Below are positions 1 to 64,000 of a stretch of 64,000 nucleotides of DNA, piece after piece (within the stretch, counting starts at the first letter, position 1; each line of letters starts with the position of its first letter). This DNA comes from Octopus vulgaris (Eukaryota): positions 24,490,001-24,554,000 of the forward strand of contig OX597842.1 of assembly GCA_951406725.2 (NCBI GenBank), written 5' to 3'. A model generated the notes under the pieces. The model had not been told where the DNA came from. It saw only the letters and a list, made by a program, of their open reading frames with translations, and searched no databases. The translations under genes were made by a program, and so were the position numbers.

Positions 1-693
1 ACTAATTAGCTTCTTTAAAACTGTTGCAAAATCAACGACAAAGGCAGCAACAACAACAATTATTGGGGCTTTATTCAAAGAAGTCCAAAAACAAGGGAAG
101 TACATTTTTGCCAGACGCCACTTTGGACTCAATGAATCAGTTATAAACCTGAGGACGGTATAACTGTTGCATTGTACTACAGCAGGTAATTTTTAAGGAA
201 GATTGTAAGACATGGTCAGACACAGAAAAAGTAAGGTTATTATGACATAAATGAGCCCTATATGAGTATGAACATTTTTAATTTCATATTACCCAAAAAA
301 ACTCAATGAAATTTGTTTTAAAGAAACAATAGAATTACTGTCTAACATATTCGGTGATAAAACTTCTCTAACACTTGGATGGTGTTTTGGAATATAATGA
401 AAAAGAGGATGGTGATTTTATCACATACGCAGTAACAATTAACAGAATGTGTGAAATATTTTTAAACTCAAAGAATTTACACCTGAGATGTTCAGGTGTC
501 TTCTTTTGGTACAAGGCCTTACAACACTGAATATACAGAAATTCACACTGCAGAACTAAATTCTGAAGATCAACCATTAAAGATCCTAGAGGGCTCTCAA
601 CAGAAACAAAATTCGTACATGTAAAAATGATTGGAATACATATTAAACTTCAGTTAGACATTGGAAGTGATATTTCAATAATAAATATGGATA

Positions 694-1081
694 CAGTCAA
701 CTCTCCCTACTATGCCAGTTTTGCAGATGCCCAGAGAGCATGGAGCACTATCCGAAAGTTTATGCAGCAGAAGAGCAGCGGAGAACCCAGGGTCATGCAG
801 GCGTATGATAGGCTAGACAATGAAAACCGCCGAAAGTAGATGCGTCAGCCGACAATTTTTGAGAGCTTCAGGATTAACTAAAAGCAATTTGAACTTAATT
901 AACATGGATGTCTTCTTTTTACCATTGCATTGAACTTCTTATTGGCCTTACTTCCTACCCTATGAATTTTTATTCGTATGTTCAGTAAATTTTTGGTTAT
1001 GTAGTGTTTAGATAACAGACCCTCGGTACTATGCCACTCTGGCTCAGTCCCGCAGGGTGGCAAAGTAGCAAGAGTTGACTG
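694..1081. mobile_element. Tc1/mariner-superfamily (pogo/Tigger-like) MITE
   Basis: TA|CAGTCAACTCT...AGAGTTGACTG|TA; empty site in paralogues at ~44035 and ~61180. Confidence 0.88.
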
Positions 1082-1109
1082 TATATGGAAGAAAATAGGG
1101 AAACCTATC

Positions 1110-1896
1110 TCTTCTACATGTTTCAGTCATTTGACAGTGGCCATGGTGGAGCACCGCCTTTAGTCGAGCAAATAAACACCAGGACTTATTCTTTGTAAGC
1201 CCAGTACTTATTCTATCAGTCACTTTTGCCGAACCGCTAAGTTACAGGGACATAAACGCACCAGCTTCAATTGTCAAGCGATGTTGTGGGGAGAAACATA
1301 GACATACAAACTTACACATATATATATATATATATATATACATATATATGATGGGCTTCTTTCAGTTTTTGTCTACCAAATCCACTTACAAGGTTTCAGT
1401 CTGCCCGAGGCTATAGTAGAAAACACTTGCCCAAGGTGCCACGTAGTGGGACTGAACCCGGAACCTTATGGTTCAGAAGCAAGAAACTTACCACACAGCC
1501 ACTCCTATGCCTATACTCTTTTACTTGTTTCAGTCATTTGACTGCAGCCATGCTGGAGCACCGCCTTTAATCGAGCAAATCGACCCCAGGACTTATTCTT
1601 TTGTAAGCCCAGTACTTATGATATCGGTCTCTTTTGCCGAACCACTAAGTGACGGGGACATAAACACACCAGCATCGGTTGTCAAGCAATGCTAGGGGGA
1701 CAAACACAAACAGGCACATATATATATATACGACGGGCTTCTTTCAGTTTCCGTCTACCAAATCCACTCACAAGGCTTTGGTCAAGCCAAGGCTATAGTA
1801 GAAGACACTTGACCAAGATGCCATGCAATGGGGCTGAACCCGGAACCTTATGGTTCATAAGCAAGCTACTTACCACACAGCCACTCCTGCGCCTAT
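1110..1896 (-). mobile_element. Two head-to-tail copies of a ~400-bp tRNA-derived SINE (Octopus OK/OR-like)
   Basis: Head ggcgcaggagtggctgtgtggtaag (A box), ggttcagtccc (B box), ccttgggcaag core, central (TA)n, tail ggcggtgctccagcatggcc. Confidence 0.85.
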
Positions 1897-2487
1897 GTTG
1901 AGAAAAACAGCAAAATTTCTTTGTAGCATGACGGGTGACAAATTAAATTTCATAGGCGAAATGTGGGGATAAGTCACATTTCAAGTGAAAGCATGCAATG
2001 TCTTCATTGTTAAATATGTTGATTATCTGTTTGGTACCAATTTTTTTTTTCTTGTATCAGCTCAGAGCTGCGGCCATGCTGATGCACCGCCGTTTTGTAC
2101 TAAAATGTTATTACGAAGAACTTCCTCTAATGTGTGGCACTTGGTGAAGAATGGAGTTTGATATAGCTGCTCTCATTTGCACCTCTTGCCGTGAGGTAGG
2201 TTCATCTGGGACTCTCGACAGGAAGATGTCCAGCTTTGATTTAAAAATCACTACATCTACTTTGTGCAAGTTCCTCAGACTCTTTGGGAGAATATTAAAA
2301 AGCTGGGTGGGCCCTTGAAACCCAGGCTGTTGCAGAAGCTGGTCCTGAAGCATGATGTCATTGCCGGGATCTTTGGCACTATGCAATGTTGTCCCGTTCT
2401 AAAATTGCTGTAGTTTACAATGCAATTAGTTAGAATTATTCAATATGGGACTTCCCTATAAATATCTATTGTAAAAATGTAAATGGT

Positions 2488-3210
2488 TCATCATCATCAT
2501 TTAACATCCACTTTCCATACTGGCATGGGTTGGACGATTTTGACTGAGGGCTGGTGAGCCAGGTGGCTGCACCAGGTTCCAATCTGATCTAGCAGAGTTT
2601 CTACAGCTTGGTGCCCTTCCTAATGCCAACCACTCCGTGAGTGTAGCGGGGCCGAATTTGGACCTGGAGATCTCCATTTCCAGCGACTTCAAGGGCCACC
2701 TCCCAGTGGTGTTGTGTGTCAATGGAAAGCGCCCTCGACTGCAACAAGACGACCACAGATTTTTTATTTCCCTTACCTGTCTTGTTGCTTAACAACAAGA
2801 GTGTAGTGGGTGTTTTTCAAGTGTGACTGGCACGGAAGGGGGCGCAGCCAGATAGCACTGGCAGAGATAAGGCTCAAATGGTAGTTCTTTTGTGCCAACT
2901 CATTATCTCACATTCACAGCATCATCATCGTTTAGTGTCCGTTTTCCATGCTAGCATGGGTTGGATGGTTCGACTGGGGTCTGGGAAGCCAGAAGGCTGC
3001 ACCAGGCCCAGTCTGATCTGGCAGTGTCTCTATGGCAGGATGCCCTTCCTAACGCCAACCACTCCGTGAGTGTAGTGCATGCTCTTTACGTGCCACCGGC
3101 ACAGGTACCAGGGGAGGCTGGCAGCAGCCACGATCGGTTGGTGCTTTTTACGTGCCACCGGCACAGGTGCCAGATGAGGCTGGCAAACGTCCATGATCGG
3201 ATGGTGCAAA
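2488..3210 (-). mobile_element. Two RTE-related non-autonomous elements with (GAT)n tails (others at 3697-3830, 4020-4240, 5680-5962, 30530-30762, 56301-56580, 58480-58695, 58885-59013)
   Basis: Recurrent ggttggcgttaggaagggcatccagctgtagaaac...catggaaaacggacgttaaacgatgatgatg. Confidence 0.7.
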
Positions 3211-4269
3211 TGGCCATCTTAACATTTAATACCTTGTGTTTTGTAAATCAAATAATATCAATAAATTATAAAACAAACGCATAACAAGAAGAAATTTTGA
3301 AGAAAAGACGTTATTTTAATGAAATATATCTTGTAATCACCTGAAAAGACACATCTACACTGTTGGATACCCATAAAGCAACTCTTCAATATCCCACTCA
3401 TAAAGGGTCGAAGCAAGATGTGTTGAAGCAATTATAGTGATCAATAAATATTCTTGTATCTTCCGTTAATTATATCATTATCATCATCTATTTCTTTGCT
3501 GCCCACAAGGGACTAAACATAGAGGGGACAGACAAAGGGATTAAGTCGATTACATCGACCCCAGTGCGAAACTGGTACTTTATTTATCGACCGCAAAAGG
3601 ATGACAGGCAAAGTCGACCTTGGCGGAATTTGAACTGAGAACGCAACGACAGACGAAATACCGCTAAGCATTTCGCCCGGCCTGCTAACGTTTCTGCATC
3701 ATCGTCATCGCTTAATGTCTGCTTTCCTCGATGGCATGGGTTGGACGGTTTGACCGGGTCTCTGGGAAGCCAGATGGATTTACCAGGCTCCAGTCTGATC
3801 TGGCAGTGTTTCTACAGCTGGATGCCCTTTTCTCCATGCCGAGCAGGGCCATCTCCCTGACAGGATCTGTCTTTGGTCTTTGCTAAATTTACTGTATGGT
3901 TTTTCAATCCAGATCTTGCTTCCATACCTGAAATTTGTTCTCTAATTGTGGTAGGGATTCAGCAATAAGAACAAGGTCATCAGTTTGGAAGAGATCCCAA
4001 GGGCAGCCAATCTCAAATTCCTTCCTAATGCCAACCACTCCGTGAGTGTAGTGGGTGCATTTTACATGCCACCAGCACAGGTGCCAGGCAAGGCTGGCAA
4101 CGGCTATGATCGGTTGGTGCTTTTCACCAGCAAGGAAGCCAGTCAAGGTGGTGCTGGCATCAGCCATGTTCGGATGGTGCTTTTTACTTGCCACCGGCAC
4201 AGGTATCACAACTACAATTTCCATTGGTTTATTTGATGTTAATGTACTTGACTCAATAGGTCTCCTCAT

Positions 4270-5210
4270 ATATCAATGTAAGTTCCATGGATCAAGGTGT
4301 AGAATTGTATCAACTAGAAGCACCAGCAATGCTATCTTCCTGGTGAGGCAAAAGCAGAAGTATTTGGTCAAAGATATATCTTTGCATTTGGATTTTGTTG
4401 ACATGGAGAAAGCTTTTCACAGAATCCCCTACTCTATTATTTGGGGAGCAATAGAGAAGCTAAGTTAAGTTAATTTTTTGGCTCAAAAAGCAAAAAGCAA
4501 GGCCATGTAGGGGGACATGGAATTATGTACAGGGAGGGTAGTCATACAAAGTGTTCAGGCCATTTCTGGTCAAGAGGGACTTTGAACCGAGTGGTCGTCG
4601 GCATCTTCACTATCTCATCCGGCAGCTTTTTCCACGGATCCGCAACCCGGACTGAGAAAGCCATTCTCCATCGATTGAGATGAAATTGTCACAGATAGAG
4701 CTTTTCAGAGTGACCCTGCAGCCGACGCTCTGGAGCAGGAGTGAAGAACAGATCTTTCGAGAGGTTACACTTTCTGCTTATGATGTTGTGAGCAAGAATG
4801 AGATCACCACAGCATCGTCGTTTAGGGAGAGATGAGTGGTTGGTGAGACATGCAAAAGCCATGTATAGGGATGCTGTCAGTAAGGTAAATGTCACCAATG
4901 AGTAAAGCATGAATTTTAGTGTAAAAAGTTTTTCACCCCACTCTTGTTTATCATAGTCCTGCAAGCAATAACAGAGGAATTTAAGATTGGCTGCCCTTGG
5001 GATCTCTTCCAAGCTGATGACCTTCTTATTGCTGAATCCCTACCAAAATTAGAGAACAAATTTCAGGTATGGAAGCAACATCTGGATTGAAAAACCATTC
5101 AGTAAATTTAGCAAAGACCAAAGACAGAGATGGCCCTATTAGGCATGTAGAAAAGATGTCAGGAGAAACTCCATGTAGTGTACCCAGTACAAGCTATGGA
5201 CACATATTGT
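4270..5210 (+). mobile_element. RTE-clade LINE reverse-transcriptase fragment, interrupted by a CR1-like 3' fragment (4465-4821, -)
   Basis: FVDMEKAF, QADDL motifs; paralogue at 57050-58440 lacks the CR1 insert and retains GVHQGS...PLLF. Confidence 0.8.
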
Positions 5211-6278
5211 TCATTAGATTATAGGCTGCAGATCGTGGGATAGCCTAAGCATGTCCAGCAGAGAACAACTGATCATCGTTGGGAACTGGAATGTGATACA
5301 ATGGTGTCGAAATAATATATCCACACGAAAACACAAATGAAGAAAATGTAAAAAATTTATTTGTCTCAAAAAAAGTAATACAATTGCTGTATTTCATTCC
5401 CCATTTTATCACTGGTATTGTTATTGATCAATATGAATAAATACAGGTTTACTCTTTTACTCTTTTACTTGTTTCAGCCATCCGGCTGAGGCCATGCTGG
5501 GGCACCGCCCTTAGATATATCTAAGTTTAGTTAAATTACATTAAGAGAATGATTTTGCACAGATAACACAGCAATATGTCTTCTCTCCTGTATGAATGCA
5601 TTTAAAATTAGTTAAACAGCATAATCCTAAGAGAATGATTTACTACAGATATCAAAACCAAAAATCAAAGTCATAATCGATCAACATCAATGGAATTTGT
5701 AGCTGTGATACCAAGGCCGGTGGCACATAAGAGAACCATCTGAACGTGGACGTTTGCGAGCCTTGTCTGGCACCTTTGCCGGTGGCATGTAAAAAGCACC
5801 CACTAGACTCACGGAGTAGTTGGCGTTAAGAAGGGCATCCAGCTGTAGAATCACTGCTAGATCAGACTGGAGCCTGGTGCAGCCTTCTGGCTTTCTACAC
5901 CCCAGTTGAACCGTCAAACCCATGCTAGCATGGAAAGCGGACGTTAAACGATGATGATGATGAACACAGTGATACAATATCTCCCCAATCTAACTGGATT
6001 TGTGATAAAAATATTTTCTTACACAGAATGATTTACTGCAGATATTACTGTGCTATGCTTTCTCTCCTGTATGAATGTATTTGTGATTAGTTAAATGTTG
6101 TTCCAAAGACAATGATTTACCACAGATATCACAGTGATAGGGCTTCTCTCCTGTATAAATACATTTATGAGTATATATAGCACATTCCCAAGAGAATGAC
6201 TTACCACAGATATCACAGTGACATAGTTTGTCTCCTTTATGAATAGACTTAGAATGATTTACTGCAGATATCACAGTG

Positions 6279-7749
6279 CTATGATTTCTCTCCTGTATGA
6301 ATGTATTTGTGTCTAGTAAGGTTACTTTTTCCAGAGAATGATTTACCACAAATATCACACTGATATGGCCTCTCATCAGTGTGAGTACGTTCATGAGCAG
6401 TTAAATAACTTCTTAATACAAAGGATTTACCACAGATATTGCAGTGATATGGTTTCTCTCCTGTATGAATTGATTTGTGAGAATCAAAGTTACCTTTTTG
6501 AGAGAATGATTTACCACAAATATCACACTGATATGGTTTCTCTCCTGTATGAATGTATTTGTGTCTATTAAAATTACTTTTACGAGAGAATGATTTATCA
6601 CAGATATCACAGTGATATCGTTTCTCTCCTGTATGAATGTATTTGTGTCTATTAAGGGTACTTTTTCCAGAGAATGATTTACCACAGATATCACATTGAT
6701 ATGGCCTTTCATTAGTGTGAGTAAGTTCATGAGCAGTTAAATTACTTCTCACTACAAAGGATTTACCACAGATATTGCAGTGATATGGTTTCTCTCCTGT
6801 ATGAATTGATTTGTGATAAGTAAGGCTATTCTTATGAGGGAATGTTTTACCACAAATATCGCAGTGATGTGGCTTCTCACCTGTGTGTAAGTTTGTGAGT
6901 AATTAAATGACTTTTTAATGAAAAGGATTTATCACAAATATCACAGTGATATGGTTTCTCTCCTGTATGAATGTATTTGTGTTTAGTAAGGTTACTGTTA
7001 TGAGAGAATGATTTACCACAGATATCACAGTGATGTGGTTTCTCTCTTGTATGAATGAATTTGTGAGAATCAAGGTTACATTTGTGAGTGAATGATTTAC
7101 CACAAATATCACAATGATATGGCTTCTCATGAGCATGAATAAGTTTGTGTTTAGTTAAAGAACTTCTTATTGAAAAGGATTTATTACATATATCACAGTG
7201 ATATCATTTCTCTCCTGTATGAATGTATTTGTGAGAAGTCAGGCAACCTTTTTGAGAGAATGATTTACCACAAATATCACACTGATGTGGTTTCTCTCCT
7301 GTGTGAATGTATTTGTGAGAATCAAGGTTATATTTTTGAGAGAATGATTTACCACAAATTTCGCAGTGATATGGCTTTTCATGAGTATGTGAAAGTTTGT
7401 GTTTAGTTAAATCACTCCTTAGTGAAAAGGATTTATCACAGATCTCGTATTGATATGGTTTCTCTCCTGTATGAATGTAATTGTGAGTTTTAAGGTGACT
7501 TTTTTGGGAGAACGATTTACCACAGATGTCACAGTGATACGGTTTCTCTCCTGTATGAACTGAGTTGTGACAAGTAAGGCTACTCCTATGAGAGAATGAT
7601 TTACCACAAATACCACATTGATATTGCTTTCCACTTGGATCAATACACTTGTGAACAGTGAGATTTGCTGTATTAGAAAAAGTCTTTTTACAGATATCAC
7701 ATTGGTCTGATAATTTTTCTCTTTCTTTTGTCATCTCCGGCGGATTCAT
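6279..7749 (-). pseudogene. C2H2 zinc-finger array gene A (~17 fingers), disrupted or truncated
   Basis: 84-bp CxxC-x12-HxxxH/TGEKP repeats from ATG 7749 (MNPPEMTKEREK). In-frame TGA at 7204-7206 (EK*YH), 2-bp deletion near 6885 relative to gene G (cttacacacagg vs cttacacatacagg), terminal TAG at 6279-6281. Degenerate fingers continue to ~5520. Confidence 0.85.
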
Positions 7750-8697
7750 TATTCTTCTGCAGTATGCAACACCAAAATATATTTTTCTTTTCTTCTTTAT
7801 AAATGTCTTTGTAGATTCAAATACTTCTACTGCTATATTTACAGCAAATCTGATCTTCTCGAATATCTGAAGATAATACAAAGACCTTCACAGATTTTTC
7901 CAAATTCAAACAGAATGTAAAATACTGGCAATGAAGAAAACAAACGTTCGAATTAATTCCAAAGAAATATTTCACAGTTATTCACCATAGATTTGTAATA
8001 GAAACAAGGTTATATATATTATTTATAATATCTTCCATTAGTCTTCAAATGATGATCAATATTCATGATGTATCTGATGTAAAAACTCCTTTATACCACT
8101 AACATCTCATATTCTGAAATGACACAGAAACAGTAGAAGATATAGGAAAGACTTAAAAAGCAGAGATTCAACTATAAAAAATATTACTACATTTTCATAA
8201 TAATAAACTGTTTATATAAACCTTAACCCGAATAATTAGTCTCTATACACAGACTTCCGTTCCTTTGCCTTCAGATATTACGTAAAATGTTAAACTACAA
8301 AATATTGGACAATAACTTCCTACTATCTTCAGAAATGTGATAAGTCACTGTTGTTTAGCCCGGAATCATCCCTGGCTGAACAGGTCTATTAATGAAATTA
8401 GGTTGTGTTCACGACTTTTAAAATAATAATAATGAAATTACTGTATACAGTGCTCAGGTGCACCACAACTTGTCAAAAGTGTGTATAAAGTATATGCAGT
8501 AATGTACAAATGTCTGGAAAGTGAACAGTGTATGAGTCAGATACTTGATTGCGTGTGTATGGAGGGGAGAAAATCGGGTGTATTGTTGGCGAATCTGAGG
8601 AAGCATGGAAAGAAGCCCGTTGTATATATGTGTATATGTATGTTTGTGTGTGTGCTTATGTGTCTGTGTTTGTCACACTAACATCGCTGGACAACCA

Positions 8698-9220
8698 TCC
8701 AGTGTCAAATTAATCACAGAACTTGAGGCAATCCAACGAAGCTACACAAAGAAGATAGCCTCTGTGCAGCATATGGGCTATTGGGAAAGACTCAAGAGAT
8801 TAAGACTCTATTCCTTAGAGCGTAGGCGAGAAAGATATGCCATAATATACATCTGGAAGATCCTAGAAGGACTTGTCCCAAACTTTGGCATCGAGTGTTA
8901 CACAAATACTAGAACTGGGAGCCACTGCATAGTGCCAAGGACTACAAATTTGCCATCAAGATATAGGACAAGATACTGTGATAGCCTGGGCTTCAGAGGT
9001 TCACAGCTCTTCAATATCCTCTCGAAGGACCTGAGAGACCTGCATGGGGTGGATGCAGATGTCTTTAAAATAAAACTGGATCTCTTCCTGTCAGGTGTCC
9101 TAGATGAACCAACTTCACGGCAGGAGGTGCAGATGAGGGCAGCTGCATCGAACTCTCTCATGCACAAAATGGCAATTGCTAAAAAGCATTCGTGAAGTAA
9201 AATCATGTAGCAACACCAAA
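8698..9220 (+). mobile_element. CR1/L2-group LINE 3' fragment (same family at 2040-2420, -)
   Basis: LEAIQRSYTKKI...YWERLKRLRLYSLERRRER...FKIKLDLFLS. Confidence 0.85.
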
Positions 9221-9599
9221 TATAATTTATCTAATTTTGACACAGTTTGGCTAACCGAATACGGTTGCTTAAAGCTCTAGTTAAGAATGCGAATGTCCAG
9301 TTCTATCTCATTATTATTATCATTGTTGTTGTTATTCTTTTGCACCGGCAGCCAGAGTGTTTGCCATTTCGTGGTGTGTCCGCCCATCCCACCCCCATCA
9401 CCTATACTGGAAGTCCCCATGTTCTAACCCCCATTGGATGCCTATCCCCTGAACACCTCCAATGGCTTAGATGCTCCCCCATCCATACTTAGTGTTTATC
9501 TCCTGTGGAATGCAGTGATAATTTAGTGCACAAAATAATGGTGTAGTGTGTGCAAGTTGAAGGCTATTGTATGTTTATGAGTTCTGTCAAATTCAAGCT

Positions 9600-10030
9600 T
9601 TCTTTTCAGGTACCTGATGCTGCTGTACCCCACCTCAGGGTCTTGCAGGCCCACACCTTCCACAACCTCAGAATTGGCACATTGAAAGATAGGTCTGGTG
9701 AGATCGTTGAGATTCTTGAATGGAGCCATGTAGATTTGTGCTGCTTCCAAGAAGTAAGGTGGAGAGGAAGTTCTACTAGGTTCCTCACAAGCAAAGAACG
9801 TAGGTATAAGATTTTCTGGGTAGGGAATACTGATGGAGTTGAGGGCATGGATATACTTCTTGCAGAGAGAATGGGTTGATAAGGTAATCAAGGTAGTCAG
9901 AGTCTGTGATAGAATACTTAAGCTTAGATTAGTGTTGCAACATGGGTTAGCAACCATAATCTTGGCTTATGCCCCTCAGCCAAGGTTACCTGATAAACAG
10001 AAAGACCGATTTCATGGCACCCTCTTCTAC
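9600..10030 (+). mobile_element. RTE-clade LINE AP-endonuclease fragment
   Basis: IGTLKDRSGEIVE...VDLCCFQEVRWRG...KIFWVG, then ILAYAPQ after a frameshift. Confidence 0.8.
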
Positions 10031-10400
10031 TTACTTGTACTTGTGGCGACATTCACCCCAGGCGGGTTGAGTCGGCTTCTTCTACCACCCTCGAGGCATC
10101 TCAAACCATGGCAGCCCACGCACGACGGTCCTGCGCCAGTTCACTGGAGATAGCAAGCCAGTCACGGTTCCATCGGCGCAGGCAGACCACCTGTGGACCG
10201 GTGAGCACAGAGAGGTCCTCCTTGATCGTCGTAACCCAGGTCCTCAGCTGCCCGCCCATGCGTTTCCGCCAGTTGGGAAGTGGAGTTGGGAGGACATCAC
10301 GGCTCAGTTCACCCACCGGATGCCTACATGCATGTCCAAACCACCGCAAGCTCTGTTGCAGAAGGACAGATGGAAGGGGCCGCAGAGATTGGCGGTGGGA
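10030..10400 (-). mobile_element. RTE-like LINE 3' fragment
   Basis: RWFGHACR...WRKRMGGQLRTW...LAQDRRAWAAMV followed by a (CAAGTA)n tail. Confidence 0.75.
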
Positions 10401-10735
10401 GTATACTTTACTCGGACCAGTCTACTCTCATCACAACAGGTGCCATTCTAACCAGATGCCCATCATAAATCCCTGCTTGGTGTCTGGTAAGAACAAGACC
10501 ATGAAAACCGGATCTACAGAATGATTTAGCAAAAAATAAGTAGGCTGTATCATCCACTCTACACCAAACACTATGACAAAATGACACATCCACAAGAAAA
10601 TAGAACAAATTAATTTAATCAATATTATTTGAATGGAAAACACACATCATAATTAATGAGTTGAAGCAAATGAGGAAAATGCAAACAATTAATTTATTCA
10701 ATAAAAAGTAATACAATTGCTGTATTTTATTCACC

Positions 10736-11370
10736 AGGCATAGGAGTGGCTGTGTGGTAAGTAGCTTGCTTACCAACCACATGGTCCCGGGTTCAGTCCC
10801 ACTGTGTGACACCTTGGGCAAGTGTGTTCTACTATAGCTTCAGGCCAACCAAAGCCTTGTGAGTGGATTTCGTAGACGGAAACTGAAAAGAAGCCCGTCG
10901 TATATATCATCATCATCGTTTAACGTCCGTTTTCCATGCTAGCATGGGTTGGACGGTTCAACCAGAGTCTGGGAAGCCAGGAGGCTGCACCAGGCTCCAG
11001 TCGGATCTGGCAGTGTTTCTACAGCTGGATGCCCTTCCTAACGCCAACCACTCCATGAGTGTAGTGGGTGCTTTTTACCTGCCACCTACACAGGTACCAG
11101 ACGAGGCTGGCAAACGGCAACGATCAGATGGTGCTTTTTACGTGCAACGTGTGTGTACGATTGTGTGCCTTTGTTTGTCCCCGCAACATCGCTTGACAAC
11201 CGATGCTGGTGTGTTTATGTCCCTGTAACTTAGCAGTTCGGCAAAAGAGACAGATAGAATAAGTACTAGGCTTACAAAGAATAAGTCCTGGGGTCGATAT
11301 GCTTGACTAAAGGCGGTGCTCCAGCATGGCCACAGTCAAATGACTGAACCAAGTGAAAGAAAGAAAAGAC
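10736..11370 (+). mobile_element. SINE copy with an RTE-related element nested in its (TA)n tract (10907-11150)
   Basis: Both SINE halves flank the (CAT)n-headed insert. Other copies of this SINE: 29725-30115 (-), 43635-44010 (+), 53905-54165 (-), 61205-61582 (-). Confidence 0.85.
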
Positions 11371-11844
11371 ATCTATTTCATGCCAGTTATTTTTATAGAT
11401 CAATATGAATAAGAATATGTTTAGTTAAGGTAGATTATTGAGAGAATGATTTAGCACAGATTACACAGTCATAAGAATCTTATCCTCTATGAATATGTTT
11501 GTGTTTAGTTAAGTAATTACGAGGGAATGATTAATCACTGATGTCACAGCGTTACGGTTTTTCTCCTGTATGAATGTATTCATGTTGAGTTAACCCACAT
11601 GGTAAAAGAATGACAGTGCTATGGTTTCTTTCCTGTATGAATGAATTTGAGATTAGCTAAATATTGTTCCACAGAGAATGATTTAGCATAGTTATCACAG
11701 TGATAGGGCTTCTCTCTTGCATAAATACATTTATGAGTATATATAGCACATTCCCAAGAGAATGATTTACCACAGATATCACAGTTATATGGTTTGTCTC
11801 CTTTATGAATAGACTTTGAATGATTTACTGCAGATATTAAAGTG

Positions 11845-12981
11845 CTAGGGTTTCTCTCCTGTATGAATGTGTTTGTGAGAATCAAGGTAACGTCTTTGAG
11901 AGAATGACATTCCGCAGACATCACATTGATGAGGTTTCTCTCCTGTATGAATGTATTTGTGTTTAGTAAGGCCTCTCTTCTGAGAGAATGATTTACCACA
12001 AATATCACAGTCATGTGATTTCTCTTCTGTATGAATGGATGTGTGAGAAGAAACGTGACTTTTTTGAGAGAATGATTTACCACAGACATCACATTGATGA
12101 GGTGTCTCACCTGTATGAATGAATTTGTGAGTAGTTAAATTACGTTTTAATGAAAAAGATTTACCACAGATATCACAGGGATATGGTTTCTCTCCTGTAT
12201 GAACAGATTTGTGATAAGTAAGGCAACTCATTTGAGAGAATGATTTACCACAAATATCACACTGATATGGTTTCTCTCCTGTATGAACGGATTTGTGACA
12301 AGTAAGTCTATGCTTTTGAGAAAATGATTTACCACAAATATCACATTGATAAGGTTTCTCCCCTGTATGACTGAATTTGTGATAAGTAAGGCTATGCTTA
12401 AAGGAGAATGATTTACCACAAATATCACAGTAATATGGTTTCTCACCTGTATGAATGGACTTGTGTTTCGTAAGATTACTTTTATCAGAGAATGATTTAC
12501 CACAAATATCACACTGATATGGTTTCTCTCCTGTATGAGTGGATTTGTGACAAGTAAGGCTAATCTTATGAGAGAATGATTTACCACAAATATCACACTG
12601 ATAAGGTTTCTCTCCTGTATGAATGGATTTGTGTTTAGTAAGGCTACTTTTATGAGAGAATGATTTACCACAAATGTCACATTGATATGGTTTCTCACCT
12701 GTATGACTGTATTTGTGAGAAGTAAGGTGAACCTTCTGAAAGAATGACTTTCCACAAATATCACAGTGATACCGTTTCGCTCTTGTATGAATGTAATTGT
12801 GTTTAGTAAGGTGACTTTTATCAGAGAATGATTTACCACAGACATCACAGTGATATGGCTTCCCCTCTGCATGAATGAATTTGTGAACAGTGAGATTTCT
12901 CTTATTACAATAAGTCTTTTTACAGATATCACATTGGTATGCTAATTTTTCTCTTTCTTTTGTCATCTCTTGAGGATTCAT
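11845..12981 (-). CDS. C2H2 zinc-finger protein B, 13 fingers, intact 378 aa
   Basis: Uninterrupted ORF with 13 C2H2 fingers and TGEKP linkers; degenerate fingers downstream to ~11410. Confidence 0.9.
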   Translation of the reverse strand: MNPQEMTKEREKLAYQCDICKKTYCNKRNLTVHKFIHAEGKPYHCDVCGKSFSDKSHLTKHNYIHTRAKRYHCDICGKSFFQKVHLTSHKYSHTGEKPYQCDICGKSFSHKSSLTKHKSIHTGEKPYQCDICGKSFSHKISLTCHKSTHTGEKPYQCDICGKSFSDKSNLTKHKSIHTGEKPYYCDICGKSFSFKHSLTYHKFSHTGEKPYQCDICGKSFSQKHRLTCHKSVHTGEKPYQCDICGKSFSQMSCLTYHKSVHTGEKPYPCDICGKSFSLKRNLTTHKFIHTGETPHQCDVCGKSFSQKSHVSSHTSIHTEEKSHDCDICGKSFSQKRGLTKHKYIHTGEKPHQCDVCGMSFSQRRYLDSHKHIHTGEKP

Positions 12982-14814
12982 TATTGTCCTATAGTATACA
13001 AACAGAAAATATAATTTTGCTTCCTTTTTTATATATTCCTATTGCTTATATTTCCAGCAGTTCCGATCTTCATCAAATACTGAAGATGATACAAACACCT
13101 TTGCAGATATCTCCCACTCCAAACAGAATGTGAAAGACTTTAGCAAATATTCCAGGCAATGATGGAAACAAATGTTGCCATTAATTCAGAAGATATATTT
13201 CACAGTTTTCCACCATAGACAAATTGTATAAACAGAGTTATGTCAAATATTTATAACATCTTCCATTAGATGATCAATATTCATGAAGTATCACTAACAT
13301 TTCACCTCCTGAAATGACACAGAAACAGAAGATATAGGAAAGACTCAAAAAGCAGAAATTCAACTATAAAAAAAATATAACTACATCTTCAAAATGATAA
13401 ACTGTGGATAAAATCCTTTAATTTGTCTTTGAAATTTATTTATGGTAATTTATAATATGGTAACCCTTTTGTTACCATATTTCTTTTGAGATTCAGTGTG
13501 TTTCTTTCAATTATTTTAAATATAATAAACAATTTAGTAAACTAACTTAGTTATCATTCAACTAGTGTTAGCAACATAAATTGTAACTAAGGTTTCGTGG
13601 AAGATTTTAATTCAAAACTTATGAAAACAAGACAATTTTACCACTGAGTTAGAGCCCGTTTTGGCCGGGTTAGTAACAAAAGGGTGTGGTCTTTGAAATT
13701 TATTTTGTTATTAAAATTATATGATACAACCTTGTGTAATGTCTACATATACATGGACTTCAGTTCCTCTTCCTTCAGATATTATGTAAAACATTATCCC
13801 TTTAGTGTTCAGATTATTCTGTTAAATGTAATTCTTTTTCACTCAAATTGTTTTGAATTAATCATGCATTATCTTATGGCTTTAAGGTTTCAATGATGTG
13901 ATTGTTTATTTCTAGAATGTCAATGTAGGTTAGGTGTGAGAGCCCAGATACCGCCAGTTTGAATATAAAACATGCAGAATATCTGGGCCTGATATGGCCG
14001 GTTTAAACAATAAAGGGTTCAACTATAGGATATTGGACAATAATATGATAAGTGACTACTGTTTAACCCTAGGTTATCCCTGACTGAGCAGATCTATTAT
14101 TAATGAAATTAGGTAATGTTCATGATTGTTACAACTTCTGTAACAGATCAAACAAACATAAACTACAATTTAGTGAACCAACCCATCATGACTTTTCCTC
14201 TGGTAACTTTATTAATAATAAAAACAAACTGCACTCACATATGTTGAAGGTGTGGTCACTAATTTAGAGAAAGTGTTCTGTGAATTGACGTATGAAGAGT
14301 AAAGCCAGGACAGAATGGCGATCCTTCGGTATAGGTACACAAGTGACTTTGCTTACATTTCTGAAGATAACAGAAACCCTTTTCTCCCCCCCCCTAACCC
14401 TAAATCACCCCCCACCCACATATAAAAACACCTTTTTGAAATGTATCCGGTACTTCCGGAAGTACACCGGTACTAGCTAGTCGTAAGTAGTCGATCCTAT
14501 AACGAGAATTTTTTAAAGAAAGTAAATAAATTATTTCTTAGAACAATGTATATGATTTTTTTACACAAATCAAATAAAATGTGTGTGATATATTCTTTTA
14601 GTTTTCATATTCTTTAGTAAATAATTTCTTTTTTAATCCAGCAAATGGATTATCTACCAAAATAATTGAAATTAAAAACCAGGTGCTTTACTGGACAATA
14701 GAATTAATATCGATTTCAGACTAGTATTAATTAAAACTATCAATACTGTCTGGATTTTCCAATTAGCCAGATACATAGGCTTTTACTAAAAAGAAAATAT
14801 GTATTACAACTTAC

Positions 14815-15050
14815 CTCTGATGATAATTTAGTCGCTGTTTTCTAAGAAATATTTTTAATTACACACTCGAACGAGCGGGAAATATTACTGGAAGACACAT
14901 AGAAAAGCCGACACGGAAAGTCAACGAAACGAACTAACATTCCGGTTGTTGTGCGCTTCGTATTTACTCACTTTTGTCTGATGCTGAAATTAAGGTGGTG
15001 AACTGTTAATGTTTGTTTATAACTATAATAAATTTTTGAAAATGTGAATT
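14815..15050 (-). promoter_or_regulatory. Putative promoter/non-coding exon 1 of gene B (donor AG|GTAAGT at 14815/14814; acceptor at 13310-13309)
   Basis: CpG-containing module (gttcgtttcgttgac.ttccgtgtcggc...cagag|gtaag) found upstream of six paralogues, always in gene orientation. Confidence 0.55.
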
Positions 15051-15402
15051 GGGCCAAGGTAACGAATAGCCACACCAACCGTTTTTGGCGGTTACGGTTA
15101 CACCGGAGTCACATAACATATTTAACTTCTTTATTTTCATATAAAGGATATAAGCTTGTACAACTTATAGAACATTGCCGTTTTATGAGATTTTGCTGGC
15201 AAATTTCAAATTAATGTAAACAATAGCGGTGTTGGTGGCAACAACAACATTCGGATCTTTTCCTTTTAAACGGCAGTTTTTTAATATAATTTCTATACTG
15301 GTAGAATGTGTTTGTAAAACATCTTTTTCTCATTTTTTACTTACATGGAAATTATTTTAAAAATCTGCCGGTCAAAAGGAAAAAATCCCTAAATTGCCTC
15401 TC

Positions 15403-15580
<178 letters not shown>

Positions 15581-15989
15581 TTCGGTACTGGTATAGATAT
15601 GTGGTCTACCAGTGTTAAATAGTATAGCCAGGGTTATATACCTTATCTTTCAGATATTTCAGAGATGAAACACTTTGTACGTTATAAAGGAATTACAAAA
15701 ACAGAAATAATACATTTCTAAATATCTTACAGAGATTTATGCAGTAGTGGTACGATAAAGTAGTTGTATACTGTCAACTTAATGTGACAGTCCCATGAAG
15801 GGAATCATACTACTGCTATTTAGCCCTAGGAAGCAGCAACGTTTCCTGTCTGCCTTGACACATTTCCTGTGTCCTTATTTTTGCAAGGAATTACACAAAT
15901 AAGAAAAATTTAATATTATATTATTTTATATGATAAAGAAATTACACAGATAATCAAAACGATCCATTTTAACAATAGACATTTATGGT

Positions 15990-16109
15990 TTTTCGTTTCG
16001 TTGACATTCCGTGTCGGCTTTTCTATGTGTCTTCCAGTAATATTTCCCGCTCGTTCGAGTGTGTAATTAAAAATATTTCTTATAAAACAGGACTAAATTA
16101 TCATCAGAG
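15990..16109 (+). promoter_or_regulatory. Putative non-coding exon 1 of gene C (donor GT 16110; acceptor AG 18068-18069)
   Basis: Same module, 5'-truncated relative to the copies at B and E. Confidence 0.5.
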
Positions 16110-16537
16110 GTAAGTTGTAATACATATTTTCTTTTTAGTAAAAGCCTATGTATCTGGCTAATTGGAAAATCCAGACAGTATTGATAGTTTTAAATAATAC
16201 CAGTCTGAAATCGATATTAATTCTATTGTCCAGTAAAGCACCTGGTTTTTAATTTCAATTATTTTGGTAGATAATCCATTTGCTGGTTGTGTCCATTCAA
16301 AGCTGTTTGTTGTTTTATCACAGATGTATCATTTGCTAAACATCTGTATTTGCTGTTTATTCTGTCAAAATGATACACGTTAATAATTCTGTCCATTTCA
16401 GCTTCTCAGAATAAATAATCTGCAACATCATAAAACATCAATAGCTAACTGAAACATGTGGCCAGTGATAGCACTATGATAAAAAGCAGATACAGCCTTT
16501 TGTAGACAGAATCAGCAAATGTCATCAACTGGCGATG

Positions 16538-16874
16538 GGTACTACTCTAGAAGAGTGGTCCTGGTGTGCGCACTCGCGCTTGTTAGTCGTGACTAGTAGA
16601 TCCTTACTTTGTGTTTTTGTTTTATTTAATTAGTTAAAAAAGAAATTATTTACTAAAGAATATGAAAACTAAAAGAATATATCTCACACATTTTATTTGA
16701 TTTGTGTAAAAAAATCATATACATTGTTCTAAGAAATAATTTATTTACTTTCTTTAAAAAATTCTTTTATTTTATTCTGTAAAATCAACTCATTTGCATA
16801 CGCGCAAGTCGTTGTAGGATCGACTACTTACGACTAGCTAGCGCATACCGGGTCCAGTCTTCGCTAGTAGTACC
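16538..16874. mobile_element. GGTACTACT-TIR MITE (second copy 36237-36570)
   Basis: Imperfect ~35-bp TIRs ggtactact...gtgcgc / gcgc...agtagtacc. Confidence 0.6.
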
Positions 16875-18396
16875 TGTGTTTTTGTGTTTTATTTACTTTG
16901 TTTTAAAAAGAAAGGCGATCTTACGGTATAAGTACCGGTGTACTTCCGGAAGTACCGGATACATTTCAAAAAGGTGTTTTTTATGTGGGGGTGGGGGGTT
17001 CTGTTATCTTTAGAAATGTAAGTTAAGTCACTTGTGTACCTATACCGAAGGATCGCCATTCTGTCCTGGCTCTACTCTTCATACGTCAATTCACAGAACA
17101 CTTTCTCTAAATTAGTGACCACACCTTCAACATATGTGAGTGCAGTTTGTTTTTATTATTAATAAAGTTACGAGAGGAAAAGTCATGATGGGTTGGTTCA
17201 CTAAATTGTAGTTTATGTTTATGTTTGATCTGTTACAGAAGTTGTAACAATCATGAACATTACCTAATTTCATTAATAATAGATGTGCTCAGTCAGGGAT
17301 AACCTAGGGTTAAACAGTAGTCACTTATCATATTATTGTCCAATATCCTATAGTTGAACCCTTTATTGTTTAAACCGGCCATATCAGGCCCAGATATTCT
17401 GCATGTTTTATATTCAAACTGGCGGTATCTGGCCTCTCACACCTAACCTACATTGACATTCTAGAAATAAACAATCACATCATTGAAATCTCAAAGCCAT
17501 AAGATAATGCATGATTAATTCAAAAGAATTTGAGTGAAAAAGAATTACATTTAACAGAATAATCTGAACACTAAAGGGATAATGTTTTACATAATATCTG
17601 AAGGAAGAAGAACTGAAGTCCGTGTATATGTAGACATTACACAAGGTTGTATCATATAATTTTAATAACAAAATAAATTTCAAAGACCACACCCTTTTGT
17701 TACTAACCCTGCCAAAACCGGCTCTGGCTCTGTGGAAAAATGTCTTGTTTTCATAAGTTTTGAATTAAAGTCTTCCACCAAACCTTAGTTACAATTTATG
17801 TTCCTAACACTAGGTGATTGATAATTAAGTTAGTTTACTAAATTGTTTATTATATTTAAAATAATTGAAAGAAACACACTGAATCTCAAAAGAAATATGG
17901 TAACAAAAGGGTTACCATATTATAAATTACCATAAATAAATTTCAAAGACAAATTAAAGGATTATATCCACAGTTTATCATTATGAAGATGTAATTATAT
18001 TTTTTTTATATTTGAATTTCTGCTTTTTGAGACTTTCCTATATCTTCTTCTCTTTCTGTGTCATTTCAGGAGGTGAAATGTTAGTGATACTTCATGATTA
18101 TTGATCATCTAATGGAAGATGTTATAAATATTTGACATAACTCTGTTTATACGATTTGTCTATGGTGGAAAACTGTGAAATATTTCTTCTGAATTAATGG
18201 CAACATTTGTTTCCATCATTGCCTGGAATATTTGCTAAAGTATTTCACATTCTGTTTGGAGCGGGAGATATCTGCAAAGGTGTTTGTATCATCTTCAGAT
18301 ATTGATGAAGATCAGTACTGCTGGAAATATAAGCAATAGAAATATATAAAAAAGGAGGCAAAATTATATTTTGTGCTTGTATACTATAGAACAATA

Positions 18397-19701
18397 ATGA
18401 ATACTCAAGAGATGGCAAAAGAAAGAGAAAAATTATCACACCAATGTGATATGTGTAAAAAAACTTTTTCTAATAAGGGAAATCTCACTGTTCACAAATT
18501 CATTCATGCAGGTAGGAAACCATATCACTGTGATGTCTGTGGTAAATCATTCTCTCAGAAAAGTAACCTTACCTCTCACAAATCCATTCATACAGGAGAG
18601 AAACCATATCAGTGTGATATCTGTGGTAAATCATTCTCTCAAAGGAGTGGCCTTTCTTATCACAAATCTGTTCATACTGGAGAGAAACCAAATCAGTGTG
18701 ATATCTGTGGTAAATCATTCTCTCAAAGAATTGGCCTTTCTTATCACAAATCTGTTCATACTGGAGAGAAACCAAATCAGTGTGATATCTGTGGTAAATC
18801 ATTCTCTCAGAAAAGTAGCCTTACCACTCACAAATACATTCATACAGGAGAGAAACCATATCAGTGTTATATTTGTGGTAAATCATTCTCCCAGAAGCAC
18901 AGCCTTACTACTCACATATCCATTCATACAGGGGAGAAACCATATCACTGTGATATCTGTGGAAAATCATTCTCTCAGAAAATTCACCTGACTTCTCACA
19001 AATACATTCATACAGGAGAAAGACTATATTGCTGTGATATTTGTGGTAAATCATTCTCTCAAAAGAGTGGCCTTATTTCTCACAAATACATTCATACAGG
19101 AGAGAAACCATATCGCTGTGATATTTGTGGTAAATCATTCTCTCAAAGAAATAGTCTCACTTACCACAAATTCAGTCATACAGGGGAGAAACCACATCCC
19201 TGTGATATATGTGGTATATCATTCTCCCAGTTAGGTGACTTAACTAGACACAAATACATTCATACAGGAGAGAAACCATATCCATGTCATATTTGTGGTA
19301 AATCATTCTCCCGTAAGCATAGTCTTACTTCTCACGAATTCATTCATACAGGTGAGAAACCATATCAGTGTGATATGTGTGGTAAATCATTCCCTCGAAA
19401 ATGTAACCTTGATTCTCATAAATACATTCATACAGGAGAGAAACCTCATCAATGTGATGTCTGTGGAATGTCATTCTCTCATAAATGTAACCTTGATTCT
19501 CACAAACACATTCATACAGGAGAGAAACCATATCAATGTCGTATGTGTGGTAAATCATTCTCCCATAAGCATAGCCTTACTTATCACAAATCCATTCATA
19601 CTGGAGAGAAACTGTATGAGTGTGATATTTGTGGTAAATCATTGTCTTGCTTGCGCTCTTTAACCTCTCATAAAAACATTCATACAGGAGAGAAACCATA
19701 G
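18397..19701 (+). CDS. C2H2 zinc-finger protein C, 15 fingers, intact
   Basis: ATG 18397 (MNTQEMAKEREK, conserved start in all paralogues), 15 fingers, ends HTGEKP-TAG. Confidence 0.9.
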   Translation: MNTQEMAKEREKLSHQCDMCKKTFSNKGNLTVHKFIHAGRKPYHCDVCGKSFSQKSNLTSHKSIHTGEKPYQCDICGKSFSQRSGLSYHKSVHTGEKPNQCDICGKSFSQRIGLSYHKSVHTGEKPNQCDICGKSFSQKSSLTTHKYIHTGEKPYQCYICGKSFSQKHSLTTHISIHTGEKPYHCDICGKSFSQKIHLTSHKYIHTGERLYCCDICGKSFSQKSGLISHKYIHTGEKPYRCDICGKSFSQRNSLTYHKFSHTGEKPHPCDICGISFSQLGDLTRHKYIHTGEKPYPCHICGKSFSRKHSLTSHEFIHTGEKPYQCDMCGKSFPRKCNLDSHKYIHTGEKPHQCDVCGMSFSHKCNLDSHKHIHTGEKPYQCRMCGKSFSHKHSLTYHKSIHTGEKLYECDICGKSLSCLRSLTSHKNIHTGEKP

Positions 19702-19733
19702 AACTGTAATATCTGCAGTAAATTACACTAAGT

Positions 19734-20250
19734 CAGATCTTTTCCTTTTGAACGGCAGTTTTTAACAATATTTCTAGTTAACCAAACACTTTAAATCTTC
19801 GTATACTGGTAGAATGTATCAAAATAAAACATTTTTTTCTCTTGGCTTTCCTGAGTAAATTGTAATTTGTAAGTTTAACGTAGTTTATTTTTTGAATTTT
19901 AAACAATCCTATGCCCTCTATTGAGCTAAAATTATTTGCTGCGTCTAAAACTGAGACAACATCACCCTAACCCTAACCCTAAATGTTAGCCTTTTGTTTT
20001 TTTCTTTTATTGTTATCCTTAAATTAATTTAAGGATAACAATTAAGAAAAAAAAACGAAACGCTAAAACGAAAGCAAAAACTCAACCAATACAAAACAGT
20101 TAGGGTTAGGGGTGGGAAAGGGTATCTTCTTTTCTTCGCAAATGTAAATAAACCCAATAAACATATTCATACAGCACAGTATGATTTGACTCCAAATGGA
20201 CGTATTTGATTGGTAAAAATTGCCGAGATGCTCGATTTTAAAGTGGAAAT
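19734..20250. mobile_element. GGATCTTTTCC-family MITE after the gene C stop codon (rearranged)
   Basis: Same left arm and position as the copy after gene E. Confidence 0.75.
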
Positions 20251-20907
20251 GGGTTGACCGTAATCAGAATTCAATGTTGCATCGATAAACCAAAATTGAA
20301 AACGATCTCAGCAAAATTAATGATGGGGAGGGGTCATTTTGCGAATAAGAAAGACTATGCCAAAACATTTTAAATCTAGTAGCTATACCATCCGACTCTT
20401 TTGCTGGAGAACAAGGATCTTTTCTGTTTGACCGGCAGTTTTTTAAAATAATTTCCACGTAACTAAACACTTTTAAACTTCGTATACTGGTAGAATCTCT
20501 TATTATAAAAGGCAGATTTTATCTGCCTCCCTTTGGGAGTTATACAAATCTACAATATAGGATTTCTTCAATTACAATTTACCTGGCATTTTTGAGAGTA
20601 CAATGCATCGCGTCATGCCAGGTCCAGTTTTTAAAATTTAAACTCCAATTAAGCAAAATTTACAGAAAACTCACATTCTGGTGTGTGTGTCAAATGCTTT
20701 TCTTAGTCTGGTTTACACCACACGCAAACGCACACACACAGTGGGCAACGAATAAAATGAAAGTAAATAGCGACAGTGATTTGAGGAAGACTAAAGTGAA
20801 AGTATTCTGTCTATGACGCTGATAGATACATGAGTAAAATGTATGGGAAGCTAAGAGCTAAGAGTGAGTGAAAATGTTCTTGGAAGAGAGTAATTAGTAA
20901 TAAAGTA

Positions 20908-20944
20908 AACATACATACATACATACATACATACATACATACAT

Positions 20945-20977
<33 letters not shown>

Positions 20978-21006
20978 TACACACACACATACATACACAC
21001 ACACAT

Positions 21007-21043
<37 letters not shown>

Positions 21044-21244
21044 TACATACACACACACATACATACATACACACATACATACATATACATACATACATAC
21101 ATATACATACATACACACACACATACACACACACACAGTATTGAAGCTTGAGAACAATCAGATACATTTGCAACACATCTGTTGAAAATATTATTGTTCA
21201 CACACATACATATACATATATACAGACAGACAGACAGACAGATA

Positions 21245-21276
<32 letters not shown>
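20908..21276 (+). repeat. Compound microsatellite (TACA)n/(CA)n/(CAGA)n
   Basis: Directly visible. Confidence 0.95.
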
Positions 21277-21278
<2 letters not shown>

Positions 21279-21344
21279 ATCCAGCATGGCCACAACCTCA
21301 AGGCTGAAACATATAAAACAATAACAGAATATAAATGTGTGCAA

Positions 21345-21690
21345 AGTACAAGAAATATTAATGCAGTATATGGGGATTAGACAATAAGCGTAAGGCAGTG
21401 TCAATGATGGTTCCAGAAATCCCGAGCCATAAACTACAGCCTAGAAGACAAGCCTCATCCTGAAAGATCTGTAGAACTCGACAAGGACATCCTGAAAACC
21501 CTGGTGGAACAAAATATCATCGTAACTGTTGAGGAACTAGCAGAGAAGCTTGGATTTGGTCATTCAACCATTCATTGAGACCTGTGTGCTATCGGAAAAG
21601 TCAGCAAATTGGGTCAATGGGTTCCTCACGAACTTTCCGAGTCTAATTGCATGCAGAGAGTGAATGTATGCTTTTCTTTGCTGTCATATC
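21345..21690 (+). pseudogene. mariner transposase N-terminal (HTH) fragment
   Basis: Translates as STRNINAVYGD*TISVRQCQ*WFQK...VEELAEKLGFGHSTIH*...KLGQWVPHELSE; WVPHEL (21618-21635) is the mariner signature. Confidence 0.88.
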
Positions 21691-22829
21691 TCACCACTAC
21701 TGCGCTATGTATATCTATATATATAAAACTGTAGTTGTGTGAGTGTCTGTCCCCTTCGATTTAGATTCCTAACTACTCCCACATTTTGCGGTACAGTTTA
21801 ACCAAATTCGGGTAGCTTATAGTCGTGATTCATATCGAGCCCGTCTGAATATTAGCGCGCGTCTACGATGAGTCTACGATTTTAAAAATAATTTAACATC
21901 ATTTTTTATTCCATTTTAATGCATAATTTTTCGTGTGTCGATGGCGGTGGAGTTGGCGTCCACGCTCACACCTGCACCTGTGGGGAAGGAAGTGTAAGGA
22001 AATCAACGTCGTAATGCGTTGTCAAGGAGACCAGTGTTCTTTTAGAACAACGACTTCATGGCTTGAAGACACCAAAACAGAAATGGCTAAGAAAGCGTCT
22101 ACATGAGTCTACGATTTAAAAAAAATTTTACCATCGTTTTTTTTCCATTTTAATGCATTTTTTCGCTATTATATAAGGGAAGTAACTCTCTAAAAATGTC
22201 TACAATGAGTCAACGATTTAAAAAAAAATTTACCATCATATTTTTTCCATTTTTAAGGCATTTTTTGCTATTTTTTGGCTATAACTCTCTAAAAATGCTT
22301 ATATAGTTATTTCCCTTACAAACCCGAGCAACGCCGGGCGATACTGCTAGTGTGTTTATAAAACATCTTTTTCTCTTGGCTTTATTAGAAAATTCTGTAG
22401 TTTGTAAGATATTTGTTGTTTTTTTTTCTTCAATTTCTGCAATTTCAACCAATCAGTGACGTCTATTGAGGTGAAAACATTCTGTGCCGTATGAATATGT
22501 CCCTCGTTTAAGAAACAGATTGGGTTTATTTACATTTCTGAAGAAAAAAAGATACTCCTAACCCTAACCCTAAAACAGATTGAAATGCAATAGATCGATA
22601 CTAGGGTCATAATTGTGGGTGACAATTTCATATGATACCGCTAGAAAAAGCTGCCGTTCAAACGGAAAAGATCCGATGGGAGTAAGACACACATGTCTGT
22701 TCCCCACACCCACCACTATCTGACAAGTCGTGTTGCTTTCTTTGACATTGTGGTTCGGTACGCGGAGGACGTAAAAGTAGCAATAAAAATGTCAGCTTCT
22801 AGCTTTGTATCATTTGTTATTATTCGGAT

Positions 22830-23022
22830 TTTTTCTTACAATTCACATTTTCAAAAATTTACCACTTTACTTTTAGCATCAGACAAGAGTGTTATTAATA
22901 CGGGAAGCACAACAACCGGATTCTTAATTCGTTTCGTTGACGTTCCGTGTCGGCTTTTCGATGTGTCTTCTTCGCTAGATCGCTTATTTGTGTAATTAAA
23001 AATATTATAAAACACCGACTAA
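22830..23022 (+). promoter_or_regulatory. Putative promoter/exon 1 of gene D, split by the Helitron (remainder 29152-29164, donor GT 29165; acceptor AG 31620-31621)
   Basis: Joining 23022 to 29152 restores the module ...aaaacaccgactaa|tatattataagag|gtaag, matching 35781-35813. Confidence 0.55.
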
Positions 23023-26000
23023 TCTCTCTATATATAAACGGCAGTTTGTCTGTCCGTGTGTCTGTCAGGTTGTACCCTCACCCTGACCACGGCTTTCAAA
23101 CGATTCTGATGAAACTTGACACACACATAGCCCAATGTCATAATTCAAAACTAACGCAGCGAAAATTTTGAAAAGTTCCCCCAGTTCTGAAAAAAATTGA
23201 TAAATTCGACATGGGGTCGAGAATCAGAAACACAAACCACAGACTGTCTAGGGGACGCAACTCAGCCTTTTTAACTCTGACCATCAATAAATCCCAAGGC
23301 CAAACGCTACAAGTCGCTGGGTTACAGTTGGGCGAACAGTGCTTCGGCCACGGTCAACTCTACGTGGGCTGTTCACGCGTTGGGAGGCGCAATGATGTTT
23401 TCATGTTTTCGCCCAAACGGACAGCTAGGAACATCGTATACACAGACGTATTCGAGTGAAGACAAGACATTGCAACCTACAAAATCGATAACCTCGGCAT
23501 GGGGTCGAGAATCTAAGCTTTTTATATGCAACACATTATCTATGGTAGTTTTCGCAACTTGCAATCGATTTTCACAGAACTCATGGGGAAGCTTAATGTT
23601 ACCCTAAGAAACTCAATTCTGACGTTAGTTTTCCATGCAATACCTTACCATCAGAAACAATCGATAAAATCATGCCATTTTGGGAAATCGCGTTCAAATT
23701 CAAGATGACATATTTTTGACAATATCTTTCACAAATTGGCAGAAATTTCTTTTTTTATTCACAGCAAGCATCATGTCTGCTCCAAGGAGCTATATAGCCC
23801 TTTTTATTCCAATAGGATACATTATTGGAAAAAATCGGTTAATTAAATCATGTGTGGCACACATAGCAAACTGATTTGTGTATTAAACACAAACCAGACT
23901 GTCTAGGGGACGCAACTCGACCTTTTTAGCTATCGATAATTCGATCCAACCAATTCCTACCAGGAAGAAATTACATTCGAGACTTCACCCCCAACACTTC
24001 TGCTAATAGCTGCTGCAGGCGCAAGTTATTCGAATACTTTTTTTGTTTACACTTTCTTTATAACTACCACCCCAAACGTTTTACCTTAAATTTTTGACGT
24101 ACCCTAAGGGTCCTCGGACACTACTTGCAAACTCTTGGTTTATTACAAACCGCTTTTGTCGTGTGCATCAAAAAACCTTTTCCATTCGTTTGTTCAGTTT
24201 TGTCACTTTTGACTTTTTCGCTGTTGTCACTCACATTGCTGCCCGCTTTTTTGCCGTTTTTGTACATTTTTATACATTTTGGGATACTTACCCCACAAGC
24301 TCCTTTTTATTACACCTTTACCAAACACATTGCTATCCACCAAAATACTTACCTCACGTGTTCCTTTTTATTACACCTTTGCCAAACACATTGCTATCCA
24401 CCAAAATGCCACCCAAGAAGAGAAGGACCCTCCTCAGCCCTCGGACGGCCAAGGCATCAGCTGCTAGGGCTAGAAGGGCACGCGAGACCCACGAGGAAAC
24501 CGCCTTGCGCCTCTCGCAAAAAGCTTCCCGTTCTGCCGCTGCTCAGGCATCTGAAACTACTAGCGACCATTCTACCCGACTTGCAAGGGTCGCAGCGTAC
24601 AGATCTTCCCTCCGCTCAAGGTTGACGAAAGAGCAACAGTCCAGCCAAAACATGCGGGCTTCTTCCTGTGCTTCCATCCGCAGAGCTCGCGAGAACCCCG
24701 AACAAAGGGCCATTCGGAATGCGGCTAACGCCACTAGCACCGCCAGGACACAATCTGTCGAAACCTCACAGCAGAGGAGAACTCGCCAAGATGCTGACGC
24801 CGCAAACAAAGCCATGGCCCAATCTGCCGAAACACCTCAACAGAGGAGAGCTCGCCAAGCTGCAAACACAGCCATGGCTCGATCTGCCGAAACTCCACAC
24901 CAACGAACTATTCGGATATCCAGAAATGCCATTAACATTGCTTCTGCTAGGGCTTCAGAGGGTGCTGAGGCGAGAGCTGAAAGGCTTTCAAGGGATGCCA
25001 CTGCTACCGCTGTCGCACGTGCATCTGAATCTGCTGAGGCACGGTGCACTCGACTTGAGAGTATCAACAAACGTCGGGATATCATTCGTGGTGTACGTAC
25101 CCCTGCCCCCCGTCACAATTCCTTGAAATAATTCGAAAGTACAACTGCTCATTCCAAATGACCTCTTTCGGGGCCTAAATTCCTCCCAGAGAAGGCTGGA
25201 TGCCTACTTTCAAAGTGCAGGGACAGGTCTACCATCTTATTGGGTCACTTCTGCCAGACGAGATTCAGCAGTCTTCTTTCTTCCAAATCTACTTCATTGC
25301 CGACTACAACCAGCAGGTTGATGCACGCCTTGGAATAACACCGGGTACATGCTATGTTCCCCGCAAAGACGTTCTTCTCCGTCTCCAAACCATGCTTCAT
25401 GATATCAACAGCTACGTCTGCAGCTTCAGGTATGCCTTGGACAGTGCTCCGTCTCCAAACTTTACCGTTGTCATTGATGCTGATAAACGACCCCACCGGG
25501 AGCATGAACGCCGTTTCAACGCACCTGCGTGCAACGAAATTGTCGCAGTCATACATGGAGAGCAACACAACAGCCGTGACATAATCATCTCCTCCCGTGG
25601 TAACAGCCTACGCAGGATCAGCGAGATTCATAGATCTTATGACGCGCTTCAGTATCCATTGCTTTTCCCTTATGGGGAAGACGGTTACCACTTCGGAATT
25701 CCTTTACGGCAGCCCTCCAATCAAACTACTGCGGCATCAAAGACGGTTTCCTGCAGGGCGTTCTACTCATATCGGTTCATGGTCAGGGAGGGTGAGTTCA
25801 GCTTATTGCCCCGTTGTCGTCAGCTATTCAACCAGTTCGCCGTCGACATGGCCGCCAAAATGGAATCGGAAAGGCTGCTATACATTAAACTTAATCAGAC
25901 CAAACTTCGCTCCGATTCCTACATTCATCTCCGTGATGGCTTGCAACAAGAAAATGACCCTCGCAACATCGGCAAGCCATGCATTCTACCCTCCACCTTC

Positions 26001-29000
26001 ACGGGAGGACCGCGATATATGCGTGAAAGGACCCAAGACGCCTTGACCTACGTACGCATTTACGGCAGGCTGGACCTCTTTATCACCTACACGTGCAATC
26101 CCAGCTGCGACGGAATCACTCGGGAACTCCTCCCGGGTCAATCTCACACCCATCGACACGACATCGTTGCTAGGGTTTTCCGTCTGAATTTGGGCAAAAT
26201 GAAGGATTTGATAGTTAAGGGTCAGATTTTCGGGCACGTCAGGTGCCACATGTTTTCGGTCGAGTGGCAAAAGAGGGGCTTTCCACATGCTCACATCTTA
26301 ATTTGGCTAACTCATAAAATCGAGACTAATGACATTGACAAATTCATTTCCGCCGAGATTCCTGACCCCGAACTGTACGAAATTGTCCGTACTACCATGG
26401 TACACGGGCCCTGTGGACCAAATTACGCCAACACACCATGCTGCAAAAACGGATTAGCCTGCTCAAAGGGATTCCCTAAATGGTTCACTTTGGAGGCTCA
26501 AACAGGCGGCGATGGGTATCCGCTGTACAAACGAAGGAGTCCAGCCAATGGAGGCCGCACGATTACGGTTGGGCGACATCAAGTGGACAACAGCTACATT
26601 GTCCCCTACTGTCCGCTCCTGTCGAAGATATTCAAAGCCCACGTCAACGTTGAGTTCTGCAGCTCCATCAGGTCAATACAATATGTCTGCAAATATATCA
26701 ACAAAGGCAGCGATGCTGCCATGTTCAGCATCCAGAGGACCACCAGTCGCGACGAAGTGTCCAATTACTTGGCTGGCCGGTACCTCAGCAGCAACGAAGC
26801 GTTTTGGCGCATTTACGGCTTCCCGCTCCATCAGAGACACCCGGCTGTGGTGCAGCTTGCTGTACACTTGGAAAATGGACAGCGGATTTACTTCACAGAG
26901 CAAAGTGCTGTGCAGATAGCCACCAGCCCTAAAGACACAACCTTGACTGGTTTCTTCAAATTATGCCAACGTGATGACTTCGCTCGAACGCTTTTGTACC
27001 CACAGGTCCCATCGTACTTCGTGTGGTCTAAAAACACCTGGGTTCGACGGAAATCCGGCAAAAACGTTGAAGGCTTCCCAGGCGTCAAGTTTGACTCCTG
27101 CCTGGGTCGAGTTTACAACATCCCGCCAAACCAGCAAGAATGCTTCTACCTCCGTCTCCTTCTAGATGAGGTCACTGGTCCGACAGGTTTCGGCAATATA
27201 CGTACCGTCAATGGGGTTCTGTGCGACACCTTCAGGGAAGCATGTATGAGACTTGGCCTTCTAGAGGATGACTCCCAGTGAGACGCCACAATAGCAGAGG
27301 GCGCTTTATTGCAAACGCCTTCGGCCCTACGACATCTTTTCGCAATCCTTCTTCAAAAATGTCAGCTTAGTGACCCACTAAGTCTCTGGATGAAATACAG
27401 GGATAACATGTCGCACGACTTCTTACGTACGGCTCAGCAACACTGCCCTTCCGCCGAGATCACGTTCACCAACTTCATTTACAATTTTGCGCTCATTCAA
27501 CTCGAAGACGCTGTCATCGATATGGGTGGGTCTGCTTTAACAGAGTACGGCCTTCCACCACCCACACGTGAACACGCCAATGTTATGTCTGCTGAATTGT
27601 TACGCGAAACTTCCTACTGCATTGAGGAACTGCACCAGTACGTCCAAGATAATGAACCACGACTGCTTCCAGACCAGCGCATAGCCTACAACACCATTGT
27701 AGACTCTGTCAGACAGCAACGTGGGGGGATTTTCTTCCTTGATGCACCCGGCGGCACTGGCAAACCTTCGTCACTAAACTAATTCTGGCGGAGGTCAGAC
27801 GCAACACGGACATTGCCCTGGCTGTAGCTTCCTCTGGTATCGCGGCCACGTTGCTTCCGGGTGGCAGAACCGCCCACTCTGCCTTCAGACTCCCGCTCGA
27901 TCTGGCAAAGTCCGAGTCACCTATTTGCAACATCGCCAAGAACTCAGAACAGGCCGACATTCTGCGCAGATGCAAACTCATCGTATGGGACGAGTGCACT
28001 ATGGCACACAAAGGCGCCCTTGAGGCACTGGACAGGTCCCTGCAAGACATCAGAAACTCTACGGCCCCCATGGGAGGATTAACTTTACTTCTTTCAGGAG
28101 ACTTCAGGCAGACTCTACCTGTTATTCCAAAAGGAACCCGTGCCGATGCCGTGCGCGCGTGCCTTAAGTCGTCAGCTCTTTGGGCACATGTGCGGCCCTT
28201 GCACCTCCAAACTAACATGCGCGCGCAGTTGATTGGTGACAGCGGATCCGCTGCATTCTCCAGGGACCTCTTATCACTCGGTGAAAATAGGATGCTGGCT
28301 GATGCGGATGGCTGCGTTCAATTGGACTCACTTTGCACCATTGTCGACACCCCTGCTAGCCTCCGGGACGCTGTCTTCCACGACCTACAAAACAATTTAC
28401 GCGACCTAAAATGGCTGGCAGGCAGAGCTATTCACGCACCCAAAAATACAACCGTCAACTCTATCAATATCCAGCTACTTGAAGCTATTCCTGGTGATGT
28501 CCACGTCTACAAATCTATTGATCGGACAGCAGACCCCGCCGAGCTTGCCGATTATCCTGTTGAATTCCTGAATTCACTTGAACCGCCAGGCCTGCCGCCA
28601 CACATCCTGAAGTTAAAAGTCGGTGCGCCCATTATGCTCATCAGGAATTTGGTTCCACCTAAACAGTGCAACGGCACACGTTTGGTTGTGAAACATTTGG
28701 CACCACATTTAATAACGGCCACAATACTTACCGGTTGTGGGAAGGGAGAGGATGTCTTCATTCCACGGATGCACCTTCAACAGTCGGGCGCTGACCTACC
28801 AATCCACTTCAGGCGTTCTCAGTTTCCTGTTAAACTCTGCTTCGCAATGTCCATCAATAAATCCCAAGGCCAAACGCTACAAGTCGCTGGGTTACATTTG
28901 GGCGAACAGTGCTTCGCCCACGGTCAACTCTACGTGGGCTATTCACGCGTTGGGAGGCGCAATGATGTTTTCATGTTTTCGGCCAAAGGGACAGCTAGGA

Positions 29001-29151
29001 ACATCGTATATACAGAAGTATTCGAGTGAAGACAAGACATTGCAACGTCCACTTGCACCTTCGTTCCCTGGAGGGAAAGGACTACATTGGGATTAGTCGT
29101 TGCCTACTAGGGGCTCTTACATACCCGGGCAATGCCGGGCTATGCTGCTAG
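23023..29151 (+). mobile_element. Near full-length Helitron (rolling-circle transposon), decayed
   Basis: 5' TC(TCTCTATATATAAA), 3' GC-rich hairpin cccgggcaatgccggg (29124-29139) then CTAG (29148-29151), inserted between A and T with no target duplication; encodes RepHel. Confidence 0.95.
24406..29029 (+). pseudogene. Helitron RepHel transposase (STPR-like repeats, HUH Rep, PIF1-family helicase), broken
   Basis: Likely start MPPKKRR at 24406; ETxxQRxxR repeats; Rep motifs LFITYTCNP, VEWQKRGFPHAHILIW, YVCKYINKG; helicase motifs DAPGGTGK, IVWDE, GDFRQTLPV, FAMSINKSQGQTL. Lesions: deletion/frameshift ~25110, stop ~25176, TGA 27279-27281, frameshift ~27768. Confidence 0.93.
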
Positions 29152-29917
29152 TATATTATAAGAGGTAAGATGTAACACATATTTTCTTTTTAGTAAAAGC
29201 CTATGTATCTGGCTAATTGGAAACAGCAGGCAGTTTTGAAAGTTTTAAATACTGCTTGTCTGAAATCGATATTAATTCTATTGTCCAGTAAACTTCGTAA
29301 ATTATGCCTAGAAAATCTGGATTTTACTTGTGGCCATGAAAAAGCACCAGATTTTTAATTACAATTATTTTAATAAATACTTCCTTATTTTAGTAGATAT
29401 TTCAGTGTTTTCATTTCAAGTTTTAATTTGGAAAACTGACAGTTCATTCTATTAATAAACTGGTATAATTTTAGTAAAAAATAAAATTAAGAAGTGATTT
29501 TGTTATGGTTATCTGGATTGCTATAACCTTTAGAATAATACCTATCCAAACCGATTTTGGACATTTTCTTTTTTAACTTAAAAACCACGGGAGGGGCCTT
29601 TTTGGTTAAAATAAAACAAGTAAATATTTTCAGAGGAAAAGGTGAACAATTCAAGGGATGTTTTGCTGGTGTTTCTAGCAGAACCCAAACCACCCTCCCT
29701 TTTCACTCTCACATGTATTTTCTTTTTTCTACTTGTTTCAGTCATTTTAACTGCGGCCATGCTGGAGCACTGCCTTTAATCGAGCAACTCTATCCCGGGA
29801 CTTACTCTTTGTAAGCCCAGTTCCTATTGTATCGGTGTCTTTTGCCGAACTGCTAAGTGACGGGAACATAAACACACCAGCTTCGGTTGTCAAGCAATGC
29901 TAGGGGGACAAACATAT

Positions 29918-29948
<31 letters not shown>

Positions 29949-30169
29949 CATATATAGGACAGGCTTCTTTCAGTTTCCGTCTACCAAATTCACTCACAAG
30001 GCATTGGTCGGCCCGAGGATATAGCAGAAGACACTTGCCCAAGGTGCCACGCAATGGGTCTGAACCCGGAACCATGTGGTTGGTAAACAAGCTACTTACC
30101 ACACAGCCACTCCTGTGTGTTGATGTTTTTTTTAAAAATATTTTTCTCCTATTATATTTTATGGAATGA

Positions 30170-31365
30170 CTAGCAGAGATACCCGGCGTTGCTCAGTATT
30201 AAAAGGTCATAATTTGTGTTTATATATATTACAGTTATGTTGAAACAGGTGATATAGGAAAGTGCAGCATTGATGACAAATCATTTGTGGAGTAAATGAT
30301 GGGCTAATTGGACTAAGCGACTTGTCATTTGCCCGAGTATTCCTTGCCCTAACCAGTCATGGAAAATTGGGGGTGGAGGGTATGTGGTTTTTGAATGCAC
30401 CGAAAAGCTGTCAGTGGATATGTTTTCCTTTCTGGCATCTAACATGACCCATCGTCTGAAGTTTTGACACCTCCTTTGGGTTTATTGTCCTACATCACTC
30501 ATGAAGTAAATTTTGAGGACCTGTGACACATAAAAGCACCAACCGACCGTGGCCATTTGCCAGCTTCCTCTGGCCAGTGGCACGAAAAATGCACCCACTA
30601 TACTCACGGAGTGGTTGGCGTTAGGAAGTGCATCCACCTGTAGAAACACTGCCAGATCAGACTGGGGCCTGGTGCAGCCTCGTGGTTTCCCAGATCCTGG
30701 TTGAACCATTCAACCCATGCTAGCATGGAAAACGGATGTTAAACGATGATGATGATGATGAAGATGTGGTTGGTTGTTCATTTGTGGGTAACAGGGAACC
30801 ATTGAGGTGACAGACTTGCCCTTCGACTGTGAATGTCAGTGTAAATCCATGTTCAACTATCTCCTTAGATGCACCAAACAATGTCATTTGTGATGCAGGA
30901 TTGTCTGATATTGTTCAGGAAATCCTTTGACTGGATGGAAGTACCTTCCAGAAGAGGTTGAGAAGGAGCTGGTAGTGCTGGCAATATTACCTTACTGCTT
31001 GGGCATTGCATGCCATTAGTTTCATTTGGAAATTTTAAAGCTTTACAGAAACAACGATTTGAGTTTAGCACACTAATTTGGACAAAATTATCATTTTCAT
31101 AAAAATGGGATGGATTATATCTGAAAGCAGCTCCAGGATTTGTGAAGAACGCATTTATACATAGTCTGTTTGTGAGAGCTATTCTATTGGACCACTGTCT
31201 AATCATTAAAATGTTTTAATGGCTAAGCATTAAATGCTGCAGCATGTGTTTGCTGATCTTGCAAAAGTCTCATCTCCCTTCTGTATTGAGACTCCATCTG
31301 ACGTGCTGCGGCTTGCCTTTGCTCATCTTGAGAAAGTCCCATCTTGCTTCTGTCTTAAGAAGCAA
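30170..31365 (-). mobile_element. Internally deleted Helitron of a second family
   Basis: Minus-strand 3' end ctgagcaacgccgggtatctctgCTAG|t at 30170. Coding relic AAFRYNP...CFCKALKFPNETNGM...KVILP...FLNNIRQ and VEGQVCHLNGSLLP matches the RepHel N-terminal region. 5' end not found. Confidence 0.8.
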
Positions 31366-31985
31366 GATGGAAATATTGTCCAATAATATGTAATTTTATG
31401 TTTTACATAATATCCGAAGGAAGAGGAGCTGAAGTCTGTGTATATGTAGACATTACACAAGGTTGTATCATAAAATTTCAATAACAGAATATATTTCAAA
31501 GACAACTTAAAGGATTATATCCACAGTTTATGATTATGAAAATGTAATTATATTTTCTATTGTTGAATCTCTGCTTTTTTAAGTCTTTCCTATATCTTCT
31601 ACTGTTTCTGTATCATTTCAGAATATGAGATGTTAGTGGTATAAAGGAGTTTTTACATCAGATACATCAGGAATATTGATCATCACTTGAAGACTAATGG
31701 AAGATGTTATAAATAATACATATAACCACGTTTATATAATTTATCTATGGTGAAGAACTGTGAAAAATTCCATCTGAATTAATAGCAACATTTGTTTCCA
31801 TCATTGCCTGGAATTTCCCATTCAGTCTGAACTTGGAAAAATCTGCAAAGGTGTTTCTATTACCTTTAGCTATTGACAAAGACCAGACTTGTGGAAAATA
31901 TAACTAGAGAAGTATTTGAATCAACAAAGGAATATATAAGAAGAACAGGAAAATATATTTTGTGCTTGTATACTATAGAACAATA

Positions 31986-33541
<1,556 letters not shown>

Positions 33542-33939
33542 CACTGTGATATCTGCAGTAAATAATTGTGTGTTCAGTATTATTTAACAGATCACAATTC
33601 CACTCATGCTAGATATGTCATTGTGATATCTGTGTTAAATCTTTCACTCAGGAATGTGCTAGGGGTCCAAACATGTCCCTTGTCTAACTCATGAAACGGA
33701 TGATACAGCATGATTATTTTATTCTAAATCCCTAAAATCTCATCAGATTTTGTGAATTAATTTAATAAACAGAAAGAAAATTAAAGTTGTCTTACTCTTT
33801 TTTCTCCTCTCATTTTATATGCAGAACATTCTTCCAAATGTTGTAATGGTGACACACACGTAAATTATAGAATTCACAGTGGATCAGTGTATGATAAAAG
33901 TCACACACGTCTCCAAACTAACCTACTATTAGCGTTTAT

Positions 33940-34270
33940 TTTCTCTCTATCCGCTCAGTCGAAGTCGACTCTTGGTCACTCGTTGGATCAGTGTCCTCCA
34001 GTCAGTTCTATCCTGGGCCGCTTCTTTCAGATTGGCCATGTCCATTCCGGTATCACTCTTGATGGTGTCAAGCCAGCGGGTTCTTGGTCGACCTCTTCCT
34101 CTTTTGCCACTGACCATTCCGAGCATGATGTCCTTCTCCAGGGATTTTCTCCGCATAATATGCCCAAAATATGCCAATCTATCCTTGGTGATCCCATCTT
34201 CTAGCGACATTTTCGGCCTTTTCTGCTTAAGAACTTCTCCATTGGTGAGCCTCGCTGTTCATGGAATCTG
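33940..34270 (-). mobile_element. RTE (BovB-like) LINE 3' fragment
   Basis: LAYFGHIMRRKSLEKDIMLGMVSGKRGRGRPRTRWLD...AQDRTDWR. Confidence 0.85.
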
Positions 34271-34609
34271 TTGATATTATTTAATTAAATATCAAGATAC
34301 AGTGAATGGGAGACTTTACATTTAAACCGCCCGAAATTTCATCTAGTTGTAACTTCTCCCCGTTAATTAATCCTTTAAATTAGTGCTGAAAGAAGAAATA
34401 ACGTTTGATTTCATGGTAGGGGTGAAACATCAGTGATATTATAATGGCTCAGAGTTACTTCCCTTAGCATTAAACAGAAAGAAATGCCTTCAAACTTTAT
34501 ATTTCGTCTTCATTCCTCTTCGACCAGATCCAGCTGGAATAGCTCTCTGCTGTCTCTGATATCGCCTCTAGAGCATTGCCCATGTTCTTCCCAGAGACTG
34601 AGGGTTGTT

Positions 34610-34950
34610 GGATCTTTTCCTTCTGAACGTCAGTTTTCTACACAATTTCTAGTAACTAAACACTTTTAAACTTTGTATACTGGTAGAATGTGTTTATAAA
34701 ACATCTTTTTCTCTTGGCTTTATTGAGAAAATTTTATAGTTTGTAACATATTTCGTCTTTAATTTCGAGTATTTCGGCAATTTTAACCAATCGCTGACCT
34801 CCATTGACGTAAACAACATTCCGTGCTGTATGAATATGTCCCTCGTTTAAGAAACAGATTGGATGTTTTATAAACACATTCTACCAGTATACGAAGTTTA
34901 AAAGTGTTTAGTTAACCAGAAATTGTCTGCCGTTCAAAAGGAAAAGATCC
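34610..34950. mobile_element. GGATCTTTTCC-family MITE, deleted copy with 8-bp target duplication
   Basis: GGGTTGTT at 34602-34609 and 34951-34958. Confidence 0.9.
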
Positions 34951-35579
34951 GGGTTGTTTCTTTAAATCGAACTTCCATGGCTAGAAACTTCACTCGGAAA
35001 TTCTGTTCCTCCAACATGGCGTATTTTTCAATCTTCCACAGGAGCGCTTCACTTGTCTTCCTTTCAAACGGCATTCTTTGTATCAATATATAGGACAGGT
35101 ACCACTTTTAGACGCAGAAAATGATTTTAGCTCAATAGAGGGCATAGGATTGGTTAAAATTCGAAAAATTAAACTACGTAAAAATTACAAATTACAATTT
35201 TCTCAAGAAGGCCAAAAGAAAAAGATGTTTTATTTTGACACATTCTACCAGTATACGAAGTTTAAAACTTTTTAGTTACCTAGAAATTATGTTAAAAAAC
35301 TGTCGTTCAAAAGGAAAAGATCCGTGGTTTCTCTTTCGTACGCTCGTGTTGTTATTGTTATAGTTGTCTGAGTGAGGAATGTTGTTGTTGCCATCAACAC
35401 CGCTATTGTTTACATTAATTTGAAATTTGCCAGCAAAATCAAATAAAATGGCAATGTTCTATAAGTTGTACAAGCTTATATGCTTTATATGAAAATAAAG
35501 AAGTTAAGTATGTTATGTGACTCCGGCGTAACCGTAACCGCCAAAAACGGGTGGTGTGGCTATTCGTTACCTTGGCCCA

Positions 35580-35808
35580 ATTCACATTTTCAAATATTTA
35601 TTATAGTTATAAACAAACATTAACAGTTTACAACCTTAAATTCAGACAAAAATGAGTAAATACGAAGCGCACAACAACCGGATTGTTAGTTCGTTTCGTT
35701 GACTTTCCCTGTCGGCTTTTCTATGTGTCTTCCAGTAATATTTCCCGCTCCTTCGAGTGTGTAATTAAAAATATTTCTTATAAAACAGCGACTAAATTAT
35801 CATCAGAG
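35580..35808 (+). promoter_or_regulatory. Putative promoter/exon 1 of gene E (donor GT 35809; acceptor AG 37137-37138)
   Basis: Same module, near-identical to the reverse complement of 14815-15050. Confidence 0.55.
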
Positions 35809-37465
35809 GTAAGTTGTAATACATATTTTCTTTTTAGTAAAAGCCTATGTATCTGTCTAATTGGAAAATCCTGACAGTATTGATAGTTTTAATTAATACT
35901 AGTCTGAAATCGATATTAATTCTATTGTCCAGTAAAGCACCTGGTTTTTAATTTCAATTATTTTGGTAGATAATCCATTTGCTGGTTGTGTCCATTCAAA
36001 GCTGTTTGTTGTTTTATCACAGATGTATCATTTGCTAAACATCTGTATTTGCTGTTTATTCTGTCAAAATGATACACGTTAATAATTCTGTCCATTTCAG
36101 CTTCTCAGAATAAATAATCTGCAACATCTTAAAACATCAATAGCTAACTGAAACATATGGCCAGTGATAGCACTATGATAAAAAGCAGATACAGCCTTTT
36201 GTAGACAGAATCGGCAAATGTCATAAACTGGCGATGGGTACTACTCTAGAAGAGTGGTCCCGGTGTGCGCACTCGCGCTTGTTAGTCGTGACTAGTGGAT
36301 CCTTACTTTGTATTTTTGTTTTATTTAATTAGTTAAAAAAGAAATTATTTACTAAAGAATATGAAAACTAAAAGAATATATCACACACATTTTATTTGAT
36401 TTGTGTAAAAAAATCATATACATTGTTCTAAGAAATAATTTATTTACTTTCTTTGAAATATTCTTCTATTTTATTCTGTAAATTCAACTCATTTGCATAC
36501 GCGCAAGTCGTAGGATCGACTACTTACGACTAGCTAGCGCGTACCGGGTCCATTCTTCGCTAGTAGTACCTGTGTTTTATTTACTTTGTTTTAAAAAGAA
36601 AGGCGATCTTACGGTATAAGTACCGGTGTAATCTGAACACTAAAGGGATAATGTTTTACATAATATCTGAAGGAAGAGGAACAGAAGTCCGTGTATATGT
36701 AGACATTACACAAGGTTGTATCATATAATTTTAATAACAAAATAAATTTCAAAGACCACACCCTTTTGTTACTAACCCGGCCAAAACCGGCTCTGGCTCT
36801 GTGGTAAAATGTTTTGTTTTCATAAGTTTTGAATTAAAATCTTCCACCAAACCTTAGTTCCAATTTATGTTCCTAACACTAGTTGAATGATAACTAAGCT
36901 AGTTTACTAAGTTCTTTATTATATTTAAAATAATTGAAAGAAACAGACTGAATCTCAGCAGAAATATGGTAACAAAAGGGTTACCATATTATAAATTACC
37001 ATAAATAAATTTCAAAGACAAATTAAAGGATTATATCCACAGTCTATCATTATGAAGATGTAGTTATATTTTTTTTATAGTTGAATCTCTGCTTTTTAAG
37101 TCTTTCCTATATCTTCTTCTGTTTCTGTGTCATTTCAGGAGGTGAAATGTTAGTGATACTTCATGAATATTGATCATCTAATGGAAGAAGTTATAAATAT
37201 TTGACATAACTCTGTTTATATGATTTGTCTATGGTGGAAAACTGTGAAATATTTCTTCTGAATTAATGACAACATTTGTTTCCATCATTGCCTGGAATAT
37301 TTGCTAAAGTCTTTCAAATTCAGTTTGGAGCGGGAGATATCTGCAAAGGTGTTTGTATCATCTTCAGATATTGATGAAGATCGGAACTGCTGGAAATATA
37401 AGCAATAGAAATATATAAAAAAGGAAGCAAAATTATATTTTGTGCTTGTATACTATAGAACAATA

Positions 37466-39105
37466 ATGAATCCTCAAGAGATGACAAAAGAAAAAGAAAA
37501 ATTATCGTACCAATGTGATATCTGTAAAATGACTTTTTCTAATGAGGGAAATCTCACTGTTCACAAATTCATTCATGCAGGTAGGAAGCCATATGACTGT
37601 GATGTCTGTGGTAAATCATTCTCTCAGAAAAGTAACCTTACCTCTCACCAATATATTCATACAGGAGAGAAACCATATGAATGTGATATTTGTTGTAAAT
37701 CATTCTCTCAGAAAATTCACCTTACTAGACACAAATCCATTCACACAGGTGAGAAACCATATCAATGTGATATCTGTGGAAATTCATTCTCTGATAAATG
37801 TCACCTTTCTTCTCACAAATACATTCATACAGGTGAGAAACCATATGAATGTGATATTTGTGGTAAATCATTCTCCCATAAGCACATCCTTACTTCTCAC
37901 ATATCCATTCATACAGGAGTGAAACCTTATCACTGTGATATTTGTGGTAAATCATTCTCCCAAAGGACTGGCCTTTCTTATCACAAATCTGTTCATACTG
38001 GAGAGAAACCAAATCAGTGTGATATATGTGGTAAATCATTCTTTCAGAAAAGTAGCCTTACCACTCACAAATACATTCATACAGGAGAGAAACCTCATCA
38101 ATGTGATGTCTGTGGAATGTCATTCTCTCAAAAACGTAGCCTTGATTCTCATAAATACATTCATACAGGTGAGAAACCATATCAGTGTGATATTTGTGGA
38201 AAATCATTCTCTCAAAAAAGTAACCTTGATTCTCATAAATCCATTCATACAGGAGAGAAACCTCATCAATGTGATGTCTGTGGAATGTCATTCTCTCAAA
38301 GACGTTACCTTGATTCTCACAAACATATTCATACAGGAGAGAAACCATATCAATGTGATATCTGTGGAAATTCATTCTCTGATAAATGTCACCTTTCTTC
38401 TCACAAATACATTCACAGAGGTGAGAAACAATATCACTGTGATATTTGTGGTAAATCATTCTCCCATAAGCACATCCTTACTACTCACATATCCATTCAT
38501 ACAGGAGTGAAACCTTATAACTGTGATATTTGTGGTAAATCATTCTCTCAAAGGACTGGCCTTTCTTATCACAAATCTGTTCATACTGGAGAGAAACCAA
38601 ATCAGTGTGATATCTGTGGTAAATCATTCTCTCAGAAAAGTAGCCTTACCACTCACAAATACATTCATACAGGAGAGAAACCTCATCAATGTGATGTCTG
38701 TGGAATGTCATTCTCTCAAAAAGTAGCCTTGATTCTCATAAATACATTCATACAGGTGAGAAACCATATCAGTGTGATATTTGTGGAAAATCATTCTCTC
38801 AAAAAGGTAACCTTGATTCTCATAAATATATTCATACAGGAGAGAAACCTCATCAATGTGATGTCTGTGGAATGTCATTCTCTCAAAGACGTTACCTTGA
38901 TTCTCACAAACCCATTCATACAGGAGAGAAACCATATCAATGTCGTATTTGTGGTAAATCGTTCTTCCATAAGCGTAGCCTTACTCATCACAAATCCATT
39001 CATACTGGAGAGAAACTGTATGAGTGTGATATTTGTGGTATACCACTGTCTTGCTTGCGTTCTTTAACCTCTCATAAAAACATTCATACTGGAGAGAAAC
39101 CATAG
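37466..39105 (+). pseudogene. C2H2 zinc-finger gene E (~19 fingers) with one frameshift
   Basis: 1-bp loss at ~38720 (ctctcaaaaagtagc vs ctctcaaaaacgtagc in the duplicated finger at ~38130); fingers resume in ORF 38872-39105. Confidence 0.8.
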
Positions 39106-39138
39106 AACTGTAATATCTGCAGTAAATCACTCTAAGCC

Positions 39139-39800
39139 GGATCTTTTCCTCTTGAACGGCAGTTTTCAACAAAATTTCTAGCTAACTAAACACTTTTAAA
39201 CTTCGTATACTGGTAGAATGTATCAAAATAAAACATTTTTTTCTCTTGGCTTTCTTGAGAAAATTGTAATTTGTAAGTTTAACATAGTTTAATTTTTCAA
39301 ATTTTAACCAATCCTATACCCTCTATTGAGCTAAAATTATTTGCTGCGTCTAAAACTGAGGCAACATCCTGTCACTAACCCTAACCCTAAATTTTAGCCT
39401 TTCGTTTTTTTTTTCTTAATTGTTACGCGTGTGTCTAAAATTATTGGTTTTGTTTTTGTTGAGTTTTTGCTTTTGTTTTAGCCTTTCGTTTTTTTTTTCT
39501 TAATTGTTATCCTTAAATTAATTTAACAATTGAGAAAAAAAATAAAAACGAAAGGCTAAAATTTAGGGTTAGGGTTAGTCTCAGTTTTAGACGCAGCAAA
39601 TGATTTTAGCTCGACAGAGGTCATAGGATTGGTTAAAATTCGAAAAATTAAACTACATTAAACTTACAAATTACAATTTACTCAAGGAAGCCAAGAGAAA
39701 GAAACGTTTTCTTTGCACACATTCTACCAGTATACGAAGTTTAAAAGTGTTTAGTTAACTAGAAATTGTGTTGAAAACTGCCGTTCAAAAGGAAAAGATC
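39139..39800. mobile_element. GGATCTTTTCC-family foldback MITE just after the gene E stop codon
   Basis: Inverted arms with CCCTAA/TTAGGG tracts; corresponding insertion after gene C starts at ~19734. Confidence 0.85.
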
Positions 39801-39993
39801 AGGTATTTCTCCTGCATCTGTCTTACCAGAAATATATAGCATCAGTGGTGCTTTTCCCTGGCATGAACCCAAACTGCATCTCATCTAAACTGACTCTCTC
39901 CCTAATTAGTTGATAATTATTTACTTTGTGTGAAAAAATTATTTACCTTGTTTAAAAAAAAAAATTATTTGATATGCAGCCTTTGAATACATA

Positions 39994-40507
39994 CCATAAA
40001 TCTTCGAGTGTAGTCCGCCCTTGAGTATAATACGCAGGGGAATTTTTAGGGGGCTGTACCTCTGAAAAACCTAAACCTTGTGTATAATATGCACCCCTTC
40101 TCTAACCTGAGTCAAGGAGGTCTATATAACGTCCTTGGTTTGTAAAAATGTATATGGTAACATCCTTTCTTATTATTGTATATATAACATAATGCAAACG
40201 TGTAGCTTTTTTGTGTATTTTGTTTGCAGAAAATAAAGAAATAACAGTAATAACGTTTAATAAATGTTGCTTACTGCAAGATATGGATGATTCTTTTATG
40301 ACTTCATTACTTTCAGGCTTAGCTCAAGGTATTTTCATGCCGGACATCACAAAATGCGTCTGAATAAACATTGCCGGACAGCAAAGAGAGACTCGGACAT
40401 TGCTTAGAAAATAATTTTCATTTTTAACCTTGTATATAATCCGCACCTGGGATTTTGACCGTTAAATTTTTTGGGGAAAAATGCTGATTATACTCGAGGA
40501 TTTACAG
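39994..40507. mobile_element. Tc1/mariner-superfamily (Tc2/pogo-like) MITE
   Basis: TA|ccataaatcttcgagtgta...tatactcgaggatttacag|TA imperfect TIRs. Confidence 0.7.
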
Positions 40508-40828
40508 TACATGTTTTGCGCATGCGTGCATCTATTAATTTACATACGTGCACTCACGCTAGGTAGTCGAAGGATCGACTAGTCATGACTAGTTAGAGCG
40601 ATGGCGCGCAGCGGGACCACTTTTCTTAAATAGTAACCGGCGTCAATAACCAGTCGAGTCGTGGTCACTCTGGTAATTAATATATATATAACAATTATAG
40701 GTGGTTTTACGTTTTCCACAATGATATGTACTACCAGGGTGCCACCAAGCTTATTGAATATGAGAAGGCTGTTTTTCCTGAGATGTATATTAACACGCAG
40801 ATGTCTGTACTTCGTACAAGTTTGCACT

Positions 40829-41779
40829 GATCTTTTCCTTTTGAACGGCATATGTCAACACAATTTCTAGTTAACTAAACACTTTTAAACTTCGTATACT
40901 GGTAGAATGTGTTTATAAAACATCATTTTTTCTTGGCTTTATTGAGAAAGTTCTATAGTTTGTAACATATTTCCACTTTAAAATCGAGCATTTTGGCAAT
41001 TTTAACCAATGAAATATGTCTATCTGGAGTCAAAACATACCGTGCTGTATGAATATGTCCCTTGTTTAAGAAACAGACTGGGTTTATTTACATTTGCGAA
41101 GAAAAAAAGATACCCTTCCCCCACCCCTAACCATAACTATAAACCTAACCCTAAAATAGATTGAAATGCAAAGATCGATACTAGGGTTATAATTATGGGT
41201 GACAGTTTCATACGACACCGCTATAGAAAATGGGATTTTTTTCTCGCGGTGTCAAATGAAAATGTCAACCATAATTATAACCCTAGTATCGATCTTTGCA
41301 TTACAATCTATTTTGGGGCTAGGGTTGGGGGAAGGGTATCTTTATCGTACCACTACTGCATAAATCTCTATGAGATATTTAGAAATGTATTGGTTCTTTT
41401 CGGTTTGAACGGCAGTTTTTCTAGCAGTGTCATATGAAATTGTGACCCTAGTATCGATCTATTGCATTTCAATCTCTTTTAGGGTAAGGGGTGGGGGGAA
41501 GGGTATCTTTTTTTTCTTCAGAAATGTAAATACACCCGATCTGTTTCTTAAACGAGGGACTTATTCAAACGGCACAGAATGTTTTCACCTCAATAGACGT
41601 CATTGATTGGTTGAAATTGCAGGAAAAAAAACAACAAATATCTTACAAACCGTAGAATTTTCTCAATAAAGACAAGAGAAAAAGATGTTTTATAAACACA
41701 TTCTACCAGTATACGAAGTTTAAAAGTGTTTAGTCACCTAGAAATTATGTTAAAAACTGCCGTTCAAACCGAAAAGACC
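40829..41779. mobile_element. Cluster of GGATCTTTTC-family MITE copies (inverted paralogue at ~63211-63985; other copies at 15253-15390 and 35090-35323)
   Basis: Same TIR and arm sequence, CCCTAA tracts. Confidence 0.8.
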
Positions 41780-44700
41780 TACATACTCTGTTGTTGATGG
41801 TGAAATTCCAATGAAGGATCCTTGGATTTAGGTTAGAAATTGGCTCTTTCTCTATTGGCAAGAAATTTTGATATAAAACTGAACAATGGTATACATATAT
41901 ACATATGTACGTACATACATGGGGACTTGCTATAGCAACGAAGCTAAGATACACAGAGTGAAGCCACTTGGGAAAGATTGACTCTAAACTCTGCTGTGCA
42001 TTCACACTAAGTGTTAACATTCTAGCTCTCTTCTGCTGTTTGCAGCAATGTTTGGAAGGAAGATGTGTAGCGTGTAATTGTCACATTGAGCATGATAGAA
42101 AGTTGAGCAGAGAATCTGCATCAGATGTTGCCAAAATCAGGGCAATACCTGCTCAGAGGCCCACACAAATTTTCATCATTCTCGACACAATCAAGGGAAT
42201 CTTGTATAACTTATTTCTTTATTACCCACAAGGGGCAAAACACCCAAAGGAAAGACGCACGGGTTTAGTCCGTTATATCGACCCCGAAAGGATGAAAGGC
42301 AAAGTCGACCTCGGCGGAATTGGAACTCAGAACGTGATGGCAGACACAATACGTATTTCTTTACTACCCACAAGGGGCTAAACAGAGGGGACGAACAAGG
42401 ACAGACAAACAGAGTAAGTCGATTACATCAATCCCAGTGCGTAACTGGTACTTATTTAATCGACCATGAAAGGCAAAGTCAACCTCGGTGAAATTTAAAC
42501 TCAGAAGATAACGGCAGATGAAATACGGCTACGCATTTCGCCCGGCGTGCTAACGTTTCTGCCAGCTCACCACCTTGTATAACTAAAACCTGAGTGACCC
42601 CTGGGGTCAGACAGGAAAGCAAAATGAAAATGAGATTTAAGAAGAGTAATCGCCCTCGACCTTCTTGAATATTTTAGAAGCTTCCTATAAACTTCCAGAT
42701 GACATAGCAGTCAGGGACTTCTGGTATATCCCTAATATAAAGCAGAACATTCTAATTTTGTGCCACCCTTGCGTTGACTCCTGACTCCTAGACATGCATT
42801 GACTCAGGTCATGCACATACACACCCGCAAGTGCATGTGTTCGCCTTATTTTGCTTTGAGACGTGGTCCCAAAATATGTTCATCTGATGTTACAAGCTTT
42901 TCCTTCAATTAACCTCATATGTCAACGCATGACCTCTGGATCTTGCCTGAGTAGGGTTTCCTCTCCAAAGACCTTCCGCTGTTCAGCTCTCTTGAGAATT
43001 TCCTACCATTGTCTTATTTTAACATTTCATCAGTGACTGGGAAATATATTTCCTTCACACTCCTTCTCTCACATGGTTACCATCGACTCAATGGCTCCAT
43101 CGCATATTCACTAGATAACCACCATCATTAGCATTTAATGAACAAACTTATCCCTTCGTTTATCTCTCATCACTGTATCTTAGCATCTAACACCAAGTAT
43201 TTTCTATATTAAATAATATCAACAAATTATATAACTTCAAAACAAACATTTATTGTAGATCAGTTTGGAGAAATGTGTAACTTTTATCAAACATTGATCG
43301 AGTGTGAATTCTATGCTGTATCATCAATTGTATAGGCTCATAAGGGACACATTTGGATAGGGTTGCCAAATTAGAAAACCATATATACGGGACACTTTTA
43401 AAATCTCTCTCTATATATATATTTATACATGCCTACACACCCAACATAATATATAAAAGCAGAGAGATAAGTTAAAAAGATAATGCAATTGATTTAATGG
43501 GTTATGAAGTCAAAATTATTTAATACAAGCTAAAGAAATAATAAATTCTATTAAAGTGAAATAATTTGAAAATATTTCTTTAATACAGACAACAGAGAAA
43601 TAAGCAAACAATATCTTGTGTAATGTGTACATATAGGCGTAGGAGTGGCTGTGTGGTAAGTAGCTTGCTTACCAACCACATGGTCCCAGGTTCAGTCTCA
43701 CTGTGTAGCACTTTCGACAAGTGTCTTCAACTATAGCCTCGGGCCGACCAAAGCCTTGTGAGTGGATTTGGTAGACAGAAACTGAAAGAAGTCCATCGTA
43801 TATATGTGTGTGTGTGTATATGTTTGTCCCCCAAACATCACTTGACAATCGATGCTGGTGTGTTTACGTCCACCATAACTTAGCGGTTCAGCAAAAGTGA
43901 CCGATAGAATAAGTACTAGGCTTACAAAGAATAAGTCCTGGGTCTATTTGCTCAAATAAAGGCGGTGCTCCAGCATGGCCACTGTCAAATGCCTGAAACA
44001 TGTAAAATAGATAGGTTTCCCTATTTTCTTTCATGTATCCATATTTATTATTGAAATATCACTTCCAGTATCGAACTGAAGTTTAATATTTATTCCAATC
44101 ATTTTTACGTGTACAAATTTTCTTATTTGGGAGTTGAATTTTGTTTCTGTTGAGAGCCCTCTAGGATCTTTAATGGTTGGTCTTCAGAATTTAGTTCTGC
44201 AGTGTGAATTTCTGTATTTTCAGTTGTTGTAAGGCCTTTTACCAAAAGAAGACACCTGAACATCTCAGGTGTAAATTCTCTGAGTTTAAAAATATTCACA
44301 CATTCTGTTAATTGTTCCTGCGTATGTGATAAAATCACCATCCTCTTTTTTCATTATATTCCAACACACCATCCAAGTGTTAGAGAAGTTTTATCACCAA
44401 ATATGTTAGACAGTAATTCTATTGTTTCTTTAAAACAAATTTCATTGAGTTTTTTGGGGTAATATGAAATTAAAGTAATGTTCATACTCAGATGGGGCTC
44501 ATTTATGTCATAATAACCTTACTTTTTCTGTGTCTGACCATGTCTTACAATCTTCCTTAAAAATTACCTGCTGTAGTACAATGCAACAGTTATACCGTCC
44601 TCTGGGTTATAACTGGATTCATTGAGTCCAAAATGTCGTCTGGCAAAAATGTACTTCCCTCATTTTTGGACTTCTTTGAATAAAGCTCCAATAATTGTTG

Positions 44701-46010
44701 TTGTTGCTGCCTTTGTCGTTGATTTTGCAACAGTTTTATAGAAGCTAATTAGTCTTCCAAGATTTAACAATTTTGTATCACAAAAATTTGTTAACTGACC
44801 TGCAAGAGCTTCGAAACCCTCATCGCCAGATGTTGTAACATAATTGTTCCTTACAATAAATAAGATAACCAGAAAATTGTAACAACAATCTAATGAACTA
44901 ACAAATCTTTTAAGAACCAACATTCAATATTACTTAGGAAGTAAACCAAGCGACACCTTCCGACTTCACTTGACTCTGAACCGCAAACCCACTCAGAACG
45001 TTACTATTTATACTTTACTCGGACCAGTCTATCTCTCACAAGGGGACATGGTAACTCTCATCACAACAGGTGCCATTCTAACCAGATGCCCATCATAAAT
45101 CCCTGCTTGGTGTCTGGTAAGAACAAGACCATGAAAACCTGCTCTACAGAATGATTTAGCAAAAAATAAGTATCATCCGTTGCAGGGGTTGAGCAGGGAT
45201 GTGTTTGAACCATAGGGAGTGGGGCATTAGGCTCTTGAAAAATATTTCCCACTCTACACCCAAAACTGTGACAAACAGCAATAAGCCTCCAGCTAGTGCC
45301 AGAATATGTGGGCAGTAGCACAAAGGGTGCAGATCCTGGGATCCCTGAGTGTGTCCAGCAGAGGATAACTGATCATGGCTGGGAACTGGAGTGTAATACA
45401 TTTGTGTCAAAATAATATATCCTCAAGAAAACAGAGCAAATTAATATAATCAATATTGTTTGAATAAAAAACACAAATCGTAATTAGTGAGTTGATGCAA
45501 ATGAGGAAAATGTGAAAAATGAATTTATTTTGTAAAAAGTAATACATTTGCAGTATTTTATTCAGCAGGACATCTGTTTTATCATTGATATTGTTATTGA
45601 TCAATATGAATAAGTATATGTTTAGTTAAGGTAGATTATTGAGAGAATGATTTAGCACAGATTACACAGTCATAAGAATCTTCTCCTGTATGAATATGTT
45701 TGTGTTTAGTTTATTATTTCTCTCTATGAAAGAATGACTTGTCCCAGATGTCACAGTGATATGATTTCTCTCCTGTATGAATGTATTTGTGATGAGTTCA
45801 ATATTGTTCCACAGAGAATGATTTACCTCAGATATCACAGCAATAGAGTTTCTCTCCTGTATGAATACGTTTATAAGTATATACAGCATATTCCTGAGAG
45901 AATGATTTGCTGCAGACATCACAGTCACATAGTTTCTCTCCAGTATGAGCAGACTTGTAATTAATTAAATATTTTCTTAAACGGAATAATTTACTGCAGA
46001 TACTACAGTG

Positions 46011-46981
<971 letters not shown>

Positions 46982-47439
46982 TATTGTTCTGTAGTATACA
47001 GACAGAAAATATATTTTCCCCTTCTTTATATATATCTTCTACAGCAAATCTGATCTTGAATATCTAAAAATGATACAAACACCGTTCCAGATTTTCTCAC
47101 ATTCAAACTGAATGTGAAATACTTTTGTAAATATTCCTGGCAATGAGGAAAACAAATGTTGCTATCAATTCAGAAGAAATATTTCACCGTTATTCACCAT
47201 AGATATATTATATAAACAGAGTTATTATCTATTATTTATAACGGTTGACATTCGTTTTTAAAACATGATCAATATTCATGATGTATCTCACGTAAAACTC
47301 CTTTATACGAGTATCTGAAATGACACAGAAACAGTAGAAGATATAGGAAAGACTTTAAAAAGCAAAGGGTTAACAATAAAAATTATAACTACATTTTCAT
47401 AATGATAAACTGAGGATATAAACTTTTACCCGAATAAAT

Positions 47440-48817
47440 TACACTTTAAAATGATACTCATGACACAAGACATTACTTTCGTCTATAATGACCTGAGTCA
47501 TAAATCTAATACTTTCTCTAGTTTAGTTTCAATGCACCCAAACAAACAAAAGGAAAAGCAGTGTAAATAACGGACAGAGTCAAAACTATTGAAAAGGTTG
47601 CAAGACGCAACGAAAATTTTAGGAAAAAAGGAAATAAGTAAGAAATAACTGCAAAATTTTACCGATGAGTGTGTTAAGTTATAAGGCATCAACCACAGTG
47701 AAAATTTTGTTGATCCGACAAATGCGTCGGTGCACACACAGACGATAGAGAGATTGTGGGGGTCAGTTAAGAGATCAGTTGTTCGCCCAGGCATTCGTGC
47801 CTGTTACTTAAAGCAATACCTCTCCAAGTTCCTATTTATGGAAAGCATCAAACCTGCTGCCAAGAGAATACACGTATTCTTATTGGCAGCAGCAAGTCTT
47901 TATCCTGGCCCGAGATAATTTTTTCCTCCAACCCATCTCATTTCTTTATCATCAATGTCGATGGACCACTCAAAGAGGTATGTATACATTATCATTTTCG
48001 TAACATAATTTCTGTAGTATTTCAAGATGTTTCTGACACGTATTTTGATTCATATGGCGGAGATCCAACATTTCTTCACTTTTTCCAGAATTTCTTTTCT
48101 TTTTTTTTTTTTTTTTTTTGCGAAATATGTACAAAAATACGGAGTTTATGATTCATGTGTGAGTGTGTGTTCTTGATACTCGTTTAGAACAAGTAGTTTT
48201 ACACCAATTACACTATTTTTTCTTAGTTTAAAGGCTATGGACTGAAGATGTGAAATTTCTGAAGCCTCTCCCCCACCCCCCTTTCGCGAGCGCGTATTTT
48301 TTTTTTATCATATTCGTTTAGAGCAAGTTGTTTTACACCTATTACGCTATTTTTGTTTTTGTGCCTGAGTCAGACGGTTTCGGAAATTCCCGATGTAAAT
48401 TTTCCGAGGCTTCTCCCCCACCCCTCTTTCGCGAGGGCGCATTTTTTTTGTCATATTCGTTGAGAGCAAGTTGTTTTACACATATTACACTATTTTTTTT
48501 TGTTTTGGTGCCCGGGTCAGCCCCTCAGACGCTTTCGGAAATTCCCGATGTAAATTTTCCGAGGCTTCTCCCCCACTCCTCTTTCGCGAGGGCGCATTTT
48601 TTTTGTCATATTCGTTGAGAGGAAGTTGTTTTACACATATTACACTATTTTTCGTTTGTTTTGGTGCCCGGGTCAGCCCCTCAGACGCTTTCGGAAATTC
48701 CCGATGTGAATTTTCCGAGGCCTCTCCCCCACTCCCCTTACGCGTGCGCGCATTTTTTTTCATATTCGTTCATATTTTTTTTTGTTTCTTTGAATGGTGT
48801 AACGCTTTAGTTTAACC
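47440..48817 (+). mobile_element. Merlin (IS1595/ISXO2-like) DNA transposon, 5'-truncated
   Basis: 47680-47918 translates INHSENFVDP...HTQTIERLWGSVKR...YLKQYLSKFLF (C-terminal part of the IS1595-type DDE domain); subterminal tandem repeats; terminus ...ctttagtttaacc at 48817. Left boundary approximate. Confidence 0.8.
48175..48775 (+). repeat. Subterminal tandem repeat, ~140-155 bp unit, ~4 copies
   Basis: tcatattcgtt recurs at 48308, 48451, 48606, 48760 with conserved intervening sequence. Confidence 0.9.
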
Positions 48818-49504
48818 GTTAATTCTATTCGCCAATAAATGTCTTTAATTAAGCCAAGAAAATTTGGATTTTACTTGGCATGGCCATGAAAAAGCACCAA
48901 ATTTTTAGCTTTTTTTATTACAGTAGATATTCCATTTGCTGACTGTGTCGATTCAAAGCCGTCTATTGATTTATCATAGAGGTATTATTTGCTAAACATC
49001 TATATTTGCTGTTCCTGTCGAAATAATCCACGTTAATTATGTCTGATTTTTGCTCCTGTGAATAATCTGCAATCTAATAAAACATAAATAGCTGACTGCA
49101 ACATGAGGCCAGTGGTACCGCGATGATAAAACAAGATACACCTTTTCGTAGACAGAATCAGCAAATGGCTTAAACTTGAAAAGAAACGAATACACAAACG
49201 TATTTATGATCCAGACCTTCAACACATGTGAATGCAGAATTTCTTTAAAAGATTTACATTATTAATAAGGTTACAGAAGGAAAAGTCGTGGTGGGTTGGT
49301 GTTTAAATTATACTTGTGTTTATGTTTGATGTATTCTAAAAGTCAGGACAGTCGGGAACACAAGCGAATTTCATTAAGAGGTCTGCTCAGTCAGGGGTGA
49401 CCATGGGCTAAACAACAGTGAGTTGCAACGTTTCTGAAGATAGTAGAATATTATTGTCCACCGTTTTGTAGTTTAACATTTTCCATAATATCTGAAGGTG
49501 GAGG

Positions 49505-49620
49505 GGTTAAACTAAAGCGTTACACCATTCAAAGAAACAAAAAAAAAATGTGTGTAATAGGTGTAAAACAACCCAAAGTGGTTAGCCATGGATGGCTTCT
49601 AAACTTCCTTTAGTTTAACC
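49505..49620 (-). mobile_element. 116-bp mini-Merlin of the same family, opposite orientation
   Basis: TIRs GGTTAAACTAAAG...CTTTAGTTTAACC; first ~45 bp are the reverse complement of 48773-48817. Confidence 0.8.
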
Positions 49621-49736
49621 CAATTAACATCGATGTCAAACTAGCAACTTTTAAAACTTTTTACTTTTGTTTGGAGTTTCGAATTAGCCAGGTTAATCGG
49701 CTTCTGCTAAAAAATAAAATATATATTACATCTTAC

Positions 49737-50030
49737 CTGTTTTGATAAATAGATCATATGTTACGATAATTAGATTAATGTGAATTAATGTTAATTACAC
49801 AAAAGAGCAATTAACGGGAATATAGTTTAAACACACTATAAAAGTCGGCATGGAAACTCAACGAAACGAACTAAAATATCCTGATGTCGTATGCCGCGTA
49901 TTACTACACATTTGTCGGATGATAAAACTGAGTTGGTAAATTTTTTATGTTTTATTATTGCTATAATTACTATTTAAAATTTTGAATTGTAAGAAAAAAA
50001 TCCAAATGATGGCAAAAGATACAAAACTAA
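49737..50030 (-). promoter_or_regulatory. Putative promoter/exon 1 of gene F (donor at 49736; acceptor 47316-47315)
   Basis: Diverged copy of the module that keeps cag|gtaaga. Confidence 0.5.
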
Positions 50031-50344
50031 AGCTTATTTTCCAGTCGATTGCTACTTTTACGCTGTTCTGTCGTCGAACCCGTAAGTTACAGGGACGGAA
50101 AGAAACGAATCCAGCTTATCAGAGTGATGTTGGATGAGGATAGGGGGAAACATGCAGGCATCAGTGTTCGAAAACCATTGTTGGTTTGTTTATATTCCAG
50201 TAACTTAGTTGTGCAATGGAAGAGGGCGGGGGTAAAGAATACGCACACCACCCGTTTACGGTGTAAGCCTAACCCATGCGTCGCAGGAGGCGGAAGAGGT
50301 CAAGCAGGTCGCACGTGTGGTCATCGACGAAGGGACAGTTCGAG

Positions 50345-52416
50345 CAGAGATGAGAAATCGCACGTTGACGTCGGTTGTGTTTTTTTTACGCTCGTGAAAT
50401 TTGGTAAAAAAGAACAAAAAGTGAGTGGGAAAATTGTTGTTGTGGAATTTTGTACGTTTGTTGATGCGGTTTCGCGTTACACTGGTTCTACGCGTTGCAC
50501 TGTTTCTGTTCGGGCGGCCGTTTTCGGTCTGTCAGACGGAGGGATATGGACGACCACTCCCTAGTGGAGGAGTCGGAGGAAGAATGGATATTTGAGAACT
50601 TGTCGGAGACATCGACCTCTGAAGACGAGCAAATCGGTGATGTAAATAATGTGGAGATAAAAAACAGGAAAACGTACGCAGGAGTTGTAAAAAAGAAGAC
50701 GGCACAGGAAAAGGAAATAAACCTAGAAAAATTGCCAGGTTTCCAGAGGTATATGAGGAAGGACAGCGGTGAGGTGGAACTAACACCATCACCAAAGAGA
50801 AAAGAATGGTTCGAGAAAAGGACCATCATATACAGGGTATTCGCAAGCGGAACGAAAAAGATAGAAGTGGTGAATATGGAGTGGATAAATGAGGCGCTAA
50901 GAAGAACGGAAGAGGAAATCGAATTTCTGTCGAGAGGTTCAAAACATGGTACTGTAGTAGTACAGTTCAAAAGTAAGAAGGCAGCAAGGAAGAAGGCGGT
51001 GAAATCCGAGAAGGTAATACTTTTGCCTACGTATTTAAATAGAAAAATCACAAGAGTAAGGGTCGAGGGAATAGCCCCAAACGTTGAAGCCGAGTGGATT
51101 GTGGCGGCTATAATTAGCGGCCACGAGGATGAAGTGGACATCCTCCATGCCTCGGTTAAGACCGAGGGCTGGAGAGGCGTGACAGTGGAACTAAATGTGC
51201 AGGCAGAGAACGATGTACTGGTGGACCTAACAGAAAACATCAGATTGGGAGACGTGATCTTGAGAGTGTGGGTGGAGGGCAGGGCGCCCAGGTGCTATAA
51301 GTGTGGCCTGAGGGGTCACATAAGAGCCTACTGCCCTCTCCCACACAAAGAAACAGTGATCCAGGAAGAGGAGGAAACGGAGCCGGAAAAAGTTGAAGCG
51401 GAAGAACCTGAGGAGGAGAAGGAAATCCAAACTGAGTGGGAAGACGTACGGAAAAAAAGAAAAAGAAGAAGGAAAGTGAACTTTATTGAATCCCAATCCA
51501 CCCCAACACCACCCGCACCCTCTGAGCCCCATCCTTCCCCTGCAAACAAAGAGCCCACCCATTCCCCACCTACAAGAAAACCTAAAAACGCAGACACACA
51601 GATGATACAAGAGCCCAAGCCCCATACTTTATGTTTTATAAAAAAGGAAGACAATGTGAAGCCGACAAGTATCTTTGGTGAAAAATCATGGTATGAGGGA
51701 GAAGATGGAAGTTACATGGCGATGAAAGGTGAAATAATGGACGCAAGGAAGATTTTGTCGGAAATAAAGGGTGTAGAAGCGATTGAGGTGGAATTTTCGG
51801 ATGAGAAGATAAAAGAGTGTGAAGAGATATTTGAGATAGTATTAGGAAAGGAGGGGCTTTTGATTGGAGATGATAGGTGACGAAGGGTTGTGAAGGACAG
51901 GTAAGTGATGCTGGCGGATGGGGCCGTTAGCATCGCTTTCATATTACCATTTTTTCATTTAAAATTCATTTTTCATATTATTAATTATAATGTTCTATGT
52001 CCCCAATGTTTTGTAATGTCCCCTCTCCGTCGCCCCTTGTGGGTAATAAAAAATCAGAGATTAGAAATCGCACGTTGACGTCGGTTGTGTTTTTTATACG
52101 CTCGTGAAATTTGGTAAAAAAGAACAAAAAGTGAGTGGGAAAATTGTTGTTGTTGTGGAATTTTGTACGTTTGTTGATGCGGTTTCGCGTTACACTGGTT
52201 CTACGCGTTGCACTGTTTCTGTTCGGGCGGCCGTTTTCGGTCTGTCAGACAGAGGGAGATGGACGACCACTCCCTAGTGGAGGAGTCGGAGGAGGAATGG
52301 ATATTTGAGACCTTGTCGGAGGCATCGACCTCTGAAGACGAGCAAATCATATTATTAATTATAATGTTCTATGTCCCCTCTGCATCGCCCCTTGTGAGTA
52401 ATAAAAAAATCAGAGA
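50345..52416 (+). mobile_element. ORF1-only retroelement with A1-ORF-B1-A2-B2 direct repeats
   Basis: A1 50351-50635 matches A2 52061-52348; B1 51973-52060 matches B2 52347-52416; CAGAGA at both outer boundaries and at the B1/A2 junction; AATAAA plus A-run in B. Confidence 0.75.
50546..51880 (+). CDS. Gag/ORF1-like protein with one CCHC zinc knuckle (Tx1/L1-type ORF1p-like), 444 aa
   Basis: Intact ORF in GC-richer DNA; TYAGVVK motif, RVWVEGRAPRCYKCGLRGHIRAYC knuckle (51293-51334), acidic tract, W..V.KKRKRRRK basic tract and Pro-rich linker. Confidence 0.8.
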   Translation: MDDHSLVEESEEEWIFENLSETSTSEDEQIGDVNNVEIKNRKTYAGVVKKKTAQEKEINLEKLPGFQRYMRKDSGEVELTPSPKRKEWFEKRTIIYRVFASGTKKIEVVNMEWINEALRRTEEEIEFLSRGSKHGTVVVQFKSKKAARKKAVKSEKVILLPTYLNRKITRVRVEGIAPNVEAEWIVAAIISGHEDEVDILHASVKTEGWRGVTVELNVQAENDVLVDLTENIRLGDVILRVWVEGRAPRCYKCGLRGHIRAYCPLPHKETVIQEEEETEPEKVEAEEPEEEKEIQTEWEDVRKKRKRRRKVNFIESQSTPTPPAPSEPHPSPANKEPTHSPPTRKPKNADTQMIQEPKPHTLCFIKKEDNVKPTSIFGEKSWYEGEDGSYMAMKGEIMDARKILSEIKGVEAIEVEFSDEKIKECEEIFEIVLGKEGLLIGDDR

Positions 52417-52929
52417 CGAGGAAGCGACAGGACGTGTGAAATTCGTAAGAGACCTCGGATCTTCGCCGAGGTAAGGCCTTTTGTATTTCTTCCTCCCGTT
52501 GCTTCTCCTTCTGTTGTCCTCTTCATCCATCACACTACACATACATACTTGTCCTTCTCATCAAGTAAACTCTTAGCAGAAAAAGAATCAGGAAAATGCC
52601 TTTTATCACACGCCTTCTTAAAAAGAATGGCGGTGACCCAGCATGGCCACAGCTCGTGAGCTGAAACTAGATGAAAATAAATAAATAAAACTAAGGGAGG
52701 TCTCTCCCGTTTTTATTTCTAATATTCTTTAAACGATTGAATTTGGATTTAATGAAAATAATATTGAATAAGACTTTGCGAGTCAGCTTTACATAATTTC
52801 TTGGGTATTGGTTAGAAAACAACCCACGGGTTTCTCACCTTAACCTTAGAAAGAAATAAACGAAGAACGACACTACAGGTTTAAAGAGGAGATCGTAAGA
52901 GTAGCAAAAAACCTGAAAATAAGTAGTCA

Positions 52930-53215
52930 GCATATACTTTTGTATTTTTTGCCATTATTCGGGGTTTTTTCATTATAATTCACATTTCGTAAACGTAATT
53001 ATAGCAATAAAAACCATTAAAAATTTACCACTTCAGTTTTAGCATCCGACAAATGCGTAGTAATAGGACGGATACAATATTCAGATTTTAGTTCGTTTCG
53101 TTGACGTTCCGTGTCGGTTTTTCTAATGTGCCTTTAAATTATATTTCCCGCCAGATCGATCCTTTCCGTAATTAACGTTAATTCATATTAAACACTAATT
53201 TATTTGTCATCACAG
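52930..53215 (+). promoter_or_regulatory. Putative promoter/exon 1 of gene G (donor GT 53216; acceptor AG 54657-54658)
   Basis: Diverged copy of the module that keeps cacag|gtaaga. Confidence 0.5.
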
Positions 53216-53427
53216 GTAAGATACAATACATGTTTTGTTTGTGGTAAAATCCGATGACCCTGGTTAATTGGAAACTCCAGACAATTGCGAAAGTTTTGAA
53301 TGTTGCTAATCTGATTTCGATATTAATTCCATTCTCCGTTAAACTTCTTGAATAATGCCAAGAAAATCTAATCTTAATTTTTACTTGGTATGTCGATGAA
53401 AAAGCACCAAATTTTTTATGTCTTTTA

Positions 53428-53766
53428 TGCGATGTTACGGTACAAGTACCGGATACATTAAAAAAAAGTGGGGTTTTTTATATATGGAGGGTTAGGGTTT
53501 CTGTTAGGGGTGGGAGAAAAGGGTTTCTGTTATAAATCATTAAAAATGTTTAAGCCGCGGCCATGCTGGGGCACCACCGCTGGAGCTCATATCTTCAGAA
53601 ATGTAAACAAAGTCACGTGTGTACATATACCGAAGGATCGCCACATACCCTAACCCTAACACAAACCCTAACTTAAAACCTAACCCTCCATATATAAAAA
53701 AAACACTTTTTTGAAATGTATCTGGTACTTCCGGAAGTACACCGGTACTTATACCGTAAAATCGCC
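53428..53766. mobile_element. GGCGAT-TIR MITE with CCCTAA tracts (related copies 16914-17057, 14316-14474)
   Basis: TIR (g)gcgat.ttacggta.aagtaccgg / ccggtacttataccgtaaaatcgcc; flanks gtctttta / ttctttta; empty site near 48900-48925. Confidence 0.7.
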
Positions 53767-55022
53767 TTCTTTTATTACAGTAGATATTCCATTTGTTTCT
53801 TGTGTCCATTCGAAGCTGTCTATCGCTTTATTATAGAGGTATAACTTGCTACGTATCACTATTTGCTGTTTATTTTGTCAAAATGATTGGCTTTAATAGT
53901 TATCTCTTTTCTCTCTTTTACTTGTTTCAGTCATTTGATTGTGGCCATGCTAGAGCACCACCTTTTAGTCGAGCAAATCGACCCCAGGACTTATTCTTTG
54001 TAAGCCTAGGACTTATTCTATTCGGTCTGTTTTGTCGAACCGCTATGTTATGGGGACGTAAACACACCAGTATCGGTTGTCCAGCGATGTTAGGGTGACA
54101 AACACAGGCACATAAACACACACACACAAACATACATATACACATATATACGACGGGCTTCTTTCCATGCTTCCTGAGATTCGCCAACACTACACCTGAT
54201 TTTCTCCCCTCCATACACACGCAAACATGTATCTGACTCATACACTGTTCACTTCCCAGACATTTGTACATTGCTGCATATACTTTATACGCACTTTTGA
54301 CAAGTTGTGGTGCACCTGAGCACTGTATACAGTAATTTCATTATTATTATTTTAAAAGTCGTGAACACAACCTAATTTCATTAATAGACCTGTTCAGCCA
54401 GGGTGATTCCGGACTAAACAACAGTGACTTATCACATTTCTGAAGATAGTAGGAAGTTATTGTCCAATATTTTGTAGTTTAACATTTTACATAATATCTG
54501 AAGGCAAAGGAACAAAAGTCTGTGTATAGAGACTAATTATTCGGGTTAAGGTTTATGTAAACAGTTTATTATTATGAAAATGTAGTAATATTTTTTATAG
54601 TTGAATCTCTGCTTTTTAAGTCTTTCCTATATCTTCAACTGTTTCTGTGTCATTTCAGAATATGAGATGTTAGTGCTATAAAGGAGTTTTTACATCAGAT
54701 ACATCATGAATATTGATCATCCTTTGAAGACTAATGGAAGATATTATAAATAATATATATAACCCTGTTTCTATTACAAATCTATGGTGAATAACTGTGA
54801 AATATTTCTTTGGAATTAATACGAACGTTTGTTTTCTTCATTGCCAGTATTTTACATTCTGTTTGAATTTGGAAAAATCTGTGAAGGTCTTTGTATTATC
54901 TTCAGATATTCGAGAAGATCAGATTTGCTGTAAATATAGCAGTAGAAGTATTTGAATCAACAAAGACATTTATAAAGAAGAAAAGAAAAATATATTTTGG
55001 GGTCGTATACTGCAGAAGAATA

Positions 55023-55907
55023 ATGAATCCACCGGAGATGACAAGAGAAAGAGAAAAATTATCAGACCAATGTGATATCTGTAAAAAGACTTTTTCTAAT
55101 ACAGCAAATCTCACTGTTCACAAGTGTATCGATCCAAGTGGAAAGCAATTTCACTGTGATATCTGTGGTAAATCATTCTCTAAGAAAGATAATCTTACTC
55201 ATCACAAATACATTCATACAGGAGAGAAACCATATCAATGTGGTATTTGTGGTAAATCATTCTCTAATAGGAGTAACCTTACTTGTCACAAATACATTCA
55301 TACAGGAGAGAAACCGTATCACTGCGAAATTTGTGGTAAATCATTCTCTCAAAAAGGTAGCCTAACTTGTCACAAATACATTCATACAGGAGAGAAACCA
55401 TATCAATGTGATATTTGTGGTAAATCATTCTCTCAAGGAAGTCAGCTTAAAACTCACAAATACATTCATACAGGAGAGAAACCATATCAGTGTGACATCT
55501 GTGGTAAATCATTCTCTAAGAAAGATCATCTTACTCATCACAAATACATTCATACAGGAGAGAAACTATATCAGTGTGATATCTGTGATAAATCCTTTTC
55601 ATTAAAACGTAATTTAATTACTCACAAACTTACACATACAGGTGAGAAGCCATATCACTGCAATATTTGTGGTAAATCATTCTCTCATAAGAATAGCCTT
55701 ACTTATCACAAATCAATTCATACAGGAGAGAAACCATATCACTGCAATATCTGTGGTAAATCCTTTGTAGTGAGAAGTAATTTAACTGCTCATGAACTTA
55801 CTCACACTAATGAAAGGCCATATCAGTGTGATATCTGTGATAAATCATTCTCTCATAAAAGTAACCTTACTAGACACAAATACATTCATACAGGAGAGAA
55901 ATCATAG
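55023..55907 (+). CDS. C2H2 zinc-finger protein G, ~10 fingers
   Basis: ATG 55023 ([12 protein letters not shown]), first finger atypical, 9 canonical fingers, TAG 55905-55907; more finger units follow the stop. Confidence 0.88.
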
Positions 55908-56056
55908 CACTGTGATATCTGTGGTAAATCATTCTCTCATAAAAGTAACTTTAATAGACACAAATACATTCATACAGGAGAGAAATCATAGCACTGTGAT
56001 ATCTGCAGTAAATCATTCTGTGTAAGATATTTGATTAATCATAAGTCCACTCATAA

Positions 56057-56209
<153 letters not shown>

Positions 56210-57203
56210 TAGCACTGTAATATCTGCAGTAAATCATTCTGCGTAAGAAAATATTTTTATCACAAATCCAGTTGGATTGGGCAGATATTATATCGCTGTG
56301 ATCATCATCATCGTTTAGCATCCACTTTCCATGCTAGCATGGGTTGGACGGTTCAACTGGGGTGTGGGAAGCCAGAAGGCTGCACCAGGCTCCAGTCTGA
56401 TCTGGCAGTGTTTCTACAGCTGGATGCCCTTCCTAACGCCAACCACTCCGTGAGTGTAGTGGGTGCTTTTTACGTGCCACCGGCAAAGGTGCCAGACGGG
56501 GCTGGCAAACGGCCACATTCGGATGGTTCACTTTTGTGCCACCGGCACTGGTATCACAAGTTCAAATTCCATTGATGTTGATCGATTATGACTTTGATTT
56601 TTGGTTTTGATATCTGTAGTAAATCATTCTCTTAGGATTATGTTGTTTAACTAATTTTAAATGCATTCATACAGGAGAGAAGACATATTGCTGTGTTATC
56701 TGTGCAAAATAATCTTCTTAATGTAATTTAACTAAACCTGTATTTATTGATATTGATCAATAACAATACCAGTGATAAAATGGGGAATAAAATACAGCAA
56801 TTGTATTATTTTCTTTGAGACAAATAAATTTTTTACATTTTCCTCATTTGCATCAACTCATTAATTATGATGTGTGTGGTTTTCAATCAAGCAATTTTAA
56901 TTACATTAATTTGCTGTTTTCTTGTGGATATATTATTCCGACACCATTGTATCACATTCCAGTTCCCAACGATGATCAGTTGTTCTCTGCTGGACATGCT
57001 TAGGCTATCCCACAATCTCCAGCCTATAATCAAATGAACAATATGTGTCCATATCTTGTACTGGGTACACTACATGGAGTTTCTCCTGACATCTTTTCTA
57101 CATGTCGAGCAGGGCCATCTCTCTGACAAGATCTGTCTTTGGTCTTTGCTAAATTTACTGTATAGTTTTTCAATCCAGATCTTGCTTCCATACCTGAAAT
57201 TTG

Positions 57204-57989
57204 GGATCTTTTCCTTTTGAACGGCGCTTTTCAACACAATTTCTAGTTAACTAAACACTTTTAAACTTCGTATACTATTAGAATGTGTTTATAAAACATC
57301 ATTTTTTCTTGGCTTTATTGAGAAAAATCTATAGTTTGTAAGATATTTCGAGCATTTCGGCAATTTTAACCAATCACTGCTCTCCATTTAGGTAAATAAC
57401 ATTCTGTGCATAATGAATATGTCCCTCCTTTAAGAAACAGATTGGGTTTATTTACATTTGTGAAGAAAAAAAGATACCATTCCCCCACCCCTAACCCTAA
57501 ATCTAAAATAGATTGAAATTCAATAGATCGATACTAGGGCCATAATTATGGATGACAATTTCATACGACACCGCTACAGAAAGTGAGATTTTTTTCTAGC
57601 GGTGTCAAATGAGAATCTCACCCATAATTATGGCCCTAGTATCGATCTATTGCATTTCAATCTATTTTAGATTTAGGGTGAGAGTTAGTGTTAGGAGTGT
57701 GGGAAGGGTATCTTTTTTTCTTCACAAATGTAAATAAACCCAATCTGTTTCTTAAAGGAGGGACATATTCATACAGCACGGAATGTTTACCTAAATGGAC
57801 TCCAGCGATTGGTTAAAATTACCAAAATACTCGAATTTTCAGACGAAATATCTTACAAACTATAGAATTTTCTCAATAAAGCCAAGAAAAATGATGTTTT
57901 ATAAACACATTCTTCCAGTATACGAAGTTTAAAAGTGTTTAGTTAACTAGAAATTATGTTACAAAGTGCCGTTCAAAAGGAAAAGATCC
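57204..57989. mobile_element. Foldback MITE (GGATCTTTTCC TIR family), full copy with 8-bp target duplication
   Basis: ~390-bp inverted arms, GG...CC ends, GAAATTTG at 57196-57203 and 57990-57997; empty site in the paralogous sequence at ~5057-5066. Confidence 0.92.
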
Positions 57990-59363
57990 GAAATTTGTTC
58001 TCTAATTGTGGTAGGGATTCAGCAATAATAACAAGGTCATCAGCTTGGAAGAGATCCCAAGGGCAGCCAATCTTAAATTCCTCTGTTATTGCTTGCAGGA
58101 CTATGATAAACAAGAGTGGGGTGAAAAACGATCCTTGGTGGACTCCTATTTTGACACTAAAATTCATGCTATACTCATTGGTGACATTTACCTTACTGAC
58201 AGCATCCCTATACATGGCTTTTGCATGTCTCACCAACCACTCATCTCTCCCTAGCTTCTCTATTGCTCACCAAATAATGGAGTAGGGGACTCTGTCAAAA
58301 GCTTTCTCCATGTCAACAAAATCCAAATGCAAAGATATATCTTTGACCAAGTACTTCTGCTTTTGCCTCACCAGGAAGATAGCATTGCTGGTGCTTCTAC
58401 TTGATACAATTGTACACCTTGATCCATAGAACTTATATTGATATTTGAGGAGACCTATTGAGTCAAGTACATTAACATCAAAAAATCAATTGAAATTGTA
58501 GTTGTGATACCTGTGCAGGTGGCAAGTAAAAAGCACCATCCGAACATGGCTGATGCCAGCACCACCTTGACTGGCTTCCATGCTGGTAAAAAGCACCAAC
58601 CGATCATAGCTGTTGCCAGCCTCACCTGGCACTTGTGCTGGTGGCATGTAAAATGCACCCACTACACTCACGGAGTGGTTGGCATTAGGAAGGAATTTAA
58701 GATTGGCTGCCCTTGGGATCTCTTCCAAACTGATGACCTTGTTCTTATTGCTAAATCCCTACCACAATTAGAGAACAAATTTCAGGTTTGGAAGCAAGAT
58801 CTGGATTGAAAGACCATACAGTAAATTTAGCAAAGACCAAAGACAGATCCTGTCAGGGAGATGGCCCTGCTCGGCATAGAGAAAAGGGCAGCCAGCTGTA
58901 GAAACACTGCCAGATCAGACTGGAGCCTGGTAAAGCGATCTGGCTTCCCAGACCCCTGTCAAACAGTCCAACCCATGCCATCAAGGTAAGCAGACATTAA
59001 ACGATGATGATGATGCAGAACCGTTAGCAGGCCGGGCGAAATGCTTAGCGGTATTTCGTCTATATATATATGTATATATGTAGCTATATCAAACTCCATT
59101 CTTCACCAAGTGCCACATATTGGAGGAGGTTCTTCGTAATAACAGTGTAGCACAAAACGGCAGTGCATCAGCATGGCCACAGCTCTGAGCTGAAACAAGA
59201 AGAAAAAAAAGTTGGTACCAAACAGATAATCAACATTTTTAATGATGAAGACATTCTCCTTGCATGCTTTCAATTGAAACGTGACATATCCCCACATTTC
59301 GCCTATGAAATTTAATTTGTCACCCGTCATGCTACGAAGAAATTTTGCTGTTTTTCTCAACAT

Positions 59364-60434
59364 AGGCGTAGGAGTGGCTGTGTGGTAAGTAGCTTACTTA
59401 TGAACCATAAGTTTCCAGGTTCAGTCTCACTACGTGGCACATTGGTCAAGTGTCTTCTACTATAGCCTCGGGCCGACCAAAGCCTTGAGTGGATTTGGTA
59501 GACGGAAACTGAAAGAAGCCCGTCGTGTATATATATATATGTATATATATATATATGCGTGTGTGTGTCTGTGTTTGTCCCCCTAGCATTGCATGACAAC
59601 CGATGCTGGTGTGTTTATGTCCCTGTTACTTAGCAGTTCGGCAAAAGAGACCAATAGAATAAGTACTGGGTTTACAAAAGAATAAGTCCTGGGGTCAAGT
59701 TGCTCGATTAAAGGCGGTGCTCCAGCATGGCCGTGGTCAGATGACTGAAACAATAAAAGAGTAAAGAGTATAGGCGCAGGAGTGGCTGTGTGGTATGTAG
59801 CTTGCTTATGAACCATAAGGTTCCGGGTTCAGTCCCACTACGTGGCACATTGGTCAAATGTCTTCTACTATAGCCTCGGGCCGACCAAAGCCTTGTGAGT
59901 GGATTTGGTAGACGGAAACTGAAAGAAGCCCGTCGTGTATATATATATATATATATATGCGTGTGTTTGTCCCCCTACCATTGCATGACAACCGATGCTG
60001 GTGTGTTTATGTCCCTGTTACTTAGCAGTTCGGCAAAAGAGACCAATAGAATAAGTACTGGGTTTACAAAAGAATAAGTCCTGGGGTCGAGTTGCTCGAT
60101 TAAAGGCGGTGCTCCAGCATGGCCATGGTCAGATGACTGAAACGGGTAAAGAGTATAGGCGCAGGAGTGGCTGTGTGGTATGTAGCTTGCTTCTGAACCA
60201 TAAGGTTCCGGGTTCAGTCCCACTACGTGGCACATTGGTCAAGTGTCTTCTACTATAGCACCGGGCCGACCAAAGCCTTGTGAGTGGATTTGGTAGACGG
60301 AAACTGAAAGAAGCCCATCATATATATGTGTGTGTATAAGTTTGTGTCTGTGTTTCTCCCCCCAACATCGCTTGACGACCAATACTGGTGTGTTTACGTC
60401 CCCATAACATAGCGCTTCAGCATAAGTGACCGAT
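59364..60434 (+). mobile_element. Three head-to-tail copies of the same SINE (third truncated)
   Basis: Heads at ~59364, ~59773, ~60158. Confidence 0.88.
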
Positions 60435-61136
60435 AAATATGTTCTGGTGTTGCTTTGTTAAATGAAACCTACGAGCTGATACTTCAGCCTGGTCGCAGTA
60501 TAATTATACAGAATTTAAATGAAACACACATATACGCACACGTTTCTGTGTACTTAAACATGTGCTTGTGTAGTTACGTATGTACGTACTTATCTGAATA
60601 CGTACATAAGGAAAGGAAAAGTTCTTCAGTTCTATATTTAAGAGATGAGGAATTATGTACATTATTTACATTTGACGGATAAGTGTTCGATTCCAGGCAG
60701 TGACCTGGATAATAATAAGAAGAAGAATGTAAATAATTCCTCACCTCTTAAATATAGAACTGAAGAACTTTTCCTTTCCATATTTCTTCATGTCCTACAG
60801 TTATTCGGCGCCCCCTCTGATGTTGGTAGTAAGAGACAAACACCTTATACACACTGCAACGTTGTTAGCGCTAGGGAGGGCATCAAGCTATGGAGACCAT
60901 ACCAAAGTTGACCAGGAATATGAGGGAAGGGAGAAAGTAGGAAGGAAAGATGGATGGATGGACGTGTACGTGTCTAGAGAAGTACGTACATACATAAATA
61001 CACAAGCACATGTTTAAGTACACAGATATATGTGCGTATATGTGTGTTTCATTTAAATTCTGTATAATTATACTGCGACCAGGCTGAAGTATCAGCTCGT
61101 AGGATTCATTTAACAAAGCAACACCAGAACATATTT
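60435..61136. mobile_element. Long-TIR foldback element
   Basis: ~150-bp inverted arms (60435-60590 vs 60980-61136) plus an inner inverted pair 60615-60655 / 60733-60773; no target duplication seen. Confidence 0.8.
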
Positions 61137-61167
61137 TTAATTTGGTAGTTATACTGTTGCACATATA

Positions 61168-63980
61168 ATAAATATGGATACATGGAAGAAAATAGGGAAA
61201 CCTATCTATTTTACATGTTTCAGGCATTTGACAGTGGCCATGCTGGAGCACCGCCTTTATTTGAGAAATAGACCCAGGACTTATTGTTTGTAAGCCTAGT
61301 ACTTATTCTATCGGTCACTTTTGCTGAACCGCTAAGTTATGGTGGACGTAAACACACCAGCATCAATTGCCAAGCGATGTTTGGGGGATAAACATATACA
61401 CACACACACATATATACAATGGACTTCTTTCAGTTTCTGTCTACCAAATCCACTCACAAGGCTTTGGTCGGCCCGAGGCTATAGTAGAAGACACTTGTCC
61501 AAAGTGCCACACACTGAGACTGAACCTGGGACCATGTGGTTTGTAAGCAAGCTACTTACCACACAGCCACTCCTACGCCTATATGTACACATTACACAAG
61601 ATATTGTTTGCTTATTTCTCTGTTGTCTGTATTAAAGAAATATTTTCAAATTATTTCACTTTAATAGAATTTATTATTTCTTTAGCTTGTATTAAATAAT
61701 TTTGACCTCATAACCCATTAAAATAATTGCATTATCTTTTTAACTTATCTCTCTGCTTTTATGTATTATGTTGGGTGTGTAGGCATGTATAAATATATAT
61801 ATAGAGAGAGATTTTAAAAGTGTCCCATATATATGATTTTCTAATTTGGCAACCCTATCCAAACGTGTCCCTTATGAGCTTATACAATTGATGATACAGC
61901 ATAGAATTCACACTCGATCAATGTATGATAAAAGTTACACATTTCTCCAAACTGATCTACAATAAATGTTTGTTTTGAAGTTATATAATTTGTTGATATT
62001 ATTTAATATACAAAATACTTGGTGTTAGATGCTAAGATACAGTGATGAGAGATAAACGAAGGGATAAGTTCGTTCATTAAATGCTAATGATGGTGGTTAT
62101 CTAGTGAATATGCGATGGAGCCATTGAGTAGATGGTAACCATGTGAGAGAAGGAGTGTGAAGGAAATATATTTCCCAGTCACTGATGAAATGTTAAAATA
62201 AGACAATGGTAGGAAATTCTCAAGAGAGCTGAACAGCGGAAGGTCTTCGGAGAGGAAACCCTACTCAGGCAAGATCCAGAGGTCATGCGTTGACATATAA
62301 GGTTAATTGAAGGAAAAGCTTGTAACATCAGATGAACATATTTTGGAACCACATCTCAAAGCAAAATAAGGCGAACACATGCACTTGCGGGTGTGTATAT
62401 GCGTGACCTGAGTCAATGCATGTCTAGGAGTCAGGAGTCAACGCAAGGGTGACACAAAATTAGAATGCTCTGACTGCTATGTCATCTGGAAGTTTATAGG
62501 AAGCTTCTAAAGTATTTATGAAGGTCGAGGGAGATTACTCTCATTAAATCCCATTTTAATTTTGCTTTCCTGTCTGACCGCCAGGGGTCACTCAGGTTTT
62601 AGTGAGCTGGCAGAAACGTTAGCACGCTGGGCGAAATGCGTAGCCATATTTCGTCTGCCGTAATCTTCTGAGTTCAAATTCCGCTGAGGTCGACTTTGCC
62701 TTTCATCCTTTCGGGGTCAATATAACGAACTTAGCTTGTGCGTCTGTCCTCTCTGTGTTTAGCCCCTTGTGGGTAATAAAGAAATAAGTTATACAAGATT
62801 CCCTTGATTGTGTCGAGAATGATGAAAATTTGTGTGGGCCTCTGAGCAGGTATTGCCTCTGTTTGGCAAAATCTGATGCAGATTCTCCGCTAAACTTTCT
62901 ATCATGCTCAATGTGACAATCACACGCTACACACCTTCCTTCCAAGCATTGCTGCAAACAGCAGAAGAGAGCTAGAATGTTAACACTTAGTGTGAATGCA
63001 CAGCAGAGTTTGGAGTCAATCTTTCCCAAGTGGCTTCACTCTGTGTATCTTAGCTTCGTTGCTATAGCAACAGTCTGCATATATGTACGTATACATGTAT
63101 GCCATTGTTCAGTTTTATTTCAAAATTTCTTGCCAACAGAGAAAGAGCCAATTTGTAACCTAAATCCAAGGATCCTTCATTGGAATTTCACCATCAACAA
63201 CAGAGTATGTAGGTCTTTTCGGTTTGAACGGCAGGTTTTAACATAATTTCTAGGTAACTAAACACTTTTAAACTTCGTATACTGGTAGAATGTGTTTATA
63301 AAACATCTTTATCTCTTGGCTCTATTGAGAAAATTCTACAGTTTGTAAGATATTTGTTGCTTTTTTTCTTCAATTTCAACCAATCAATGACGTTTATTGA
63401 GGTGAAAACATTCTGTGCCGTATGAATATGTCCCTCGTTTAAGAAACAGATTGGGCTTATTTACATTTGTGAAGAAAAAAAGATACCCTTCCCCACCACC
63501 ACTAAACCCTAAAAGAGATTGAAATGCAATAGATCGATACTAGGGTCATAATTATGGGTGACAATTTCATATGACACCACTAGAAAAACTGCCGTTCAAA
63601 CCGAAAAGATACAATACATTTCTAAATATCTCAGAGATTTATGCAGTAGTGGTACGATAAAGATACCCTTCCCCCACCCTAACCCTAAAATAGATTGAAA
63701 TGCAAAGATCGATATTGATCTTTGCATTTCAATCTATTTCAGGGTTAGGGGTGGGGGAGGGTATCCGTTTTTCTTTGCAAATGTGAATAAACCCACTCTG
63801 TTTCTTAAACGAGGGACATATTCATACAGCACGGTATGTTTTGACTCCAAATGGACGTCTTTGATTGGTTAAAATTACAGAGATGCTCGATTTTAAAGTG
63901 GGAATATGTTACAAACTATAGAATTTTCTCAATAAAGCCAAGAAAAAATGATGTTTTATAAACACATTCTACCAGTATAC
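61168..63980. repeat. Inverted segmental duplicate of ~40900-44048; also 1-1513 is an inverted duplicate of 43635-44753
   Basis: Mirror ORFs 41745-42020 (-) / 62977-63246 (+) and 41968 (+) / 63029 (-); continuous reverse-complement similarity. Confidence 0.9.
62602..62790 (+). mobile_element. tRNA-derived SINE with Deu/Nin-like core (other copies 3488-3697 and 42211-42575 on the minus strand)
   Basis: Head gagctggcagaaacgttagc, B box gagttcaaattc, core gcctttcatcctttcggggtc, tail gccccttgtgggtaataaagaaata. Confidence 0.75.
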
Positions 63981-64000
63981 ACGAAGTTTAACCCATTAGT

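Follow-up and report, generated by a model that had tools for sequence, protein, structure and literature searches.

What kind of mobile element leaves an intact open reading frame and no enzyme of its own inside a repeat arranged as A-ORF-B-A-B, and what brought it to the base at which it lies? The question is raised by positions 50345-52416 of the window, by which we mean the whole stretch of 64,000 nucleotides analyzed here (C29:24490001-24554000 of the 2.8-Gb Octopus vulgaris genome), which sits in a cluster of C2H2 zinc-finger genes. Our analysis leads us to favor, with some reserve, a two-unit tandem of a HAL1-like LINE derivative that was likely copied by a full-length partner and that likely landed where it did partly through flank sequence present at the two ends of its RNA.

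Layout of the element in the window

An earlier reading made from the letters of the window (hereafter the sequence-only reading) had described an intact ORF of 444 aa, A1-ORF-B1-A2-B2 repeats, and three copies of a hexamer (CAGAGA), all of which are present (Table 1). The 5' 291 bp of unit 1 are repeated at 52055-52348 (96.6%) and its 3' end at 52347-52408, while the hexamer begins at 50345, 52055, and 52411. The ORF list of 50345-52416 holds no RT, endonuclease, or integrase ORF, as had been claimed. The description of an AATAAA followed by an A-run stands in its first part, with the poly(A) signal (52045-52050) found 165 bp past the ORF1 stop, but not in its second: the run at the end of unit 1 is just 6-7 A, and because a G interrupts it in most family copies, the element has no poly(A) tail. 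The first 20 bases (50345-50364) are covered by 7 of 40 scored matches, all in C29 sister units, with the other 33 beginning at query base 18-33; these bases are thus not family sequence. Elsewhere in the window, 25200-29029 (+) holds fragmented ORFs of 693, 130, and 342 aa, which we take to be Helitron-type Rep/helicase.

Table 1. Features of the insertion and its neighborhood, in positions of the window
Feature	Position	Strand	Remark
Zinc-finger ORF head-to-head with 'G'	46340-46981	-	
Inverted arms on both sides of the insertion	49651-50069 and 52887-53300		
Solo-LTR remnant, left piece; initiator-like pentamer 50336-50340	50275..50344	+	joined to 52411-52539 in L137-L140 and dispersed copies
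Left target duplication / 5' leader	50345..50364	+	3 of first 16 bases differ from empty site
Unit 1, full-length ORF1-only element (core to tail)	50365..52054	+	matches of other copies run from about query base 21 to 1709-1711
ORF1, 444 aa: acidic N-terminus, two predicted RRM-like domains, CCHC knuckle, linker, small C-terminal domain	50546..51880	+	
Consensus-type splice donor just past ORF1 stop, candidate	51901..51906	+	read from sequence
Poly(A) signal and element end, no poly(A) tail	52045..52054	+	
Unit 2: leader and 5' 291 bp fused to 62-bp tail (internally deleted tandem copy)	52055..52410	+	
Right target duplication	52411..52426	+	same as empty site
Solo-LTR remnant, right piece; DPE-like pentamer 52430-52434, splice-donor-like site 52471	52411..52539	+	putative promoter
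Downstream C2H2 zinc-finger ORF ('G')	55023..55907	+	

The A-B-A-B pattern is a tandem whose second unit has been deleted stepwise. At the junction in unit 2, base ~290 is joined to the tail at a TC microhomology, and the unit-2 tails of two sister copies, L002 and L005, retain 11 and 30 more bases than the 62-bp tail of the window, from which it follows that the unit was lost in successive steps, least in L005, further in L002, and furthest in the window. Junction and sister copies thus agree with the deletion at a TC microhomology that the sequence-only reading had proposed. Its further proposal, head-to-tail insertion behind a target-like leader, is also supported; unit 2 of the window may instead have come from unequal recombination. 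The A-ORF-B-A-B layout, which that reading expected to meet again at other loci, recurs only in segmental duplicates of the window locus.

The site at this locus is a solo LTR

Four copies on C29 are filled and have a common left flank (that of the window, L002, L003, and L005), and at four sister sites (L137-L140) the same base has no insertion, which together indicate one insertion history copied by segmental duplication. The head-to-head zinc-finger pair to which they belong is duplicated at least eight times across C29:24.23-24.57 Mb (four filled, four empty, mostly in opposite orientations), and L003 has lost what lay to the right of the insertion. The right duplication matches the empty site exactly, with the left copy off at 3 of 16 bases. 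Since the sister sites are empty at the hexamer base, the hexamer is target duplication and leader, and not the fixed end or target of a family that it had been taken for; other copies use many other sites.

The target itself is dispersed (376 candidates). Its copies measure ~315 bp, begin with TG, and end with CA, and a perfect 5-bp duplication flanks 13 of 18 of them (by eye), which identifies it as a solo LTR; none of these 18 dispersed copies is filled. We had also considered that the right flank might simply be the first exon of a zinc-finger gene, a reading rejected because the flank is this LTR. The empty allele has two pentamers, which we take to be an initiator-like and a DPE-like motif, the second at +28 from the initiator-like A, followed by a splice donor, making a candidate promoter; by eye, the initiator-like pentamer is kept in 18 and the DPE-like one in 19 of 22 empty copies. 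The insertion lies between the inverted arms of the head-to-head zinc-finger gene pair. In three runs, which we guess to be of RNA, contigs span the junction between the left flank and the element, with no strand, start, or level to be had from contigs, and one larger run contains a weak joint like that of the empty site, with 20 letters on its short side. No splice joint from the element's donors appears among the contig matches listed.

ORF1 is predicted to bind RNA

A structure model of ORF1 built from a 29-row alignment (mean pLDDT 67, pTM 0.33) contains two confident alpha/beta domains, at aa 82-165 and 165-248. Its top Foldseek matches are tandem-RRM proteins (E 7e-5 to 1e-3), and VIA-align returned ferredoxin-like folds with Z reaching 7.8, possibly no more than a generic level. 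A capsid fold is absent among the Foldseek and VIA-align matches listed, though the protein may still have one. The label "gag" in the sequence-only reading finds no support in the model. The two domains are followed by a single CCHC knuckle (aa 249-264), which Pfam zf-CCHC matches at E 0.026, under its curated cut-off. Taken together, ORF1 is predicted to consist of two RRM-like domains and a CCHC knuckle, and to be RNA-binding. A single-sequence protein search returned nothing at E<=0.001 among 7995 candidates, and an alignment profile search found 1550 relatives, all of them unnamed. Over the whole alignment, ORF1 is 25-31% identical to the ORF1s of autonomous elements, with the CCHC invariant.

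An old non-autonomous family

A genome-wide search with unit 1 gave 653 first-look candidates, of which 39 were scored, yielding 88 matches; many of these copies are ~1.7 kb long and matched at both ends. Searching with the tail gave 762 candidates, and three further subfamily queries enlarged the copy set. For 107 of the 108 distinct ORF1 cores that reach >=45% identity, the 1.3 kb downstream holds no APE, an outcome favored by the use of ORF1-only copies as queries and counted over cores with room behind them; the sole exception, L090, sits inside the APE of another LINE. More distant cores have an APE behind in 21 of 33 cases. In 98 units the tail follows the core, mostly at 670-720 nt, and 69 of these 98 cores are in frame. 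Among these 69, dN/dS is 0.39 for near-identical pairs and 0.15-0.25 once dS exceeds 0.05, in every bin as far as saturation, the pairs not being independent. ORF1 is under purifying selection. A quick tree places 21 family ORF1s on one side of a branch with SH-aLRT 99, against 7 autonomous ORF1s and one other ORF1-only type, with long branches meeting at that branch.

The ORF1-only cores, the selection, and the one-sided tree together indicate that ORF2 was lost long ago and ORF1 kept. We are nearly certain that this is an old, genome-wide, non-autonomous ORF1-only LINE family, and the same three results uphold the sequence-only reading, which had proposed such a family of Tx1/L1 type. A one-off deletion of an ordinary LINE is ruled out by the age of the family, its one-sided place in the tree, and its selection without ORF2.

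Several other observations were made among the copies. Four loci (L222, L226, L227, and L230) hold more ORF1-only types in the same arrays, ~33-38% identical to the window ORF1. The upstream unit of L089 (C1, near 106.899 Mb) carries 59 A>G against 4 G>A changes relative to its nearest relative, and is likely edited RNA written back into DNA; it is the one unit in 94 with A>G hypermutation, from which the window copy is free. At C1:216.93-216.95 Mb, a 3.58-kb tandem repeat runs to at least 6 units, and in each of them a family copy with a truncated 5' end precedes a GT repeat.

Full-length partners share the tail

Next to ORF1-only units, immediately before or after them, are full-length LINEs that encode a homologous ORF1, APE, RT, and zf-RVT; the two kinds meet in direct tail-to-head junctions. 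One partner family has 17 near-full-length 5.2-kb matches at 92-100% and one rearranged copy (18 scored), and includes intact ORF2s of 1131 aa. The last ~43 nt are common to partner and ORF1-only units (84% alike in L078). An autonomous LINE with the same ending, which the sequence-only reading had envisaged, thus exists, with the ~43-nt tail in common and mixed arrays.

The partner ORF2 is built from an APE, an RT, and a C-terminal zinc finger, the architecture that the Tx1 clade requires, and the hits in 9 partner ORFs scanned were APE, RT, and zinc finger, with none to a tyrosine recombinase. Its best solved relative is human L1 ORF2p (E 9e-66) and its closest named RT relative comes from Argonauta (64%), the named RT relatives being invertebrate and reptile proteins; one of the 120 RT matches listed is named "Transposon TX1 149 kDa" (38%; 35% over 421 aa). 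Judged by these comparisons, the partner belongs to the L1/Tx1 clade. There are several partner families, with 54-97% ORF2 identity, whose APEs differ by few residues and whose ORF1s differ more (61-89% over matched parts). Because the tail is shared, the arrays are mixed, and the insertions have target duplications, the ORF1-only element is likely copied in trans by the endonuclease-RT of these full-length Tx1/L1-type partners.

A splice donor resembling the candidate of the window is also present just before the ORF2 start in the partners L078 and L076, and many 5' UTRs have a donor within ~80 nt as well. An abundant tRNA-like SINE ends in the family's tail (L221, C2:199395800-199402400; L075; L037) and is likely moved by the same LINE. 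It also occurs in tandem units of ~183 bp, where each tail is followed by the same internal SINE point.

Sites used across the family

By eye, 15 of 31 two-flank loci have a duplication of 13-19 nt at both ends; at the other 16, the duplications are short, the target is deleted, or the case is not clear. Altogether, the flanks of 103 terminal tails can be sorted into 51 classes, and some of these classes are the leaders of other elements. The most-used target, a captured ORF1 fragment, belongs to a repeat for which there are 1720 candidates; one base is hit in 9 of its 30 top copies (by eye), a Tx1-like preference in a family that also uses many other sites. A TATA-like word at this target was considered as a promoter and rejected, since by eye it is coding sequence of the captured fragment. 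Other sites hit repeatedly are the head of a SINE, the ends of mariners, an LTR followed by a gag-like ORF, zinc-finger loci, and GT repeats. Element identity is 98.8%, versus 97.3% for the left and 90-95% for the right flank, and it is the empty copies and differing junctions, not this comparison alone, that establish independent insertion.

Target labels cluster on the element tree, with 40 changes versus a shuffled mean of 66, a clustering inflated by near-copies. They also switch between close kin and are common to distant lineages: L008, L012, and L018, which are 88-90% alike, use different sites. No cut motif common to the sites can be made out by eye. When 20 loci were scanned against Rfam, a single U6 match came up, ~1 kb upstream of an insertion (L013:330-428), so none of the 20 scanned sites is a described RNA gene. 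The L014/L016 and L163/L164 targets consist of tandem units of ~400-480 bp with a similar downstream segment, and share an upstream word that we presume to be YY1-like; the L014 target has no Rfam match.

How the landing site may be set

Flank-inherited targeting is the best mechanism that we can offer for these patterns, though an unproven one. The RNA of the element would start in the upstream flank and, at its 3' side, would read through the poly(A) signal (~5-7 nt short of the element end) and on into the right duplication. In target-primed reverse transcription, its flank-derived ends would then anneal to a site that resembles them, the read-through copy pairing with the nicked strand. 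The leader of an existing copy would be the best next target, which would explain the head-to-tail arrays, and chance pairing with a new sequence, as with the LTR of the window, would start a new lineage. ORF1 would be kept because it is needed in cis.

Several observations suggest that flank sequence travels with the RNA. Leaders hold pieces of the targets of other loci (that of L015 has the target of L014, that of L207 the target of L210), the internal units of L204 and L211 carry about 30 and 60 nt of target flank, and one leader is common to L004 and L073, which lie at different sites. Cleavage usually falls 10-30 nt from the poly(A) signal, so that with a signal ~5-7 nt from the end, cleavage within the element would be improbable; the absence of a poly(A) tail points the same way. 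At the 3' side, 40 of 103 tails have at least 9 nt, counted from the poly(A) signal, in common with the nearest relative that belongs to a different flank class, versus 0.9% of distant pairs, the pairs being non-independent and many of the "other-site" pairs being array neighbors whose leader mimics the same target. In addition, the truncated copy L036 has 4 extra bases that equal the start of the right flank of the window, in a comparison that covered 7 of 19 entries. In R2Ol, annealing of read-through target RNA improves integration (PMC6795142). Finally, APE domains that are 94-99% identical in DNA are found at unrelated flanks (L113/L115, L111, L219, and L220), and this, together with the first flank bases shared by close relatives, would favor inheritance of the target with the flank. 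The presence of distant ORF1-only lineages on the same targets also fits a shared enzyme, protein, or chromatin preference.

The family could be just as described and the target of each lineage nonetheless be fixed by the endonuclease or ORF1 of its particular partner, as in classical Tx1 elements, with target-like leaders as by-products. The established view puts target preference in the Tx1 clade down mainly to the endonuclease (PMC4494074). The range of partner families, with 54-97% ORF2 identity, and the convergence of unrelated ORF1-only lineages on common sites would suit such control, and as partner APEs and ORF1s do differ, protein-encoded differences may play a part. Against this stand the near-identical APE domains at unrelated flanks, the different sites of the closely alike L008, L012, and L018, and the lack of a common cut motif visible by eye, and left duplications can follow another copy instead of the local site. 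We regard a target fixed by the partner's proteins as unlikely.

We give still less credence to a family that targets Pol II core promoters and lives off host and transposon promoters, which would place the insertion of the window inside an LTR promoter that serves a zinc-finger gene, with the initiator on one side and the DPE on the other. The pentamers of the window are at the canonical 28-base spacing in the empty allele and mostly kept among its copies, and a number of sites lie 5' of a sense ORF or repeat head, including a mariner start codon (L013), a gag-like ORF behind L012, an ORF behind L011, the SINE head, and zinc-finger loci. However, other sites are not of this kind, namely an antisense mariner 3' end (L210, L240, and L241), the inside of an APE (L090) and of an ORF1 (L184), the captured ORF1 fragment, and GT microsatellites. 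The target LTR is unfilled in all its 18 dispersed copies, and the motifs are short and were chosen after the data had been seen. A strict initiator-DPE targeter, once entertained as the main reading, was demoted to a rival because several sites are not 5' ends.

A split-direct-repeat (Ngaro/PAT/DIRS-type) element, for which the local A-ORF-B-A-B pattern speaks, or a one-off LINE deletion is hardly credible: that layout is confined to segmental duplicates, the majority of copies consist of one unit or of complete units in tandem, split direct repeats are excluded by the stepwise loss from unit 2, the insertions have target duplications and exact empty sites, the partners encode an APE-RT with no tyrosine recombinase in the 9 ORFs scanned, and the age, one-sided branching, and selection of the family tell against a single deletion.

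Returning to flank-inherited targeting, we would tentatively extend it to a promoterless half-LINE that carries its target on its own RNA, as 5' leader and 3' read-through. One endonuclease could then serve dozens of heritable, switchable targets, copies that land behind start sites, as the one in the window would have done by falling between initiator and DPE in an LTR-derived zinc-finger promoter, would become the next donors, and the family might amount to a natural RNA-programmed retrotransposon.

Relation to known systems and significance

HAL1 proper descends from mammalian L1 and has a poly(A) tail. The octopus family has none, and the RT relatives of its partner are invertebrate and reptile proteins, so that it is not HAL1 sensu stricto. 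The two are alike in having ORF1 only, with coding capacity long kept and ORF2 supplied in trans, as is likely for the octopus element too (PMC5753468, PMC3627910, PMC5786205 for HAL1). Unlike HAL1, the octopus element has an RRM-RRM-CCHC-like ORF1, a Tx1-like partner, recurrent targets, target-derived leaders, and mixed tandem arrays. HeT-A and the ORF1-only telomeric Jockey elements offer another likeness, in that ORF1-only lineages beget more of their kind and form head-to-tail arrays with ORF2-bearing partners (PMC13534243, PMC5786205), whereas the octopus arrays are interstitial, at many sites, with target duplications, and from another LINE clade.

In its landing the family resembles Tx1-Mar/SINEU. 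For Tx1L in Tx1D, Tx1-Mar, and SINEU, other transposons are reported as insertion sites, two crocodilian Tx1 families going into LTR elements; further points in common are tandem copies set apart by a duplication, a non-autonomous passenger that shares the target, and a proposed flank-dependent transcription (PMC4494074). In contrast to these systems, the octopus passenger encodes an ORF1, and one family uses dozens of unrelated sites with near-identical endonucleases. In R2/R1, target sequence on the 3' end of the RNA anneals to the target and improves integration (PMC6795142); one protein-specified site is refined there, whereas here the site would be inherited and switched. The octopus family is not Ngaro/DIRS.

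ORF1-only LINE derivatives have been described from three clades, Jockey, L1, and CR1 (PMC5786205). In our search of the openly accessible literature, mostly of its listings, we found no description of an old, selected Tx1-type ORF1-only family with interstitial mixed arrays, in any cephalopod or elsewhere. Nor was the family found in the accessible main text of a 2026 octopus repeat annotation (PMC13282606), whose supplements, or Repbase, could hold it.

The filled and empty sister copies at this locus allow a direct test of the effect of the insertion on zinc-finger gene expression. If flank RNA does set the target, this would revise the idea that Tx1 elements land where their endonuclease alone directs them, and would bear on programmable gene insertion with retrotransposon proteins.
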